A DNA stretch of 64,000 nucleotides. Origin: a virus (Duplodnaviria > Caudoviricetes). The notes beneath the pieces were generated by a model. The model saw nothing but the letters and a program-made list of their open reading frames with translations, was not told the origin of the DNA and did no database searches. Positions 1-64,000 of the stretch are shown here, in pieces. Position numbers and translations under genes: made by a program. Numbering within the stretch: position 1 is the first letter of the stretch; every line of letters begins with the position of its first letter. The stretch is taken from the IMG/VR virus record IMGVR_UViG_3300037962_000450, positions 1 through 64,000 of that record. One strand, given 5' to 3'.

Positions 1-270
1 AAATTCAAGTGTTTCTGGGCAGTCCTCTTTAAGTTCCCAACTAGCGTTAAAGCTTTTCGCCTTATCGTCTAGTGAGAATATATACTCTGGGCTGTCCCAT
101 TCATTCCAAATGTAAACTTTTTCTCTGTTTACCTCAACATCATCTATTGAGGTTTTAAGTGCTCTTGATATTGCCCTCACTAACGGACTTTTTGAGGGGT
201 CTGATTCTGCTCGTTTTGTATCGTGCTTCGTTACCTTAATGCGAATCTTGTCAGGCACTTGTTTCTCCAT
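1..270 (-). CDS. hypothetical protein, 3' end truncated by window edge
   Basis: Open frame MEKQVPDKIRIKVTKHD... from ATG 270 (or GTG 258 after GGAGA) to the window edge; promoter directly upstream; absent from the ORF track because it has no stop in the window. Confidence 0.5.
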   Translation of the reverse strand, partial: MEKQVPDKIRIKVTKHDTKRAESDPSKSPLVRAISRALKTSIDDVEVNREKVYIWNEWDSPEYIFSLDDKAKSFNASWELKEDCPETLEF

Positions 271-296
271 TATAGTATAAAAAACCTAGTTGTCAA
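269..296 (-). promoter_or_regulatory. sigma70-type promoter TTGACA-N16-TATAAT
   Basis: Plus strand reads attata-N16-tgtcaa. Confidence 0.6.
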
Positions 297-322
297 TAGA
301 AGCCTGTGCGGGACTTGATAAA

Positions 323-781
323 TTAGTTAACTTTTATTACTTTAGGTTGCTTCTCTTCGGGGATATTCTCCTCAAGAGTTACTGTAAGCAGACCATCATT
401 AAATTCTGCGGACTTAACCTCCACATGCTCCCCAAGCTTAAAGTCTCGCTTGAACTTACGTGTGGCTATGCCCTTATGTACATGTACATGATCTTCACTA
501 TGTTCAGAGTGACCGGAAGCTGCAATAGAAAGAATACCTTCCTCGACTACTACATTCAGGTCGTCCTTGCTATATCCAGCCAAGGCAACCTCAACAAGAG
601 TGGTCTTGTCCTTCTGAATTATATTATATGGGGGAAAGTTACTATTAACCTGACTTGTGTAAACTAGCTGGTTGAATAGTCTGTCTAAACCAATGGTACT
701 ACGAAAGAACTCATTAAATAGTTTATCGTGCAGAGTTGGCGTGTCTTTCCCTTTGTGGGAAAAATTTTTAATTACGTTCAT
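323..781 (-). CDS. hsp20: small heat-shock protein, Hsp20/alpha-crystallin family (IbpA-like)
   Basis: NFPPYNI, VEVALAGYSKDDL, HKGIATRKFKRDF, AEFNDGLLTVTL motifs. Confidence 0.93.
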   Translation of the reverse strand: MNVIKNFSHKGKDTPTLHDKLFNEFFRSTIGLDRLFNQLVYTSQVNSNFPPYNIIQKDKTTLVEVALAGYSKDDLNVVVEEGILSIAASGHSEHSEDHVHVHKGIATRKFKRDFKLGEHVEVKSAEFNDGLLTVTLEENIPEEKQPKVIKVN

Positions 782-853
782 ATCTTTTCTCCTTGTTAAA
801 GCAAGATTAAAGTGCTACCCTCTTAGGCGTAGCTGTTTGCCCGCACAGGCAAG

Positions 854-1191
854 TGGAGGCGGCGGGAATCGAACCCGCGTCCAGTATAATATCCACACTA
901 GCATCTACATTGTTAGTCTATTGTAGTCGCACAAAAGACAAAGCTATCAGGAATTACCTGAATCAGACAAATTATTGCCATCACCCTCCTTTACTTCAAG
1001 TGAGAAAACTCTATCCGATTATCGGAGTCAGCGTAATTGGGTAAGAAGGTTTACGCAACCCCCTGCCGCTAAGCGGCTAGTGCGAAATTCTTTTCGGCAC
1101 TTAAAAGTTTAATCGGTTTTTATACTGGCCTACCGATCAACCAGTCAATGCAACTAATACTTTTATTACCTGTCGATGCCTTTTCACCCCC
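854..1191 (-). ncRNA. ssrA: tmRNA, tag peptide (A)EKNFALAA
   Basis: 5' GGGGGTG pairs with 3' CGCCTCC-A including G3-U70; T-arm GCGGGTTCGATTCCCGC; 5' GGCATCGAC; tag frame GCC GAA AAG AAT TTC GCA CTA GCC GCT TAG at 1098-1069. Confidence 0.95.
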
Positions 1192-1208
1192 TTGTTAAAT
1201 ATAATCAG

Positions 1209-1649
1209 TTAGCTTACGAAACTGTCCCAATAAGCCTTCTGTTCTTCTGTGTAATTTCCGTACTTATCCTTACCTTCTAGAGCCTTGACCTCTTTCCAGA
1301 CTTGATTCCATCCCTCATGTGTGTCAGCTTCGACTCTAGCCGCCTTATCGTCTATATACAAGACACCTGCGGGTTTACCCATATATGCATGGTGGTATTT
1401 GACACCGTGTTTATTAAGCCACTCGACCCACTCGGCGTATCCAACTTCATACATTTGGTTGATATTGCCCTGCTTTCTCTCACCATATCTAGCGGTGAAC
1501 AATATGATCTCATATCCCATATCGTAAAGCTTGTTCACTTGATCAATACCGTGTTGTAGCGGTGGAGCTTTGGCGTACTCGCCACCGTTATCCTTTCCAG
1601 CAATTACGCCGTCACAATCTACGATTATCTTTTTTAGTGGGTCTCCCAT
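1209..1649 (-). CDS. HAD-superfamily phosphatase (capsule-biosynthesis phosphatase-like)
   Basis: IIVDCDGVI motif I, ILFTAR motif II, GKP...YIDDKA motifs III/IV. Confidence 0.78.
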   Translation of the reverse strand: MGDPLKKIIVDCDGVIAGKDNGGEYAKAPPLQHGIDQVNKLYDMGYEIILFTARYGERKQGNINQMYEVGYAEWVEWLNKHGVKYHHAYMGKPAGVLYIDDKAARVEADTHEGWNQVWKEVKALEGKDKYGNYTEEQKAYWDSFVS

Positions 1650-1650
1650 C

Positions 1651-1821
1651 TCACGTTTCCTCTCTAATTTCTATTTTATCTAATCGGTTAAGAAGTTCAC
1701 CGATAATATCAAAAACTTCTGTGTGGTTCTCACTTTTTAATTTTGACATCTCCGCTTCAGTGAGTTGTATATTATATTTAAGTGGTGATGTGTTTGACTG
1801 TTTAAATTCATATATTCTCAT
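1651..1821 (-). CDS. hypothetical 56-aa protein
   Basis: MRIYEFKQ...IREET frame fills the gap between tRNA-Arg and the HAD gene; below the ORF-track cutoff. Confidence 0.4.
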   Translation of the reverse strand: MRIYEFKQSNTSPLKYNIQLTEAEMSKLKSENHTEVFDIIGELLNRLDKIEIREET

Positions 1822-1824
1822 AAG

Positions 1825-1898
1825 TAACCCTGACAGGATTTGAACCTGTAACCTACGGTTTAGAAGACCGTTGCTCTATCCGATTGAGCTACAGGGTC
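1825..1898 (-). tRNA. tRNA-Arg(UCU)
   Basis: Cloverleaf: acceptor GACCCTG/CAGGGTT, anticodon arm ACGGT-CTTCTAA-ACCGT, T-arm ACAGG-TTCAAAT-CCTGT; CCA not encoded. Confidence 0.93.
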
Positions 1899-1913
1899 TC
1901 TAATCGTAGTGCA

Positions 1914-2171
1914 TTAAAATGGAGGTTCTTCCTCGACTTCAGACCTTCCAAACCGTTCCTCAATTACTTCGAGCCTGTCTTCTGCATCAACAAGGGCATC
2001 TAAGGCCTCGTCTAGGTTAGACCAGAAATCTCCCGTGGAATGATCTCCAATACCAACACCATTGTTCATTAGGAGGTTCAATGAAAGCTCAGCTTTGTTT
2101 CTATCGGAAACCGCTTTGTGAAACAAGTAGTCTACAGCTTTAGCAAAATTACTAGTGGATCTATTACGCAT
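1914..2171 (-). CDS. hypothetical protein
   Basis: 85-aa ORF with purine-rich upstream, same orientation as neighbours. Confidence 0.65.
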   Translation of the reverse strand: MRNRSTSNFAKAVDYLFHKAVSDRNKAELSLNLLMNNGVGIGDHSTGDFWSNLDEALDALVDAEDRLEVIEERFGRSEVEEEPPF

Positions 2172-2481
2172 TTTATTTCCTAGTTAAATTCCTGTGTTCA
2201 TACTCAGATGCAACTAAACAAATCATAGCACATTGCCACAGTAGCATGTAGTCTATGTCAAGATCGGTAAAAACCTTTAGTGCATGTGGAATAGCTATAA
2301 TAAATGTATACCAAATGTACTTTGAGAGTCTTTTGATCAAGTTACGTCTCCTATTATACCTTCTTTATCGTCAATGTCAACCAAAATCTTTAGGCAATTG
2401 TGGCAAATATTGTCTGAGATTCCCATCTCATAGAGATCCTCTACCGGAATTCTACAGAATGTTCCGCAGTGATCACAGGCT

Positions 2482-2889
2482 TCAATTAGATCCATTGACC
2501 CTCTTCCTTAACTCGCTAGTAGAGTAACCATACCTCTTGTTATAAAACATCTCGTAATGCTTAAGCTTGGCTTGTCTCCATCCAGTGAACCGTTTGTCTC
2601 TCCAGTCCTCACCTATGAATCTTATGTCAGGCTTAATGTAGTTAATGAGTTGCAGCAACTGATCCTCGGTCTCGTAGATAGCTATCTCATCCACACAATC
2701 AATAGCATCTAGTTGAATATATCTTTCAAAGACGTTTTGAACAGGCTTGTTTTTGTTTTCCCTGTCAATAGTGGGGTCTGTCTGTAATCCAACTACGAGG
2801 TAGTCGCAATTATTGCTGCACTCCTTTAGCATTAGTATGTGGCCTGCGTGGAGCAGGTCAAACGAAGAACATGTAAATCCAATTTTCAT
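2482..2889 (-). CDS. cytidylyltransferase, glycerol-3-phosphate cytidylyltransferase (TagD)-like
   Basis: FDLLHAGH (HxGH), LVVGLQTD, KPVQNVFERY, YSTSELR motifs. Confidence 0.88.
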   Translation of the reverse strand: MKIGFTCSSFDLLHAGHILMLKECSNNCDYLVVGLQTDPTIDRENKNKPVQNVFERYIQLDAIDCVDEIAIYETEDQLLQLINYIKPDIRFIGEDWRDKRFTGWRQAKLKHYEMFYNKRYGYSTSELRKRVNGSN

Positions 2890-3866
2890 TATTTCTTATC
2901 TATTGTAACATCCTGTTTGCTTTTGTCAAGCTCTGGGAGGGTAGGAAATTTCTTTGAGTCGGCAGAAATTGACTTCTCGCCTTCTTTTCCTTCATCCTTC
3001 TTTACTTCACCTTCGATGGGAAGTTCTAGGATATCTTCTAAAGAGGGAACTTGTACGGTCTCGTCAACAGCCCATCCAATACCATTCTTGTTGGCGTATT
3101 CCCTGAGCCTTCTTACTGGTACCATTAGATTGAAAGTTTCACCAGCACCCCTTACGAGCATACCTACATATTCTCCCTTTTTATCCCCGGATCGCTCTGT
3201 AAGAAAGATTCCTCCTCCGCTGGAACCGGGAAACGCAGTAACGGTTGTTTGGTCGAACACTACGCCGTCTCCGCTCCCAAGGTTTAGGACTCTACCGACT
3301 TGAGATACAATCCCTCTCGTCATAGAGTTACTTCCCACCTGTCCTAGTAGTGAGCCTACGTGATATAGTTCCGTTCCGATGGCAACTGGATTCCCTTCAC
3401 CTTTATAAAAACTAATGCCTGCGTCTGTGAAGTTGACCTTTCTAATCATTAATAGTGCTAAGTCTTCTCCCTCTTCGGAATCTGAATATTTCAGAACCTT
3501 AGCGTCCATCTTAACTTCACCCACACGCCTACCGTTTTCTACAAGCTCCTGTACAATTTGGGCATCTTTGAACTCTACGCTTGTTTTAACCTTACCATCA
3601 TAAACAGTATTTCTGACTGTTCTAAGGTTGTCGATGACATGAGCAGCAGTCCAGACAAAATTTATTTTAGCGGTCTTGTTTGGTGCAATCTGAACTTCTC
3701 TTGTAATAATAGTTCCAGAACCCTCACCTGAGCCAGATTTAACAGTCACAGATACTTGCTGAAACTTGTCATATAAACTATCTGGGTCTTGAGCCTGACC
3801 AGAAACGTTGGGTGTAAAGGTTACTGCTAGTAGTAGTGCCACCACTAATTTGTTAAACATCTTCAT
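2889..3866 (-). CDS. secreted trypsin-like serine protease
   Basis: Signal-peptide-like N-terminus; catalytic triad motifs WTAAHVI, DLALL, FPGSSGGG. Confidence 0.87.
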   Translation of the reverse strand: MKMFNKLVVALLLAVTFTPNVSGQAQDPDSLYDKFQQVSVTVKSGSGEGSGTIITREVQIAPNKTAKINFVWTAAHVIDNLRTVRNTVYDGKVKTSVEFKDAQIVQELVENGRRVGEVKMDAKVLKYSDSEEGEDLALLMIRKVNFTDAGISFYKGEGNPVAIGTELYHVGSLLGQVGSNSMTRGIVSQVGRVLNLGSGDGVVFDQTTVTAFPGSSGGGIFLTERSGDKKGEYVGMLVRGAGETFNLMVPVRRLREYANKNGIGWAVDETVQVPSLEDILELPIEGEVKKDEGKEGEKSISADSKKFPTLPELDKSKQDVTIDKK

Positions 3867-3876
3867 CCTCCTTTGG

Positions 3877-4092
3877 TTAATTCCCATTTCGTTTTAATAA
3901 TTCTGCTATGATATCATGGTCGGGAACCATGACATCATCTTCGTGTTTTTCAAACCCTCGTTCAGAGACTATCCAGCTAATACCAGCAGTCGTCACATTC
4001 ATAACTTCGCTGGCTACAACGCAAGCTTTTAGTTCGCTGTCAGCATTAACGATAGTCTTTCTATCTAGGCATGTAACATAATATTTAGCCAT
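3877..4092 (-). CDS. hypothetical protein
   Basis: MAKYYVTC... start chosen; stop overlaps the start region of the protease gene. Confidence 0.55.
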   Translation of the reverse strand: MAKYYVTCLDRKTIVNADSELKACVVASEVMNVTTAGISWIVSERGFEKHEDDVMVPDHDIIAELLKRNGN

Positions 4093-4260
4093 TTGTTTTC
4101 CTATTCTATGTTGTCGCCACAACAAACAAGTTCCCATCCCTCGTAGAAAATATCTCCAAATACTTCCCACTCCTTGAGACTGAACCCAAGAATGATATCT
4201 GGAAAACTGACGGTTAGCCAGCTACCAGTGCTAGGCCTTTCAAACCTAGCAGAGTTGTAT

Positions 4261-4476
4261 CTAACATTCTCCGATTCCATCTATATCGCCGCTTGAGAAA
4301 TCAATAGTGACAGATCTAGGTAGTTTATATTCTACAGTAGGTCTACCTCTGCCGGAACTCCTGTTCTCTCCAGAGATCTCGCATACGCCACTCTTGATTA
4401 ATATCTTCAGAAGCCCGCTGGCCTGTAGATAGTCAACTCCAAATAATTTGGAAATCTCTTTACATGTAACTTTCAT
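4261..4476 (-). CDS. small putative (winged) HTH DNA-binding protein
   Basis: TCKEISKLFGVDYLQASGLLKIL helix-turn-helix-like segment followed by GRGRPTVEY wing-like motif. Confidence 0.5.
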   Translation of the reverse strand: MKVTCKEISKLFGVDYLQASGLLKILIKSGVCEISGENRSSGRGRPTVEYKLPRSVTIDFSSGDIDGIGEC

Positions 4477-4560
4477 CCGGTGAATCCTCCATATCTATTA
4501 TAGCTAAATATGGCGAACAGCACCCATTTTTTTAAATAATTATTGACTTTTACACATAAT

Positions 4561-4830
4561 TCAGGATTTACGTCTTTTCCATGAGAACACTTTATTTAAC
4601 CAAGCCTTACGCTTGCTACAGTTACATTCCTGTAGATTGAACCAGTTCTTAAATCTCTCTTCAGTAATACCGAGAGTACTTAGTGCTGATTCCACCATAT
4701 CCCCAAGCCCAGCCATGTCACTTGCGTTATGTACGCTAACACCCTGTCTTTCTAAGAAATTGATAGTCTTGTCTAGATCTGGTTTTATGCAGTCGTTGTT
4801 GGTTGGTTTGTCGCAGTCGCCGCTCATCAC
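4561..4830 (-). CDS. hypothetical phage protein with C-terminal CxC motif
   Basis: GDMVESALSTLGITEERF...CNCSKRKAWLN pattern. Confidence 0.6.
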   Translation of the reverse strand: MMSGDCDKPTNNDCIKPDLDKTINFLERQGVSVHNASDMAGLGDMVESALSTLGITEERFKNWFNLQECNCSKRKAWLNKVFSWKRRKS

Positions 4831-4838
4831 TATTTATT

Positions 4839-5468
4839 TCACCTCTTTGCTAATAGTATTAACATGTCCATGTATGTTTCAGAGTCTGGATCTACTGCAA
4901 CAACAGGACTTCCGTTATGCCACAGTTCCCTGTCGTCAAGGTATACAGACTCGCCGTCTCTTAATATCATATCTACAATAGGTTCAGATTGCCTATCACG
5001 ATATAATAATAAGTGACCGCCTGTCATATTTTTTCTGGAAACGCCTATCATACTTATATTATCGAAGCCGTCCTGATGAATTCCCTCTGGAGAAAGCTTA
5101 CCTCCCTCCTTAGCTAGAACTCTCATCTGGTGAACTTCTATATTCCCTTGCCAATTAAACTCCTTGTTAAATAGATTGCAGATAAAGGTAAATGCCTTAG
5201 ACCTGACAAAAGATTCCTCAAGTGGTTCAAATACTCTTCTTACGTCTCCCTGAAACTTATTGTATTCTGATGATTGTGTGAACTCATTTGTAGAAAGCCT
5301 TCCATACCCCAAAGGCATTAAATGTCCTTCTATGATTGGTGCTACAACTGAGTATCTCCGTAGTCTATATTTTCCATCCAAGTGATCCGTCTCTGGTAAG
5401 TTATTATGATAAGGGGCGATTTCATCTATCACCCAGTCAGGTAATTTTCTTACTTGGAACAGTCTCAT
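4839..5468 (-). CDS. 2OG-Fe(II) dioxygenase (2OG-Fe_Oxy_2 / PF10014-like)
   Basis: RLRRYS, SPEGIHQDG (HxD), LWHNGSPV (distal His), MDMLIL. Confidence 0.8.
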   Translation of the reverse strand: MRLFQVRKLPDWVIDEIAPYHNNLPETDHLDGKYRLRRYSVVAPIIEGHLMPLGYGRLSTNEFTQSSEYNKFQGDVRRVFEPLEESFVRSKAFTFICNLFNKEFNWQGNIEVHQMRVLAKEGGKLSPEGIHQDGFDNISMIGVSRKNMTGGHLLLYRDRQSEPIVDMILRDGESVYLDDRELWHNGSPVVAVDPDSETYMDMLILLAKR

Positions 5469-5477
5469 GGTTGTCTC

Positions 5478-5837
5478 CTAAAATCTAAATTGAAAGTAGA
5501 AACCTTGGAATGGCGCTGGGTATACTGGTTGAGGATATATAATAACCGGAGGGCTGATTACTGGAGGTCTGTAAACTCTATAGAATCCATGTAGTGGGTG
5601 AAACCTAGTCTCCACAGAGGGGTAGTAGAATGGATGTACATAGGGTCTGTAATAATTATTAGGCCTAATGGTTTGTTGTTGTGGACGAGAATTTTGCCAC
5701 TCTTGTTTGCCTACGCCCAGTCTATTTCCAACTAGAGGTCTAGGCTGAGGAGGTTTAATAATACGGTTAGGCTCCTGTGCATCACATGTTACAGATGAAA
5801 ATAGTAATACGATTACTGATAGAATAGCGGATTTCAT
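5478..5837 (-). CDS. secreted Pro/Tyr-rich low-complexity protein
   Basis: Signal peptide ending CDA-Q; YYRPYVHPFYYP...GFYFQFRF. Confidence 0.65.
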   Translation of the reverse strand: MKSAILSVIVLLFSSVTCDAQEPNRIIKPPQPRPLVGNRLGVGKQEWQNSRPQQQTIRPNNYYRPYVHPFYYPSVETRFHPLHGFYRVYRPPVISPPVIIYPQPVYPAPFQGFYFQFRF

Positions 5838-5922
5838 AGATTTCCTCCTTTTGTGGGTTTTTTGCCCATTTTCTTCTAGTTTCTATTTTTTTATTGGGTT
5901 TTCTACCCTAATGCTCTACTTA

Positions 5923-5931
5923 ATTATACAC
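5923..5931 (-). promoter_or_regulatory. late-type promoter motif GTGTATAAT
   Basis: Plus strand attatacac; same motif precedes the late operons. Confidence 0.5.
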
Positions 5932-6109
5932 GTTGGATATGCCATTTCGGATACTCAAAGGGTAGTACGACATACAATATATACCATTATAACACTATAT
6001 ACAGTATTAAAAGACCCCCTATACCACAAAGGATACAGGAGGTCTAAGGGGAGAGAAAAATGTTGATTTGAACCTGCTGGCACGGCAATAAGCACAAAGT
6101 ACGCGCATG

Positions 6110-6412
6110 TTATTCGTCGAGTGAGTGATTTATAGCTAATTCTAGTAGGACGACATATTCATCTACTTGTCTAGGGGTCATTTCAATACCTTCTTCTGCT
6201 AAGTGCATACGCCATCGTAATTTCTCTTTAAGAGTCATAGTGGACATTCTAACCATTTGAGCAAGGGCAAAATCGTCTCCAGACTTCAGTTGAGTTACCA
6301 GATCAACAAACGTTTCATAAGCATCGTTAATCTCTGTAGAAGAATTAGAATCAAGACCTATTGTTTCTTCCTTTGCTTTAACAAACATATCTGTGAAGTA
6401 AGTAATATTCAT
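6110..6412 (-). CDS. hypothetical protein
   Basis: 100-aa ORF with AAAGGAAA upstream. Confidence 0.65.
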   Translation of the reverse strand: MNITYFTDMFVKAKEETIGLDSNSSTEINDAYETFVDLVTQLKSGDDFALAQMVRMSTMTLKEKLRWRMHLAEEGIEMTPRQVDEYVVLLELAINHSLDE

Positions 6413-6546
6413 ATTTATTCTTTCCTTTTGGAAGCAAACGTTTTATTATATAATAGGGGCGGCGACTACAAAAAACAACCCGAATCCGCGAAAATTCACA
6501 AAACAGTTCCGCTTTTGAATAATATCGTTAGCAGATCCCTCGAAGT

Positions 6547-6963
6547 TTAACGTGGTATATAGTCTACCTTACACAGTTTATGTGGGGCGTTGAACATATT
6601 ATCTAGGAGCTTAGACTTCTTCTCCTTACCCATATATAGGAACTCGAATCCATGTGATTGTCTTCCGACTCCTATTACAGTCAATCCTTCCCCATGTTTC
6701 TGTTTTATATGATAGATCCCGGCATCTGTAAAATATATCTTATCCCCATTAGACTTGATATAGTAACTACCCGACCTACCAATGACACGAATGTAATCCC
6801 CTACCTCCAAGGTTCGCCAGTCCTTCACAGGACGCCCTCTACGGTTCTTAGAACGCTTCTTCATCTTAAAGGCGTAATCACACTCCTTACAATAGTAGGC
6901 GCGTACACCGTTCACTGTACCGCACTCAGGGCACACCTTCTGTCCTCTCTTCTTCTTACCCAT
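6547..6963 (-). CDS. zinc-ribbon protein
   Basis: CPECG...YYCKEC N-terminus with basic linker; AAAGGAGAG RBS. Confidence 0.7.
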   Translation of the reverse strand: MGKKKRGQKVCPECGTVNGVRAYYCKECDYAFKMKKRSKNRRGRPVKDWRTLEVGDYIRVIGRSGSYYIKSNGDKIYFTDAGIYHIKQKHGEGLTVIGVGRQSHGFEFLYMGKEKKSKLLDNMFNAPHKLCKVDYIPR

Positions 6964-7165
6964 AATTCTCTCCTTTTTTAGCTGGCTATACTATAAACGC
7001 TTTCATCCAATTGGGTTTGGTGCGACAGCCATGCTATATGATACAATGTATATCGGTATTTGTCAACTAGATTCTTTAGAAAAAATGGTTTTTCTCGCTG
7101 GCTATAACTATTTGGGCGGATCTGAAATGATTAGCAGAGACACTTGGTGGAATATATGGTTAGTC

Positions 7166-7174
7166 GTGTATAAT
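7166..7174 (+). promoter_or_regulatory. late-type promoter motif GTGTATAAT
   Basis: Exact motif 38 nt upstream of ORF 7212, which has a GAGGT RBS. Confidence 0.5.
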
Positions 7175-7211
7175 ATATTACCGCCCTCTAGTCGTTAGCG
7201 AGGTAATAACT

Positions 7212-7571
7212 ATGATAAGTCCCTGTGTAAAGGCGTCGAAGCCTAGTAATAGTACTCCGTCTAAAACTATTTCTATCCTCTTCGTATTCTTGCTTCTATT
7301 GATACATACGGCAGATATGTGGCTCACAAGATACTATATTGGAAATTCTTGGGAGCGAGAAATATTTCTACCTATGAGATATTGTATTAAGTGGTTTGGT
7401 ATATATAATGCACTCTGGATATCCCGGATTAGTATATATTCTATGCTCTTCTTATATTTCCTCAACTGGAAGAAATGGAAGTGGCATTATTTCTTAATTA
7501 CCGGGACTCTACTCTACTGGGCCGCTATGCTACCGTGGCTCGACACACTCGGATTCTTTAGCTTCCCATAG
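7212..7571 (+). CDS. membrane protein (DUF5658-like)
   Basis: About 3 hydrophobic segments; ADMWLTRYYI...EIFLPM resembles D..lT.....G..E.NP; own promoter and RBS. Confidence 0.6.
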   Translation: MISPCVKASKPSNSTPSKTISILFVFLLLLIHTADMWLTRYYIGNSWEREIFLPMRYCIKWFGIYNALWISRISIYSMLFLYFLNWKKWKWHYFLITGTLLYWAAMLPWLDTLGFFSFP

Positions 7572-7576
7572 ATCCT

Positions 7577-7830
7577 AAAATGGTCTTTTCTCGCTGGCTG
7601 TCACTAAATCACTTGGAACTGATAAGTTAGGCCGGGACAAACGAATCAATACCGGGTTACAAAGCGTCGGCACTTAAATGTATATGCCAACAAAACGCAA
7701 CTTTTTCGCTGGCTGTCACTGGATCACTTGACCGGGGTGAATAGGGAGAGACACCGGGAAACAAGAGGTGGCCGGGCAGGGGAGCTGTACACCGGGATAG
7801 AGATTGAGTCTCAATATCAACCGGGAGAGA
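7577..7830 (+). repeat. non-coding repeat cluster: two TTTT(C)TCGCTGGCTGTCACT..ATCACTTG copies and seven CCGGG at about 20-nt spacing
   Basis: Repeats at 7586-7615 and 7702-7730; CCGGG at 7632, 7652, 7732, 7754, 7772, 7792, 7821. Confidence 0.6.
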
Positions 7831-8002
7831 GCTGGGCTACATACAGTGGTCAGACTATACCATTATACCATATATCGACACAATGTCCATAAGTCTTGAG
7901 TCTATAAGTAGTTAAGTGAAATATATGACAGGGCGGTTTGGCACGAAAATTGCGGGGCGTTTTTGAAAAAAGCCGGGCCGTTTTTTGGCCCGTTGTCAAC
8001 CC

Positions 8003-8242
8003 CTATTCTTCAGGTTCTCGAAATAATCTCAACTGATGCTGCGCCAGTGCGTCAGCCGTTGCCTCTTCATCCCAAGTAGGCCCGATGAAATCCTCAATCA
8101 GGGTTTGTGCCATTGCTTCGCACTTCTCTACCCCGTTGTCATTTATATCAAAGCCAAGCTCTTTCACATCCTCAACACTGCAATCGTTCCTGAAATAAAT
8201 CAGAGACATAACAATCAAATCTTTTTCTTGTTCGTTAAACAT
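8003..8242 (-). CDS. hypothetical acidic protein
   Basis: MFNEQ... start after GGAGGTGTC RBS. Confidence 0.6.
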   Translation of the reverse strand: MFNEQEKDLIVMSLIYFRNDCSVEDVKELGFDINDNGVEKCEAMAQTLIEDFIGPTWDEEATADALAQHQLRLFREPEE

Positions 8243-8262
8243 GACACCTCCAGAAAGAAAAA

Positions 8263-8294
8263 CCGGCAGCGGCTGGAATCCCAACCGCCACCGG
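8263..8294 (-). terminator. conserved 14-bp hairpin with U-tract (copy 1)
   Basis: CCGGTGGCGGTTGG-GATT-CCAGCCGCTGCCGG then TTTTTCTTT; G-U pairs form only on the minus strand. Confidence 0.65.
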
Positions 8295-8310
8295 CCCAAC
8301 GAAAGGAAAC

Positions 8311-9510
8311 CTAAACCGCAGTCATAAAGACTTTCTCAAAGTCCTTATCCTGCATTGAATCGGCACGCTTGAGAATCGCAGACCATCGGCTTGCGTCAGT
8401 ATCAATCAGGCTACCGCCAACCTCGTCGAACTTCACCCATGTAGCAGAGTCAAACTCTTGACCTGCTCTCGTGATTGCGTTGACAACCCCGAACAGGTTA
8501 CGCTCATGGTTCTCGTAGGTAGCGAACTGCTCAAGAACCGTTGACGCTTCACGCTTGGTGAATCGCTCATCCTTGCAAACGGCAGCGATGATATTCTTCA
8601 TCGACACATCGCCATTCTCAAATTCACGCATAGCGAGGAACTTGGTGATACCGTTAGGCAACAATGGCAACTGGTGTTCAATGTTCTCACCAATCTCAAC
8701 CTTCAACGCTTCCAAGTCAATCGTACCAATGTGACGGCGACGAATCTGCTTGCCAGACACTTGACCCCAGATACAACCATTCAGGCAGATGGAACGGAAC
8801 AGGCTTGGAGTCTGAGAGATACGGCGTTTACCAATCTCGCAGTTTCCAATGCTAATCATTCCACCATAGTCGGAATCGTCGTCAGTACCATAATCGAGAA
8901 TGGTATCAGGCAGCAAGATGTTGCCATATATAGTATCCTCGTCGCCCTTCCAGTGGGACAAACGGCCTTCCGGCATGAACTCTTGGAGAGTCTCAAGATA
9001 CCAACGGTTGTCAACTGGTGCGTACTTGTCAGTCACAAATGCGCGACAAGTCCCATCAGTGTAAGTCCGCAAGCGATACTCTTTATCCTGATTCAATCGA
9101 CGCAAAGCATTGTTGGCAAGATAGGTCATAACGTCAGCATCTTGTGCGTCATAATCTTCCTGCTTTCGCAGTTCACGCATAACGCTAGACGATGGAACGC
9201 CAGCCCTAATTGCGAATTGCTCAATAGCATGGTCAGTAGGCTGGAACTCACGGTCACCAACCTTAAAAACAAAGTTGCCGTCAGAATCGACAGAACCTTG
9301 AATATCCTTGACAGGTGCGAGAATATCCTCACGGTCACGGGCAGCATCATACGCCAGTTCCAACGCATCGTCGTAAGACATCGTTGTGGCGTACCAGTCC
9401 TTATGGACGTGATGATTCTCAGCGAATCCCACGCCAGTCTTACCTTCCAGATTCCTAACGAAGGAACCTTCGGACTTGTCAGCGGTCATTTGCAATTTTT
9501 CGTAATTCAT
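8311..9510 (-). CDS. DUF932-like domain protein
   Basis: RTYTDGTCRAFVTDKYAPVDNRWYL and GGMISIGNCEIG...PSLFRSICLNGCI motifs; GAAAGG RBS; own promoter. Confidence 0.72.
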   Translation of the reverse strand: MNYEKLQMTADKSEGSFVRNLEGKTGVGFAENHHVHKDWYATTMSYDDALELAYDAARDREDILAPVKDIQGSVDSDGNFVFKVGDREFQPTDHAIEQFAIRAGVPSSSVMRELRKQEDYDAQDADVMTYLANNALRRLNQDKEYRLRTYTDGTCRAFVTDKYAPVDNRWYLETLQEFMPEGRLSHWKGDEDTIYGNILLPDTILDYGTDDDSDYGGMISIGNCEIGKRRISQTPSLFRSICLNGCIWGQVSGKQIRRRHIGTIDLEALKVEIGENIEHQLPLLPNGITKFLAMREFENGDVSMKNIIAAVCKDERFTKREASTVLEQFATYENHERNLFGVVNAITRAGQEFDSATWVKFDEVGGSLIDTDASRWSAILKRADSMQDKDFEKVFMTAV

Positions 9511-9575
9511 TTCAAAACCTTTCATTGAAAAAACTTGTGCTTATGCCATACATTATAGCATATAAAATCTAAATG

Positions 9576-9785
9576 TCAATCATCCATCGGCGGAAAAAGT
9601 TCTTGCCAGCATGAATCGCAGGTTGCCGACATCAGCAACTCACGATGACCTTTTGGCAGGTACGGCAGTGCATCCTGAATCAGCGTGCCGGTTCCCCACT
9701 TGCGTATGTCATCTGGATCAGCCTTGATAACGGTGGTTCCCCTGCACAGGCGGCAGACAAGCTGGTACTCTTGCATCTCTTTCAT
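9576..9785 (-). CDS. small Cys-rich (CxxC...CxxC) protein
   Basis: CRLC...LIQDALPYL...RELLMSATCDSCW. Confidence 0.62.
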   Translation of the reverse strand: MKEMQEYQLVCRLCRGTTVIKADPDDIRKWGTGTLIQDALPYLPKGHRELLMSATCDSCWQELFPPMDD

Positions 9786-9955
9786 GGTCAATCTCCTTTG
9801 TTGTTACACTACCATTCTATCATATATATCGGCAAAGTCAAGCTCTAACCTTGAGATAATTACCAGAAAAACCAGAGTTTTGCGAAAAACTTTTTGGCAC
9901 AAAAATCGCTGGGCGTTTTTTGATATATTATTTAAGCCCAAACCTGTCTATCAAT

Positions 9956-10153
9956 TTACACCCTCTTCTCATTCAACCACGGAAACGCATCTTCTAATTC
10001 CTGTGCGCTATCTCTCCCAGCCTCCGCCAAACTTCCTAAGTCTACGTCTGACTCACCTATGTGAGCTACAGCCATACAGTCCAGCCATGCGTGTGTAATA
10101 GCGTCAACTTGTTCACTTGTTAAATTATCCGACATGTCGTACCAATCTCCCAA
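9956..10153 (-). CDS. hypothetical acidic protein
   Basis: 65-aa ORF within the co-oriented cluster. Confidence 0.5.
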   Translation of the reverse strand: MGDWYDMSDNLTSEQVDAITHAWLDCMAVAHIGESDVDLGSLAEAGRDSAQELEDAFPWLNEKRV

Positions 10154-10249
10154 TCTAAATCATTGTTATCCATTAGCTCGTTTAGATATTCATATACATC
10201 TATGTCATCAATATCGTCACGTTCAAAGTCTAAATATATTACTACTGTA

Positions 10250-10411
10250 CTACTCATCTTCAATCTCCACAAAGGTTCTATCATATATCATATCTTGGTC
10301 ACAGCACATTGGAGTTCCATTGTCTTGAAAGAAGTCTGGGTTTACCCATACGGCTTCAGGGCACTCTTGACAAGTCCATACTGTATGCACTTGACTGTCT
10401 TTAACTTCCAT
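10250..10411 (-). CDS. 53-aa Cys-containing hypothetical protein
   Basis: MEVKDSQVHTVWTCQECPEAVWVNPDFFQDNGTPMCCDQDM..., read manually. Confidence 0.5.
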   Translation of the reverse strand: MEVKDSQVHTVWTCQECPEAVWVNPDFFQDNGTPMCCDQDMIYDRTFVEIEDE

Positions 10412-10446
10412 ATGTCTAATCATCTTCAATCTCTCTTAAAAAGAAA

Positions 10447-10550
10447 ACCGGCTTGTCCGACTTACGCAGCAGGCGCACAGTGCTTTAACGTCCTTAGTCC
10501 TGCTACTCGGTTACGGTTTTGGATCACACCGCACTTGTGACCTCGCCGGT
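10447..10550 (-). ncRNA. candidate structured RNA element (three-way junction followed by U-tract)
   Basis: ACCGG/CCGGT closing stem, GGTCACA/TGTGATCC, CCGA/TCGG and TAGCAGG/CCTGCTG nested stems, then TTTTCTTTT. Confidence 0.35.
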
Positions 10551-10563
10551 ATTCCTAGTCAGG

Positions 10564-10731
10564 CTACTCTAGTGTAACGTCACTTCCCATTGCGGCAAAC
10601 AGGCCATTCAGCCAATCCCTTGCACCCTCGTCGTCATCCATATCAATAGGCTTTCCGTCGTCGGTTGCTTCACAATAGTCATGCAGCAAGTTAAAGTCTC
10701 CATGAAAAATAGGTTCTTCTGGGTTACTCAT
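10564..10731 (-). CDS. 55-aa acidic hypothetical protein
   Basis: MSNPEEPIFHGDFNLLHDYCEATDDGKPIDMDDDEG...; AAGGAGAG RBS. Confidence 0.55.
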   Translation of the reverse strand: MSNPEEPIFHGDFNLLHDYCEATDDGKPIDMDDDEGARDWLNGLFAAMGSDVTLE

Positions 10732-10755
10732 TCTTTTCTCTCCTTGCGGTTAGGA

Positions 10756-10812
10756 TTACTCCCAACCATCAGCTAACACAAACATTAAAACTAAAAGCAA
10801 AATCGCTCCCAT
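10756..10812 (-). CDS. 18-aa hydrophobic micropeptide
   Basis: MGAILLLVLMFVLADGWE; GAGGAG RBS; promoter 10852-10879. Confidence 0.4.
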   Translation of the reverse strand: MGAILLLVLMFVLADGWE

Positions 10813-10909
10813 AGGCAGTACTCCTCAAAAGTTCACATCGTACACTCCTCCATTATACCATACATCGTCATTTTGTCAACCAAACTTTAGCTTATCCTGA
10901 TATATATAG

Positions 10910-10982
10910 TAGGGCTGGTGAGAATCGAACTCACGACACCCGCCTTATAAGGACGGCGCTCTCACCACTGAGCTACAGCCCC
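10910..10982 (-). tRNA. tRNA-Ile(UAU)
   Basis: Acceptor GGGGCTG/CAGCCCT, A73; anticodon arm CCGTC-CTTATAA-GGCGG; T-arm GTGAG-TTCGATT-CTCAC. Confidence 0.9.
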
Positions 10983-11021
10983 AAATGCCTTTTTATATCA
11001 GAAGGCTAACTGGTTGTATTG

Positions 11022-11191
11022 TGGAAGGGTGGGGTTTATGTATCACCCACAACGTTTCAGGGACAGATATGTCTACGGTTTGACCCGCTTCCCTACTTTG
11101 TACCACCAACTAAAGCCTCATCCATTCGGACATACTCAATAGTCGGTGTGCCTTGCCGCCTCTGCCTAGCTTCGGCGTTCAGCCACCTTCC
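11022..11191 (-). ncRNA. 170-nt expanded tRNA-like (cloverleaf) RNA of unknown class
   Basis: GGAAGG/CCTTCC-A ends, GTGGG/CCCAC T-like stem, CACCGACTA/TAGTTGGTG stem, AGGGA/TCCCT stem with inner hairpins; no ORF. Confidence 0.6.
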
Positions 11192-11224
11192 TACCAAGCG
11201 GGAGCTACCCGCCTGATATATATT

Positions 11225-11623
11225 TTAAGTTGGGTTCAATGCCAATACTGGCAGTTTACCATTTTTTAAGTCTAGTTCAACAAAGTCTGCTTGATGAACT
11301 GGTTTGTCTTGAAAGTCTACGAATGTATTAGCCTTGTAGGGGTTGTAATATATTTCATCCAGAACTGCCGGTGAGTGGTTGTCTGAAATATAGCCTCTAA
11401 CGAAAGCATGAACATTCTTACGCTTCTCTCGTATAACCTTAGCGTGTCCTGCCGGTTGGACTACGAACACACAGTCCTCTAGGCCAATAATGCTACAGTG
11501 GAACTTGACAAGACCAGCTTGCCTAACGCTCCAACACTTCTTATGCAGGTTTCGGTAGACCTCAATCTTTCGACTGGGGTCTACCAGAGTGACCTGCTCT
11601 TTATAGTCATCAGTGTTAATCAT
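11225..11623 (-). CDS. conserved hypothetical phage protein
   Basis: EVYRNLHKKCWSVR...VQPAG...EKRKNVHAFVRG pattern; ATG lies 6 nt after a -10 hexamer. Confidence 0.7.
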   Translation of the reverse strand: MINTDDYKEQVTLVDPSRKIEVYRNLHKKCWSVRQAGLVKFHCSIIGLEDCVFVVQPAGHAKVIREKRKNVHAFVRGYISDNHSPAVLDEIYYNPYKANTFVDFQDKPVHQADFVELDLKNGKLPVLALNPT

Positions 11624-11630
11624 GGTTATA

Positions 11631-11870
11631 TTATACCATATCACCAACAGATTTCAAGTAGATTTTGCACAAAGTTTTGAATCTTTTGTGCGTGCTTCCA
11701 TCTTGAGGGTGAGCCGCGACGATGACGCCGCTATCCTCAATCTTGACGAAACGCGAAGGCTTCTCCTGCCCGCACTTAACCCACTGACCAGCTTGCAACT
11801 TCAACTGACCAGTCCGAACCATGTGTGCCGTGTTGCTGTCCCAAAGGTCAACCGTCTTCGTGTAACGCAT
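11631..11870 (-). CDS. hypothetical phage protein
   Basis: 79 aa, AAGGAGAG RBS, promoter 11916-11943. Confidence 0.65.
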   Translation of the reverse strand: MRYTKTVDLWDSNTAHMVRTGQLKLQAGQWVKCGQEKPSRFVKIEDSGVIVAAHPQDGSTHKRFKTLCKIYLKSVGDMV

Positions 11871-12105
11871 ACCATCTCTCCTTGTGCTTAACTAGAAATC
11901 GTTTCTTGTGTCTCTATTATACTATATCGTCATTATATGTCAAGAGTCTTTAGGCTTTTCTTTGAAAATTTTCGCTTTTTTCGCTGGCTATCTTATCGAG
12001 TCTTAGATCCGGGAAGATTGGCTAAGACCTGGGGTGGCCGGGATGTAACCCCTTGGCCGGGAAGGGTTTGCGTCAAAAAACGCCTACGCATTTTTCGTGC
12101 CAAAG

Positions 12106-12179
<74 letters not shown>

Positions 12180-12295
12180 AGTAAAAAATACTACACCCTA
12201 GCATATATACGAAACGAAAACGAGTGAAGGGAAGCCCAGCGTAATGCTGGACTCCCCCGCACAAGTAAACACCCCTTTCAGGGACACAACAAAGA

Positions 12296-12502
12296 TTAGA
12301 CTTTCTGCGGGTCAATCATCTTTGAAAACGAGAGTGTGCGGACAGTGTTGTCCTCGCTGCGAATAGTCGCATACAGACCATTCTTGCTAACGCCGAGATT
12401 CTCGACAACTCCCTCGTGTCGCTTCAAGATGTTGCGACGACCATGCTTTGGGTATTTGCAGGCGAGTGTATCGCCCTTGACGATGTTTACATTATTAAAC
12501 AT
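12296..12502 (-). CDS. hypothetical protein (SH3-like beta topology possible)
   Basis: MFNNVNIVKGD... start after AAAGGAGAC RBS. Confidence 0.6.
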   Translation of the reverse strand: MFNNVNIVKGDTLACKYPKHGRRNILKRHEGVVENLGVSKNGLYATIRSEDNTVRTLSFSKMIDPQKV

Positions 12503-12503
12503 A

Positions 12504-12659
12504 TTATTTGTCTCCTTTGAAAGACAGTTCAACTTGTGCGAAGTCCAACGTAGACTTCTTACCATTCTTTTCAACCGTGACACTATCATGATTGATGGAT
12601 ACAACAGTACCCTGCGGCAACTCAGTGCCAACACTAACAAGTGGTTTCTGATTACTCAT
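12504..12659 (-). CDS. 51-aa hypothetical protein
   Basis: MSNQKPLVSVG... after GGAGGAG RBS. Confidence 0.5.
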   Translation of the reverse strand: MSNQKPLVSVGTELPQGTVVSINHDSVTVEKNGKKSTLDFAQVELSFKGDK

Positions 12660-12912
12660 CAGCGATCTCCTCCTCTGAAAATGCTTCTTCTTTCGCCTTG
12701 GCTTCAGCGATCTGGTTGGCCAACTCCTCAGCTCTCTCGCTGTCATACTGAGCAATTCGCTCATTCAGACGTTTGGTCAAGCTCCGTAGCTGCTGCTCGT
12801 CGTAGCTGAACTCCACCTTGTCATCACCAAAGTATAGTTCAATCTTCTCAGACCAACTGGAAACGTATGAAGCAGTCAGGTTACCGGCTTCGATTTGTTG
12901 AGAAACTTTCAT
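12652..12912 (-). CDS. hypothetical protein
   Basis: GAAAGGGAG RBS, promoter 12958-12985. Confidence 0.65.
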   Translation of the reverse strand: MKVSQQIEAGNLTASYVSSWSEKIELYFGDDKVEFSYDEQQLRSLTKRLNERIAQYDSERAEELANQIAEAKAKEEAFSEEEIADE

Positions 12913-13003
12913 CTTCTCTCCCTTTCAAAAAAGTAGTGTTACTGTGCTACAGCATTCATTATACAATAATTATCGGCATTGTCAACCGGTTTCTTTAACT
13001 TTT

Positions 13004-13411
13004 TTACCACCAACTAGAATATATAACAGTATATCCTTGCTTGATTGCGGCGCGAGCCTGAACGATAAATTCACGGTCTTGCTCTGCATAGTGGTCGTCG
13101 GAATTTTCCCCAAAGAAGAATCCGGCTGTCTCTGGTAGTGCTGACTCGTCCAAACTCTGTTCAAGACAGTCCAAGTCACTCAGTGTCAACTCTAAGTCAA
13201 CACAGTTGAAGTCACTGCCAAAGCCAGTGTCAGTGGTTTCAGGATTACCGTTAGGACAACCCTTCTCATGCCAAAGGTTTTCCATCCACCCTTGCAGGTT
13301 TGGATGCTTACGCCAGTAGGCTAGCTCCATTTCATCCTCATAGAAGGTATAGCCTTCTTCGTCTTTCTGTGGCTGGCCTTTGCGCGCCAATCCGTATTGG
13401 TCTAATCCCAT
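13004..13411 (-). CDS. conserved hypothetical phage protein (MGLD...YWRK family)
   Basis: MGLDQY...LAYWRKHPNLQGWM...TAGFFFG...VIYSSWW. Confidence 0.78.
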   Translation of the reverse strand: MGLDQYGLARKGQPQKDEEGYTFYEDEMELAYWRKHPNLQGWMENLWHEKGCPNGNPETTDTGFGSDFNCVDLELTLSDLDCLEQSLDESALPETAGFFFGENSDDHYAEQDREFIVQARAAIKQGYTVIYSSWW

Positions 13412-13766
13412 TTCTTTTCTCCTTACGTTGTCCTTTGTTACTCTTCTATTATAACATATATCGGCTGTTTGTCAAGTCATTCTTTAATCTTTTTTTGCTT
13501 TTTTTCGCTGGCGGTGAGTTTTCGCTGACTTCCACATCGCCGCTTGACTCTTTTAGTTTAGGGAAGACAACACGATGGCAAGCCTGTCCATCTGTACCCT
13601 ACACCGTCTTACCGATGCTGTCCCGTCTGGGCTACGAAGGCTTTAACTGGGCTGTTGTCACTACTCCATTATAGTATATATCGGCTATATGTCAAGCAGA
13701 CTTGAGACAATTCCAGAATTTTCTTTGGCATAAAAATTGCGGGCCGTTTTTTGAATTTTAAAGATA

Positions 13767-13798
13767 CCGGCAGCGGCTGGAACCCCAACCGCTACCGG
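13767..13798 (-). terminator. conserved 14-bp hairpin (copy 2)
   Basis: CCGGTAGCGGTTGG-GGTT-CCAGCCGCTGCCGG; 30/32 identical to 8263-8294. Confidence 0.6.
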
Positions 13799-13817
13799 CT
13801 CTCTCGAAAGGAAATTC

Positions 13818-14126
13818 TTATCCCCATGCCTCGTTCATTTCCTCGGCATCGGTTTGGGCTTTCATGGCTTTCATGGTTATACCGTACACACACGCAGACA
13901 GTTCAATTAACATCGACGCCGCCGCTTGTGCGTTAATGTCTTCCTCCTCAAGCTCAATCAGCGGCTCAACGTATTTATTAATAACCTCGTGAATAGCCAT
14001 AGTCAGTTCCGGCTGTTCAGTCATACCGTCAAGCATGGTAGCCATTGCAAACTCATCAGGCCTCGATTGTACAGCCTTGTCGAGTGTTGCTAATATGGTA
14101 TCAATGTTAATTCTTGGAAGTGTCAT
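13818..14126 (-). CDS. hypothetical helical acidic protein
   Basis: CGAAAGGAAAG RBS, promoter 14164-14191. Confidence 0.65.
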   Translation of the reverse strand: MTLPRINIDTILATLDKAVQSRPDEFAMATMLDGMTEQPELTMAIHEVINKYVEPLIELEEEDINAQAAASMLIELSACVYGITMKAMKAQTDAEEMNEAWG

Positions 14127-14176
14127 AATTCTTTCCTTTCGCAATATTGTTTAGTACAACTCTATTATATCATACT

Positions 14177-14959
14177 TTATACGGTTGTCAACTTTTTTCT
14201 ACTGTAAGATCCGACACCCTTCAAGGCTTTTAGTGCCGTCGCTGCGTCGGTTCCCTTTGGTTGCGTTCCGTGTAGCAGTAGGGCAAAACTCTGATTCTTT
14301 AATGATGGACGTGCCGCATGGCTGTCATCGTGGTCAATTTCTAATCCGAGTTCATTCGCTTCCGCTTCACTGAACACAACCTGTGCGAATCGTAGATTCT
14401 GGGATTCGATTAATTCGTCATCTCTTCCGCCATAACTAGCAGTAAGAACAAAATTATCAATGCTACAATAGTAATCCTCCAACTCAAGCCAATACTTCAG
14501 TGATTTAGTATAAGCATAGAATAACGTGTTTGGATTGAGTTCCGCCAACGTCATCCATGCCAACATATAATCACGACTAAAGAAATCGCCTGCAACGTGG
14601 ATTCTCACGATACCCGCATCCGATGGAAGCGCATCATATAACATACGATTCATTTCCAACTGTGACGATCCACGCAACATGTCAAAATTGTGTTTGCGTG
14701 AATTGTATACGTTGGTATACTGCACTTCTTGGCTAGCAGAGAAGCAACGGAATTCTGTTTTATTTCCATCTTTGATTTTCCGCTTGCCGGTTGCCTTGTC
14801 AACTGTTGCCTTAGAAAGACACTTCTCAGCAAACGGACAACTATAACCGCTCAGCAGGTCAAGGGAATAGATTTTCCGCTTGCCTTCAAGATACGGCTTC
14901 AACTCATCAACTTGCTTCAGGGCTTCAGTTTTGGCATTGGCTTTTGAGAACTTCAACAT
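14177..14959 (-). CDS. GP88-like protein (Cys-rich, 'gene product 88' family)
   Basis: SCPFAEKC...CFSASQE...VRIHVAGDFFS...FYAYTKS motifs; CGAAAGGAAA RBS. Confidence 0.72.
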   Translation of the reverse strand: MLKFSKANAKTEALKQVDELKPYLEGKRKIYSLDLLSGYSCPFAEKCLSKATVDKATGKRKIKDGNKTEFRCFSASQEVQYTNVYNSRKHNFDMLRGSSQLEMNRMLYDALPSDAGIVRIHVAGDFFSRDYMLAWMTLAELNPNTLFYAYTKSLKYWLELEDYYCSIDNFVLTASYGGRDDELIESQNLRFAQVVFSEAEANELGLEIDHDDSHAARPSLKNQSFALLLHGTQPKGTDAATALKALKGVGSYSRKKLTTV

Positions 14960-15184
14960 TGCATTTCCTTTCGTGTGATTGTTTCCCCTATTATAATATA
15001 TTATCGGCATATGTCAAGGGGCAACTTGAACTTTTTTCGCATTTTTACTGACTTTCCGCTGGCTATACATTGGAGCATTTAACCCGATAGGATTGAGGGG
15101 GACAGATCATTATAGCACATATCCCCGCCGATGTCAAGGGCAAAAAAATAAAAAAACGCCCCGCGATTTTTGTGCCAAAAATAT

Positions 15185-15226
15185 AGCAGCCTCAAACCGG
15201 CACGAAAGGAAACCGGCGAGGCTGCT
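15185..15226 (-). terminator. hairpin whose loop reads UUUCCUUUCG, followed by U-rich tract
   Basis: AGCAGCCTC-G-CCGG-TTTCCTTTCGTG-CCGG-TTT-GAGGCTGCT-ATATTTTT. Confidence 0.55.
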
Positions 15227-15257
15227 GGTGAACCGCGCTTGACACGCGGGTTAATTG

Positions 15258-15647
15258 TGTGGCGACTTGCAGGGGATTTGCACCCCTGACCGGTTGCACT
15301 GTATATCTGGAGGAACTAAGCTGCTCCGTTGTATCCGTCGATTTGGTTAACCATCCCCTCGGGGAATCCTCGACTTCGTGTCGTACTTCAGACCAGTGGC
15401 TTATCAACCGGCGTAGCTGTACCAAGCCATATGTATTGTGCCGCGTTTATACCCCAGTGGCAGACGTTAGGCTTTCACTTTACCAAAGGGGAGCGGCGTT
15501 GTATGGTGCTGGTGAGTGTGGCGATCAACCACGCCTCTCATTCACTGCGACCCGATGCCTCGGACAGTGACACCCACGCCAGCGTCGTGGGCAGGTTGTG
15601 ATACCGGAAAAGCGAATTAACTTGCGGACTGACATGTCCAAGTCGCA
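15258..15647 (-). ncRNA. about 385-nt highly structured non-coding RNA with tRNA-like closing domain, class unassigned
   Basis: 5' GCGACTTG pairs with 3' CAAGTCGC; T-like hairpin CAGGGG-TGCAAAT-CCCCTG; nested CCGGTTG/CAACCGG, CACTG/CAGTG, GTCTG/CAGAT; many local hairpins; no credible ORF or RBS. Confidence 0.65.
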
Positions 15648-15680
15648 GAGGTTTCCTTATCCAGTTATCACGCACTTGTA

Positions 15681-15884
15681 TCAAAAAATATCATCGTATT
15701 GGCCGTGATCCCAATCGTCACCGCCCATGTAATCCTGCCACTCGTCGTATTCAGACGGTTGCCCATCGTACTCGTCCCACTCGTCCCAATCTTCTTCGTC
15801 AATCGTGAGTTCGCCAAGATCATCGGCATCGCTAATAAGTGCTTCCGTGTCGATGATGTTGTCTCGGTTTTCAGGGTAGCTCAT
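15681..15884 (-). CDS. very acidic Asp/Trp/Tyr-rich small protein
   Basis: DEEDWDEWDEYDGQPSEYDEWQDY; CGAAAGG RBS. Confidence 0.68.
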   Translation of the reverse strand: MSYPENRDNIIDTEALISDADDLGELTIDEEDWDEWDEYDGQPSEYDEWQDYMGGDDWDHGQYDDIF

Positions 15885-16028
15885 AATGAACCTTTCGTAA
15901 AGTGAAAAAGTGGGATGCAGTGGCTCTTAACCCTAGCCGGTTGGCTCCAGTTCCCGTTTTGAGTCGTCCCCAGTGGTCGGGGTGCCTGTCACTCGTATGT
16001 CTTTATTATACTATAATTATCGGCGTTG

Positions 16029-16190
16029 TCAAGAGCAAACTTTAGTTTTTTCTAAACTTTTTTCTTCCGCTTCTTTATCAGCCATAATCATAACGTCAAG
16101 GATAGCGTTGGTTACTTTTCTCGAAGCGTCTTCATTCTTGGCGGTGTAGTATGCTTGCCATAGCTGTTCTTTTAGCTCTTTCGTTTTCAT
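16029..16190 (-). CDS. 53-aa hypothetical protein
   Basis: MKTKELKEQ... after CGAAAGGAAAG RBS. Confidence 0.6.
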   Translation of the reverse strand: MKTKELKEQLWQAYYTAKNEDASRKVTNAILDVMIMADKEAEEKSLEKTKVCS

Positions 16191-16355
16191 TTTCTTTCCT
16201 TTCGTGTTAGGGTGCTGTCGGTTACCCCAGTTGAATGTTGCCCTTGTTATGTCTCCCATTATAATATATATCGGCACAAATGTCAAGAGCAATCCAGTAA
16301 AAAATCAAAAAAAAGCCAAAAAAATCAAAAAATCGCCGGGCATTTTTTGTGCCAG

Positions 16356-16442
16356 TTATCTAGTTTCTAAAATGACATATACGGCCATAACAATATAAGA
16401 CCACACGGCCACAATCTCAACCATTCCGATAATCTTCTTCAT
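16356..16442 (-). CDS. 28-aa single-TM micropeptide
   Basis: MKKIIGMVEIVAVWSYIVMAVYVILETR; ATGA overlap with the upstream micropeptide. Confidence 0.5.
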   Translation of the reverse strand: MKKIIGMVEIVAVWSYIVMAVYVILETR

Positions 16443-16528
16443 CGTGTCACCCAAATAATCCAAGATCCAAAACTTGCAATGCTAATTGCACCAAACCAAA
16501 ACATATACTCGTTCAGCTTCTCTACCAT
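16439..16528 (-). CDS. 29-aa single-TM micropeptide
   Basis: MVEKLNEYMFWFGAISIASFGSWIIWVTR; GGAGGAAAG RBS. Confidence 0.52.
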   Translation of the reverse strand: MVEKLNEYMFWFGAISIASFGSWIIWVTR

Positions 16529-16678
16529 TCTTTCCTCCATGCGGCACGCTGTGCCTGTCTAGTTCTTTCCCGCTTGGGTCGGTTGTCATGCGCACCGCTT
16601 CCCGTTGTGTGTGGCGTGTGTCCCATTGCGGGTTTAATGTCACTCGCCTTGATTGTCAAAGTGATTTTGCTTTTCTTT

Positions 16679-17032
16679 TTACTCATCGTCCAACTCAATC
16701 CAACCGGCTTCGTCTGCCAGTTTGCAAAAGGTCAATTCATTCTTATAAAGCCTGTCCTCGTCCACATCGTATTCGATGCTTTCGTTGGCTTCCCATTGTT
16801 GGCGATACTTCTCGCATCGCTCTGCTTTCGCAGCCTTGTCAAGCTGGTGTTGACTTGGTTGCGTTGCTTCGCTGTGCATCGCCTCAAGTTCTGCGAGGGT
16901 ACGCACACCGTCACGATTGTTGCGGTATTCTTCCGGCAACAGGTGGTTCGGGACTTCGATACACTCCATGACCGCATCACGGAGTTCTGCGAGGAGTTTG
17001 CCGCCAACAGTGTTTGAAAATTCGTAACTCAT
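16679..17032 (-). CDS. hypothetical acidic protein
   Basis: MSYEFSNTVGG... after CGAAAGGGAAA RBS; promoter 17073-17101. Confidence 0.65.
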   Translation of the reverse strand: MSYEFSNTVGGKLLAELRDAVMECIEVPNHLLPEEYRNNRDGVRTLAELEAMHSEATQPSQHQLDKAAKAERCEKYRQQWEANESIEYDVDEDRLYKNELTFCKLADEAGWIELDDE

Positions 17033-17110
17033 AGTAGTTTCCCTTTCGTGGAATTGTCTTTCGTATGATTCTATTTTACCATACGCTGGTATATATGTCA
17101 AGCGAAATCG

Positions 17111-17221
17111 TTATTTTTTCTGAAGTTTTTTCAGCCGGTTGTGGTCTTGAATCTCGCTGTAAGCAGTCAAGAACAGGGGCGATAGAATCCAAGTCAGAAT
17201 GAGAGCAGTTGTAATATCCAT
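17111..17221 (-). CDS. 36-aa single-TM micropeptide with basic tail
   Basis: MDITTALILTWILSPLFLTAYSEIQDHNRLKKLQKK; own promoter and CGAAAGGAAAA RBS. Confidence 0.58.
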   Translation of the reverse strand: MDITTALILTWILSPLFLTAYSEIQDHNRLKKLQKK

Positions 17222-17351
17222 GATTTTCCTTTCGTGTTATGCCACCATTATACCATAATTATCGGCATTTGTCAAGGGGTGTCTCCACATTTTCTCGAAA
17301 AAAAATCAAAAAAATCCCCGCCGTTTTTTGCCTGCCCCCCAGCGGGGTGGA

Positions 17352-17618
17352 TCAGAATTCGTTATGCAGGTCACAGTCCCACACGTACATGTCGGCAGGC
17401 TCATCGTAGGCATCCTCCCACATCTCACCGTTGTACGGATCATCGTCGTCGTACAGGTTGTCGGAACGCATCCCTTCCTCCCACGCGATGGCTTCCTCTG
17501 TCCACTCGTACTGTTCGGCCTCCCATTCGGCCTGTGCCGCAAGAAGCTCCTCACGAGCTTCATACTGAGCGCATTCGGACAGTTCAACAGAAGTGATTTT
17601 TTCAAAGTGGTTACTCAT
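17352..17618 (-). CDS. very acidic Glu/Asp/Trp/Tyr-rich small protein
   Basis: EWEAEQYEWTEE...DDDDPYNGEMWEDAYDE; CGAAAGGAAA RBS; own promoter. Confidence 0.7.
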   Translation of the reverse strand: MSNHFEKITSVELSECAQYEAREELLAAQAEWEAEQYEWTEEAIAWEEGMRSDNLYDDDDPYNGEMWEDAYDEPADMYVWDCDLHNEF

Positions 17619-17714
17619 AGCAATTTCCTTTCGAGGAGTGAACTTGTTATGCCTACATTATAACATAAAGCAGGCCGGTTGTCAAGGGGAAAATTGGATT
17701 TTCTTGAAAGTTTT

Positions 17715-17789
17715 TTATTGGGCGTTCATAACCTCCGCACCAACAAGACCAATCAAACAAGCACCAATCAATAAAAATAAGAATGTCAT
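17715..17789 (-). CDS. 24-aa single-TM micropeptide
   Basis: MTFLFLLIGACLIGLVGAEVMNAQ; GAAAGGAG RBS; own promoter. Confidence 0.5.
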   Translation of the reverse strand: MTFLFLLIGACLIGLVGAEVMNAQ

Positions 17790-17945
17790 ATCTAACTCCT
17801 TTCATTCTATTATATATTATCGGCACTGTCAATAGCAAACCTTAACACAAAACTGAAAAAAACACAAAAAAAATCGAAAAACGCCGGGCCGTTTTTTGGC
17901 CTGTTTCCGAATGTCTGCCCGCCGTCCATCCGGCTGGATTGGCTA

Positions 17946-18059
17946 TTACAAACCGGCAAGAAGCCAACCGAATACAAAAGCAACCACGCACAGAATAACA
18001 GCCTTCCTTCCATCTGTAGGTTTCCAAGGGTCTCCGAACTCAACGTATGGCTCTACCAT
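17946..18059 (-). CDS. 37-aa single-TM micropeptide
   Basis: MVEPYVEFGDPWKPTDGRKAVILCVVAFVFGWLLAGL; CGAAAGGAG RBS. Confidence 0.55.
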   Translation of the reverse strand: MVEPYVEFGDPWKPTDGRKAVILCVVAFVFGWLLAGL

Positions 18060-18172
18060 TGCGGCTCCTTTCGTAATGTGTAAATAATATAACCAAGTGC
18101 AGCAGCCGACAAGAGCAGCCACCACGGTGACATATCATCACCAACAATCCAATGGAAAATATTCTCAGGCAT
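18053..18172 (-). CDS. 39-aa single-TM micropeptide
   Basis: MPENIFHWIVGDDMSPWWLLLSAAALGYIIYTLRKEPQW; overlaps both neighbours. Confidence 0.48.
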   Translation of the reverse strand: MPENIFHWIVGDDMSPWWLLLSAAALGYIIYTLRKEPQW

Positions 18173-18392
18173 GTGATCGCAATCCTACAAGGTAATCGGC
18201 TTCAATCCTACACAGATCAGCGGGATACGATCCCATCTCATACGTGTCCGCTTCCACTACTAGAATCAAAGGTGACTCATCTTGATCGCATGATTCTATT
18301 TCTGGGTGATCGAGAATAAACCACGCAGCCGCCTGAAAAAGCGATTCCGCATTGTACCATTCTGTAATTCCACAGTATTGACATCTAAACAT
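18165..18392 (-). CDS. hypothetical protein with CxxC
   Basis: MFRCQYCG...; AAAGGAAAA RBS. Confidence 0.55.
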   Translation of the reverse strand: MFRCQYCGITEWYNAESLFQAAAWFILDHPEIESCDQDESPLILVVEADTYEMGSYPADLCRIEADYLVGLRSHA

Positions 18393-18471
18393 TTGTTTTC
18401 CTTTTCGATTCTTCTGTTTTCAATTCTCTGTGCCTCTCTTGCGAGTTGCATTATATGGCAGCGTCTCATTC

Positions 18472-18723
18472 TCATACTTCATCCTCCCACAGGGTAAAGC
18501 AACCTCTAGCCTCACCAGCCGATAGCACTTGATAGCACACGCCTGTGTCACTGATAGATATACTAAACAAACGCTCATCACCCTGAAACAGGTCGATAGT
18601 ACGCAAACCCTTTTTGGGTATCGTGTCTAGCTCGAAGGTACACGTTCCTTCTTCGTGATTAGTAACAGCGCCAACATTCTCATAACTAACGTGGTTCGTT
18701 GGGTAGTTTCTAGTTTTGCTCAT
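18472..18723 (-). CDS. hypothetical protein
   Basis: CGAAAGGAAA RBS, promoter 18751-18778. Confidence 0.65.
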   Translation of the reverse strand: MSKTRNYPTNHVSYENVGAVTNHEEGTCTFELDTIPKKGLRTIDLFQGDERLFSISISDTGVCYQVLSAGEARGCFTLWEDEV

Positions 18724-18781
18724 TTTATTTCCTTTCGTTCTATACTATATATTTTACAATACGATTGCCGAATGTCAAGCC

Positions 18782-19051
18782 CTACCCGCTAGAATCTACA
18801 TCGTAGGTAATACCACACTCTTTACAAGTGTGATTGTGGTAACAGTTACCCTTGCGGATAACTATCATGTCATAACGCCGAGTCATCTCTTGGCGTTTTC
18901 TTGGTGTGCTACCAATGCACTTACCATTGTCATCATACTTATACTCCATGTAGCACATGGTTGTTTCGTACTCAGTACCACACTCAGCAAGGTGCTTAGT
19001 GTATTCTTTTGGTTGGGTCTTCCAACCGTTTGCAGTTCCTAGTTGAATCAT
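18782..19051 (-). CDS. Cys/His-rich hypothetical protein
   Basis: ...GNCYHNHTCKECGITYDVDSSG; CGAAAGGAAAG RBS. Confidence 0.68.
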   Translation of the reverse strand: MIQLGTANGWKTQPKEYTKHLAECGTEYETTMCYMEYKYDDNGKCIGSTPRKRQEMTRRYDMIVIRKGNCYHNHTCKECGITYDVDSSG

Positions 19052-19166
19052 AATCTTTCCTTTCGATTAACTTCTTATCTATATATATTATCGGCACTTG
19101 CCGGTTGAGAGTTTAACCTTTTCTCTCATTTTCTTATAATATATTATACCATACCCCTGTGACACG

Positions 19167-19379
19167 TTAGGTCACTGGAACGTACTTTCCGACAATTTTT
19201 CTCCACTTTCTCATAACATAATCATATTTGCCCTGACATTCAACGGTTCCCATAGATGAGCCGGTTGAGCCAACCCAAGTGGTAATGGCATACTTGCCGG
19301 TTCGGTTGCATCGCACCATGTAACGCATTCCGGTTGGCGTTTCCTTGGTCAGTCTGATTTCATAAGCTACGTAATTCAT
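19167..19379 (-). CDS. hypothetical protein
   Basis: CGAAAGGAAA RBS, promoter 19408-19436. Confidence 0.65.
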   Translation of the reverse strand: MNYVAYEIRLTKETPTGMRYMVRCNRTGKYAITTWVGSTGSSMGTVECQGKYDYVMRKWRKIVGKYVPVT

Positions 19380-19622
19380 TTCATTTCCTTTCGATTAAGA
19401 TAACCCCATTATAACATATATCGACCAGTTTGTCAAGTAAAATCCAGTCTAATCTCTCATTTTGTGGAAAATAAACAAAGTTTTCTCTTACTGAGACTGA
19501 ATCTCAAAAGCTAAAAATGCCCGGCCTTTTTTGTCGCTCACTTCTTTCCCTTCTTGTTGCTAGAGAGGCAGGGGATACAGATTCCTTTGTCAATAGGAAT
19601 CATCATAACCTTGCCGCATTTC

Positions 19623-19790
19623 TTACAAGGAAGATTGTTTGAGACTTTGATAACTTTCGGATTCATATTTCGCAAGTTCCTTTTCTGCATTCTGTTTGAG
19701 TTCAAGCCATTCGGCGTAGTTGATGAAATATCCATCGTTGGCAATCTGACACAGCTCAACGTGCAATTCGTATTTCTCGAAGTCGGTCAT
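19623..19790 (-). CDS. 55-aa hypothetical protein
   Basis: MTDFEKYELHVELC...; ATGA-coupled to the upstream gene. Confidence 0.55.
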   Translation of the reverse strand: MTDFEKYELHVELCQIANDGYFINYAEWLELKQNAEKELAKYESESYQSLKQSSL

Positions 19791-19936
19791 TTGCACATTC
19801 CTTTCGCTCTCTCTGTACACTCTTTGAGCCAACCGCGATTGCTCGCGTTGCCCGTCCAAACCTGCACGACTTCACCGGCAGAATTGAAAACGCGGACTGC
19901 CCAGTGCCGACTGTAGTGTTGAACCTGAAACGTCAT
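19787..19936 (-). CDS. 49-aa hypothetical protein
   Basis: MTFQVQHYSRHW... after GGAGG RBS; promoter 19975-20003. Confidence 0.55.
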   Translation of the reverse strand: MTFQVQHYSRHWAVRVFNSAGEVVQVWTGNASNRGWLKECTERAKGMCK

Positions 19937-20108
19937 TCTGAAACCTCCAAAAGTGATTGACTTGTGATACGGGTATTGTATCATATATATCGACACATTG
20001 CAAGCCCAGCAGCCAGTTATTTAGGGAAAGTTCTCAAAAAAAAAGAAAAACGCGGGGCGTTTTTTGCCCGCCTTCCCCCCTGTGTCCCTGCGCCCTGTAA
20101 GGGATTGG

Positions 20109-20363
20109 TTAGGCTAGTACATCATCAGCCCACGCCCAGCCAATCGGCGGCATCAGGTCGTGTAGTTGTGTGGTGTAGCTGATAGCGTAGGCGTCTATGT
20201 CTGACTGTGCTATGCTACCATACTCTACCACATCACCACATACTAACGCCCAACCTATACCATTCTCATCGGGTAGCTCTGTGATGTAGTACTCCCACAT
20301 GTTGCTAAGCATTACATGGGCTACTACGTTCAGCCTCTGATCGTTTCGTGTGATTGGTCTCAT
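20109..20363 (-). CDS. hypothetical protein, DUF2958-like
   Basis: WEYYITE...GWALVCG..VEYGSI resembles the W.WY..E...fGlV.G.e.ElGy pattern; GGAGAG RBS. Confidence 0.45.
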   Translation of the reverse strand: MRPITRNDQRLNVVAHVMLSNMWEYYITELPDENGIGWALVCGDVVEYGSIAQSDIDAYAISYTTQLHDLMPPIGWAWADDVLA

Positions 20364-20585
20364 GGTGTACTCTCCTGTGTACTGTGTTGTGTGTGCTTGT
20401 AGGGGATTGGTTGGGGTGAGACTATGCCGCTTCCATGCTATACTCATAGTCTGCATGTATTAGCTCATTGCTATAGAATACAGGTATCCCATCAATCTGC
20501 AATTCGTAGTGTTCACAGTGTAGGTTATGCACTAACTCAATCAGTGTACTGTCAACCCACATTGATTTGATAATTACAAAGTCGT

Positions 20586-20864
20586 TCATGATGGCATTAC
20601 TCCTTCAAGAATTCCACCCTGAGCCGAAATCTCAGCCAGCACAACCTCAACCGGCACGTATGGGTAAACGGTCTCTGTATAAAGCTCAGTACCGCACAAC
20701 TCTGCGAACTCTCGCAGCTCTTTAGTTTTGGGTGTAGTGCTAGGGAAACCACACTCAACCGTTAACAGCCTGCCACCCTCGCGCCGAGAGTATGCACCAC
20801 TGTGAGCCTGCACGCTGATGCTGAACCCACTCTGGCAGGTAATTCTAGGATTGAACTCGATCAT
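20586..20864 (-). CDS. conserved hypothetical phage protein
   Basis: ITCQSGFSISVQA...VECGFPS...TETVYPYVP pattern; CGAAAGGAAAA RBS. Confidence 0.72.
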   Translation of the reverse strand: MIEFNPRITCQSGFSISVQAHSGAYSRREGGRLLTVECGFPSTTPKTKELREFAELCGTELYTETVYPYVPVEVVLAEISAQGGILEGVMPS

Positions 20865-20917
20865 AATTTTTCCTTTCGTTTCTATCTATTATACTAAACG
20901 ATTGCCGAATGTCAAGC

Positions 20918-21226
20918 CTAGCTTGCCACCCATTCGTGCAATGACGCTTCATCCCACTTGCGCGGGAAGCCGGAAGCATCGCAGTCGCTAGGGCAACCGC
21001 ACTGAATCCACACCTTAGCGGAGTTGAGCAACTCACTCAACTTAGCATATGGTGAGTAGTTGAATACCATAGCGTTACCGATTGGATCAATAACGTAGGC
21101 GATCAACTTAACGAGGACAACGTTGCCCTCTGGATCAAGTTCGCTGATCTTGTCAACCCAAAGGCTATGATCCTCAAGCCCGTAGTTCTCAGCATTAAAA
21201 ATGTTTTTAACAGCTTCAGTTTTCAT
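20918..21226 (-). CDS. hypothetical protein
   Basis: CGAAAGGAAAA RBS, promoter 21257-21285. Confidence 0.68.
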   Translation of the reverse strand: MKTEAVKNIFNAENYGLEDHSLWVDKISELDPEGNVVLVKLIAYVIDPIGNAMVFNYSPYAKLSELLNSAKVWIQCGCPSDCDASGFPRKWDEASLHEWVAS

Positions 21227-21298
21227 CTTAGTTTTCCTTTCGATTAAGATGCTTTCATTATACTATATATATCGGCATTTGTCAAGGGGTATCTTGAA

Positions 21299-21406
21299 TT
21301 ATTTTCCAAGAATATTAAAATAAATTATGTGTGCCCCTAGTGAAGCGAATGCCATAAGCACGCCAGCCGATACGATGATCTTGGATAAAATTTCAATTTG
21401 TTGCAT
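21299..21406 (-). CDS. 35-aa single-TM micropeptide, first gene of the early region
   Basis: MQQIEILSKIIVSAGVLMAFASLGAHIIYFNILGK; CGAAAGGA RBS; promoter 21441-21469. Confidence 0.55.
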   Translation of the reverse strand: MQQIEILSKIIVSAGVLMAFASLGAHIIYFNILGK

Positions 21407-21737
21407 TTGTCTTAATCCTTTCGTTGATTGTTATACTAGTAGTATATCATATATATCGTCATTTGTCAAGGGCAATCTTGAGTTTTTTTGAAAAAAACCC
21501 GAAAAAAAACGGCCAGTCAATTTTCTTGTGTCGCCCTGTGTCACGCGAAAAGTGCTATAGGGGTGGTTTTATCTTCAGAAATCACTTGACTCTCCAAAGC
21601 TAAAAAGTTAGGGGTGGTTCAGACAAAATTAGCCAGCTTTTCTGTTTATGTATTACCTAAACCTCCCCAATCGGCCCCATGTTTCTGCCGAGTAATTTGC
21701 CAGATTTTGGTATTGTTATGTTTTTGTTGCTTTTTCA

Positions 21738-21746
21738 GTGTATAAT
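21738..21746 (+). promoter_or_regulatory. late-type promoter GTGTATAAT
   Basis: Same motif at 28711, 41014, 52670 (GTGTATAAT) and 30909, 34052 (GTGTATATA), each at the head of a structural operon. Confidence 0.7.
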
Positions 21747-21784
21747 ATTCTAGATAAATCATTCCAATTAAAAAGGAAATCAAT

Positions 21785-21964
21785 ATGACTGATTGTGACA
21801 AATCTGATTGTGGCTGCAAGGGAAAGAAAGTAGAATCAACCTTAGAGGTTAAAGCTACCGCGTCTCTCCACGAAGAGATCGTAGGTGATATGAGTATGGA
21901 AGACGCTCCGCTAGAGGAACTTCTTGCTGAACAGGAGTCTAAGGATGCACGAGAAGAAGGCTAA
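21785..21964 (+). CDS. 59-aa hypothetical protein
   Basis: MTDCDKSDCGCKGKK...; AAAAGGAAA RBS. Confidence 0.6.
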   Translation: MTDCDKSDCGCKGKKVESTLEVKATASLHEEIVGDMSMEDAPLEELLAEQESKDAREEG

Positions 21965-22772
21965 GTACCGTATTGGTGCTATGGAAGTAGGGTGGACAGA
22001 TAAGGATGTAATCGGAGGCCCCATAGAACTGCTAGGCCCCGAGGCAATACCAGACGTTCATAATCTGAAAATGATCACCGGCGTGGAAACCGCCGTAGAT
22101 AGGTCGGGCTTCTGTAAGGAGAAGTGTGGTTTTGAAAAGATTGTGGGCTTCGATCACTATTTCTATTACCAGATAGAAGATTGGCACGACAAACACACGG
22201 TAGTCTCTGAACGAGGTCTAGGCTATATAGAGGAGAAGGACGGTAAGACGTTCTTAATAAGACACAACCCCGTCGCCTACAGAGACCAAAACGGTGTTCA
22301 GTATCCTTTACCAAAAGGAATGTATGCCGATCTAGGTGGAGGCGCGTATATACTAGCTTATACCATCCCGCCGCCCACATATATTGAAGCTCTCGCCATT
22401 CCTCACTCGCTGATAGCGTCTACATCTGAGGGAAACCCAACACCCGTAGAACTTGAGCCAAACACACTCTTAGGAAGAATGGATAATGTAGTACAAGCAA
22501 TCGACTCTGATGAGTTGATGAGAATAGTTGGAGACAAAGTAGTTGACCCACTGATTAATTCACAAAAACAACTCGACTTAAAGGCAAGACACTTAAGGCT
22601 AACCAGAAAAAATTCCTCCGTAGCCTCGCCAATAGTTAGGTTATTACCACAAGAAGTAGATGACAAAACGCCACGCCAAAGAGGTAGTATCATTTTCAAC
22701 TCACAGACTAACCGCTTACAGTGTTATGACGGAGAGAAATGGAGAACCATAGCGTGGGAAGAGGAGGAATAA
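21945..22772 (+). CDS. hypothetical protein with tail-fibre-like C-terminal motif
   Basis: RGSIIFNSQTNRLQCYDGEKW motif; coupled to both neighbours. Confidence 0.6.
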   Translation: MHEKKAKYRIGAMEVGWTDKDVIGGPIELLGPEAIPDVHNLKMITGVETAVDRSGFCKEKCGFEKIVGFDHYFYYQIEDWHDKHTVVSERGLGYIEEKDGKTFLIRHNPVAYRDQNGVQYPLPKGMYADLGGGAYILAYTIPPPTYIEALAIPHSLIASTSEGNPTPVELEPNTLLGRMDNVVQAIDSDELMRIVGDKVVDPLINSQKQLDLKARHLRLTRKNSSVASPIVRLLPQEVDDKTPRQRGSIIFNSQTNRLQCYDGEKWRTIAWEEEE

Positions 22773-22773
22773 T

Positions 22774-23268
22774 ATGCACGTCCCACCAAATATGACAGAG
22801 GAACAAACTTTAGCAGAGATCACAAAGGTTATTGACAGAATCGCCCCAAGATATACTTTTTACGGGTACGAACTGGATGATATCAAACAAGAGTCTTTTA
22901 TTATTTGCGCAGATGCATTACCTCGTTACGACGCAACTCGCCCTCTTGAAAACTTCTTAGCCGTGCATCTCTCTAACCGTCTCAAAAACTTTGTCAGAGA
23001 CAACCACTTCATTAAAGGTGAGGATGAAAAGAAGAAGATTGTCATGCCCGGCCAATTGGTTAATGAACAAACTATATTAGACGATAGAGAAGAAAAAGAC
23101 AACATTTTAGATTACTCAGAGATGACTTCTGCGGTAGATCGCAAATTACCAGCAGAATATAGATCAGATTACTTAAAGATAATAAATGATGTATATGTAC
23201 CTAAGAAAAGAAAAGAAGAAGTACTAGGTCTTATACATGAAATACTAGAGGAAGGTGGACATGCGTAA
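22774..23268 (+). CDS. sigma70-family RNA polymerase sigma factor (short; probable late sigma)
   Basis: Region 2 pattern ELDDIKQESFII...LPRYDATRPLENFLAVHLSNRLKNFVRD; region 4 only partial. Confidence 0.72.
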   Translation: MHVPPNMTEEQTLAEITKVIDRIAPRYTFYGYELDDIKQESFIICADALPRYDATRPLENFLAVHLSNRLKNFVRDNHFIKGEDEKKKIVMPGQLVNEQTILDDREEKDNILDYSEMTSAVDRKLPAEYRSDYLKIINDVYVPKKRKEEVLGLIHEILEEGGHA

Positions 23269-24046
23269 AGGAAGGCTCTCAAAGCCCGAAACGAAGTTTA
23301 TCACTGATAATGCCGACACCATGACGGTAGAAGAGATAGCACAGGAGTTAGACCGTGACCCCTCATCTATCGAAACGTTCATAAAAAGAAAACTCCGCCT
23401 AGGGTTGTCAGCAGAAGAGGAAGTAGCTTACACCTTAGAGGAGCGACCATACTGGTCCGAATTGAAGCAACAGTTCACAGGAGACGAGCTGGAGCTTGTA
23501 AAATATCACTGGGGCAGAATTATCTCACAGTTCAAGGATGACGTATTCCCCACAGAAGAATTGCAGGTGGTAGATGTAATCAAGCTTGAGATACTTATGA
23601 ATAGGGGCTTGAAGCAGAATAAGGAAAACATAGACCAGATAGGGGTCTTTGAAAAACTTATTCAAGAGGAACGGGCAATGGACCCTGACCAGCAGGACAG
23701 AGATTATATACTAAACTTGGAGCGTCAGACCGCGACTTTACGTGCAGCACAGGAGTCACTCAACAGAGATTACAGAGACCTTCAAACAAAGAAGAACTCC
23801 ATGTTGAAAGAGATGAAAGCTACTCGTGAACAAAGGATCAGGAGATTAGAGGATTCGAGACAGTCTTTTACTGGTTGGATAGCACATCTGATTCAAAATC
23901 CAGAGATAATGAAACAATATGGTTTAGAGATGGAAAAGATGAGACTTGCGATGGAAGGGGAAAAGCAAAGACTCTCTGAATACCATAAATACGATGACGG
24001 AATCGTAGACCAACCCTTCTTGACACCCGACACTGTAAAGGACTAA
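23261..24046 (+). CDS. HTH plus coiled-coil protein, possible terminase small subunit
   Basis: N-terminal TVEEIAQELDRDPSSIETFI HTH; long coiled coil; upstream of the terminase large subunit. Confidence 0.4.
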   Translation: MRKGRLSKPETKFITDNADTMTVEEIAQELDRDPSSIETFIKRKLRLGLSAEEEVAYTLEERPYWSELKQQFTGDELELVKYHWGRIISQFKDDVFPTEELQVVDVIKLEILMNRGLKQNKENIDQIGVFEKLIQEERAMDPDQQDRDYILNLERQTATLRAAQESLNRDYRDLQTKKNSMLKEMKATREQRIRRLEDSRQSFTGWIAHLIQNPEIMKQYGLEMEKMRLAMEGEKQRLSEYHKYDDGIVDQPFLTPDTVKD

Positions 24047-24061
24047 TCGGAAAGGATAATA

Positions 24062-25063
24062 ATGAAAAAGGCTATAATTTTTGGAGTAACGGGGCAGGAT
24101 GGAAGCCACCTCCTCGACCTACTACTATCGAAGGGCTATGAAGTGATAGGCGTAGCCAGAAGATGCAGTGTAGACACTAGCGAGAGAATAAAGAATCGTT
24201 TAGAATGTCCACACTTCAATCTGGTGCATGGGGATATAACAGATGCGAGCAGCGTGATGAATATCCTTAGAAATAACGAGGATGTAGATGAAATCTATAA
24301 TCTAGCAGCGCAATCGCATGTTGGTGTATCTTTTAAACAACCCGGACTCACATGGGATATAACAGGCAAGGGCTGCTTTAACATCTTACAAAGCATCGTC
24401 GATCTTGGTATGTTCGGGTCTAGGTTCTATCAAGCGTCGTCCAGCGAAATGTTTGGCGACTCCTACGACATAGATAAAGATGGGGAAAAGGTACAGAACG
24501 AGAACACCAAGTTTTTACCACAGTCTCCATACGCCATTGCTAAATGTGCTGCGCATTATGCCGTAAGACTTTTTAGAGAAGCTTATGGTCTGCATGCCAG
24601 TGCTGGAATACTATTTAACCACGAGGGAGAAAGAAGGGGCGAGACTTTCGTCACCCGAAAGATAACCAAGTGGATAGGTGATTGGCATAAGACTGGCTAC
24701 GACAAAAATTTTCCGAAACTCCGTTTAGGTAACTTAGAAGCGTTCCGGGATTGGGGATATGCCGGAGACTATGTTAGGGCTATGTGGTTAATGCTACAGC
24801 AAGAGCAGCCTGACGACTATGTAATATGCACAGGTAAAACTCATACAATCAGGGAATTCTTAGATTGCGCGTTTGGTCATATAGGTATCGAAGACTGGGA
24901 AGAACATGTTGTTATAGACCCGGAATTCTACAGACCTGCGGAAGTTGACTACCTACGAGGTGATTGTTCAAAAGCTAAGGAAAAACTGGAATGGGAACCA
25001 GAGTGCAACCTAGAGGATCTTGTAAAGATCATGGTGGAGCACGATGTAAATGCTAATATATAA
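24062..25063 (+). CDS. gmd: GDP-mannose 4,6-dehydratase
   Basis: GVTGQDGSHL, YNLAAQSHV, FYQASSSEMFG, PQSPYAIAK, GILFNHE, RDWGYAGDYV, RPAEVDYLRGD. Confidence 0.96.
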   Translation: MKKAIIFGVTGQDGSHLLDLLLSKGYEVIGVARRCSVDTSERIKNRLECPHFNLVHGDITDASSVMNILRNNEDVDEIYNLAAQSHVGVSFKQPGLTWDITGKGCFNILQSIVDLGMFGSRFYQASSSEMFGDSYDIDKDGEKVQNENTKFLPQSPYAIAKCAAHYAVRLFREAYGLHASAGILFNHEGERRGETFVTRKITKWIGDWHKTGYDKNFPKLRLGNLEAFRDWGYAGDYVRAMWLMLQQEQPDDYVICTGKTHTIREFLDCAFGHIGIEDWEEHVVIDPEFYRPAEVDYLRGDCSKAKEKLEWEPECNLEDLVKIMVEHDVNANI

Positions 25064-25298
25064 AGTTTATCTCGACCTCTCTTTAGTTATTAGCAGACTG
25101 AGAGAGTTCCAATTGATGGAATACAATTCAGCTTTTCCTATTGTATTTATGGAAGCTAGCAATCCAGACGATGCTTGCTTTAAAGCTGTTTACACACTTA
25201 TTCAGATGATATTAAAACAAAGCAATACCGTTGAGACTAGAATATTGTGTAGGAGTATCAAAAGAGACATCAGAGTAATAAAGGCTTTATGCAGATGA
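25050..25298 (+). CDS. hypothetical protein
   Basis: Overlaps both neighbours in the operon. Confidence 0.55.
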   Translation: MLIYKVYLDLSLVISRLREFQLMEYNSAFPIVFMEASNPDDACFKAVYTLIQMILKQSNTVETRILCRSIKRDIRVIKALCR

Positions 25299-25570
25299 GA
25301 AGAAACTATCAAGACCCTACATACAAGGCTTGGAGAAGTAAGGTATACAGGAGAGATAAGTTTAAGTGCCAGATGCCCGGATGCAAGTCTAAGTATCAGA
25401 TTCAGGCACATCATATAAAGAAATGGTCAGAAGCTTCTACCTTGAGGTACGATGTAAACAATGGTATAACATTGTGCCGTAATTGCCACGACTCTATTAA
25501 TGGTATGGAGTCGCACTATGAAGTATTATTCAACGATATAGTGAGTGCAAAAAATGGGAAATTACACTAA
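25289..25570 (+). CDS. HNH endonuclease
   Basis: RDKFKCQMPGC...AHHI...NNGITLCRNCH. Confidence 0.9.
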   Translation: MQMRRNYQDPTYKAWRSKVYRRDKFKCQMPGCKSKYQIQAHHIKKWSEASTLRYDVNNGITLCRNCHDSINGMESHYEVLFNDIVSAKNGKLH

Positions 25571-26057
25571 GGCTCCAGATTTTTATGTAATCAAAGATAC
25601 CAGAGAACAGGAAGGGTACTACTTCAGTGCTTACGGAAGCTGTTTGGGAATGGTGGAGCAAAAACTAGATACAGGAGACTATGCAATACAAGGACTCGAA
25701 GACAAGTGTTGCATAGAAAGGAAGGGGTGTATAGAAGAACTAGCTATCAACCTAGGAAAAACTAAGCACGCCTTTTTAAATGAAATAGAGAGAATGAAGT
25801 CATTCCCACACAAGTTTATTATTTTAGAGTTTGAGCTTTCAGATCTAGTCAATTTTCCTGAAAACAGCAGGATACCAGAAAAGAATAAGGCAAAACTGAA
25901 GATTACTGGAAAATACATGCTTAAATGCTTAATGGAATTTCAACTTTACGATGACGTACATGTATTGTTTTGTGGTAACAAACGGAACGGATTCCTAACT
26001 GTAAGCAGTATCCTCAAGAGAATAAATGAAATGTACACAGTGGGAAGGAAGAAATAA
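25554..26057 (+). CDS. ERCC4/XPF-domain nuclease
   Basis: IKDTREQ...LDTGDY...CIERKG..EL (ERKxxxD-like) motif. Confidence 0.85.
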   Translation: MGNYTKAPDFYVIKDTREQEGYYFSAYGSCLGMVEQKLDTGDYAIQGLEDKCCIERKGCIEELAINLGKTKHAFLNEIERMKSFPHKFIILEFELSDLVNFPENSRIPEKNKAKLKITGKYMLKCLMEFQLYDDVHVLFCGNKRNGFLTVSSILKRINEMYTVGRKK

Positions 26058-26701
26058 TGTCAGATCAATCAGGAGACATACATTCGTATGGTCTTGATGT
26101 AAAAAACAGAGAAGTATATCTACACGGATACCACGGTTCTTTTGACGAAGATCCCGGTGTAGAATATAGGATGGCTACTAACTTTATTAAAAACATAAGG
26201 TTGATAGACACTGCGGGAAAAGATCCAATACTAATACACATGCATAGCATTGGTGGAAATTGGAATGATGGCATGGCGATATACGATGCTATCAAGGCAT
26301 GCACATCATATACGACCATCCTTGTCTATGGACAGGCCGAATCTATGAGTGGCATTGTATTGCAAGCTGCCGACAAAAGGGTTATGATGCCTAACGCATA
26401 TTTTATGTGTCACTTTGGTTCAAGTGGATATGAAGGACATTACCTAAATGTCAGGTCAGGCGTCAAGTTTGAAGAAAAGCTTATTAGTGATATGTTAGAC
26501 ATTTATACATCGAGGTGTAAGTCTGGCAAATTTTTCAAGGAGCATTATAACCCAACCAATGAGAGTAAAGTCAAGAACTATATAAACACAAAAATGAAAT
26601 CAGGAGACTGGTATCTCAATAGTCACGAATCGGTTTACTATGGCTTTGCCGACAGCGTACTGATGACCAGAAAAAATAGGAATATTAGCAGTCTAAAATA
26701 A
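26057..26701 (+). CDS. clpP: ClpP-like serine protease
   Basis: IHMHSIGG..DGMAIYDAI; GQAESMS (catalytic Ser); KRVMMPNAYFMCH (His); YLNSHESVYYGFAD. Confidence 0.82.
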   Translation: MSDQSGDIHSYGLDVKNREVYLHGYHGSFDEDPGVEYRMATNFIKNIRLIDTAGKDPILIHMHSIGGNWNDGMAIYDAIKACTSYTTILVYGQAESMSGIVLQAADKRVMMPNAYFMCHFGSSGYEGHYLNVRSGVKFEEKLISDMLDIYTSRCKSGKFFKEHYNPTNESKVKNYINTKMKSGDWYLNSHESVYYGFADSVLMTRKNRNISSLK

Positions 26702-28707
26702 TGTCAGAGAAAAAATTAAAACAGATCAATGAAGCTTGGTTAGGTTTAGAGTTTCCAGAATCTCAGAAAATTTTCAACCCAGCAACACTCTTAAATTCCA
26801 AAGAGGAAGATTATCACCTTCGCCTCTCTTGGCTGATGACACAGCCCGAATACCTATCCTTTTTATGTAAGCATATACTAAACATCCAACTACTACCTTC
26901 TCAGGCTTTGATGCTTAATGAGATGTGGAGTAGAAAGTTTCCGATCCTTATTGCTAGTCGTGGTTTCGGTAAGTCCTTCATGCTTTCGCTTTACTCTATT
27001 CTTAGAGCACTCTTGCTCCCAAAGAGAAAAGTAGTCATCGTAGGTGCGGCTTTCAGACAGTCTAAGATTCTCTTTGAATATATGGAAACTATATGGAGAA
27101 ATTCTCCAATACTCAGGGATATTTGCAGCGACACAAGTGGACCCAGAAGAGATGTTGACAGGTGCGTCTTAAGACTAAACGAAAGTACAGTCACATGCCT
27201 ACCATTAGGTGACGGCCAAAAGATTCGTGGTCAACGTGCAAACGATATTATCTCTGACGAATTTGCGTCAATACCAAGAGATATCTTTGAAACAGTCGTT
27301 GCTGGTTTTGCCGCCGTATCAGCAGACCCAATCGACAACGTAAGAAGACTAGCATCAGAAAAGAAAGCTAAAGAGCTTGGCATTAAGATTGAAGAAAAAC
27401 AAGAGGCTGTATCTGCAAACAAAGACAACCAAATCATCATCTCCGGTACAGCCTACTACGACTTCAACCATTTTGCCGAGTACTGGAAAAAGTGGAAGTC
27501 AATAATAAAAAGTCAAGGCAGACCCTCAAGACTTAGGGAAGTATTTGGTGGGGAAGATCCTCCGCCAGATTTTGACTGGACACAGTATTCCATAATACGG
27601 ATACCATACGAACTCCTACCAGAAGGGTTTATGGATGCATCTCAAGTTGCTAGATCTAAGGCTACAGTACATACAGGCATTTACCAAATGGAATTTGGGG
27701 CATGCTTTACTAGAGACTCACAGGGTTTCTTTAAGAGATCGCTGATAGAATCCTGCGTTATCACTAAAGACAATATAATAAAAGATCACAAAGGGGAAGA
27801 AATAAACTTTGAGGCAGTCCTCATAGGAGACCCAAAGAAGAGGTATGTATTTGGTGTTGACCCCGCATCCGAAGTCGATAACTTTAGCATAGTCGTTTTA
27901 GAGTTATGCGGCAACCACAGGAAGATAGTTCACTGCTGGACTACCACCAGATCAGAACACAGAGAAAAAGTAAAGAAAGGTTATTCTGCCGAGACTGACT
28001 TCTATGCATATTGTGCTAGAAAAATCAGAGACCTAATGAGGCAATTCCCTTGTATACATATAGCTATGGATGCTCAGGGTGGCGGCATAGCTGTCATGGA
28101 ATCCCTACACGACAAAGACAAAATAAAAGAGGGCGAAATAGCAATATGGCCAGTAATTGACGAAGATAAACCAAAAGACACTGACGACGAAAGAGGGTTG
28201 CATATATTGGAGATGTGCCAGTTTGCCAAGTATGACTGGCTAGCGGAATCTAATCACAGCCTAAGAAAAGACTTTGAGGATAAAGTTTTAATATTTCCAT
28301 TCTTCGATTCAATTACCCTTGGTTTATCAAATTCAGAAGATGCTCTTAAAAACAGAATGTTTGACACTCTAGAAGATTGCGTTATGGATATTGAAGAACT
28401 AAAGGATGAGTTAGCAATGATTCAGATGACACAAACGCCAAGCGGCAGAGATAAATGGGATACTCCTGAAGTTATTACCGGCCCCGGTAAAAAAAGCAAG
28501 ATGAGAAAAGATAGGTACTCCGCACTGCTAATGGCTAACATGGCCGGTAGAATCATCCAGAGAACCCCCACCCCAGAAGAGTACGGCTTCTATGGAGGCT
28601 TCGCTTATGCCGGAGGTGAAAACTATGCCAAAGACAAAAAAACGCAAAACAAAAATATGTACTCAGGTCCGAGCTGGTTCGTTGACAACATCAATGACGT
28701 GTACTAA
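26701..28707 (+). CDS. terL: terminase large subunit
   Basis: Walker A ASRGFGKS, IRGQRANDIISDE (Walker B), nuclease FGVDPAS, DRYSALLM. Confidence 0.92.
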   Translation: MSEKKLKQINEAWLGLEFPESQKIFNPATLLNSKEEDYHLRLSWLMTQPEYLSFLCKHILNIQLLPSQALMLNEMWSRKFPILIASRGFGKSFMLSLYSILRALLLPKRKVVIVGAAFRQSKILFEYMETIWRNSPILRDICSDTSGPRRDVDRCVLRLNESTVTCLPLGDGQKIRGQRANDIISDEFASIPRDIFETVVAGFAAVSADPIDNVRRLASEKKAKELGIKIEEKQEAVSANKDNQIIISGTAYYDFNHFAEYWKKWKSIIKSQGRPSRLREVFGGEDPPPDFDWTQYSIIRIPYELLPEGFMDASQVARSKATVHTGIYQMEFGACFTRDSQGFFKRSLIESCVITKDNIIKDHKGEEINFEAVLIGDPKKRYVFGVDPASEVDNFSIVVLELCGNHRKIVHCWTTTRSEHREKVKKGYSAETDFYAYCARKIRDLMRQFPCIHIAMDAQGGGIAVMESLHDKDKIKEGEIAIWPVIDEDKPKDTDDERGLHILEMCQFAKYDWLAESNHSLRKDFEDKVLIFPFFDSITLGLSNSEDALKNRMFDTLEDCVMDIEELKDELAMIQMTQTPSGRDKWDTPEVITGPGKKSKMRKDRYSALLMANMAGRIIQRTPTPEEYGFYGGFAYAGGENYAKDKKTQNKNMYSGPSWFVDNINDVY

Positions 28708-28767
28708 TTTGTGTATAATCTAATAACAATCCAATTACATTCCAAATGCTCAGTATGGTGATAAAAA

Positions 28768-30876
28768 ATGACTGAAAATAATGACTTCATAACTTGGTCC
28801 GATGGCGATGAAAGAGGTAAGGCGGAAGCCTTTTCTCAGTTTTCAGATGTGAGTGATGCATACTCAGGGATTGGTAAAAGCCACGCATCCCACAGGGACT
28901 TTACAGACATTGAAACAAATATATCTGTCAGGAGCGGCTTTGGGTATCCAGACTACTACGCCTTCAGATCACACGAACAGATCCCACAGAGACAGAAGCG
29001 TATCATCAAGATGTGCATGAACGCCTATGATAAAGTCGGGATTATCAGAAATGTAATAGACCTAATGGGAGACTTTGGACAGCAAGGAATCAACCTAGTA
29101 CACCAGAACAAAAGTGTAGAAAAGTTCTACCGCAACTGGTTTAAGAAAGTCAACGGCAAGGAGAGGTCTGAGAGATTTCTTAACATATTATACAGGACAG
29201 GTAATGTTATAATTTATAAGTCATTTGCAAACATGACTCCTGAACTAATCAAGTTCATGAAGACTGTAGCAAACGATATCAAAGTCGAGACTCCAGACAT
29301 CGAAAACAATGTTATCCCTTGGAGATACAACTTCTTCAACCCAATGAGCGTCAACCTAAAAGATGGCGGTTTATCTCTATTCCTTGGCAAGAAAAACCTA
29401 ACCATATCTTCATCAAGTCTGCTAGACAAATTCAAAGACAATAGCATTCCCCCACATGTACTAGACACGCTACCTCCAAAGATAAAGCGGAGTATCGAGA
29501 GGGGCGAGAAAGAAATCCCATTAGACCCAGATAGGGTTTCCACGTTTTATTACAAGAAAGACGACTGGAGTCAGTGGGCGAATCCCATGATCTACGCTAT
29601 ACTTGACGACGTTATGATGCTTGAGAAAATGAGGCTAGCAGATTTGTCAGCATTAGACGGCGCTATCTCCAATATAAGACTGTGGACTATTGGTAACTTA
29701 GACCATAAGATTCTCCCTAATAAATCGGCAATCAATAAGCTTAGAGAGATACTTTCTAATAATGTTGGGGGCGGTACGATGGAACTTGTTTGGGGGCCTG
29801 AACTTAGCTTTACTGAATCGAGCAGTGACGTTTATAAGTTCCTAGGTTCTGAAAAATATCAAGCAGTTCTAAATAGTATATATGCTGGACTTGGAGTTCC
29901 TCCTACGCTCACAGGTATGGCCGGTCAAAGCGGAGGTTTTACTAATAACTTTATATCTCTCAAGACCTTAGTGGAAAGACTACAGTATGGAAGAGATATG
30001 CTTATCAAGTTCTGGCAACACGAGGTTGAGCTTGTTAGAAGAGCCATGGGCTTTAGATACCCTGCTCAAATCCACTTTGATCAAATGTCACTATCAGACG
30101 AGGCTGCTGAAAAGAATCTTCTAATACAATTAGCAGATAGGGATATTATCAGCCACGAAACAGTACTTGAAAGATTTAAGGAAATACCAACAATCGAAAA
30201 AATTAGACTCAAGAGAGAATTACAGGACAGGGAAAGAGAAAGCTCCCCAGATAAGGCTGGACCATTCCACAACGCCCAGCATCAAAATGATCTGGAAAAG
30301 ATTGCACTACAACAAGGTGTAGTAACTCCAGAAGACGTTGGTCTTGAGAGCAGTCTCGACTCAAAGGATATGATAGATAGGAAGTTTCCTAAGCCTCAAC
30401 CGGCTGGGCCAAGCGGACCATCAGGGCCTCCAAAGAAAAAGAAATCAGAGAAGCCAGACGGTGGAAGGCCTAGGTTTTCAACAGACAAAGACCCTCGAAA
30501 GAAGAGGGTTGACAAGCCTAGATCTAAACCCGGCCTTGCTGAACTGATTGCATGGAGTCAAAACTCTTTAGGCGAGATCTCAGATATCGTAAACGAGGCG
30601 TTCCTGAGCGTCAAAGGAAAGAAGAACCTAAGACAGCTAACTAAGTCTGACGTAGCTGAATTAGAAAACCTAAAGCTTGACGTGCTTACAAATTCCGACG
30701 TTAACTCTGAGATAACGCCTGACATTGTATACCAAAGCATGGCAAGCAACCTACGAATGCCCCAAGACTTCAAGGAATTACTTGAGATCTCAGGCGTGAA
30801 TACGGACAATATGAGCATTGATTCCTACAGACAACACGTCATAGGGGTGTTTGTGGAATACAAACTAAGTAGGTGA
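28768..30876 (+). CDS. portal protein
   Basis: 702 aa directly after terL; VGIIRNVIDLMGDF, IYAGLGVP..L patterns; Pro/Lys-rich C-terminal extension. Confidence 0.82.
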   Translation: MTENNDFITWSDGDERGKAEAFSQFSDVSDAYSGIGKSHASHRDFTDIETNISVRSGFGYPDYYAFRSHEQIPQRQKRIIKMCMNAYDKVGIIRNVIDLMGDFGQQGINLVHQNKSVEKFYRNWFKKVNGKERSERFLNILYRTGNVIIYKSFANMTPELIKFMKTVANDIKVETPDIENNVIPWRYNFFNPMSVNLKDGGLSLFLGKKNLTISSSSLLDKFKDNSIPPHVLDTLPPKIKRSIERGEKEIPLDPDRVSTFYYKKDDWSQWANPMIYAILDDVMMLEKMRLADLSALDGAISNIRLWTIGNLDHKILPNKSAINKLREILSNNVGGGTMELVWGPELSFTESSSDVYKFLGSEKYQAVLNSIYAGLGVPPTLTGMAGQSGGFTNNFISLKTLVERLQYGRDMLIKFWQHEVELVRRAMGFRYPAQIHFDQMSLSDEAAEKNLLIQLADRDIISHETVLERFKEIPTIEKIRLKRELQDRERESSPDKAGPFHNAQHQNDLEKIALQQGVVTPEDVGLESSLDSKDMIDRKFPKPQPAGPSGPSGPPKKKKSEKPDGGRPRFSTDKDPRKKRVDKPRSKPGLAELIAWSQNSLGEISDIVNEAFLSVKGKKNLRQLTKSDVAELENLKLDVLTNSDVNSEITPDIVYQSMASNLRMPQDFKELLEISGVNTDNMSIDSYRQHVIGVFVEYKLSR

Positions 30877-30933
30877 AAATCCGTAGTTTACAATAATTTA
30901 AACAAGTTGTGTATATATTTTTAGAGGTTTCCC

Positions 30934-32430
30934 ATGAGCGAAATAAACATATACAAGCAAGAAATAGCCGATGGTCTTTCTGAGGCCATCGCTGCACAGA
31001 ATTCAATTGCGTACTGTTCTCCAGCCACGATCTCGAAAGAGGAACGTGTCGATTCAGAACTACCTAATATATCAAGCCCGGACATAGACAAGCTTCTAGC
31101 TAATAGCAACCCGGACCAGATAGATTTGTATTATCTAGAGTCAGTTCTGGTTTCAACTGGATGGAACAAGAATGATGATGTATTTCAGCCCGGAATTACT
31201 TGGGCGGCTAGAACTACACCAGAAGATAAACAATTTAACTTTATGCACGACGAGAACGATATCATCGGGCATATAACGAGTAGTTACGTTATTGATAGAA
31301 ACGGAAACAAAGTATCGGCTGATGCCGAGTGCCCAGAAAGCTTTGATATTATTACTGAAGCGGTTTTATACAATAGCTGGACGGGACCAGAGAATAGAGA
31401 AAGGATGCAGCAAATAATTGCTGAAATAGAGGACGGGAAATGGTTCGTATCCATGGAGTGCCTTTTTGCAGGTTTTGATTATGCCCTTGTTGACCCCAAA
31501 GGGGAATCAAAATTACTAGAGAGAAACGAGTCATCGGCGTTTCTTACTAAGCATCTAAGGTCTTACGGAGGAACCGGAGAGTACGAAGGATACAAAATAG
31601 GTAGAGCTTTACGGAATATTTCTTTTTCTGGGAAAGGTTTAGTTTCTAAGCCAGCAAACCCAAGAAGCATTATTCTTAACTCCAGTAAAGCATTCCTAGT
31701 AGATGATGAGAATAAACTTACTGAGTTTTCAATAGGAGACAAAGAAATGTCCGACAATCAGAATCTGTTAGAGAAGCAGGTTGCCGACCTTCAGGCTGAG
31801 CTTAAAGCTGCTATAGCTCAAAACGAAGCCATGAAGAAAGATATCGAAGAAGCAAAAGATAAAGAATTTGCATCTACGATCCAAGCTTTTGAAGGCGATA
31901 TCGCTGACAAGGCTGAGGCTATCACTGCTCTTGAAGAAGCTTCGCAAGCTTCACAAACAAAGATCGCTGAGCTGGAAGAAGCTCTAGCACAAAAAGACGA
32001 AGAATTAGCAGAAGCTCACAAAACCCTAGAAGACTGGAAACAAAAAGAACGTCAACAAAAACGTTTGGCCAGCCTTGTAGACGCAGGTTTTGATGCAGAA
32101 GAAGCTGAAGAATCTCTTGCTCTTTACGATGCTCTTGAAGACGAAGCATTTGATGCTATCGTTGCCAAGTGGTACGACAAGAAAAAGAAAAAGGAAGACG
32201 AAGAAAAGAAGGATGCTGAAGCAGAAGCAGAAGTGGAAGTGGAAGCAGAAGCATCTGAAACTTCAGAAGCTGATGAATCAGAAGAAGCTGAAGCTACGGA
32301 AGAAATGTTTGACGAAGTAGAATCTTCAGAAGCAACACTAGTTGAAGCTGAAGAAGACGATCTACAAGACACCAGAGCTAGTCTAGCTGAGTGGCTTTCC
32401 GAAAACGTTTTGAGAACAAACACTAAGTAA
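30934..32430 (+). CDS. prohead protease/scaffold protein
   Basis: WNKNDDVF, FNFMHD, WFVSMECLF, FSGKGLVSKPANPRS, then acidic coiled-coil scaffold; between portal and capsid. Confidence 0.78.
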   Translation: MSEINIYKQEIADGLSEAIAAQNSIAYCSPATISKEERVDSELPNISSPDIDKLLANSNPDQIDLYYLESVLVSTGWNKNDDVFQPGITWAARTTPEDKQFNFMHDENDIIGHITSSYVIDRNGNKVSADAECPESFDIITEAVLYNSWTGPENRERMQQIIAEIEDGKWFVSMECLFAGFDYALVDPKGESKLLERNESSAFLTKHLRSYGGTGEYEGYKIGRALRNISFSGKGLVSKPANPRSIILNSSKAFLVDDENKLTEFSIGDKEMSDNQNLLEKQVADLQAELKAAIAQNEAMKKDIEEAKDKEFASTIQAFEGDIADKAEAITALEEASQASQTKIAELEEALAQKDEELAEAHKTLEDWKQKERQQKRLASLVDAGFDAEEAEESLALYDALEDEAFDAIVAKWYDKKKKKEDEEKKDAEAEAEVEVEAEASETSEADESEEAEATEEMFDEVESSEATLVEAEEDDLQDTRASLAEWLSENVLRTNTK

Positions 32431-32453
32431 AACTCTATAAAGGAGATCTAAAA

Positions 32454-32942
32454 ATGGCTCTTAAAGCAGATAGAAATGAACTCCAGACTGACATTAGCTT
32501 CTTCTACGATGCCGCTGCTGCAACTCGTGGTGGAGTAGTTTGTCATGATGGTACTACCGCATCTGGTGCAGCTATGGACCAAGGTGTGAACAAAGTTCGC
32601 TACCAAGCGACAGTTACTACAGACCACGTTCCAGTAGGCATTTTGCTTAACGACGTAGTTAACAAAGACTTAACAAGAACCCACCTAAACCACTTCAAAG
32701 ATGAAGTTCAGCTAGGTGGAAAAGTTACAGTTCTCCGTAAGGGTTGGGTTGTAACCAATATGCTTTCCGGCACACCTGCTGCTGGTAATGTAGCATTTGT
32801 TACTGACAATGGTAACATCGCCGCTGCATCTAATATTGGTGCATCTGGTAGCCTTGCTATTGGACGATTCTTGACCGGTAAGGACGAGGATGGTTACGCA
32901 AAGGTTGAAGTGAACCTACCTAACTTCGGACAAGATTCCTAA
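32454..32942 (+). CDS. capsid decoration/cement protein
   Basis: 162-aa Gly-rich beta protein immediately before the major capsid protein; PVGILLNDVV, GGKVTVLRKGWVVT. Confidence 0.68.
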   Translation: MALKADRNELQTDISFFYDAAAATRGGVVCHDGTTASGAAMDQGVNKVRYQATVTTDHVPVGILLNDVVNKDLTRTHLNHFKDEVQLGGKVTVLRKGWVVTNMLSGTPAAGNVAFVTDNGNIAAASNIGASGSLAIGRFLTGKDEDGYAKVEVNLPNFGQDS

Positions 32943-32969
32943 GCCAACCTAAATAAAGGAGATCAAATA

Positions 32970-33977
32970 ATGACTACTTTTAATAGACCTAGCGAAGATC
33001 ATCTTGCCCTGCTTCGCAAAACAGGAGATACCGACGTTAATGTCGCAGTTGCCGCTCAGCGGGAATTTGCTAAAGCGTTGGAGCTTCCATTAAGAAAGGG
33101 CGTACTTGTTGGTAATATCCTTGGCGACATTTTTGAAACCATTAATGTTGAACCGGGAAGTACCACTGAATTTCCGTTAGACCTGATTTCTCCGGGTATG
33201 GAAGGCGACCATGTTGCTTACACCAACCCCGGACACGGTAGAATTCCAGAACGAGCAGTCGAGAGTGACTACGTGACTATTCCTACGTATAGCATCACGT
33301 CCTCAATCGACTACCTCTTGCGATACGCTAGAGAAGCTCGCTGGGATATCGTATCACGAGCTATGCAAGTGATGGAAGCTGGATTCGTCAAGAAAATGAA
33401 TGACGATGGCTGGCACACACTTCTTGCTGCTGGTGTTGACCGTAACATCTTGGTCTACGATGGCGATGCAACTGCCGGTATGTTTACGAAGAGACTTGTC
33501 TCTTTGATGCAGACTGTCATGCGTCGTAACTCTGGCGGTAACAGTGCTTCAGTTGGCCGTGGTCGTCTAACTGACTTGTACGTTAGCCCAGAAGCTCTTG
33601 AAGATGTTCGTAACTGGGGTATGGATCAGGTGGACGAAGTAACCCGCCGTGAAATCTACACCGCTGATGCAGAGGGTGCCCCAATCACCCGTATCTTTGG
33701 TGTTAACCTCCACTCCCTTGATGAGCTTGGCGAAGGCCAAGAGTATCAGAGCTTCTTCACCAATGAGCTTGGTGGTGCAGTCCAATCCGCAGACTCTGAG
33801 CTTGTCGTTGGACTAGACCTGTCAAACCGCGACAGCTTTGTCATGCCTGTCAAGCAGCAGCTAGAAGTCTTTGAAGATCCTACTCTTCATCGTCAACAGC
33901 GCGCTGGCTTCTACGGCTGGGCAGAGATTGGTTTTGGTGTACTTGACAACAGAAGGGTTATCCTAGGCTCCTTCTAG
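32970..33977 (+). CDS. major capsid protein (HK97 fold)
   Basis: 335 aa, position, GRIPERAVES..VTIPTYSI, RQQRAGFYGWAEIGFGVLD; strong terminator after it. Confidence 0.85.
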   Translation: MTTFNRPSEDHLALLRKTGDTDVNVAVAAQREFAKALELPLRKGVLVGNILGDIFETINVEPGSTTEFPLDLISPGMEGDHVAYTNPGHGRIPERAVESDYVTIPTYSITSSIDYLLRYAREARWDIVSRAMQVMEAGFVKKMNDDGWHTLLAAGVDRNILVYDGDATAGMFTKRLVSLMQTVMRRNSGGNSASVGRGRLTDLYVSPEALEDVRNWGMDQVDEVTRREIYTADAEGAPITRIFGVNLHSLDELGEGQEYQSFFTNELGGAVQSADSELVVGLDLSNRDSFVMPVKQQLEVFEDPTLHRQQRAGFYGWAEIGFGVLDNRRVILGSF

Positions 33978-34012
33978 GCCTAAAAGTACACTTTTTTAAC
34001 TGCGCCCATGTT

Positions 34013-34049
34013 GAGCCGCCCCCAAATAAACGGGGGTGGCTCTTTTTTT
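34013..34049 (+). terminator. Rho-independent terminator
   Basis: GAGCCGCCCCC-AAATAAAC-GGGGGTGGCTC-TTTTTTT. Confidence 0.9.
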
Positions 34050-34104
34050 ATGTGTATATACTAATAGAACATGTTCTTTTAGGACGAATTTATAGGAGAT
34101 TAAA

Positions 34105-34620
34105 ATGGCTAACGCACTCTCTGATTATTTAGAATCAGGCCTACTAAACTACCTTTTTAGAGGGTATAGCTTTCCAAAACCTGAAAATATCTCTATTGCC
34201 TTGACCAGTGGAGTGCCACAAGACGCACATACAGGAGCTGGGCAACTTTACACAGGAGTAACAAACTCCCTTCCTGAACTATGTAGCGGTATTGATTATC
34301 TAGGCAAACCTACCCTAGGCGCTCAATCTTCAGGCACTGGATATTCCAGAGTAACACTAGGAGCACCATCAAACGAGAGGTGGTCGTATGTATCAGATGA
34401 CTGGGACGCGGGAAGTGGTGTCATCAGAAATAGTGGGCAAATTGTTTTCAACACAGCCCTTACAGACTGGGGATGGGTGTCAGGTGTAGCCTTAGTAGAT
34501 AACTCCACGATTGGAACTGGAAATCTATTAATGTGGGCGGAACTGGACAATCCAAGACTAATTTACACAGGAGACAACGTTAAGTTTGATGTTGGTACCT
34601 TAGAAATTAGCTTCAAATAA
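34105..34620 (+). CDS. minor tail / fibre-associated structural protein
   Basis: MANALSDYLE..LLNYLFRG...GYSRV...IVFNTALTDWGWV..VALVD...GNLLMW pattern. Confidence 0.68.
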   Translation: MANALSDYLESGLLNYLFRGYSFPKPENISIALTSGVPQDAHTGAGQLYTGVTNSLPELCSGIDYLGKPTLGAQSSGTGYSRVTLGAPSNERWSYVSDDWDAGSGVIRNSGQIVFNTALTDWGWVSGVALVDNSTIGTGNLLMWAELDNPRLIYTGDNVKFDVGTLEISFK

Positions 34621-34635
34621 ACAAGGTAGTCTCCG

Positions 34636-37600
34636 ATGATTCTGAATAAGCTAAAGCTTGTAGAAAATATAACAAGAGATATAGTCGATAACTCAACCGG
34701 CTTAGTATCTCCGCGAGATGTCAGGCAAAACATGCTTGACCTCGCTGATTCTGTACACTTACTTACCGCCGACCACAACCTATTTTCTAAAAACTTTGGT
34801 ACGGTAGACACCAGAACAACACGGGCTGGCGATAAAGCTATTGGCAAGCTAGACTTGCCCGGATACAAAAGTATCGACAATACCGCCTTTGGCTATTCAG
34901 CCCTTATGGATATTTATACCGGGGCTAGAAACACAGCCGTTGGTTCACACGCACTAGGCTGTGCGCTATACGGGCACGACAACATTGGTATTGGTAACAG
35001 CGCTGTTGCAGGCGCTGTTTTTGGTTCTGGTAATGTAGGGGTTGGTAACTTCAGTTTGCATAGAGTTAAGGAAGGAAACCTTAACATTGCAATTGGTCAC
35101 GGAGCTGGCTACTATATAAACCCAAATGACAGCTACAAGTTCTACCTCGGAAGTCACGACGTAAACAGTCAGTCTGTATGTGACAACCCTCTTGGTTCAG
35201 GACTGATACCCCTTCTTCACGGCGACTTGATCAGGCTGAAATTAGGGGTTGCTGTAAGCGGTCTAGACGACTACGGCAAGCTACAGGTTGGTGGAGATAT
35301 AACACCTTCTGGTAGTGACCAGTTCAATTTGGGTCACTCAGACAGGCGGTGGAGACATATCCTAGCATCCCGATCACTTAACTATCCTTCCGGCAACGAC
35401 TTCACTATCTCTAGATCAACATCTGCCGGAAACAAAGATGTGCTATTCTTAGGAAGCGGCGGAGCCATAGGCGTTGGCAATAATACGCCATCTGGAAATC
35501 ACGGCATCATTACTTCCAGTGGAAGCATTGTCCCCTTATGGAATGATAACTTTCAGCTTGGACACCCAGACCTAAGATGGGGAGCTGGCTTCTTTAAATC
35601 CCTCCACGTCAGTGGCGCTTTAGATGTAACTGAATATAACTACAAAGAAATCAATAGTTGTATATACGAATGTAAGACTCTTTATTTAGCGTCAAGTGGA
35701 GATCCGTGCTATTCAGGTGGTCCACCATGCGGATATCTCACAGACCAAGAGCTTGAAGGTGGAGGGTTAGTACTACAATCTAGCGGAACAGATGGTTCCG
35801 AGCAAGGGTTCTTCAGGAGAAACTACGAGTGGGTTTACAGATCTCCAGACCCAACCCTGAAATGTTTAGAGACCGACTCCCCTTATTCCAGATCATCTTG
35901 GAATAGTAACATTAGCATTCATGTTGCTTCAGGTTCACACGTAAGAACTGACAGGGTGACGGGATATGACACACTAGCCCTCATTAACCAAAACGGTTGT
36001 TACGGCTGGTTCATCCAGAGAGATGATGATATCATTAGGACTGGCGATCTTGGCCAGAATGAGATACAGAAGATTACAATCAACGCTACAGGTGGCACGT
36101 TTACGCTAACATATAGTGGGCAAACTACATCTGCTATCGCTTTTGACGCCTCTTCATCTGACGTACAGTCAGCACTGGAAGCCCTGTCAAACCTAGAAGT
36201 GGGTGATATTGCAGTTACCGGAAATAACGGCGGTCCTTGGACTGTTACGTTTACTGGGACATTAGCGAAAACTAACGTTGCTCAGATTACCTGCAATGGT
36301 TCAAACCTAACTTTGGGCGGCACGGTAAACGAAAGCTCCAGAACATTCTTCGCTCATAGATACCTCTCGCAAAGAGTTAACAGTTTACAGTCTGTTTTCT
36401 TGTCCCACCGAACCGACTACTTCTATATCCGCAAAAACAGTTCCGCCACCCAAGGAGCCTTTAAACTTCGCATTAAAAGAGAAGATACCGGTGCTATATT
36501 CACAACTGAGCCAATCCCGTTTGATGCTACAAGAGTAGACGTTGCTGACGCTATTAATGATGCCGTAAAAGCGCAGGGCATAACAGGGGTTACGGTACTT
36601 TCTAGCTACGCATACGATTCCCACGAAGGCCAAATTGCAGGCGGAAGATATGACAGCATATCAGAGCTACTTAACAAAAGCCGCCAAACTTACAGATTTG
36701 ATCCAACCGGCAAAGTGATGGTGGTGGGAGAACAAACCTCTTACCGGTACTCATGGTTCTTCATAGTAAGTGGTCGCCCAGATCGAGCAGCGATAAGCGG
36801 CAACAAAAACCCAAAAATCAGCCTTCATCGGGACGACGTTGGTGCGCAAAACTTTCACAGCGAGGGTATGGACGGATCTCAATCGTTCTACTACATTAAG
36901 TACGCAGAGACCCACAAGACCCAGACCGACCTTGTTCATTACGCCGGTAATGGACAATATGATAATGATGCCGAGCCATCTGATGTAGGACTTAAGGTTG
37001 TGTGGCGTCAGCCAATAACCGGTGGGGCCACCAAAGAGGTTGAGTTCTTCACAAGCGATACAGTGGCTATCGCCCAGCCTAAATTTGACGCCGTATTTGG
37101 GGCTGGAGCAGTTGAGATATCATCCAATGGTGCAGGTACGGCCCACCACACAATTGGCTACTGGCCCGAAGGATCTGCCGCTGACGATTTTGCTCAAGCC
37201 GGTTGGTTTATTAAGTATAAAAGCGCTGAACTTTTAGCAGAAGATATAACACCGTATATTATATATGCCGACAGGAAAGAGTACAGCCGCAATGTCCGTA
37301 GTATTCCAACTCGCGACGGTAGCACGTTAGACACTAGCGCATCCTATCTTCCATATCTATCCGTTTATCTATACCGTTCCGAAGGTGAAGGGCCTACCAT
37401 CGCTACGGGAACATGCTCTACCGAAACAATGCAAGAAGGGATGGCTGACATATCAGCGATCACTAAAGTTGATAACGTTGTCTACCTAACCAAAGAAGAC
37501 CATATCACACCAAACCCAATTAGCCCCGAAGGTAAGATTGGTAATGTCACAGACGTAAACTTTATTGCGTCAGGTGTTGATAGAGATTATCACGTCAGCT

Positions 37601-40011
37601 ATTCCCACCTAAACTCTGGTGTTACAGTTGGTCAGCGCCTTGTCACCAGAACAATGGCCAAACGGACAGATTCAGCTATTCCTCCAAGAGAGAAGGTTAC
37701 TGGATTTAGCATTGACTATATAGACGAGAAAGATGAAGTTGGTTACACTGGCCAACGTCAAGATCGCCTAGTGGTTGCCGCATACGACGACACCGTAGAC
37801 CCACTTAACGCGATGACGATCATGAGGTCTGACAGTCCGGGATTGGTTGGTATTAGCGATATCGAAAACGCTGCCCATGTTATCCTCCCCGAGACTATCT
37901 TTAATATTCAGAGCACGGGTGAAACCATAGCTCGCAATACCACTTGGGGCACAACGGAGAAGACCTCTCTCCAGCTACTTGGGGCGCAGAACAATCCGCT
38001 TGACACGGAGTCGGAAGGTGTTGAACTTGAATACACCGTAACAAACAGAAGAGCCGACATGTCCCTATGGGATGATGGCGGAAGCAAGGTTGTCATTTCA
38101 CTCGACAATAACAACAAGTTTGTCGGCATTCATAAGCTTGATCCTAACGAAATGCTAACTCTAGGCAGCGGTCTTGATGGAAGCGATCCTGCCATCAGCA
38201 TGAGAGAAAGATCTGAAAAACCTAGCTCCACAGCAGATTACGGAAAGATCTACATAAAGCCAAAGAGTATCACCAACCAGACGCAATCAGCATATCTACT
38301 TGACGATGCGGGTAATGAATTTGACCTTACCCTTAACAAGTACGACATGAACGACGCGAGAGCCGTCTATACAGACGATTGGTGCAATACGCTTGCCGGT
38401 AAACTCTCCAATAAAGACAGAAGCACAATCAGCTCCTCAGAACAGTCCAATACTGGGTACGGTTGCCACGCGCTTTATGACATCAATGGCGGTGATAACA
38501 ATGTAGCTATCGGCGCTTATGCGGGAGATGAAATAACTACCGGCTCACGTAACATTACTATTGGCGACAATTCAGCAACCTCACTTAAGACGGGCAATGA
38601 CAACATTATCATTGGACGTTTGGCTGGCGAGAACTCTCCGCAGAATATGAGTAACAACATATTCATAGGAAACGATATTGGTAAGAACCTATCAAGCCCA
38701 AGCGACTATAAACTATTAATTGGGCACTCAGACAAAGTTCTCCTCAAGGGTGTCATGGGTCCGCAAGACAGTGATAAGGTTCTTGAAATTGAAAATGGTA
38801 GATTCAGAGTTTCTTCCGCTGACGACTACATCGAAGTTAGACAGCAGAACGGCATCTTTGCTTCGGAAACCGCTACTGTTCTCGACGTTGTTGACACTAA
38901 CCATGACCATGCGCAGGGTGGCATTGGCTTTAACTTTACAGGCCTAGAAAATGGTGTTATTCAAAACACACATACACTCCTGAAACTCAGAAGCCACAAA
39001 ACAAAGAGCTACAACTGTGGCCTCTGGCCGTCAGAGGATGAAAGAGATCCATATGCAGAGCTAGATGGAGACCTGTATTTAGGAGGATCTATTAACTTCT
39101 GTGACGGAACCAGCATGGCAAGTACCAGCGGCATAGTTATTATTGCCGGTACTGGAATAAGCGAGCAGCTTAATACCACCCTAAACAACATGGAGTTCCA
39201 CCTCAACATAGAAGAGTTGCAGTCTGGCATTAAATCACCACTGTTAGACCAAGCTGTTCCAAGCAACCTTAACTCATATGTTGCGGTTAGCACAAGTGGC
39301 GTTGTAGGTAAGATGAACTTACAGACACTAGGCAACTACCTACAAGAGAACACTGCATATATACAAGACTGTCACAACCACATTTTCAGCAACACAACAA
39401 ATGTAGATAAGACTGTTAATTGCAGAAACTTCTACGCTGGATACAAAGCTGGAAATCTATCCACAGGCTGGACAGACTCTAACTTCATCGGAACAGAAGC
39501 CGGAGCTGGAGCTACAATTACATACAACGAGGCAACCAACTGGTCCTCTACATTTATAGGATACAGAGCCGGATACAACGCTGCTAACGTTGACCATTCT
39601 GTATTCATAGGGTCTCAAGCTGGTCTTGACGCAGACAATGCAAGATACTCAGTATTCATTGGAGACTCTGCTGGAGACAGGTCTTACAGTAATAGGTCTG
39701 TGGGTATTGGAGACAACGCACTACAGGGAGTAACGGGTACTAATAATATTGAAATCACTGCTGGCGTTGGAGGCTCAAACAGAGTAATGTCAGATGGCTC
39801 CACCCACGATATGAAGATTGCTATCGGTAACTGTCTTGCCGGAGACATGTCCAATAGAAGAATGTCAATAGGATTCCCGAACTTAAACCCAGATGCAGTT
39901 CTTGAAGTTAGAGCTAATGGAACTGAAACCAGACTACAGGAGTGGAAAAACAACGCCGGTACAGTAGTAGCCTACGTGGACAACAATGGTAACTTTGTTA
40001 AGGTGACATAA
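34636..40011 (+). CDS. 1791-aa tail fibre / adhesin-like protein
   Basis: Gly-rich NTAFG/N.AIG repeats at both ends; NEIQKITINATGGTFTLTYSGQTTSAIAFDA..VQSALEAL domain; beta-rich composition. Confidence 0.72.
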   Translation: MILNKLKLVENITRDIVDNSTGLVSPRDVRQNMLDLADSVHLLTADHNLFSKNFGTVDTRTTRAGDKAIGKLDLPGYKSIDNTAFGYSALMDIYTGARNTAVGSHALGCALYGHDNIGIGNSAVAGAVFGSGNVGVGNFSLHRVKEGNLNIAIGHGAGYYINPNDSYKFYLGSHDVNSQSVCDNPLGSGLIPLLHGDLIRLKLGVAVSGLDDYGKLQVGGDITPSGSDQFNLGHSDRRWRHILASRSLNYPSGNDFTISRSTSAGNKDVLFLGSGGAIGVGNNTPSGNHGIITSSGSIVPLWNDNFQLGHPDLRWGAGFFKSLHVSGALDVTEYNYKEINSCIYECKTLYLASSGDPCYSGGPPCGYLTDQELEGGGLVLQSSGTDGSEQGFFRRNYEWVYRSPDPTLKCLETDSPYSRSSWNSNISIHVASGSHVRTDRVTGYDTLALINQNGCYGWFIQRDDDIIRTGDLGQNEIQKITINATGGTFTLTYSGQTTSAIAFDASSSDVQSALEALSNLEVGDIAVTGNNGGPWTVTFTGTLAKTNVAQITCNGSNLTLGGTVNESSRTFFAHRYLSQRVNSLQSVFLSHRTDYFYIRKNSSATQGAFKLRIKREDTGAIFTTEPIPFDATRVDVADAINDAVKAQGITGVTVLSSYAYDSHEGQIAGGRYDSISELLNKSRQTYRFDPTGKVMVVGEQTSYRYSWFFIVSGRPDRAAISGNKNPKISLHRDDVGAQNFHSEGMDGSQSFYYIKYAETHKTQTDLVHYAGNGQYDNDAEPSDVGLKVVWRQPITGGATKEVEFFTSDTVAIAQPKFDAVFGAGAVEISSNGAGTAHHTIGYWPEGSAADDFAQAGWFIKYKSAELLAEDITPYIIYADRKEYSRNVRSIPTRDGSTLDTSASYLPYLSVYLYRSEGEGPTIATGTCSTETMQEGMADISAITKVDNVVYLTKEDHITPNPISPEGKIGNVTDVNFIASGVDRDYHVSYSHLNSGVTVGQRLVTRTMAKRTDSAIPPREKVTGFSIDYIDEKDEVGYTGQRQDRLVVAAYDDTVDPLNAMTIMRSDSPGLVGISDIENAAHVILPETIFNIQSTGETIARNTTWGTTEKTSLQLLGAQNNPLDTESEGVELEYTVTNRRADMSLWDDGGSKVVISLDNNNKFVGIHKLDPNEMLTLGSGLDGSDPAISMRERSEKPSSTADYGKIYIKPKSITNQTQSAYLLDDAGNEFDLTLNKYDMNDARAVYTDDWCNTLAGKLSNKDRSTISSSEQSNTGYGCHALYDINGGDNNVAIGAYAGDEITTGSRNITIGDNSATSLKTGNDNIIIGRLAGENSPQNMSNNIFIGNDIGKNLSSPSDYKLLIGHSDKVLLKGVMGPQDSDKVLEIENGRFRVSSADDYIEVRQQNGIFASETATVLDVVDTNHDHAQGGIGFNFTGLENGVIQNTHTLLKLRSHKTKSYNCGLWPSEDERDPYAELDGDLYLGGSINFCDGTSMASTSGIVIIAGTGISEQLNTTLNNMEFHLNIEELQSGIKSPLLDQAVPSNLNSYVAVSTSGVVGKMNLQTLGNYLQENTAYIQDCHNHIFSNTTNVDKTVNCRNFYAGYKAGNLSTGWTDSNFIGTEAGAGATITYNEATNWSSTFIGYRAGYNAANVDHSVFIGSQAGLDADNARYSVFIGDSAGDRSYSNRSVGIGDNALQGVTGTNNIEITAGVGGSNRVMSDGSTHDMKIAIGNCLAGDMSNRRMSIGFPNLNPDAVLEVRANGTETRLQEWKNNAGTVVAYVDNNGNFVKVT

Positions 40012-40976
40012 TGGCGTTTGTCATAGCAGACAGAGTAAAGGAGACTAGTACTACTGCTGGAGCTGACACCATAACTCTGGGAGCCGGAGACTTTGGTGGC
40101 TATCAAACCTTCAACCAAGGTATTGGCGATGGCAATAATACTTACTATGCAATAGAAAACAATTTAAAGTGGGAAGTTGGAATAGGAACCTACAGCTCAA
40201 GCTTAAACACACTGTCAAGAGACACCGTTTTAGCTAGCAGCGAGGGGGGATCTAAGGTTGCACTAGATGGAGTGTCCTTAGTTCTTTCCACCTCCCCCGC
40301 AAGCAAGTCGGTACTACTAAATAAAGACGATTACATAACCAGTTTTTCACCGTCCTACTTAGGAATCCAATACCCAGATGGAACTGTACAGACTACCGCC
40401 CCTCAACCAAGCGGTTATCTTGCGGCACCACCAAACGGAAGGACACCACTAACTTTAACCCGAACCAATGCGGGTTCACTACTAGACACATATATAGACA
40501 ACAGCTACGACAGAACTGTTAGTCTGCATATAAATAACAGTCCGGTATCCAACCCCACTTGGAAGCTGGGCATGAAGGACTCACCATCCTCATATTCCGA
40601 AGCACCTAGTTACGGATATGCTTATGGAAAAAACGGTTCTGCTGGAATGCAGGCAACAACATCAACAGGCTTTGTCATACACGATGCAAACGGCTTTTGG
40701 GTTAGACATTTAAATGTTGATGCACTAAACGTTTCGTCCTCAACCACACAACCAACAGTTTCAGTAAGAAGCGCGATATTACAATCATCAAACCTGCAAG
40801 AATGGCAGGGTCATGATTCAGTATCACTACTATCTGTGAACACTAAAGGTGCCCTAGTTTTTAACAAGAAGATTTCAGATAATGACGCCCCAAATAGCTC
40901 ATTGTTTTACAGTTCAACTCAAAACAAACTTGTATTCAAGGACAGTTCTGGAGACATTAACCCACTGTACAGTTAA
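40011..40976 (+). CDS. tail fibre-type protein
   Basis: N-terminal ADRVKETSTT.G...WEVGIGTY...LSRDTVLASS anchor; GIQYPDGTVQTTA; LQEWQ motif. Confidence 0.7.
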   Translation: MAFVIADRVKETSTTAGADTITLGAGDFGGYQTFNQGIGDGNNTYYAIENNLKWEVGIGTYSSSLNTLSRDTVLASSEGGSKVALDGVSLVLSTSPASKSVLLNKDDYITSFSPSYLGIQYPDGTVQTTAPQPSGYLAAPPNGRTPLTLTRTNAGSLLDTYIDNSYDRTVSLHINNSPVSNPTWKLGMKDSPSSYSEAPSYGYAYGKNGSAGMQATTSTGFVIHDANGFWVRHLNVDALNVSSSTTQPTVSVRSAILQSSNLQEWQGHDSVSLLSVNTKGALVFNKKISDNDAPNSSLFYSSTQNKLVFKDSSGDINPLYS

Positions 40977-41064
40977 CCCCCTTATTTATTGATAAAATAT
41001 TTTACTATTTTTAGTGTATAATATCACAGGAAAGAACTATACCAGAGGCATTTAGGAGACAATA

Positions 41065-41427
41065 ATGGCAATTTTCCAATTAGAAATAGACGACGCTGAC
41101 GTAGATCGAGTATTAACAGCAGTATCTCACAACTACGGTTGGCAGAGTCTTGTACCTAATCCTGACTACGTAATGCAGGAAGTTGTAGATGAAAACGGAG
41201 ATCCAGTGTTGGATGAGAACGGTGAACCAACATACGCCGCGCCAGTAGATGAAAACGGAGATCCGCTACCAAGAGAGATTGACAACCCGGAAACCATGGG
41301 TGATTTCACACATAGAATAGTAAGACAGTTTCTAGCTGAGCATGTTAGAACTTATGAAATTCAACAGGCCAGAAGCGCTGCTATTGACGGCCTAAACACA
41401 GATGTCACCATTGGAGACCCTACTTAA
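41065..41427 (+). CDS. hypothetical virion-associated protein with DENG(D/E)P repeats
   Basis: Three DENG(D/E)P copies; late promoter at 41014; AGGAG RBS. Confidence 0.65.
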   Translation: MAIFQLEIDDADVDRVLTAVSHNYGWQSLVPNPDYVMQEVVDENGDPVLDENGEPTYAAPVDENGDPLPREIDNPETMGDFTHRIVRQFLAEHVRTYEIQQARSAAIDGLNTDVTIGDPT

Positions 41428-42410
41428 TGTTTGGGACTTTTTCATTTTCTGATAGCACTTTTGCTGAGTCTAAACTAAAAAATAGAAACAACCTAGAATA
41501 TAGTATAGATTTAGGGGTTCAGACTATAGACAAAAAAGCTGTCAACTTGTGTGCGAGTACGATCAGAGCTATGACCATAGGTACCCAACATGATAAGGAC
41601 ATGGCTATAGACGTTCAATACGACACAGTTATGAATATAGATACCCAATACGGCATAGAACTACTAGGAACACCACGCGAGGTTGGTTACTACAATGACG
41701 AGATAGCCTACCTAAACCCGTGGTACCGTTGGACATTTAACAACACACTGGATGATAGTGGATACGGAACAAGCAACACCCCTAGAAATGGAACAGGTTA
41801 TGGAACCATAGCTTACACCTCCGGTGGTGGAATTATCCCTTCCATGCCTTGGGAGTCTATCGACCTTAACCCAGACGACGAAGTAAGGATATCAGACTCT
41901 CCAAATATAAACACTGGAACTGGATACACATTTGAAAAACGCTCAATATCTGTTTGGGCAGAATTTGATTCTGTTTCTGGAACTGACGGGAATGGGCGAG
42001 TTATTTGGGAACAGGGTGGAGGAAGCAACTGGTGGTCTATTTATCTATATGATTCAAACTTATATACATGCATTGGGGAGTCGAATAAGCAGAAAGGATA
42101 TTGTTCATCGCCAGTTTCCGCTTCAACTTTATACCTAATTACTGTAACTATTGATTTATCACTAGAATCAAATCAAATGAAATTATATATTAATGGCTCC
42201 CTTGTAAGTGAAACTACTACATCGGCAGGCTCAAGCCTTTCTTCTCACAGCGGTAACATCGCGTGGGGAGGGCCAAACTCAAGTCCAAGAAATCATTTAA
42301 ACCAAAGTATTACAGCTAACGTTGACGCGAGATTAGCAGATGGGTGTTATTGGTATGAACGAGCATTGACACCTAGAGAAATTTCAAACATTTGGTCAAC
42401 AGGTAATTAA
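41427..42410 (+). CDS. LamG/concanavalin A-like lectin-fold protein
   Basis: SISVWAEF...LITVTID...MKLYINGSLV...YERALTPREI. Confidence 0.72.
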   Translation: MFGTFSFSDSTFAESKLKNRNNLEYSIDLGVQTIDKKAVNLCASTIRAMTIGTQHDKDMAIDVQYDTVMNIDTQYGIELLGTPREVGYYNDEIAYLNPWYRWTFNNTLDDSGYGTSNTPRNGTGYGTIAYTSGGGIIPSMPWESIDLNPDDEVRISDSPNINTGTGYTFEKRSISVWAEFDSVSGTDGNGRVIWEQGGGSNWWSIYLYDSNLYTCIGESNKQKGYCSSPVSASTLYLITVTIDLSLESNQMKLYINGSLVSETTTSAGSSLSSHSGNIAWGGPNSSPRNHLNQSITANVDARLADGCYWYERALTPREISNIWSTGN

Positions 42411-42496
42411 CAAAGTGGGAGTATGGCATGGTTGTCACATTTATTTTGTCTATTACAACCCAACGGGAAGTACCATTCATTTTATAGGTTTTAATA

Positions 42497-42811
42497 ATGG
42501 CCAGTGAAATACATGTAAATGACGTAGGCACTAGATTTCTAGTAACCGTAAAAGACGGAACCTCAACAGTAGATGTTTCGCCAGCAGGAGCTACAGGAGT
42601 CTTGACTTTCAAAAAGCCTGACGACACAACAATCGCCAGAACAGCATCCACCTTAACCGATGGTAGCGCTGTTTCTGGGGTTATGTACTACGATACAATA
42701 GCGGGAGATTTAAACCAAGCCGGTCTCTGGAAAATTCAGGGAAAAGTTACCATCAGTAGTGGAACATTTTACACGGACATCCAAGGCTTTAACGTTCACT
42801 GTAACCTATAA
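42497..42811 (+). CDS. BppU-like baseplate domain protein
   Basis: NDVGTRFLVTVKD...FKKPD...YDTIAGDLNQAGLWKIQGKV. Confidence 0.72.
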   Translation: MASEIHVNDVGTRFLVTVKDGTSTVDVSPAGATGVLTFKKPDDTTIARTASTLTDGSAVSGVMYYDTIAGDLNQAGLWKIQGKVTISSGTFYTDIQGFNVHCNL

Positions 42812-42822
42812 GGAGTCACAAA

Positions 42823-43332
42823 ATGTCTTGGCAAGGTCAAATATCCACAATGGTAAGATATTTAGTAGACGACATAGACCCTACTAACTATAAATATGCA
42901 AACAAGAGAGTTGAGACCACCATCTTAGTGGCCGCTCAATTCGTCACACTACAAACAGATTTTAATAACACCTATACGATTAATGTAGAGCAATGCACTC
43001 TATCGCCAGATCCAACCGACAGCGATACAAAAGATAATGCCTTTATAAACCTAACTGCTTTAAAGGCTGCTTGTATTATGCTTGGTAGTGAGGTAAGGAG
43101 TGAATCGGGGAACGCCATTTCAATTAAGGACGGCCCCTCAGCTATTGACCTCAGAGGCGTTGCCTCTACATTAGTCACCTTATACCAAGACTTGTGTAAA
43201 AAGTACGATCAAATGTTACTAGATTACCGCGCCGGTAGCAGCGTGGCTGGACAGGCTATTCTCGGCCCATACAGTCCCGGTTCTGATTTAGTGTCTCGCG
43301 GGAACTTGGGTCACAGAGACGGATATTTATAA
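42823..43332 (+). CDS. head-tail adaptor-like protein
   Basis: VRYLVDDIDP.NYKY...SISIKDGPSAID-type pattern; helical; 169 aa. Confidence 0.55.
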   Translation: MSWQGQISTMVRYLVDDIDPTNYKYANKRVETTILVAAQFVTLQTDFNNTYTINVEQCTLSPDPTDSDTKDNAFINLTALKAACIMLGSEVRSESGNAISIKDGPSAIDLRGVASTLVTLYQDLCKKYDQMLLDYRAGSSVAGQAILGPYSPGSDLVSRGNLGHRDGYL

Positions 43333-43351
43333 GATTTAAAGGAGCAGACAA

Positions 43352-44329
43352 ATGGCTATCAGAGATAAAGATACTATCAAAAACAGTATCATTGCTGACA
43401 TACCAGATAACAACGCTGGTTTAATTTCAGCTCAAGATATTAGAGATAATATGGTTGACACCGTTGATTCCATTAACACTATAGTTGCTAGTGGGGATGT
43501 GGACTCGACATATCCGTTTAGCGGAAGTAACGTCAGAGCTAAAAAGAATGATGCTGGACAGTTTGGTGTTTTCATCCCAGAGTCAGGAGTTCAGTTCCAA
43601 GACGGGAAGACCCAAATATACGCATATGAGGGGCCTGAAGGAATTGACCATACAAAGCTGGCCAATTTAACAGCAGATTCCCACCCGCAATATTTAAACG
43701 TAACTGGAGTTGCCGCCGCATCATATATGCAGGGTGGACTACCTCTAGATACCCACTGGATTGGTGTTTCTGGATACGACGACAGAGGCATCAGATTCAA
43801 AAAAATTAACGAAGTAAGGGATGATGTACATGTTGGAACTTCCGGTAATGTGCTATTCACGACTGACGGTTCTAGAGCAGATACCTTCAAGGGTGCTGCA
43901 AAAGCTTGGATCGTATTTAAGGGTAGTGGAACAGTTGGAGAAACCGCCGGAGCCGCAACTCCGGGATACCAGACTCCGGTAGTCTACTCATCGTATAACG
44001 TCTCTGGAATTAACTACATAGCGAGGGGACAGTACAAGATAACGTTTGCCTCTGGTACATTCCAAAACAATTATTACGCCGCAGTAGGAAACAGCAACGC
44101 GATTGCTTCTTCCACGGCCTACGCCTCACACGCTGCGACGGATTTTGATGTAAACACTGTAGGTATTGTTTCCAGAATCGGGGACGACGCTTCCTCGTTA
44201 AGAAGCTGTACGTTTTACGTTAAGAGTGATGACAACGAATACGTTGATGCGGCACTTAACGATCTCGTAATTTATGGACTAGGATCAGGAACGACACCAG
44301 ACTCAACACCTACCATTAATCCATCTTAG
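43352..44329 (+). CDS. tail-associated structural protein
   Basis: N-terminus paralogous to 34636 (DN..GL.S..D.R.NM.D..DS); AKAWIVF...SYNVSGI....GQYKITF C-terminal domain. Confidence 0.62.
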   Translation: MAIRDKDTIKNSIIADIPDNNAGLISAQDIRDNMVDTVDSINTIVASGDVDSTYPFSGSNVRAKKNDAGQFGVFIPESGVQFQDGKTQIYAYEGPEGIDHTKLANLTADSHPQYLNVTGVAAASYMQGGLPLDTHWIGVSGYDDRGIRFKKINEVRDDVHVGTSGNVLFTTDGSRADTFKGAAKAWIVFKGSGTVGETAGAATPGYQTPVVYSSYNVSGINYIARGQYKITFASGTFQNNYYAAVGNSNAIASSTAYASHAATDFDVNTVGIVSRIGDDASSLRSCTFYVKSDDNEYVDAALNDLVIYGLGSGTTPDSTPTINPS

Positions 44330-44347
44330 TTTATAAGGGATAGATAA

Positions 44348-47300
44348 ATGCCTTCAAAAATAGTAGTCCTATCAGATAGGATAAAAGAGCTAAGCCAAAC
44401 TACAGGCACCACTAATATGCACTTAGAAGGTGCAGCTAATGGCTTTAGCGCCTTTAGGGACTTCTATAGTCATGGCGACTTGGTGTATTACGCTGTAACT
44501 GACGGAACCTACTACGAGGTAGGCTCTGGTGAAGTACAGTTATCACCCACAGTTTCCAATGACCAGATATCCCGCTTCCCCTTTAGAGCTAAAGGTCCGG
44601 GAGTTACGGTCCAGACAGATAAAGTTTCTTGGCCCATAGGCGTCAAAGAAGTCTATGTAACCTACCCAGCCCCGAAATCTGTTTATACAGCATTTGGTTT
44701 ATCCCCTGATTACAATATGCCCGCAGAAAGCGGTTTCGCCTTCTGGTCCTCATCTAATATCCTTAACTATGATTCTAATATCTTATGGGACTCGGGCAAT
44801 GCCCGCATGGGCATAAGCACAATTTCGCCTGACCACGCAATTCATGTGGGTGGTAACACGGCGTATTCTATAGTAAAGGCTTCTGGTTTTGTTGCCAGCG
44901 AGTCAGGACTCTTCTTTCCTGAAGGCAATGGTGGAACGGCGTCTTACAGTGGTGGTCGCCAACTAGAACACTTTGTCAGAAACAAGCTTGATGACACAGC
45001 CTTGAGCGAAGGTAAAATTGGAGCTTCAACAGGATCTTCCGCAGTCATACAACTTAGCGGTGTAGTAGATCAATATATACTACTTAAGCAGCAATCTAAA
45101 GGAGCCTTTCTTTCTGGCCCACCTAACGGTTGTGGTGTCGATTGCTCCCCGGATTACCCAACCTTTAGAGCTATTACTGTAGAAGATATCCCAAGTTTAT
45201 CTAGCCTTTACCTAGACAGAATAGGCACACCCGCTTCCGGGAATGTAGCATTCTGGAAACAAGACGATCCGACTCAAGACCCAAGGGTTGGTTACGACTC
45301 AAATCTATTCTTTGACGATACAAACAACAGACTTGGAGTAAATACAGGTACTCCTGCCTACAGACTGCATGTAGATGGAAACGCCGGGATTACTAGCGAT
45401 GTGTCCATAGGTGGTAATATTGTCGTCAGTGGAAACCTAGACATTAAAGGCGACACAACATATGTCAACAGTACGGTTGTAACCATTGCTGACAAGGTTA
45501 TTGAATTAGCATCAATGAGCGGTAATGCTATCGCTACAGACGCCCAGCTCGAAGCTGCTGGAGGGGCCGGAATATCTGTCCAGTCAAGCGATTCAGACAA
45601 GTCAATCCTCTGGAGATCCAACTGTGACGCTTGGCAATTCAAGAGTAACACTGGCGGAGGAATTTACTACAACGCTATTGATGTCAGTGGCGTTGTTTTT
45701 GGTGGCGACTGCACAAACGTAATTAGCGGCTCATATCAAGCCGGTAGCGGACTCTCCTTACACAGTGGGAGAGAGTTTAATATTGGCAACATGTTCAGCA
45801 TAGGAACAAACCCTTCCCAGAGTGTACATCAAGCTGATACAATTTGGGTAAGCGGAGTTTCTGGCGTTGCAACAACAATAAATAAGGTTGGCGCTAACCA
45901 TGTGGTATGGGTAGATCCCACAGAACTATCTGGAATACTTAGCGGAGGATCAGCCTCCAGTCTGCTGGACGTTTCCGGTATTCTAGATAACTACATCGAC
46001 AAAGTTTCTGGAGAGTATACACAGGCCTCTGGTGCATTAAACAATCAATTTGTTTCAGGTTCCGGCGCACTGAATAATCAATTTGTTTCAGGTTCCGGCG
46101 CATTGAACAACCAGTTTGTTTCAGGTTCTGGAGCGCTGAATAATCAATTTGTTTCAGGTTCTGGAGCGCTAGACAATTATATTGACTTCGTTTCCGGCGA
46201 ACTGAATACTATATCAGGTGTTCTAGATAATTATATTGATAAAGTATCGGGTGAATACGCATCAGCTTCTGGAGCGCTTAATAATAAAATTGATGCCAGC
46301 ATAGGAACTGTGTCTGTAGGTGAACTCGGTACAACCACACACCACGCAGGAGTGTCGGGGCTTTGGTTCACTAATGGCAAAGTCGATATGGTAGACTCAA
46401 ACAGGATGGCAAAAATTACCATAGACGCAGATGCCGCTGGAGCCTTAGACGACCTAAGTGACGTTACTATAACAAGCGCCGCAGACAAACACATCCTGCA
46501 ATACAGCTCCACTTCATCCAAATTCGTGAATGTCCTCTCCCCTTCCGGTGCTCTAAACAATGATATAGAGACTGTTTCTGGGGCCTTGGTTAACTTTGTG
46601 AATACTGAGCACGCATCAGGCGTGAGTATGTCTGGGGTTAACTGGGGAGTTGCCGCATTCGCTTCGGGCCAAGTACTATCAGTATCTGGTTCACTGCAAA
46701 ACAGTATAAACACAAACGCTACTGACATTACAACAGCGTCTGGAGCATTGGCGGGGCTTATAAATACAGAACACGCTTCAGGCGTTTCCATGTCTGGAGC
46801 CTTAGATAATTACATAGACTTTGTTTCTGGAGAACTTAATTCCGCATCTGGCTCCCTCAGCAATGCCATCTCAGCATCCTTCCAAATCAAGGTTAGTGAA
46901 TTTGATGGTAGCGTAGCTCCTGATGGAGACTCATCACTAGAGTCAGTCTCTGGACTTTACTTTACTAACGGGGCTGTAACCAAAAAAGATTCTGGAAAGA
47001 TAGCGGAGATAAACCTATCTGCCGGAGCTGCCGGAGACCTAAATGGTCTAACAGACACAAACATAACATCTGTTGCAGACAAACAAATCCTTAGATATGA
47101 CTCTGGCACATCCAAATGGATAAACGACACCTCTCCATCTGGAAGCTTGAAAAATGCTATTGATGTAAATGCCACAGATATCGACACCGCTTCTGGAGCC
47201 TTGGTTGATCTAATAAACACTGAGCACGCTTCAGGTGTTTCTATGTCTGGCGTTAACTGGGGCGTGGCAGCTTTTGCTTCTGGCCAAGTTCTGTCAGCAT

Positions 47301-50300
47301 CAGGTTCATTGCAGAACTCAATAAACACAAACGCCTCTGCCATAACCGCCAACACAGATCTAATAAACGCATCAGGAGCATCCATTTCTGGTTGGGCTAA
47401 CAGTCGTTATGACACTAACGCTACTACGTTCCACGCTTCTGGCCACGCAATCTCTGGTTGGGCTGGATCATTATTCAAGACTGCGGGTAGTGGTTTACGC
47501 TTAGATGGAACTGACCTAGTACTCCAAGACCCGGATGCAGACTATGACGCCATCACCTCATCCACAGCAGTAGGCTCGGATCAGATTCTCGTATGGGACG
47601 ATAGTGACTCACGCTGGAAGCACATGTCCCTTACTGAGATGAATGCTGAGATGCTTGACTCGGCTTATGTCTCTGAGGCGGTTGTAGATCCGGGTACTGA
47701 CTATGTTCTCTTCTTAGACGGTGGAGGAACAGGAGCAGTTAAGAAAGAGAGTTGGGTTGACTTTGCCAACTTGATTGCTGGCGATAATATAGACACAGAC
47801 GACGACGGCGTGCTTGACGGAAATGCCGGAGGTGTCGGTGGAGATGTAAACCAAAACGCCTTCTCTTATATCAAGATTAACGATAATGCAGACATTGGTA
47901 CTGGCCCCCAAGTTGAAGCAGACTCAACCACAGACGCGGTGGACTTCATAGCTGGAGAAGGTGTAACAATCACGTCATCTAATACTCCTGATTCTGTGAC
48001 TTGGGCGGCTCCAAATATTGCTTTAGCTTCTGGAGCACTGGTTGGCCTAATAAATATCGAAAACGCTTCAGGTGTTTCAATGTCTGGAGCCTTGAACAAC
48101 CAGTTTGTCTCCGGGTCTGGAGCGCTTGATAACTATATAGACTTTGTTTCAGGTGAATTCGTCTCTGGCTCTGGGGCAAATACCAACGCTATCACGTCGA
48201 ATACGGGCTTGATCAATACTAACATCTCCAACATTGCTGCAAATGCTACGACTTTCCACGCATCTGGACATGCAATATCTGGCTGGGCTGGGAGTATTGT
48301 TGCTACCAATACTGCCAGTATAGCTACCAATGCTACTGCTATTACCAACAACACCGCACTTATCCACGCATCTGGAAACGCAATATCTGGAGTTCTCGAT
48401 AATTATATTGACAAAGTTTCTGGTGAATATGTACATGCCTCTGGAGCTTTAAATAATAGAATCACTAGCGCCTCTGGAGCCTTGAACAATCAGTTCATCT
48501 CTGGTTCTGGCGCTTTGAACAATAGAATCACCAGCGCTTCTGGCGCTTTGAACAATAGAATCACCAGCGCTTCTGGAGCCTTGAACAACCAGTTTGTCTC
48601 CGGCTCTGGAGCTTTGAATAACAGGATTTCCAACCTGTCCGCTGATTCTGGTGTTATTCGGGTTGACGATGAGTTTAGACTTAATCCTAATCTATTAACT
48701 TCTGGTAATGGCACATTCCTTGCTATTGGCACGCAAAACGCTAATAGCTGGAATCATACAAATGTCGGAGCAGATACTGCCCTGATCGGCACTAGTGCTG
48801 GCAAGGATAGTACATATCTTTATCAGGCTGTTGGATTAGGGTCTGGAAGCCTTTACCAATCTAATACGCTAAGAGATAGTCTTGGCATAGGAACTGAGGC
48901 CGGTAGAGACAGCAGCGGCGTTTTGTCAACTGTTTCCATAGGCTATCACGCTGGGCACCTCGCTTCTGGAACTCAACACCTAGCAGGAAATATCCTTAGA
49001 TACGCCGATGAGATTAACGGCGATGTTGTTAGCGCGCTTTCCACACATACCGCAGCACCAACAACCGCCTCATCAAGCCTACACAGAAATTCAGTGTTTA
49101 TTGGACGCAGAACTGGGGAGGCCAGTGAAAACTCACGAGCTGGTATAGGAATAGGAAAGTTAGCGCTTGGTTATACACGCTACTCGGCAGATGTGATTGC
49201 CATTGGCGCGTATGCTGGAGCCGAGAGAACTATTGTAGAAACTGGTGTTTTTATTGGTAAATACGCAGGAAGCTTTCTTGACGACACCAACAATCCTCAT
49301 CAACACACAGGTCAAACATATGCGGGTGGTATTGGCCAAGTATTTATTGGTCCACTGGCGGGAAGATTTAATGCCGGAAGCGCCAACCTTTCGCTTATAG
49401 CAAATCAGACCTATGGGGATTTAGTTAACTCTGTCCATGCAACCACCGGCCCCAATAATTTTGCCACCAATGGCCCACTTAAAACCACCTACAAAACCAA
49501 CATCGCCAACATGATCTACGGAGATCACGACCAAGGGGCCGGGGGAAGCAGCACGCCTAAACGTTTAATGATAGGAAAGATTTCAACCTCTGAAAGTACG
49601 AGTGATAGCGCATTTGCTCTTCATGACCTAAACGCAACACTTAGGGTGATACCGGCAGCGGTTGATATGAATACGTTGAGGGTTGATTACTTCAATGCCA
49701 CAGAACCTCCGACCTGTGGAGCTACCACATCTTCTTCCGCTGCCCATACAAACGCTATATCTATGGCAGATACTGGCGGATCAGCTAGAATGGTTACACA
49801 GACAAACACAGACGACACTGTTTTTGATTCGACCTCGAATGAATACACGGGTGGGGGTCATGGCGCTACAACAGACGCGCAATGGGGCGGAAAATTCTAC
49901 AACACCTCTTCTGATGGAACAATGGCCGTAATTGGTCGTAACGGATTCCCAATAATCCCATCCTTCAAGAAAACACTTCATGACAGTTGGGTAAATGACG
50001 AAGCATCCGGTTACGGATACGCTGGGCACAGAGAACAAGCTATGCTTTGGTTTGAGAAAAAATACAACCCTTATGACTATGAAATAGGAACGATGATATT
50101 TGCCCAGTTCCATCATGGTCCAACTAACGAGGTGTGGCCTTACCTGTTAATCCTAGGTTTAGACAACGGGGGCAGCCCCGTGAAAAAATGGAGGTTTATA
50201 CCTATGTGGGACGAACATGTTATCGAAGGTAAAGCCGGGAACGGCTCATACCTCACCAGAGACAAAATGTATGGATTCCCAACAAAAGCATACTTCGCCA

Positions 50301-50308
50301 ACATTTAA
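44348..50308 (+). CDS. 1986-aa giant tail fibre with Ser-Gly-rich 11-residue coiled-coil repeats
   Basis: N-terminal LSDRIKELSQTTG anchor; LNNQFVSGSGA / LNNRITSASGA repeats; Gly-rich IG..AG repeats near the C-terminus. Confidence 0.75.
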   Translation: MPSKIVVLSDRIKELSQTTGTTNMHLEGAANGFSAFRDFYSHGDLVYYAVTDGTYYEVGSGEVQLSPTVSNDQISRFPFRAKGPGVTVQTDKVSWPIGVKEVYVTYPAPKSVYTAFGLSPDYNMPAESGFAFWSSSNILNYDSNILWDSGNARMGISTISPDHAIHVGGNTAYSIVKASGFVASESGLFFPEGNGGTASYSGGRQLEHFVRNKLDDTALSEGKIGASTGSSAVIQLSGVVDQYILLKQQSKGAFLSGPPNGCGVDCSPDYPTFRAITVEDIPSLSSLYLDRIGTPASGNVAFWKQDDPTQDPRVGYDSNLFFDDTNNRLGVNTGTPAYRLHVDGNAGITSDVSIGGNIVVSGNLDIKGDTTYVNSTVVTIADKVIELASMSGNAIATDAQLEAAGGAGISVQSSDSDKSILWRSNCDAWQFKSNTGGGIYYNAIDVSGVVFGGDCTNVISGSYQAGSGLSLHSGREFNIGNMFSIGTNPSQSVHQADTIWVSGVSGVATTINKVGANHVVWVDPTELSGILSGGSASSLLDVSGILDNYIDKVSGEYTQASGALNNQFVSGSGALNNQFVSGSGALNNQFVSGSGALNNQFVSGSGALDNYIDFVSGELNTISGVLDNYIDKVSGEYASASGALNNKIDASIGTVSVGELGTTTHHAGVSGLWFTNGKVDMVDSNRMAKITIDADAAGALDDLSDVTITSAADKHILQYSSTSSKFVNVLSPSGALNNDIETVSGALVNFVNTEHASGVSMSGVNWGVAAFASGQVLSVSGSLQNSINTNATDITTASGALAGLINTEHASGVSMSGALDNYIDFVSGELNSASGSLSNAISASFQIKVSEFDGSVAPDGDSSLESVSGLYFTNGAVTKKDSGKIAEINLSAGAAGDLNGLTDTNITSVADKQILRYDSGTSKWINDTSPSGSLKNAIDVNATDIDTASGALVDLINTEHASGVSMSGVNWGVAAFASGQVLSASGSLQNSINTNASAITANTDLINASGASISGWANSRYDTNATTFHASGHAISGWAGSLFKTAGSGLRLDGTDLVLQDPDADYDAITSSTAVGSDQILVWDDSDSRWKHMSLTEMNAEMLDSAYVSEAVVDPGTDYVLFLDGGGTGAVKKESWVDFANLIAGDNIDTDDDGVLDGNAGGVGGDVNQNAFSYIKINDNADIGTGPQVEADSTTDAVDFIAGEGVTITSSNTPDSVTWAAPNIALASGALVGLINIENASGVSMSGALNNQFVSGSGALDNYIDFVSGEFVSGSGANTNAITSNTGLINTNISNIAANATTFHASGHAISGWAGSIVATNTASIATNATAITNNTALIHASGNAISGVLDNYIDKVSGEYVHASGALNNRITSASGALNNQFISGSGALNNRITSASGALNNRITSASGALNNQFVSGSGALNNRISNLSADSGVIRVDDEFRLNPNLLTSGNGTFLAIGTQNANSWNHTNVGADTALIGTSAGKDSTYLYQAVGLGSGSLYQSNTLRDSLGIGTEAGRDSSGVLSTVSIGYHAGHLASGTQHLAGNILRYADEINGDVVSALSTHTAAPTTASSSLHRNSVFIGRRTGEASENSRAGIGIGKLALGYTRYSADVIAIGAYAGAERTIVETGVFIGKYAGSFLDDTNNPHQHTGQTYAGGIGQVFIGPLAGRFNAGSANLSLIANQTYGDLVNSVHATTGPNNFATNGPLKTTYKTNIANMIYGDHDQGAGGSSTPKRLMIGKISTSESTSDSAFALHDLNATLRVIPAAVDMNTLRVDYFNATEPPTCGATTSSSAAHTNAISMADTGGSARMVTQTNTDDTVFDSTSNEYTGGGHGATTDAQWGGKFYNTSSDGTMAVIGRNGFPIIPSFKKTLHDSWVNDEASGYGYAGHREQAMLWFEKKYNPYDYEIGTMIFAQFHHGPTNEVWPYLLILGLDNGGSPVKKWRFIPMWDEHVIEGKAGNGSYLTRDKMYGFPTKAYFANI
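46028..46175 (+). repeat. 33-nt tandem repeat (SGALNNQFVSG x4+) inside the fibre gene
   Basis: tcaggttc(c/t)gg(c/a)gc..tgaa(t/c)aa(t/c)ca..tttgtt units; second cluster at about 48437-48630. Confidence 0.85.
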
Positions 50309-50369
50309 TAATCAATCTGGATAGTATTTAAGAATAGTAGTAATTTAACTTTTTTTGGAGATAGAAACA

Positions 50370-50573
50370 ATGCCTATCGACGTAGCCTATAGTGCTTCAG
50401 GCACTTCTGCGGTGCAGCACAACGGGTATGTTATAGTATCAGTTCAAAAGACTGGTAACTATAAAGCCCTAGCACCTCAAGTAAATGCTTACTTACCGTC
50501 AGGAACTCTGCACAGTAAGTACACAAATCGCTTCGACGACACTAGGTATTACAGCGGTGACAGCGCCAGTTAG
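50370..50573 (+). CDS. small hypothetical virion protein
   Basis: GGAG RBS, 67 aa. Confidence 0.55.
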   Translation: MPIDVAYSASGTSAVQHNGYVIVSVQKTGNYKALAPQVNAYLPSGTLHSKYTNRFDDTRYYSGDSAS

Positions 50574-50581
50574 GAAAAGTC

Positions 50582-51058
50582 ATGCCTGTTAATATACCAC
50601 AAAGTGTTTTCGACAAGTACTTTGATGTGATTGATTCCACATTCGATATTTTTGGAGTCACATGTCAACTTGTTTACGTGGACTTAAAGGAGGTTAATCA
50701 AGATCCTGATAATAATATTCCAGACCACAACTCTGTGAATATACACCGCAGGCATGATGATCAATTTGACAGGGAGAACAAAACCTATATAGAGGTGGAG
50801 ACAACTGTAGATATTAAACTAAAAGTTTATTGGGATAACAAGTCGTTTATTAAAGTAGGAAATATAGCGATTCCTGATAATTCAATACAAACAATTGGGA
50901 TGATGAAAGATTTACCCCAGATACTAAGAGCTAAGTATCTCATAGTTCATAAGGGGATTAAAGATTATAAGACAATGAGGTTTGAGCGGGAAGGGGAACA
51001 CTTTCCTATGGGACTCAAGCAAGACAGGTACTTTGGTTGTTTTTGGAAGAGGGTGTAA
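50582..51058 (+). CDS. head closure / head-tail joining protein (putative)
   Basis: Position before neck and terminator genes; beta-rich 158 aa. Confidence 0.5.
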   Translation: MPVNIPQSVFDKYFDVIDSTFDIFGVTCQLVYVDLKEVNQDPDNNIPDHNSVNIHRRHDDQFDRENKTYIEVETTVDIKLKVYWDNKSFIKVGNIAIPDNSIQTIGMMKDLPQILRAKYLIVHKGIKDYKTMRFEREGEHFPMGLKQDRYFGCFWKRV

Positions 51059-51681
51059 TGTCCCTATCAGTAAGACTATCAGACCCAATAAGGGTTATAG
51101 AAGAACGGGCTAATGTGGCTATAGCTAGCCATATGAACGGCAGCGTTCAGAAGAAGAAAAGCTCCATAAGGAAAGCCATTAGAAAGCTTGCTGAGATTTG
51201 GATATTGGAACAACCTGAAATTATAGCGCTCAAAAACAATGAGTTAGCTGCGCAATTAGGACTACCATTTGGTTCTGCCGACAGCGCCGTAGACTCCATA
51301 GTATTAGCGATACGAAATTCAGTTGACTTCGAGATTAAAAAGTTTGATAAGCGGCTGAAGGGGGGTGTTACACTGAAGTTTCAACCAAGCAATTTTGCAA
51401 ATCTATTTTCGTTGGCTCAGGGGCATGTAAAGCTACCTGAAAGTGGAGACCTCCACTGGTTGAGATGGCTGCTTGAAAGTGGAAATAGAACTATTGTAGT
51501 GAACTATCACTTTGTGCCGGGAACCAAGGGTAGATCCCGTGGTGGAGTCATGGGTTCTGGTGGAGCTTGGAGAGTTCCCCCACAGTATGCCGGGACGTTA
51601 GAAGACAACTTTGTTACAAGAGCTTTCTCCGGCAGGGAAAAAGATATAGAAAAACTAATGAACAATATTCTTACTGGCTAG
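51058..51681 (+). CDS. neck / tail completion protein (putative)
   Basis: LHWLRWLLESG...GRSRGGVM...WRVPPQYAGTLEDNFVTRAF; position. Confidence 0.5.
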   Translation: MSLSVRLSDPIRVIEERANVAIASHMNGSVQKKKSSIRKAIRKLAEIWILEQPEIIALKNNELAAQLGLPFGSADSAVDSIVLAIRNSVDFEIKKFDKRLKGGVTLKFQPSNFANLFSLAQGHVKLPESGDLHWLRWLLESGNRTIVVNYHFVPGTKGRSRGGVMGSGGAWRVPPQYAGTLEDNFVTRAFSGREKDIEKLMNNILTG

Positions 51682-51689
51682 GTTATAAC

Positions 51690-52664
51690 ATGGCTGACAA
51701 CTTCAACCTAAAAGGGTTTGACAACCTATTTGCAACCCAGCTTAGCAATGAATTACAAGACAATCTGGTCGAGTGGTTCGACTGGGCGTTATTACAAAAG
51801 GGAAACTACTTCAATGTATCTTTGGGCGAAACTTCTCCCAGAGGTTATGATTACAGCAAGTTACGGCTTTCATCCGATGACCGTCGTACAGCGGGAACGA
51901 CTTGGGAAGGATTTAAAGGAAACTGGGTATGGCAAAGCGGGGTCAGTTTTAGCCCATCCCCAATTGTTGGCGACAATAACACTTTACCCGGAATATCTGG
52001 GGTGTATGTAAATGACACATTTCACCCATCCACCGGTACTGGTGCTTATTCTCACTACGTAGACTATTACGACGGCAAAATTGTATTTGACTCTCCCATA
52101 CCAACGGGAAGTAAGGTACAGGCTGAGTATAGTTATAAGTGGATAAACGTTGTGTATGCCAACGAGGTACCTTGGATAAGAGATCTTCAATATAGAACTT
52201 ACGACATGAATGGAGAATTCTTCAATTCAGGAAAAGGAGAGCAAGATCAACCTCCAGACTCACGATTACAACTACCAGCAATAGCTGTTGAGGTTGTGCC
52301 AAGAAGAACAATGAGGGGGTACCAACTTGGTGGTGGACAATGGGTCAACACAGACATTTTATTCCACTGCATAGCTGAGGATGATAGAACTAGGAATAAA
52401 CTAGTAGATATAGTCTCACTCCAAAACGATAAAACTATATATATGTTTGAGAGTGACAACATGGCTGCTAGCGGTCATATGCCACTAAATTACAGGGGGA
52501 CACCAGTATCTGGAGCCATGAGGTATCCAGATTTAGTGAATTCCCACTACGGAGGTGCCATAAGACTTACAAATTCATCCGTACAAGGGATGGATATGAT
52601 AAATAGTAACTTATACGCCGGTATCGTGAAATTGACAACACAAGTCATTCATACGGATATTTAG
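51690..52664 (+). CDS. tail terminator-like protein (putative)
   Basis: C-terminal RLQLPAIAVEVV...YQLGGG...DILFHCIAED pattern; directly before the tail tube. Confidence 0.55.
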   Translation: MADNFNLKGFDNLFATQLSNELQDNLVEWFDWALLQKGNYFNVSLGETSPRGYDYSKLRLSSDDRRTAGTTWEGFKGNWVWQSGVSFSPSPIVGDNNTLPGISGVYVNDTFHPSTGTGAYSHYVDYYDGKIVFDSPIPTGSKVQAEYSYKWINVVYANEVPWIRDLQYRTYDMNGEFFNSGKGEQDQPPDSRLQLPAIAVEVVPRRTMRGYQLGGGQWVNTDILFHCIAEDDRTRNKLVDIVSLQNDKTIYMFESDNMAASGHMPLNYRGTPVSGAMRYPDLVNSHYGGAIRLTNSSVQGMDMINSNLYAGIVKLTTQVIHTDI

Positions 52665-52717
52665 GTTTTGTGTATAATAAAATAGAGATTTTCTAACTTT
52701 CTACAGGAGAGATAATA

Positions 52718-53932
52718 ATGGCTGCTAATAATAGAATTTTCTATGCCTGCCAAATGGTTGGGATGGCCGAAATGGGCGTTCTTGACTCCAGCGTCGTAGA
52801 TGTAGCTGGCGCTGCTGGAACTAAAAAGATGCGAGTCGCTCACGGTGTCCAGAGTGTAGGCATAACAACAAACTTTAATCTAGAGCAGGCTTTCGAGCTT
52901 GGTCAGATTCAGATCTACGAGAACATCGAAGGTCTTCCAGATGTGGAAGTAACCATGGAAAAGGTTCTTGATGGATATGAACTTTTATACCACCTAGCTT
53001 CACCAGCCCCAGAATCAGTAGGTTTGGTAGGTCGGTCAAAAGAAAGATGTGACCTTAGTCTTGGTATCTTTAGCGATGCCTATGACTCTGTTACAGATAG
53101 TGGGCAATCCACTGGAACTTTTGCGAGTGATCACTACGGAAAACCCCCAGTAGAGGTCTTCTGCTCTGGTATGTATCTTGGATCTATCAGTTACACGATT
53201 CCAGTTGATGGAAACGCCACTGAATCCGTCACACTTGTTGGTAACAACAAAGAATGGATCGTTGACCAAAGTAAGATGCATATCACATCAAGTGGAGAAA
53301 AATTTGGTACGCAGGAGGGCTTCTCGGCAACTACAGACGCTTCCGAACCAAGAGCACTTACACAGGCTAGTGGTGGTATTCAAAGACGTGAAAACGTTCT
53401 GCTTTCCAGATGTATCTTCCCAAGTAAGATTTACGGCATGAACGGAGCGCTACCCGGTAACGCTTGGAACTCCACAACTCAGTCACCAAGAGTTCACATT
53501 CAGAATGTTTCGATTTCAACTGACTTCTCTCGTGAAGACATCTTGGAACTTGGTCGTAAGACTCCTTACTACCGTGCTCCCGGTTTCCCAATTGAAGTTA
53601 CTTGTGATATCGAAGCAATTGCGATTTCTGGTGACTTTATCGGAGCTTACGAAGGTGGTGATCCCGAATTCTTTACCACTGGAAACAAAGCTTCTGGTGA
53701 CAACACTGGTGAAGAAGGAATCAAGATCATCCTTCAGGATGGTACCTGCTTTAACCTAGGCTCTGGAAACAGACTGTCATCCGTAAGTTACGGTGGTGGT
53801 GACGCAACTGGTGGTAATGTAAGTATTTCTTACAGCTATACTAACTTTAACGAGCTATTCGTTGGTCACAAATACGATCCTGCTCGTGATACCAAGTATA
53901 CCGACGCGCAAAAAGCTGACACCAATCATTAG
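52718..53932 (+). CDS. major tail (tube) protein
   Basis: HGVQSVGITTNFNLEQAFELGQ..IYENIEGLP.VEVT; own late promoter at 52670 and AGGAG RBS. Confidence 0.72.
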   Translation: MAANNRIFYACQMVGMAEMGVLDSSVVDVAGAAGTKKMRVAHGVQSVGITTNFNLEQAFELGQIQIYENIEGLPDVEVTMEKVLDGYELLYHLASPAPESVGLVGRSKERCDLSLGIFSDAYDSVTDSGQSTGTFASDHYGKPPVEVFCSGMYLGSISYTIPVDGNATESVTLVGNNKEWIVDQSKMHITSSGEKFGTQEGFSATTDASEPRALTQASGGIQRRENVLLSRCIFPSKIYGMNGALPGNAWNSTTQSPRVHIQNVSISTDFSREDILELGRKTPYYRAPGFPIEVTCDIEAIAISGDFIGAYEGGDPEFFTTGNKASGDNTGEEGIKIILQDGTCFNLGSGNRLSSVSYGGGDATGGNVSISYSYTNFNELFVGHKYDPARDTKYTDAQKADTNH

Positions 53933-54067
53933 GCGACAACTTCTCGCCAAGGATAAGCTATGTAGTTTGCGATAGCAACTATTAAGGATAGTATACAGCG
54001 AGTGTACTGCATAGCTAGGAAGGATTTATTGTAATGATACATTGTGCTCCCGTCATGAGGTTTTCCG

Positions 54068-55111
54068 ATGAAACAACATGAACGGGAGTACTTTATATCT
54101 TGTGTTAGGTCTGGGATATTCTTTTTGAGGTACAGGGGTCTGACCTTAAAAGTACATAGTCCTACAATAGAACAGGATATAGAGGCCTGCCGAGTATACA
54201 ACGACGCCTATGATGAAGCCTATTTAGATGAAGTCATGGACGAAGGAGAAATGTTCGAGTGGATGGAGTACAAAGGTTTATGGACTGAAGAAGACGAAAG
54301 CCGTGTAGAAGGTTTAGAAAAAGACATTGAAAAATGTAAGGTTGAAATCTACAGAGCCAGAAACAATAGTGCCCAAAGAGAACATATAAGAAAGTATATT
54401 CGTGCAGGGGAAGAGCAAGAGTTAGAGATGATGCTGAAGAAGAATCAGTATCGTGCCAACACCTGTGAAGGTATGGCGGAACAAGCTAAGTGGGAATACA
54501 TAATCAAGAACTGTACAACTCTCAACGGGGAGCTTTACAATTTTCAAGACGCCTCTCTTGACTATGTGCTTTCCTGCTTTAGATCATCAATACTTAGCGA
54601 AGGTGAAATACGAGAACTGGCTAGGAGTGAACCTTGGAAGAGCTTGTGGGTTGTCTCAGATAAGGCTAGGAGTTCTCTATTTTACAACAACGACAGAGAA
54701 CTCACTTTAGACCAGAAGAACCTAATCATATGGTCTAAGATGTATGATAATATTCAAGAATCTTTAGAGTGTCCTAACGACGACGTGATTGACGATAACG
54801 ACATGCTTGATGGATGGTTTATTATTCAACGTAAGAAGAGAGAAAAAGAGAAGGCTGAAGCAGAATTCGAGAGTGGCACCAAAAACGAAAAGATAAAGAA
54901 CTCTCCCGAGATCTTTGTCATGACTACAAAGGAAGATAAATCCCGTGTCGAGAACATGAATGATATTGGCGGAAGGATGACCATTAAGCAGAGAGAGGCT
55001 GCAATGCGTCAGAATGAAAGCGGTGTCACTACCCAAAACGAGTTCTTAGATGAAAAGCTTAAGCTTCAAAGGGCCGCAAACAGACAATATAAAGGGAAAT
55101 TTGGAGGATAA
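54068..55111 (+). CDS. hypothetical protein, tail assembly region
   Basis: 347 aa charged/helical; WSKMYDNIQES..CP...I..NDMLDGWFI motif. Confidence 0.6.
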   Translation: MKQHEREYFISCVRSGIFFLRYRGLTLKVHSPTIEQDIEACRVYNDAYDEAYLDEVMDEGEMFEWMEYKGLWTEEDESRVEGLEKDIEKCKVEIYRARNNSAQREHIRKYIRAGEEQELEMMLKKNQYRANTCEGMAEQAKWEYIIKNCTTLNGELYNFQDASLDYVLSCFRSSILSEGEIRELARSEPWKSLWVVSDKARSSLFYNNDRELTLDQKNLIIWSKMYDNIQESLECPNDDVIDDNDMLDGWFIIQRKKREKEKAEAEFESGTKNEKIKNSPEIFVMTTKEDKSRVENMNDIGGRMTIKQREAAMRQNESGVTTQNEFLDEKLKLQRAANRQYKGKFGG

Positions 55112-55114
55112 GAG

Positions 55115-55495
55115 ATGGACAAGAACTATGCAGACCTGATAAGAAGCAGGTCCGATTACAAACAAAAGAGAACTGACAAGTTTAAAGCCGACTCTAAAGA
55201 CAGGCTTTCCAAGATAATGAAGAAGAAGATAGAGACTACCATGATTGGTGCTCTATCTACTATAGAAGAAAACTTCGGATTTTTATGGACAAACGAGGAT
55301 GGTTCTCCTTTAACAGAAGAACAAACTATAATGAAGGACTTATACCAAAAGGTTAGGTCTGAAATTTTAGATAAGGGAAATAACCAAGCAAGGAATACTG
55401 ATGCTGAGTTAGCTCAGTATGAAGTTGAGTGGTTAAAGTATTCTATGGAATTACCAGTTATCGCAAAAGAACGCGAGGAGGGACAAGATGGCTAA
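55115..55495 (+). CDS. hypothetical protein
   Basis: 126 aa; overlaps the next gene. Confidence 0.6.
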   Translation: MDKNYADLIRSRSDYKQKRTDKFKADSKDRLSKIMKKKIETTMIGALSTIEENFGFLWTNEDGSPLTEEQTIMKDLYQKVRSEILDKGNNQARNTDAELAQYEVEWLKYSMELPVIAKEREEGQDG

Positions 55496-56387
55496 AAAAG
55501 AAACTCAAAAAGTTATAGAGATTGTACTGGACGACAGCAACCCAGATCAGAAGACAAAGGTTCTTGTTAAAAAACCTAGCAATAGGGTTCAGTCAGAAGC
55601 TGCTAGAATTGGTGCATTAGTTTGGACAAAATGCATCAAGGACGGCGTTATGACTAAGCAGGAGCTAGATGCCTTTATGAAAGAAAAAGGTATCTGGGGG
55701 GACGATAAAGAGAAGAGAAAAGAGCAGATTGCTCAGGAGCTTAGCGCCCTTGAAAAGAGGCTCTACCTTGGTGATAAAGATGGAAACGTCAAGAGGGGCG
55801 GAAGAAAGAAGAGAATGAAACTTTCTGAAGCTAAAACTATTGCCTTAGAGATGAGAACCAAGAGAGCTGAACTTAGAGACCTGCTCGCTGAAAAAATCAC
55901 GCTGGAAACCAATACAGCCGAAAGCCTGTCAGAGAATGCTAAGTTTGATTACATTGTAGCAAACTGCACATTCACGGAAGATGGGACTAGAAAAATCTAT
56001 GCCAGTATAGAGGACTACGAAAAAAGAGCTGAAGACCCAATCGCGTTCAATGCCGCCGCAACACTAGCGGAAATGATGTATTCAGTAAATAAGGATTTTG
56101 AAGCCAAGCTTCCTGAAAACAAGTTCTTATCAAGATTTAAACTTGTTAATGAAGATCTTAGCTTGGTAAATAAGGAAGGCCAAACGGTTGATACCAAAGG
56201 CAATATAATTAACGATCTAGGCCACTACCTAGACGCCGAAGGCAATAGAATTGATTTAAACGGAAACCCTCTCGACCAAGACGGTAACTATGAGTTTGCG
56301 ATTCAATTCGACGACGATTTAGGCGTTGAAGAAGAGGCCGCAGAAAAAGCGGAAAAAGTAGAAGAAACAGAAGATACGGAAAGCTAA
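55488..56387 (+). CDS. tail assembly chaperone (putative)
   Basis: Immediately upstream of the tape measure; helical and acidic, with C-terminal DxxGN repeats. Confidence 0.5.
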   Translation: MAKKETQKVIEIVLDDSNPDQKTKVLVKKPSNRVQSEAARIGALVWTKCIKDGVMTKQELDAFMKEKGIWGDDKEKRKEQIAQELSALEKRLYLGDKDGNVKRGGRKKRMKLSEAKTIALEMRTKRAELRDLLAEKITLETNTAESLSENAKFDYIVANCTFTEDGTRKIYASIEDYEKRAEDPIAFNAAATLAEMMYSVNKDFEAKLPENKFLSRFKLVNEDLSLVNKEGQTVDTKGNIINDLGHYLDAEGNRIDLNGNPLDQDGNYEFAIQFDDDLGVEEEAAEKAEKVEETEDTES

Positions 56388-56426
56388 TTGGATAGTGTAG
56401 TCACATCTTATTAGAAAAGGCTACCT

Positions 56427-59400
56427 ATGTCAAGGTTTGTACTTACAGCACAACTACAACTTCAAGCCCCACGGAACGTCGGTTCTGTTGTGAGGCAAAT
56501 GCAATCTCAGCTTAGCGATATTAAAGTTAAGGTGAGCTTGGATGGAGCTTCACGCACATCATCAGATCTAAACAAGATCAACAAAGATGTTAAGAAAGTC
56601 ACCGATTCTGCCAGCAGAATGGGTAAGGCTTTCGCCGTTTCCGTTAAGAGGTTTGCAGCATTTTCAATTGCCACTAGAACAGTTAGTTTATTTACTAACG
56701 TTATAGGCGGTGCTGTAGAAGAAGCTATAAATTTTGAAAGACAATTAGTTAAAGTATCTCAAGTTACTGGAAAATCTCTATCCCAGTTAAAGGATCTTAC
56801 TAGGGAGATCACAAGACTCTCCACTTCTCTAGGTGTGAGTTCTAGGTCTTTGATTGAAGTTTCTAGGACACTATCTCAAGCCGGTCTTGATGCTCAACAA
56901 ACCAAGGTCGCCCTAGAAGCCCTAGCTAAGACATCCCTCGCCCCAACGTTTGAAGATATCACAGAGACAGCAGAGGGCGCTGTCGCTATCTTCAATCAGT
57001 TCGGACAGGGAGCTGAAGCTTTAGAGAAGCAGCTTGGCGCTATCAATGCTGTTGCCGGAAGATTCGCTGTTGAAGCCGGTGACTTAATATCTACCATCAG
57101 GCGTACCGGTGGTGTCTTTAAAGCCGCAGGTGGTAATCTCAATGAGCTGATTGCTCTATTCACATCTGTAAGAGCCACCACGCGAGAGGCTGCTGAAAGT
57201 ATTGCTACCGGTCTCCGTACTATCTTCACTAGAATACAGAGGCCTTCTACCATTAAGTTCCTAAGAGAGCTTGGTGTTGAACTTTTAAACGCAGAAGGTA
57301 AATTCGTTGGCCCGTTTGAAGCGGTTAAAAGATTAAGCGAGGCTCTTAGCGATATTCAGCCCGGAGATATCAGGTTTGTGCAGATAGCTGAACAGCTTGG
57401 TGGTTTCCGTCAAATCGGTAAAGTGATTCCTATGATACAGCAGTTTGCTGTAGCTCAGGAAGCGTTGAAGGTTGCCATGGATGGGCAGGACTCCTTAGCT
57501 CAGGATGCCATAAGCGCCCAGCAAGCGTTGGCAGTCAGGATAACTAAAGTTAAGGAGGAATTCTTAGCATTAGTAAGGGCGGTGAGTGAGAGTGCAACCT
57601 TCCAGCTCATGGCCAATACAGCCCTATCTCTAGCGTCTGCCCTGATTAAGATTGCCGACGCGCTCAAGCCTCTACTTCCTATGCTTACGCTCATGGCGGG
57701 CATAAAGATATTTAGTGGGCTAAAGAGTTTTGCCGGTGGTATAATGGGCAGAGGCGCTGCTACTCCACAAAAGTTTGCAACCGGCGGTGTGGTTCCGGGC
57801 AGTGGTAATAGAGATACCGTTCCCGCCATGTTAACCCCCGGCGAGTTTGTTATCAGAAAGTCTAGCGTAAAGAAAATCGGCGCAGACAATCTACAGAGAA
57901 TGAATGATGGTGGAGTGGTTCTTAAAGGTACGTTAGCAGACGAATCTATGGGTATATTTGCCCTCACAAGAAACAGAAAAGATACGGAAGGAGATCTTTC
58001 CGTTAAAGACGATTGGGGTTCGTTCTCTATTACCAATAAGAAGGGCGGCATAACAGCGCTTAACTCCAACTTTAGTCTTGGCCTGTCAAACACTGGCGAT
58101 AAATTTGCGGCTTTTAAGAATCTTAACGGCGATGAACAACAGCGAGTATTAGGGCAAACAAAGGCTGGCCGAAAACTTCTTAAAACGCTTAACGACGGTT
58201 ACCCGACCATGAATGCCGACAGCGCAGTCATAGGTACGGCGTCGAAGAGGGCATTTGGAGATGACGCCGAAGGTCGTGAGACTGCGCAACGTAGCGTAAC
58301 GGCTGCTCTCCAAGACGTCCAAGTTCCCGGTTCTGACATACCTGCCTCAGCTATGTTAAGCATATCGGGAACGCAGAAGCAAATGCTGATTGGGCAGGCT
58401 CCCAATGACCCTAGTGACAGTTCGGGCTTGGTTGAAGCTGTTAGACAGCAGGTATATGCAAAATCTTCAGAAAAGCTAAAGGAAGCAGTTACAGAGTTAA
58501 TTGATTCAGATTCTGGTACTATTGCGAAATTAAAAGCTGGCGTAAAGCCAACTATAACATTTAACCAAGGGGCTTTTGATAAACACATAAGCTCCCTCAT
58601 AAAAAACGAAAAAGGTGCTTACTCACAGGCTGTTAAGGGTATAGCCGGTTTCGTGCAGGAGGGATTGATAGCTGGCGTAACCGGGGCAACGCTTGGTGGC
58701 GGGGGGACATCTTTTGACTTCCCGGATGTGTCAGCTCAGCAATCCCAATTATCGTCTCTCTACGGTGGCGACTTCTCAAACATGGAGAGTGGTGACGCAA
58801 AACCAACGGCTGCGCTTGACGAATTTAGAGCAAACGCAAAGAAACTAGCGGACTCAATTGCAAGCAATACCGATAACCGGTTTACAGAAAAAAGTAAACT
58901 TCTGGCTCGTGTAGAAAGAATGGCTACCGGTGGAGCTGTTTCAGATACAGTTCCCGCTCTCCTCACACCCGGAGAGTTTGTTGTTAACAGAAGTTCTGCT
59001 CGGAGGATTGGCTACGGTAATCTCCATAGAATGAACACTAAGGGAGTTCAAGGGTTTGCTTCCGGTGGAATAGTTGGAGGCCCAAGAACATTTGCTAATG
59101 GTGGTAGTGTTGCTACTCAAAACGCCACTCTTAGAACCGAAGAACTACAGATGTTTATGATGCAGATTGGCGCAGCAGCGATTGCAGCTTCGACGGCGGC
59201 AGAGGCTATAGCATCCCACGCAGCAGAGAGCGACGAAAGCGCTGAGATGATAAGGGAGTTAGGTACCCGTGCATCGGCAGCTATTTCTACATTTGGAGCA
59301 ATTAGTGTTGGGCTTGACCAGTGGCAAAACAAGATGGCTGCGGCTGGAGATGTTGCTCTAGAATCCGGTGAGGCGTGGGCAATAGCCGCACAAGCCGCAG

Positions 59401-62400
59401 GAAAAAGCGTAGAAGAAATAGGCTCGATGGCTAAGCGGGGCGGGGCGACTGACAAGGAACGGGACGCCAGAGCGCAATTAGCCCATTTAGGTGGAAAAAA
59501 GGCTGATGAGCAAATAGCCAAGAGGGGGCAAAAGAAATTTGACAAGCTCAGCAGACAGGACGAAAAGCTTGGTACACAAGAAGACGAAAAAAAAGCACAG
59601 GTACAAAAACGAGAGAAACAGATTGGAAAGATTGAGGGGAAGATAAAAAAGAAGAGACAACGACGTAATGAAAACGAAGGCCGAAGAGAGGAGCTTCGTG
59701 TTGCAAAGGTACCTTTAAAGCAAGAACTAGACGAAAGGGAAGCAAAGGCAACACAACTAGACAAGGAAATTACGGGTACGCGACACGAAATCAAAGGTAG
59801 GACTCAAGCCAAGGAAAAGGCTGATCAAACCGTGGCGGACACATTCCAGAGAGGTCAGGAGATTGCTACTGAGCTGGAAGATCGCGACAAGAAAACAGAG
59901 GGCTTAGAAAAATCAAGAGTCAAAAAAGAAAAAGAAGTAGATAGAAACAGACAGGGTGTGACTCGGGCTGTTGAAGCTACACAGACTGCTAGGGAAGAGT
60001 TCCAACTAGACAGAGAACAAAGTAAACACATAAAAATGTCAGCCCCGCCGATGGCTAACGTTGGAGGACAATTCCGATCCAGAACTCCAGAAGAGCAGTC
60101 AGAGCTAGATGATGCAAAGGGAAGGCTGGAAAGACTACAACAAGGTCTACCGGCAGATGGGGGTGCTGTTGGCGGTGGTGGCACCGTTGCTCAGATGCAG
60201 GTTCAGGCTCAGCAGGTAATCATACAGGCCCAGTCTGTTACGATGACAGAGGGTGATGTCAATGTTCCTGTAGTGAAAGACGAAAAGGCAATTGCTGCTG
60301 CTGAAGCTGATGTCGCATCCCTTAGCGGCCCAAGAAGACACGAAGCCGGTGCTGTTAGTACAACTAAAACGAGGGATCTAAACAAGGGAGAAATAGAAGC
60401 GCTGGGTGTGCAGCATGAAAAGGTTAAGACGCTCAAGCAGAATATTGCGTCAGGCGGTCCACTACTACCTTCTACCCCGGAAGAAGAAGCGGCTGTATCT
60501 GGCAAAGTTGCTGACGAACAAGCTGCCGTTGACGCTCTAGCAAAAAGCCGCCAACAACTTAATAGTATTATAGAACAGCAAGCTCAGACTCAAGAAGAGA
60601 TACGACAGTTGAGCCTAGAAGGTCTAGAAGTTACCGAGGCCAATAGAGAAGCCCATCACGAGTCTTGGAAGCAGGCTGTTGCACTTAAAGATGCTAAGTC
60701 AGAACTTTTACATCTCACCAACGAGGAAAAATTAAACAATGAACAGATCCATGATCTTACCGGTCAAATAGCAGAGATAGATGGGGAACGCAGGCAGCTT
60801 ATCTCTGAAAGCATGAAGCTGACTTCTGAGATGAAAGACCTAAGAGAAGAAGAAGCCTTTGCTGCAAAAGAGGTTGAAGAAATCAACAAACAAATTCTAG
60901 AGATTGAAAAACAGAGAAAAGCTGTCCAAGACCAAATGGAAGGAGGGCCTGAAGGTCAGGCGATACAGCATCGGGCATCAATGGTTGCCAGCGCCGCCAG
61001 TGCAGCGGTGGGGGGTGGCGATGCAGGTGATGCAGCGGCTGAAAAGGTGACTTCTGGTATGGAACGCATTAAGGCCGCTTCTGATGGTCTTGCGGATCAA
61101 TTCGGTTCTCAAGAGAAATTCCTCAAAGCCTACTCAACTGAGCTTTCGAGAGGAGTCCCAGCAGGAAAAGCTTTCAACAGGGCTATGAGTCAGGCCGGTG
61201 TGAGCGCAAGCGGTACTGCCAAGAAGACTGGCAAGCTTCGTTCTGCAATGTCTCAAGCAGCAAGTAAGATTAGAGGAGCTGGAGGCAAAATCTCTGGTGC
61301 TTTCTCTAAGTTAAATGCTAAGATGGCCGGTATGGGCAAGGCGGTTGGCGCTGTAATGGCTGTGGGTCAGCAGGCTGTTGCGTTTGTACAAGACTTACAG
61401 CAGAAACAGTTCGACAAAGCGCTGGAACAAGGCGACACAGCTACCGCTGAGGGCATGATTGGCGATATGGGTAAGATGGATATGGTTGGGGGAGCCATGA
61501 GCGGTGCTATGGCTGGCGCAGCCATGGGAGCTATGTTCGGCCCACTCGGAGCAGCTATTGGTGGACTAGTAGGTCTCTTAGGAGGTCTTGCTATGGCTTT
61601 CTTAGGCTTCGAGGCTAAATTTAAAGAGAGAGAAAAGAAGGTAGCCGCCGTAGAGATGAAGAAGGCGAAAGAGGCTACCGGTAAAGCGATGACAGATATA
61701 TCTGAGAAGGGGCTAACGTCTAGTTCTGTGAAGGATGCTACAGCCGCCATTGACGCTCAGGGCGCTGCAATGAACAAGAAGTCCAAGCTGGACGGAAAGA
61801 TGTTGCACTCAGATGAAGAACGTAAGAAGATGGGTGAAGAAATTGCCGCCCAAGAGTTACAGCTAGCAAGCGCTATAGGTTCCAGAGCAACTTCTGAGAA
61901 AGAACTCGAAGAAGCCATGGAAGGACTGCTTAATAATACGACAGGTAACGCCAAGGCTGAGATGGATGCGGCACGATCTGCATTTGCTGTAGCTCAAGCA
62001 AACAGGGCGCTAGCAAAGGCAAACGCTGACCTACTTAAGATTACCTCTGCATTCAATGCCGCAACCAACGCTGTGAGTAATTTTGTCAAAGGTTTGGAAA
62101 CTGGAACTAATAGATTTGATAGCATAGTTACAGACCTAGAAGAATCCCAGAAGAATATCGCTCTTGGTAAGGGTGGTGTTCAGGCTGTCGATAAAGCTAG
62201 AAGCGCAACAATGGAAGGTCTTAAAAGAGCAGGTCTTGATGAAACATCAGAGCTTGGCAAGTCTGTTGCCAGATCGTTTGACCAGCAAGAAAAAGCCGCA
62301 GAGTTCATGGCTAATATGCCTCGCAAACTAGACTCAATGAACTTTACTCAGGGAGACGATGCCGCTACAGTAAGAGATAAGCTGAGATCAGAGCTTATCA

Positions 62401-64000
62401 CAGCCGACATGTCTGGCCCAATGAAAGATATCGTTGAAGGCCAGCTAGCTAAGCTTACCGACAAGCAGCTACAAGCCGTTGCAAGCGGCGAGATGGATAT
62501 CTCTGAATTGCTGCAAGGCATGGGTAAAGACATTAGCAAGCTTGGTGCAGGAGCATTGGCAGCAGCTAAAGCCATGCAAGCTCATGAGCAGGCAATGATA
62601 GGCCTTACGCAGAAGAGAATAGCAGCCGAGAAAAATCTTATCAGCGCACAGATGCAGGCTGTAGATGTCTTTATGGAAGCAGCCGACATACTTGCTCAGG
62701 TTGGTGGAGAAGCCGTTACTCCAGAAATGCGAACACAGGCAACCCTTGAAAAAGCAAACATAGCTGGAAGGGGCTTAGGTTTATCAGACCTTAAAACCGG
62801 AAGCGCCGAAGAGCTTCGCCAAAGAACTAATGAGATTATGCAGGAGTTTGGCAAGCAGGAAATTAAAGGCAGAACTCCGGGAGAATTTGCGGGAGCAGAG
62901 GGACTTGACGCAGACAAGCGTGCCGAACTACAAAAAGCAATGCAAGATCAGATTGCTCTCCACAGAGATCTCATCAAGAACAAGATGGAAGAACTCAAGA
63001 TTCTTGAGAAAAAGAATGCCCTCGAAAAAGAATCTCTAGAAGCCGCCCTCAAGGGTGACATGGAAACATTCCTTAAGAAGCAGGCCGCTGCCGGAGCTAC
63101 CGCAGCAGCAGCAACTGGCGATCAAAGGCTAATGAGAATGTTCGGCGCAGACGCTGTTGGCGAAGCGTTTAGCAATGTCCAGAAAATGCAGCAGGAAGGC
63201 GTGCAAGACGTAGAGGGCATGAATATAGATCAAGTCAAGGCTACCTTGGCGGCAACAGGTCTGGCAATGAGAGGCCTTGGCGATGATCCTAGAATGACAG
63301 ACCTTCTTGCTGGTCAGATGCCTGAGCAGGAAAGGTTGAAGGGTGAAATCGGAGAGCTGGCTATGGGTATGTCCGATACAGCCCAAGCCGCAACAGAGCT
63401 TGCCGAGATGCAGGTTCAGACTGCAAACATGAACATCGCTCAAGCAAACCTCACCTTCCAGAAAACCTTAGAGCACGGAGATGCCCAGTTCAGAAGATGG
63501 GGAGGTCCAATATATGCCAACAGAGGAATGTTTATTCCTAGGGGAACAGATACTGTTCCGGCAATGCTTACACCGGGAGAATTCGTTGTAAGAAAGGAAA
63601 GCGTCAACAGGGGTAATAACCTGCAAATGCTGAAAGCCATTAATCAAGGTTCTTATACAGCAGGGTTCAGCGGGGCTGTTCAAGGCGTTCAAAGGCTGGC
63701 ACGCGGAGGTAGAGTACAGTATCTTCAGGAAGGCGGCGTTGCTGCTGCCGCAGGAGCAGGTGTCGGGATAGACCCAGCACTTGTCAGTCAATTAGCGGCA
63801 AGTCTGGATAGATTCAATTCTGAACTTTCGTCCAATATAGCTTCCCTGCAAAACATGAAGTTCCAGATCAAACTTGATACTACAAACCTGAACGTAAACC
63901 TAAACGGAACAAGCTTCCTCGCCCAACTCAAAGACAGCTTAAAGCAGGAATTGCTGGCAGAAGTTGGAAACAGGATAAAAGATCTCAAGTTCAACAACGC
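56427..64000 (+). CDS. tape measure protein (TP901-type core), more than 2,524 aa, truncated by window end
   Basis: ATG 56427 after AAAAGG; AINFERQLVKVSQVTG...TAEGAVAIFNQF...IATGLRTIFTRI core; frame checked at 57720, 58920, 63540 and 63960; absent from the ORF track because it has no stop in the window. Confidence 0.9.
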   Translation, partial: MSRFVLTAQLQLQAPRNVGSVVRQMQSQLSDIKVKVSLDGASRTSSDLNKINKDVKKVTDSASRMGKAFAVSVKRFAAFSIATRTVSLFTNVIGGAVEEAINFERQLVKVSQVTGKSLSQLKDLTREITRLSTSLGVSSRSLIEVSRTLSQAGLDAQQTKVALEALAKTSLAPTFEDITETAEGAVAIFNQFGQGAEALEKQLGAINAVAGRFAVEAGDLISTIRRTGGVFKAAGGNLNELIALFTSVRATTREAAESIATGLRTIFTRIQRPSTIKFLRELGVELLNAEGKFVGPFEAVKRLSEALSDIQPGDIRFVQIAEQLGGFRQIGKVIPMIQQFAVAQEALKVAMDGQDSLAQDAISAQQALAVRITKVKEEFLALVRAVSESATFQLMANTALSLASALIKIADALKPLLPMLTLMAGIKIFSGLKSFAGGIMGRGAATPQKFATGGVVPGSGNRDTVPAMLTPGEFVIRKSSVKKIGADNLQRMNDGGVVLKGTLADESMGIFALTRNRKDTEGDLSVKDDWGSFSITNKKGGITALNSNFSLGLSNTGDKFAAFKNLNGDEQQRVLGQTKAGRKLLKTLNDGYPTMNADSAVIGTASKRAFGDDAEGRETAQRSVTAALQDVQVPGSDIPASAMLSISGTQKQMLIGQAPNDPSDSSGLVEAVRQQVYAKSSEKLKEAVTELIDSDSGTIAKLKAGVKPTITFNQGAFDKHISSLIKNEKGAYSQAVKGIAGFVQEGLIAGVTGATLGGGGTSFDFPDVSAQQSQLSSLYGGDFSNMESGDAKPTAALDEFRANAKKLADSIASNTDNRFTEKSKLLARVERMATGGAVSDTVPALLTPGEFVVNRSSARRIGYGNLHRMNTKGVQGFASGGIVGGPRTFANGGSVATQNATLRTEELQMFMMQIGAAAIAASTAAEAIASHAAESDESAEMIRELGTRASAAISTFGAISVGLDQWQNKMAAAGDVALESGEAWAIAAQAAGKSVEEIGSMAKRGGATDKERDARAQLAHLGGKKADEQIAKRGQKKFDKLSRQDEKLGTQEDEKKAQVQKREKQIGKIEGKIKKKRQRRNENEGRREELRVAKVPLKQELDEREAKATQLDKEITGTRHEIKGRTQAKEKADQTVADTFQRGQEIATELEDRDKKTEGLEKSRVKKEKEVDRNRQGVTRAVEATQTAREEFQLDREQSKHIKMSAPPMANVGGQFRSRTPEEQSELDDAKGRLERLQQGLPADGGAVGGGGTVAQMQVQAQQVIIQAQSVTMTEGDVNVPVVKDEKAIAAAEADVASLSGPRRHEAGAVSTTKTRDLNKGEIEALGVQHEKVKTLKQNIASGGPLLPSTPEEEAAVSGKVADEQAAVDALAKSRQQLNSIIEQQAQTQEEIRQLSLEGLEVTEANREAHHESWKQAVALKDAKSELLHLTNEEKLNNEQIHDLTGQIAEIDGERRQLISESMKLTSEMKDLREEEAFAAKEVEEINKQILEIEKQRKAVQDQMEGGPEGQAIQHRASMVASAASAAVGGGDAGDAAAEKVTSGMERIKAASDGLADQFGSQEKFLKAYSTELSRGVPAGKAFNRAMSQAGVSASGTAKKTGKLRSAMSQAASKIRGAGGKISGAFSKLNAKMAGMGKAVGAVMAVGQQAVAFVQDLQQKQFDKALEQGDTATAEGMIGDMGKMDMVGGAMSGAMAGAAMGAMFGPLGAAIGGLVGLLGGLAMAFLGFEAKFKEREKKVAAVEMKKAKEATGKAMTDISEKGLTSSSVKDATAAIDAQGAAMNKKSKLDGKMLHSDEERKKMGEEIAAQELQLASAIGSRATSEKELEEAMEGLLNNTTGNAKAEMDAARSAFAVAQANRALAKANADLLKITSAFNAATNAVSNFVKGLETGTNRFDSIVTDLEESQKNIALGKGGVQAVDKARSATMEGLKRAGLDETSELGKSVARSFDQQEKAAEFMANMPRKLDSMNFTQGDDAATVRDKLRSELITADMSGPMKDIVEGQLAKLTDKQLQAVASGEMDISELLQGMGKDISKLGAGALAAAKAMQAHEQAMIGLTQKRIAAEKNLISAQMQAVDVFMEAADILAQVGGEAVTPEMRTQATLEKANIAGRGLGLSDLKTGSAEELRQRTNEIMQEFGKQEIKGRTPGEFAGAEGLDADKRAELQKAMQDQIALHRDLIKNKMEELKILEKKNALEKESLEAALKGDMETFLKKQAAAGATAAAATGDQRLMRMFGADAVGEAFSNVQKMQQEGVQDVEGMNIDQVKATLAATGLAMRGLGDDPRMTDLLAGQMPEQERLKGEIGELAMGMSDTAQAATELAEMQVQTANMNIAQANLTFQKTLEHGDAQFRRWGGPIYANRGMFIPRGTDTVPAMLTPGEFVVRKESVNRGNNLQMLKAINQGSYTAGFSGAVQGVQRLARGGRVQYLQEGGVAAAAGAGVGIDPALVSQLAASLDRFNSELSSNIASLQNMKFQIKLDTTNLNVNLNGTSFLAQLKDSLKQELLAEVGNRIKDLKFNN

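Follow-up and report, generated by a model that had tools for sequence, protein, structure and literature searches.

Identity, extent and fold of the RNA

What is the cloverleaf-shaped RNA encoded on the minus strand directly upstream of tRNA-Ile(UAU) in the genome of this uncultured tailed phage? The question was addressed in a window of 64,000 nt (the whole stretch of DNA analysed here), for which a preliminary description made from the letters alone had proposed a non-decoding RNA of tRNA descent. Judged by sequence and covariance-model comparisons, the element at 11215..11018 (-), about 198 nt long, is a divergent manA-class phage structured RNA; the finding extends the known manA family and does not define a new RNA class. 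The explanation that best joins the observations, with an estimated probability of about 75%, is that of a divergent manA member that would be free-standing, co-transcribed with a gp82-like gene and tRNA-Ile, and self-associating by analogy with other manA RNAs.

The fold opens with a 5' hairpin; next comes a five-way junction, in which four arms and the closing stem produce the cloverleaf shape. Direct reading of the sequence recovered the stems previously listed at 11191..11022 (-), and this part of the proposed extent stands, but the 5' hairpin at 11215-11195 had been left out. This hairpin (11195..11215, -) is covered by the alignment to the manA model and has 8 bp, all of them covarying in an alignment of 33 sequences (8/8 pairs), and a UAGCU loop containing the palindrome AGCU. 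The acceptor-like closing stem, GGAAGG/CCUUCC as first described, has its 5' strand at 11186..11191 (-), pairing with 11028-11023 with compensatory changes in 5/6 pairs, and its 3' strand at 11022..11028 (-), where CCUUCC is followed in the alignments by a conserved unpaired A.

The D-like arm (helices 3-5; 11150..11183, -) comprises a GCU/GGC base, conserved GAA...AA flanks, an inner GCCG/CGGC stem and a loop with AGCUA; covariation backs this inner stem rather than the CGCC/GGCG register originally given. In the anticodon-like arm (helices 6-7; 11104..11148, -), the 9-bp stem CACCGACUA/UAGUUGGUG with its inner hairpin is present as reported, and the arm can be described as a 12-bp stem around a conserved GUCC-GAAU-GGAU hairpin, with the flanks AGUAU and GAGG. 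The existence of the inner hairpin thus holds but not its pairing as TCC/GGA, as 4 bp are formed here (GUCC/GGAU). Double changes were found in 10/12 pairs of the stem and in 2/4 pairs of the inner hairpin. The variable-like arm (helices 8-10; 11058..11095, -), UAGGGA/UCCCUG, contains the expected AGGGA/UCCCU pairing and its two sub-hairpins (GCGG/CCGU and AGA-CAUA-UCU); among the arms it pairs least well (76-92% of cells in the alignment of 33 sequences). The T-like hairpin (helix 11; 11029..11050, -), stacked on the closing stem, combines the 5-bp stem GUGGG/CCCAC with the 12-nt loop UGAUACAUAAAC, which lacks the T-loop consensus, both as noted before; it is 100% paired in the same alignment, with double changes in 3/5 pairs.

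Covariation support for the fold

Evidence from the single sequence is limited: the predicted fold stands out only moderately from shuffles (z = -2.58; 6/200 as good), a result that would be compatible with a decaying pseudo-tRNA or a chance fold. The collection of homologues and the covariation analysis suggested in the preliminary description were decisive for this alternative. Across 33 distinct sequences including the window, in a model-fitted alignment, compensatory changes are pervasive, affecting both sides of 47/57 pairs in 11 helices, which contradicts the random, uncompensated substitutions of a decaying pseudo-tRNA. Standard pairs occupy 91.1% of cells, compared to 37-47% once the 3' partners have been displaced by 1-3 columns, and none of the shuffled controls (0/500) reached any of the observed pairing measures. 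As an independent check of this alignment, which was fitted to a covariance model, MAFFT and RNAalifold were run without any model on 12 members of the window clade and returned the same helices, with 22/41 pairs compensated. Likewise, the window differs from its nearest relative, locus L006, at many positions of the 5' half, nearly all of which preserve pairing. The pseudo-tRNA or chance-fold reading, refuted by these covariation data, retains a negligible probability, and the element is, on this comparative evidence, a conserved folded RNA.

A 65-aa ORF on the opposite strand (11019-11216, +) was rejected in view of the compensatory substitutions and of 1-nt indels between close relatives; since these indels break the frame, they argue against coding.

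The comparison of the window (10840-11300, -) with L006 (4440-4960, +) also revealed a mosaic boundary in the RNA gene. Near identity extends from about the middle of the RNA through its 3' half, across the spacer and the tRNA, as far as the following promoter. Divergence is seen on the other side, in the 5' half and at the end of the upstream gene, a pattern that suggests recombination within or beside the RNA gene.

Relationship to manA

Weinberg et al. 2010 (PMC2864571) reported manA from T4-like cyanophages, two gamma-proteobacteria and marine metagenomes, and considered it a candidate riboswitch. The window RNA aligns over the full length of the Rfam manA model (RF01745; model 1-192 of 192, over 11214..11019) with 21.3 bits, below the curated gathering threshold of 55.2, and with E = 0.0022, a value valid for the 501-nt search only; it is absent from the gathering scan of the whole window. 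Because its own RF01745 score is far below threshold, its manA membership rests on transitive homology.

Relatives were collected from IMG/VR by DNA patterns, yielding at least 36 loci and 33 distinct sequences counting the window, and a covariance model (R1) was derived solely from the window plus three of its close relatives. Among the loci collected by pattern, R1 gave 37 full-length matches, 33 of them distinct. The window clade scored above 119 bits (window, L006, L012, L056, L333, L009, L025, L329, L293/L332, L291, L342, L258 and L322), and more distant relatives scored 18-64 bits. Five of the collected RNAs lie at or above the manA threshold of RF01745 (L286, 64.1 bits; L317, 58.2; L344, 57.5; L264, 55.5; L255, 55.4), and all five were matched by R1 with E = 1.8e-15 to 8.7e-6. 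Relatives at eight further loci aligned to RF01745 over its full length with 27-51 bits, the scores of these other relatives forming a continuum over that range. As a model derived from the window clade retrieves threshold-passing manA RNAs, the window RNA represents a divergent, uncatalogued manA clade. Assignment to an existing Rfam family, the outcome that the preliminary description had set against its own reading, is essentially what emerged, in the form of a sub-threshold manA match transitively tied to above-threshold members. The curated manA model misses a whole clade of at least 13 loci and 12 distinct sequences.

The architecture is also that of manA: the 5' hairpin, closing stem and four arms of the multi-arm junction follow the order of the model and are backed by covariation, and the length is similar (198 nt compared to 192 model positions). 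The conserved junction nucleotides of manA are found as GUGnCUGAA, AAgG, GGUA, UUG before the last hairpin and A after the closing stem, corresponding to the shared blocks GUG-NCY-GAA, AAGG, GGUA, UUG-stem-loop-stem and final A; two of them had been imposed by the retrieval patterns. Phage origin and tRNA neighbourhood are further common traits. Compared to manA, the window RNA has a longer D-like loop (AAGCUAGGCAGAGG), a variable-like arm with two hairpins and the particular T-like loop UGAUACAUAAAC, and its anticodon-like arm holds one inner hairpin, whereas the Rfam manA consensus has two, including a GNRA-capped one. The host genome also differs, as the window phage is not a T4-like cyanophage and its terminase is just 26% identical to those of Basilisk-group Bacillus phages. 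The range of manA is widened past T4-like cyanophages and Photobacterium, into a different type of tailed phage.

Every homologue was collected by patterns requiring the blocks GUGGCNGAA and AAGGCACA, whose apparent invariance is an ascertainment effect. The first pattern, based on the T-loop, gave 2 true homologues among 10 loci, two looser patterns gave mostly chance matches among the matches listed, and a three-block pattern was the productive one. A pattern scan of genome contigs contained no true homologue among the 120 matches listed and is uninformative on absence from bacterial genomes. A blastn 'distant' search with 10850-11350 against the phage collection returned tRNA similarity only, with no homologue of the element, and no second copy was found in the 80.7-kb virus record.

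Comparison with tRNAs

The cloverleaf outline raises the question of whether the element is, or derives from, a tRNA. Over 10851-11350, ARAGORN called the real tRNA-Ile alone, and it left the element uncalled in default and mitochondrial modes, with the intron option and at thresholds relaxed to 80-90%. The Rfam tRNA model (RF00005) at E<=10 gave no match in 10850-11350 except the real tRNA-Ile, and R1 matched neither the tmRNA of the window nor any of its three tRNAs. The element departs from a tRNA in its 6-bp (not 7-bp) closing stem, its 12-nt UGAUACAUAAAC loop and the lack of a 7-nt anticodon loop. From the earlier proposals, a cloverleaf-like, non-decoding structured RNA associated with tRNAs was thus borne out by the five-way junction, the covariation and the neighbourhood of tRNA genes. 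Descent from a tRNA found no support in ARAGORN, in the Rfam tRNA model at E<=10 or in R1, which is blind to the window tRNAs, and an intron-containing tRNA is likewise unsupported by ARAGORN, which found nothing with the intron option and lowered thresholds.

A different possibility is that the element mimics tRNAs without being one, its core acting as a mimic or decoy that would serve as a substrate of RNase P, RNase Z or CCA addition, or bind tRNA-directed host or phage factors. Several features resemble a class II tRNA (Ser/Leu type), including the cloverleaf outline with a long extra arm and the 6-bp closing stem, contiguous with the 5-bp T-like stem as in a tRNA acceptor/T minihelix. The UG linker, the 3-bp D-like stem GCY/GGC with GA...AA flanks (GAA...AA in the RNA) and the A before the next stem are comparable to the U8-D-stem-A26 segment, so that the UG-GCY-GAA...AA-GGC-A core resembles a class II D-arm. 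Beyond the closing stem, nearly every sequence continues with an unpaired A. Together, the closing and T-like stems, the trailing A and the D-arm-like core may favour the retention of tRNA processing ends (RNase P, CCA). Two of these tRNA-like blocks were required by the search patterns, so their invariance carries no weight here, and the corresponding blocks of the Rfam consensus are similar, not identical. tRNA and tmRNA genes are moreover enriched at manA-like loci, some directly abutting the RNA, and CMCompare reported a weak link of 13 bits between the tRNA and manA models, with a cloverleaf consensus (PMC3692125).

Against these resemblances, the authors of CMCompare regarded the tRNA-manA connection as 'presumably a false link' (PMC3692125), ARAGORN in every mode and the Rfam tRNA model at E<=10 do not recognize the element, and R1 matches no tRNA. 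Compared to class II tRNAs, the window RNA, which no detector accepts, has a 6-bp closing stem, arms of 22-45 nt, an extra 5' hairpin, no 7-nt anticodon loop, no T-loop consensus in its 12-nt T-like loop and no encoded CCA. The mimic or decoy reading consequently appears doubtful; a tRNA-like character of the entire family could reconcile it with manA membership. A stronger form of it is considered unlikely. Here the core of manA, with its acceptor/T-like stack and D-arm-like junction, would genuinely mimic class II tRNA structure and be recognized by factors that process or target tRNAs, and manA particles would act on the phage tRNA/tmRNA economy. If true, the particles could serve, for example, as a decoy for a host anticodon nuclease or as a carrier of phage tRNAs, and the location of all three cage-forming phage RNAs (manA, ROOL and GOLLD) in tRNA islands would be explained. 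Neither the cloverleaf appearance nor the proximity to tRNAs is new for manA, as both were in print in 2013, when CMCompare cited Rfam for manA often adjoining tRNAs (PMC3692125).

Genomic context and transcription

In the window, the RNA lies between the stop codon of a gene and a tRNA. The upstream gene, of the Phage_L5_gp82 family (PF25735 / phrog_586; 11225..11647, -), has a stop codon that ends 9 nt before the RNA. The co-oriented tRNA-Ile(UAU) (10910..10982, -; ARAGORN and Rfam, 70.8 bits) is immediately downstream, at the distance of 39 nt reported in the preliminary description (tRNA at 10982..10910). The spacer (10983..11021, -), nearly identical in L006, can form a weak hairpin (GCCUU...AAGGC) and lacks a terminator. 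A sigma-70-like promoter, TTGAAA-16-TATAAT with TG (11630..11657, -), is the likely start of a unit comprising the gene, the manA-like RNA and tRNA-Ile. As no terminator-like site was detected between this promoter (11657-11630) and the next perfect promoter (10879-10852), the gp82-like gene, the RNA and tRNA-Ile appear to share a single transcription unit.

This layout suggests that the promoter at 11657-11630 would drive the gp82-like gene, the RNA and tRNA-Ile as one early transcript. RNase P cleavage at the 5' end of tRNA-Ile would then define or approach the 3' end of the RNA, which may be released or trimmed during tRNA processing. The RNA would act in trans as a free-standing fold, and would be neither a decoding tRNA nor a leader switch for a protein gene.

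Promoter-like sites number 8 in this region, compared to 2.7 expected from shuffles, and two perfect TTGACA-16-TATAAT promoters occur within 1.1 kb (11916-11943, -, and 10852-10879, -). The direct repeat TATATATCAGG, present at 11212-11222 and 10896-10906 (-), brackets the manA-like RNA and tRNA-Ile; in L006, a near copy (TATATGTTAGG) is found upstream and an identical copy downstream. As a signal, this flanking repeat was rejected, since at least 2 copies occurred in 29/100 shuffles, within chance.

As manA is filed in Rfam as a cis-regulatory element, a leader or riboswitch that senses a ligand and controls the downstream gene has to be weighed across the relatives. Most manA RNAs are located in candidate 5' UTRs (Weinberg et al. 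2010, PMC2864571), and some distant members fit this picture, with a ribosome-binding site and ATG 14 nt past the RNA in L286 and about 80 nt past it in L131 and L307. The context is therefore not uniform across the family. The 5'-UTR location, typical of manA and the basis of its 'cis-reg' label, does not apply to the window RNA, where the downstream gene is a tRNA instead of an ORF and no expression platform was found (no terminator or ribosome-binding site overlapping the fold). A tRNA is the downstream feature in two loci of the clade (window and L006). A strict terminator-like hairpin with a U-run is present within 170 nt in 5/12 clade members, compared to 8.8% of control windows, and in several further members a U-run comes immediately behind the closing stem. 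By sequence, the RNA of the window clade is usually followed by a terminator or U-run and not by an ORF. The neighbouring genes also vary between loci, and control of a downstream gene by a ligand-sensing leader is accordingly regarded as quite improbable for this RNA. As the RNA precedes a tRNA here and usually a terminator in close relatives, it looks free-standing and not like a leader switch.

The upstream side offers another explanation, namely a structure that stabilises the 3' UTR or marks the transcript end of the upstream early gene, with no trans function of its own. The RNA starts 0-12 nt past the stop codon of a gp82-like or SSB gene in seven loci, often with a terminator thereafter, as this explanation would predict. 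However, the 200-nt five-way junction with its conserved loops and junction nucleotides far exceeds what exonuclease protection needs, and the RNA follows unrelated genes (gp82-like, SSB) and is elsewhere found after a tRNA or far from any upstream ORF; this role is thus very unlikely. A conserved protein partner was also considered and rejected, as the gene upstream is gp82-like in some loci and SSB in others, and none of the neighbours recurs at every locus.

tRNA or tmRNA genes were found at 10/36 manA-like loci, compared to 17/310 control loci from the same scans (Fisher p = 1e-4), and on the same strand as the RNA wherever strands were compared. In two loci the order is the reverse of that of the window, with tRNA-Asp ending 16 nt (L269) and 11 nt (L301) before the RNA. 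These associations, which recall ROOL and GOLLD, add genomic support to manA RNAs being free-standing genes tied to tRNA/tmRNA islands rather than riboswitch leaders.

The manA-like RNAs of L269 (696-970, +) and L301 (10395-10669, -) are weak matches to R1 (17.9-19.3 bits). Pairing of a manA-like RNA with tmRNA genes was also observed in L258, L333 and L307/L336, the last being of the permuted alpha type.

Loop contacts and assembly

According to a preprint of July 2026, cryo-EM shows manA RNAs assembled in vitro into pentamer-based particles, namely decamers, octamers and an icosahedral-like cage of 60 subunits, in which kissing loops and a GNRA-receptor contact join the copies (bioRxiv 10.64898/2026.07.01.735769). 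The cage is an in vitro result and does not bear on cellular function; the free-standing, tRNA-island setting described above bears on the purpose of these cages. By analogy, the window RNA probably self-assembles, and loop-loop contacts would join copies into closed pentamer-based oligomers, as in other manA RNAs.

A candidate for a two-fold symmetric contact is the palindromic AGCU in the loop that caps the 5' hairpin. When the complementarity of all pairs of unpaired regions was screened, the self-complementarity of this loop alone stood out. AGCU is present in 19/33 sequences, and UUGCAA, UGAUCA and UUCGAA occupy the 7-nt loops of other lineages, so that a palindrome is kept while its sequence shifts by lineage, as a symmetric assembly contact might require. 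A strict test of loop palindromes gave modest support (4/9 loop types, p ~0.03), the GACG and UCGCC types not being palindromic. An intramolecular pseudoknot with the D-like loop is an alternative for the 5' loop, because UAGCU is complementary to the D-like-loop AGCUA in seven clade members; no covariation between these loops was seen elsewhere. The screen of all unpaired-region pairs revealed no clean covariation in any loop-loop pairing, and no consistent pairing of the T-like loop with the second variable-arm hairpin, or of the inner anticodon-arm loop with the first variable-arm loop.

Other cage-forming RNAs offer a comparison for a self-assembling manA member. ROOL and GOLLD, whose genes reside in phages and prophages and often neighbour tRNA islands, build cages that are RNA-only closed homo-oligomers (Kretsch et al. 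2025, PMC12286853); their genomic setting is similar to that of the window RNA. They are 3 to 4 times larger than the window RNA and unrelated to it in sequence and secondary structure. No Rfam match to ROOL or GOLLD was obtained anywhere in the window.

Other structured RNAs of the window

The preliminary description had also considered the element as a possible smaller relative of a 385-nt RNA of the window (15258-15647). Neither Rfam nor R1 with filters off provided a link: the best R1 score was 6.5 bits over part of the model, with 1.7 bits near the 385-nt RNA, and Rfam at E<=10 gave no manA match on the latter, only noise. The 385-nt RNA (15258-15647, -) ends in a 3' T-arm-like hairpin (CAGGGG-UGCAAAU-CCCCUG), a closing strand (CAAGUCGC), CACA and a terminator-like hairpin.

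Three further RNA genes share the strand of the manA-like RNA: a complete tmRNA (851-1191, -; 111 bits) with the tag AEKNFALAA, tRNA-Arg(UCU) (1825-1898, -) and tRNA-Asp(GUC) (12106-12179, -).
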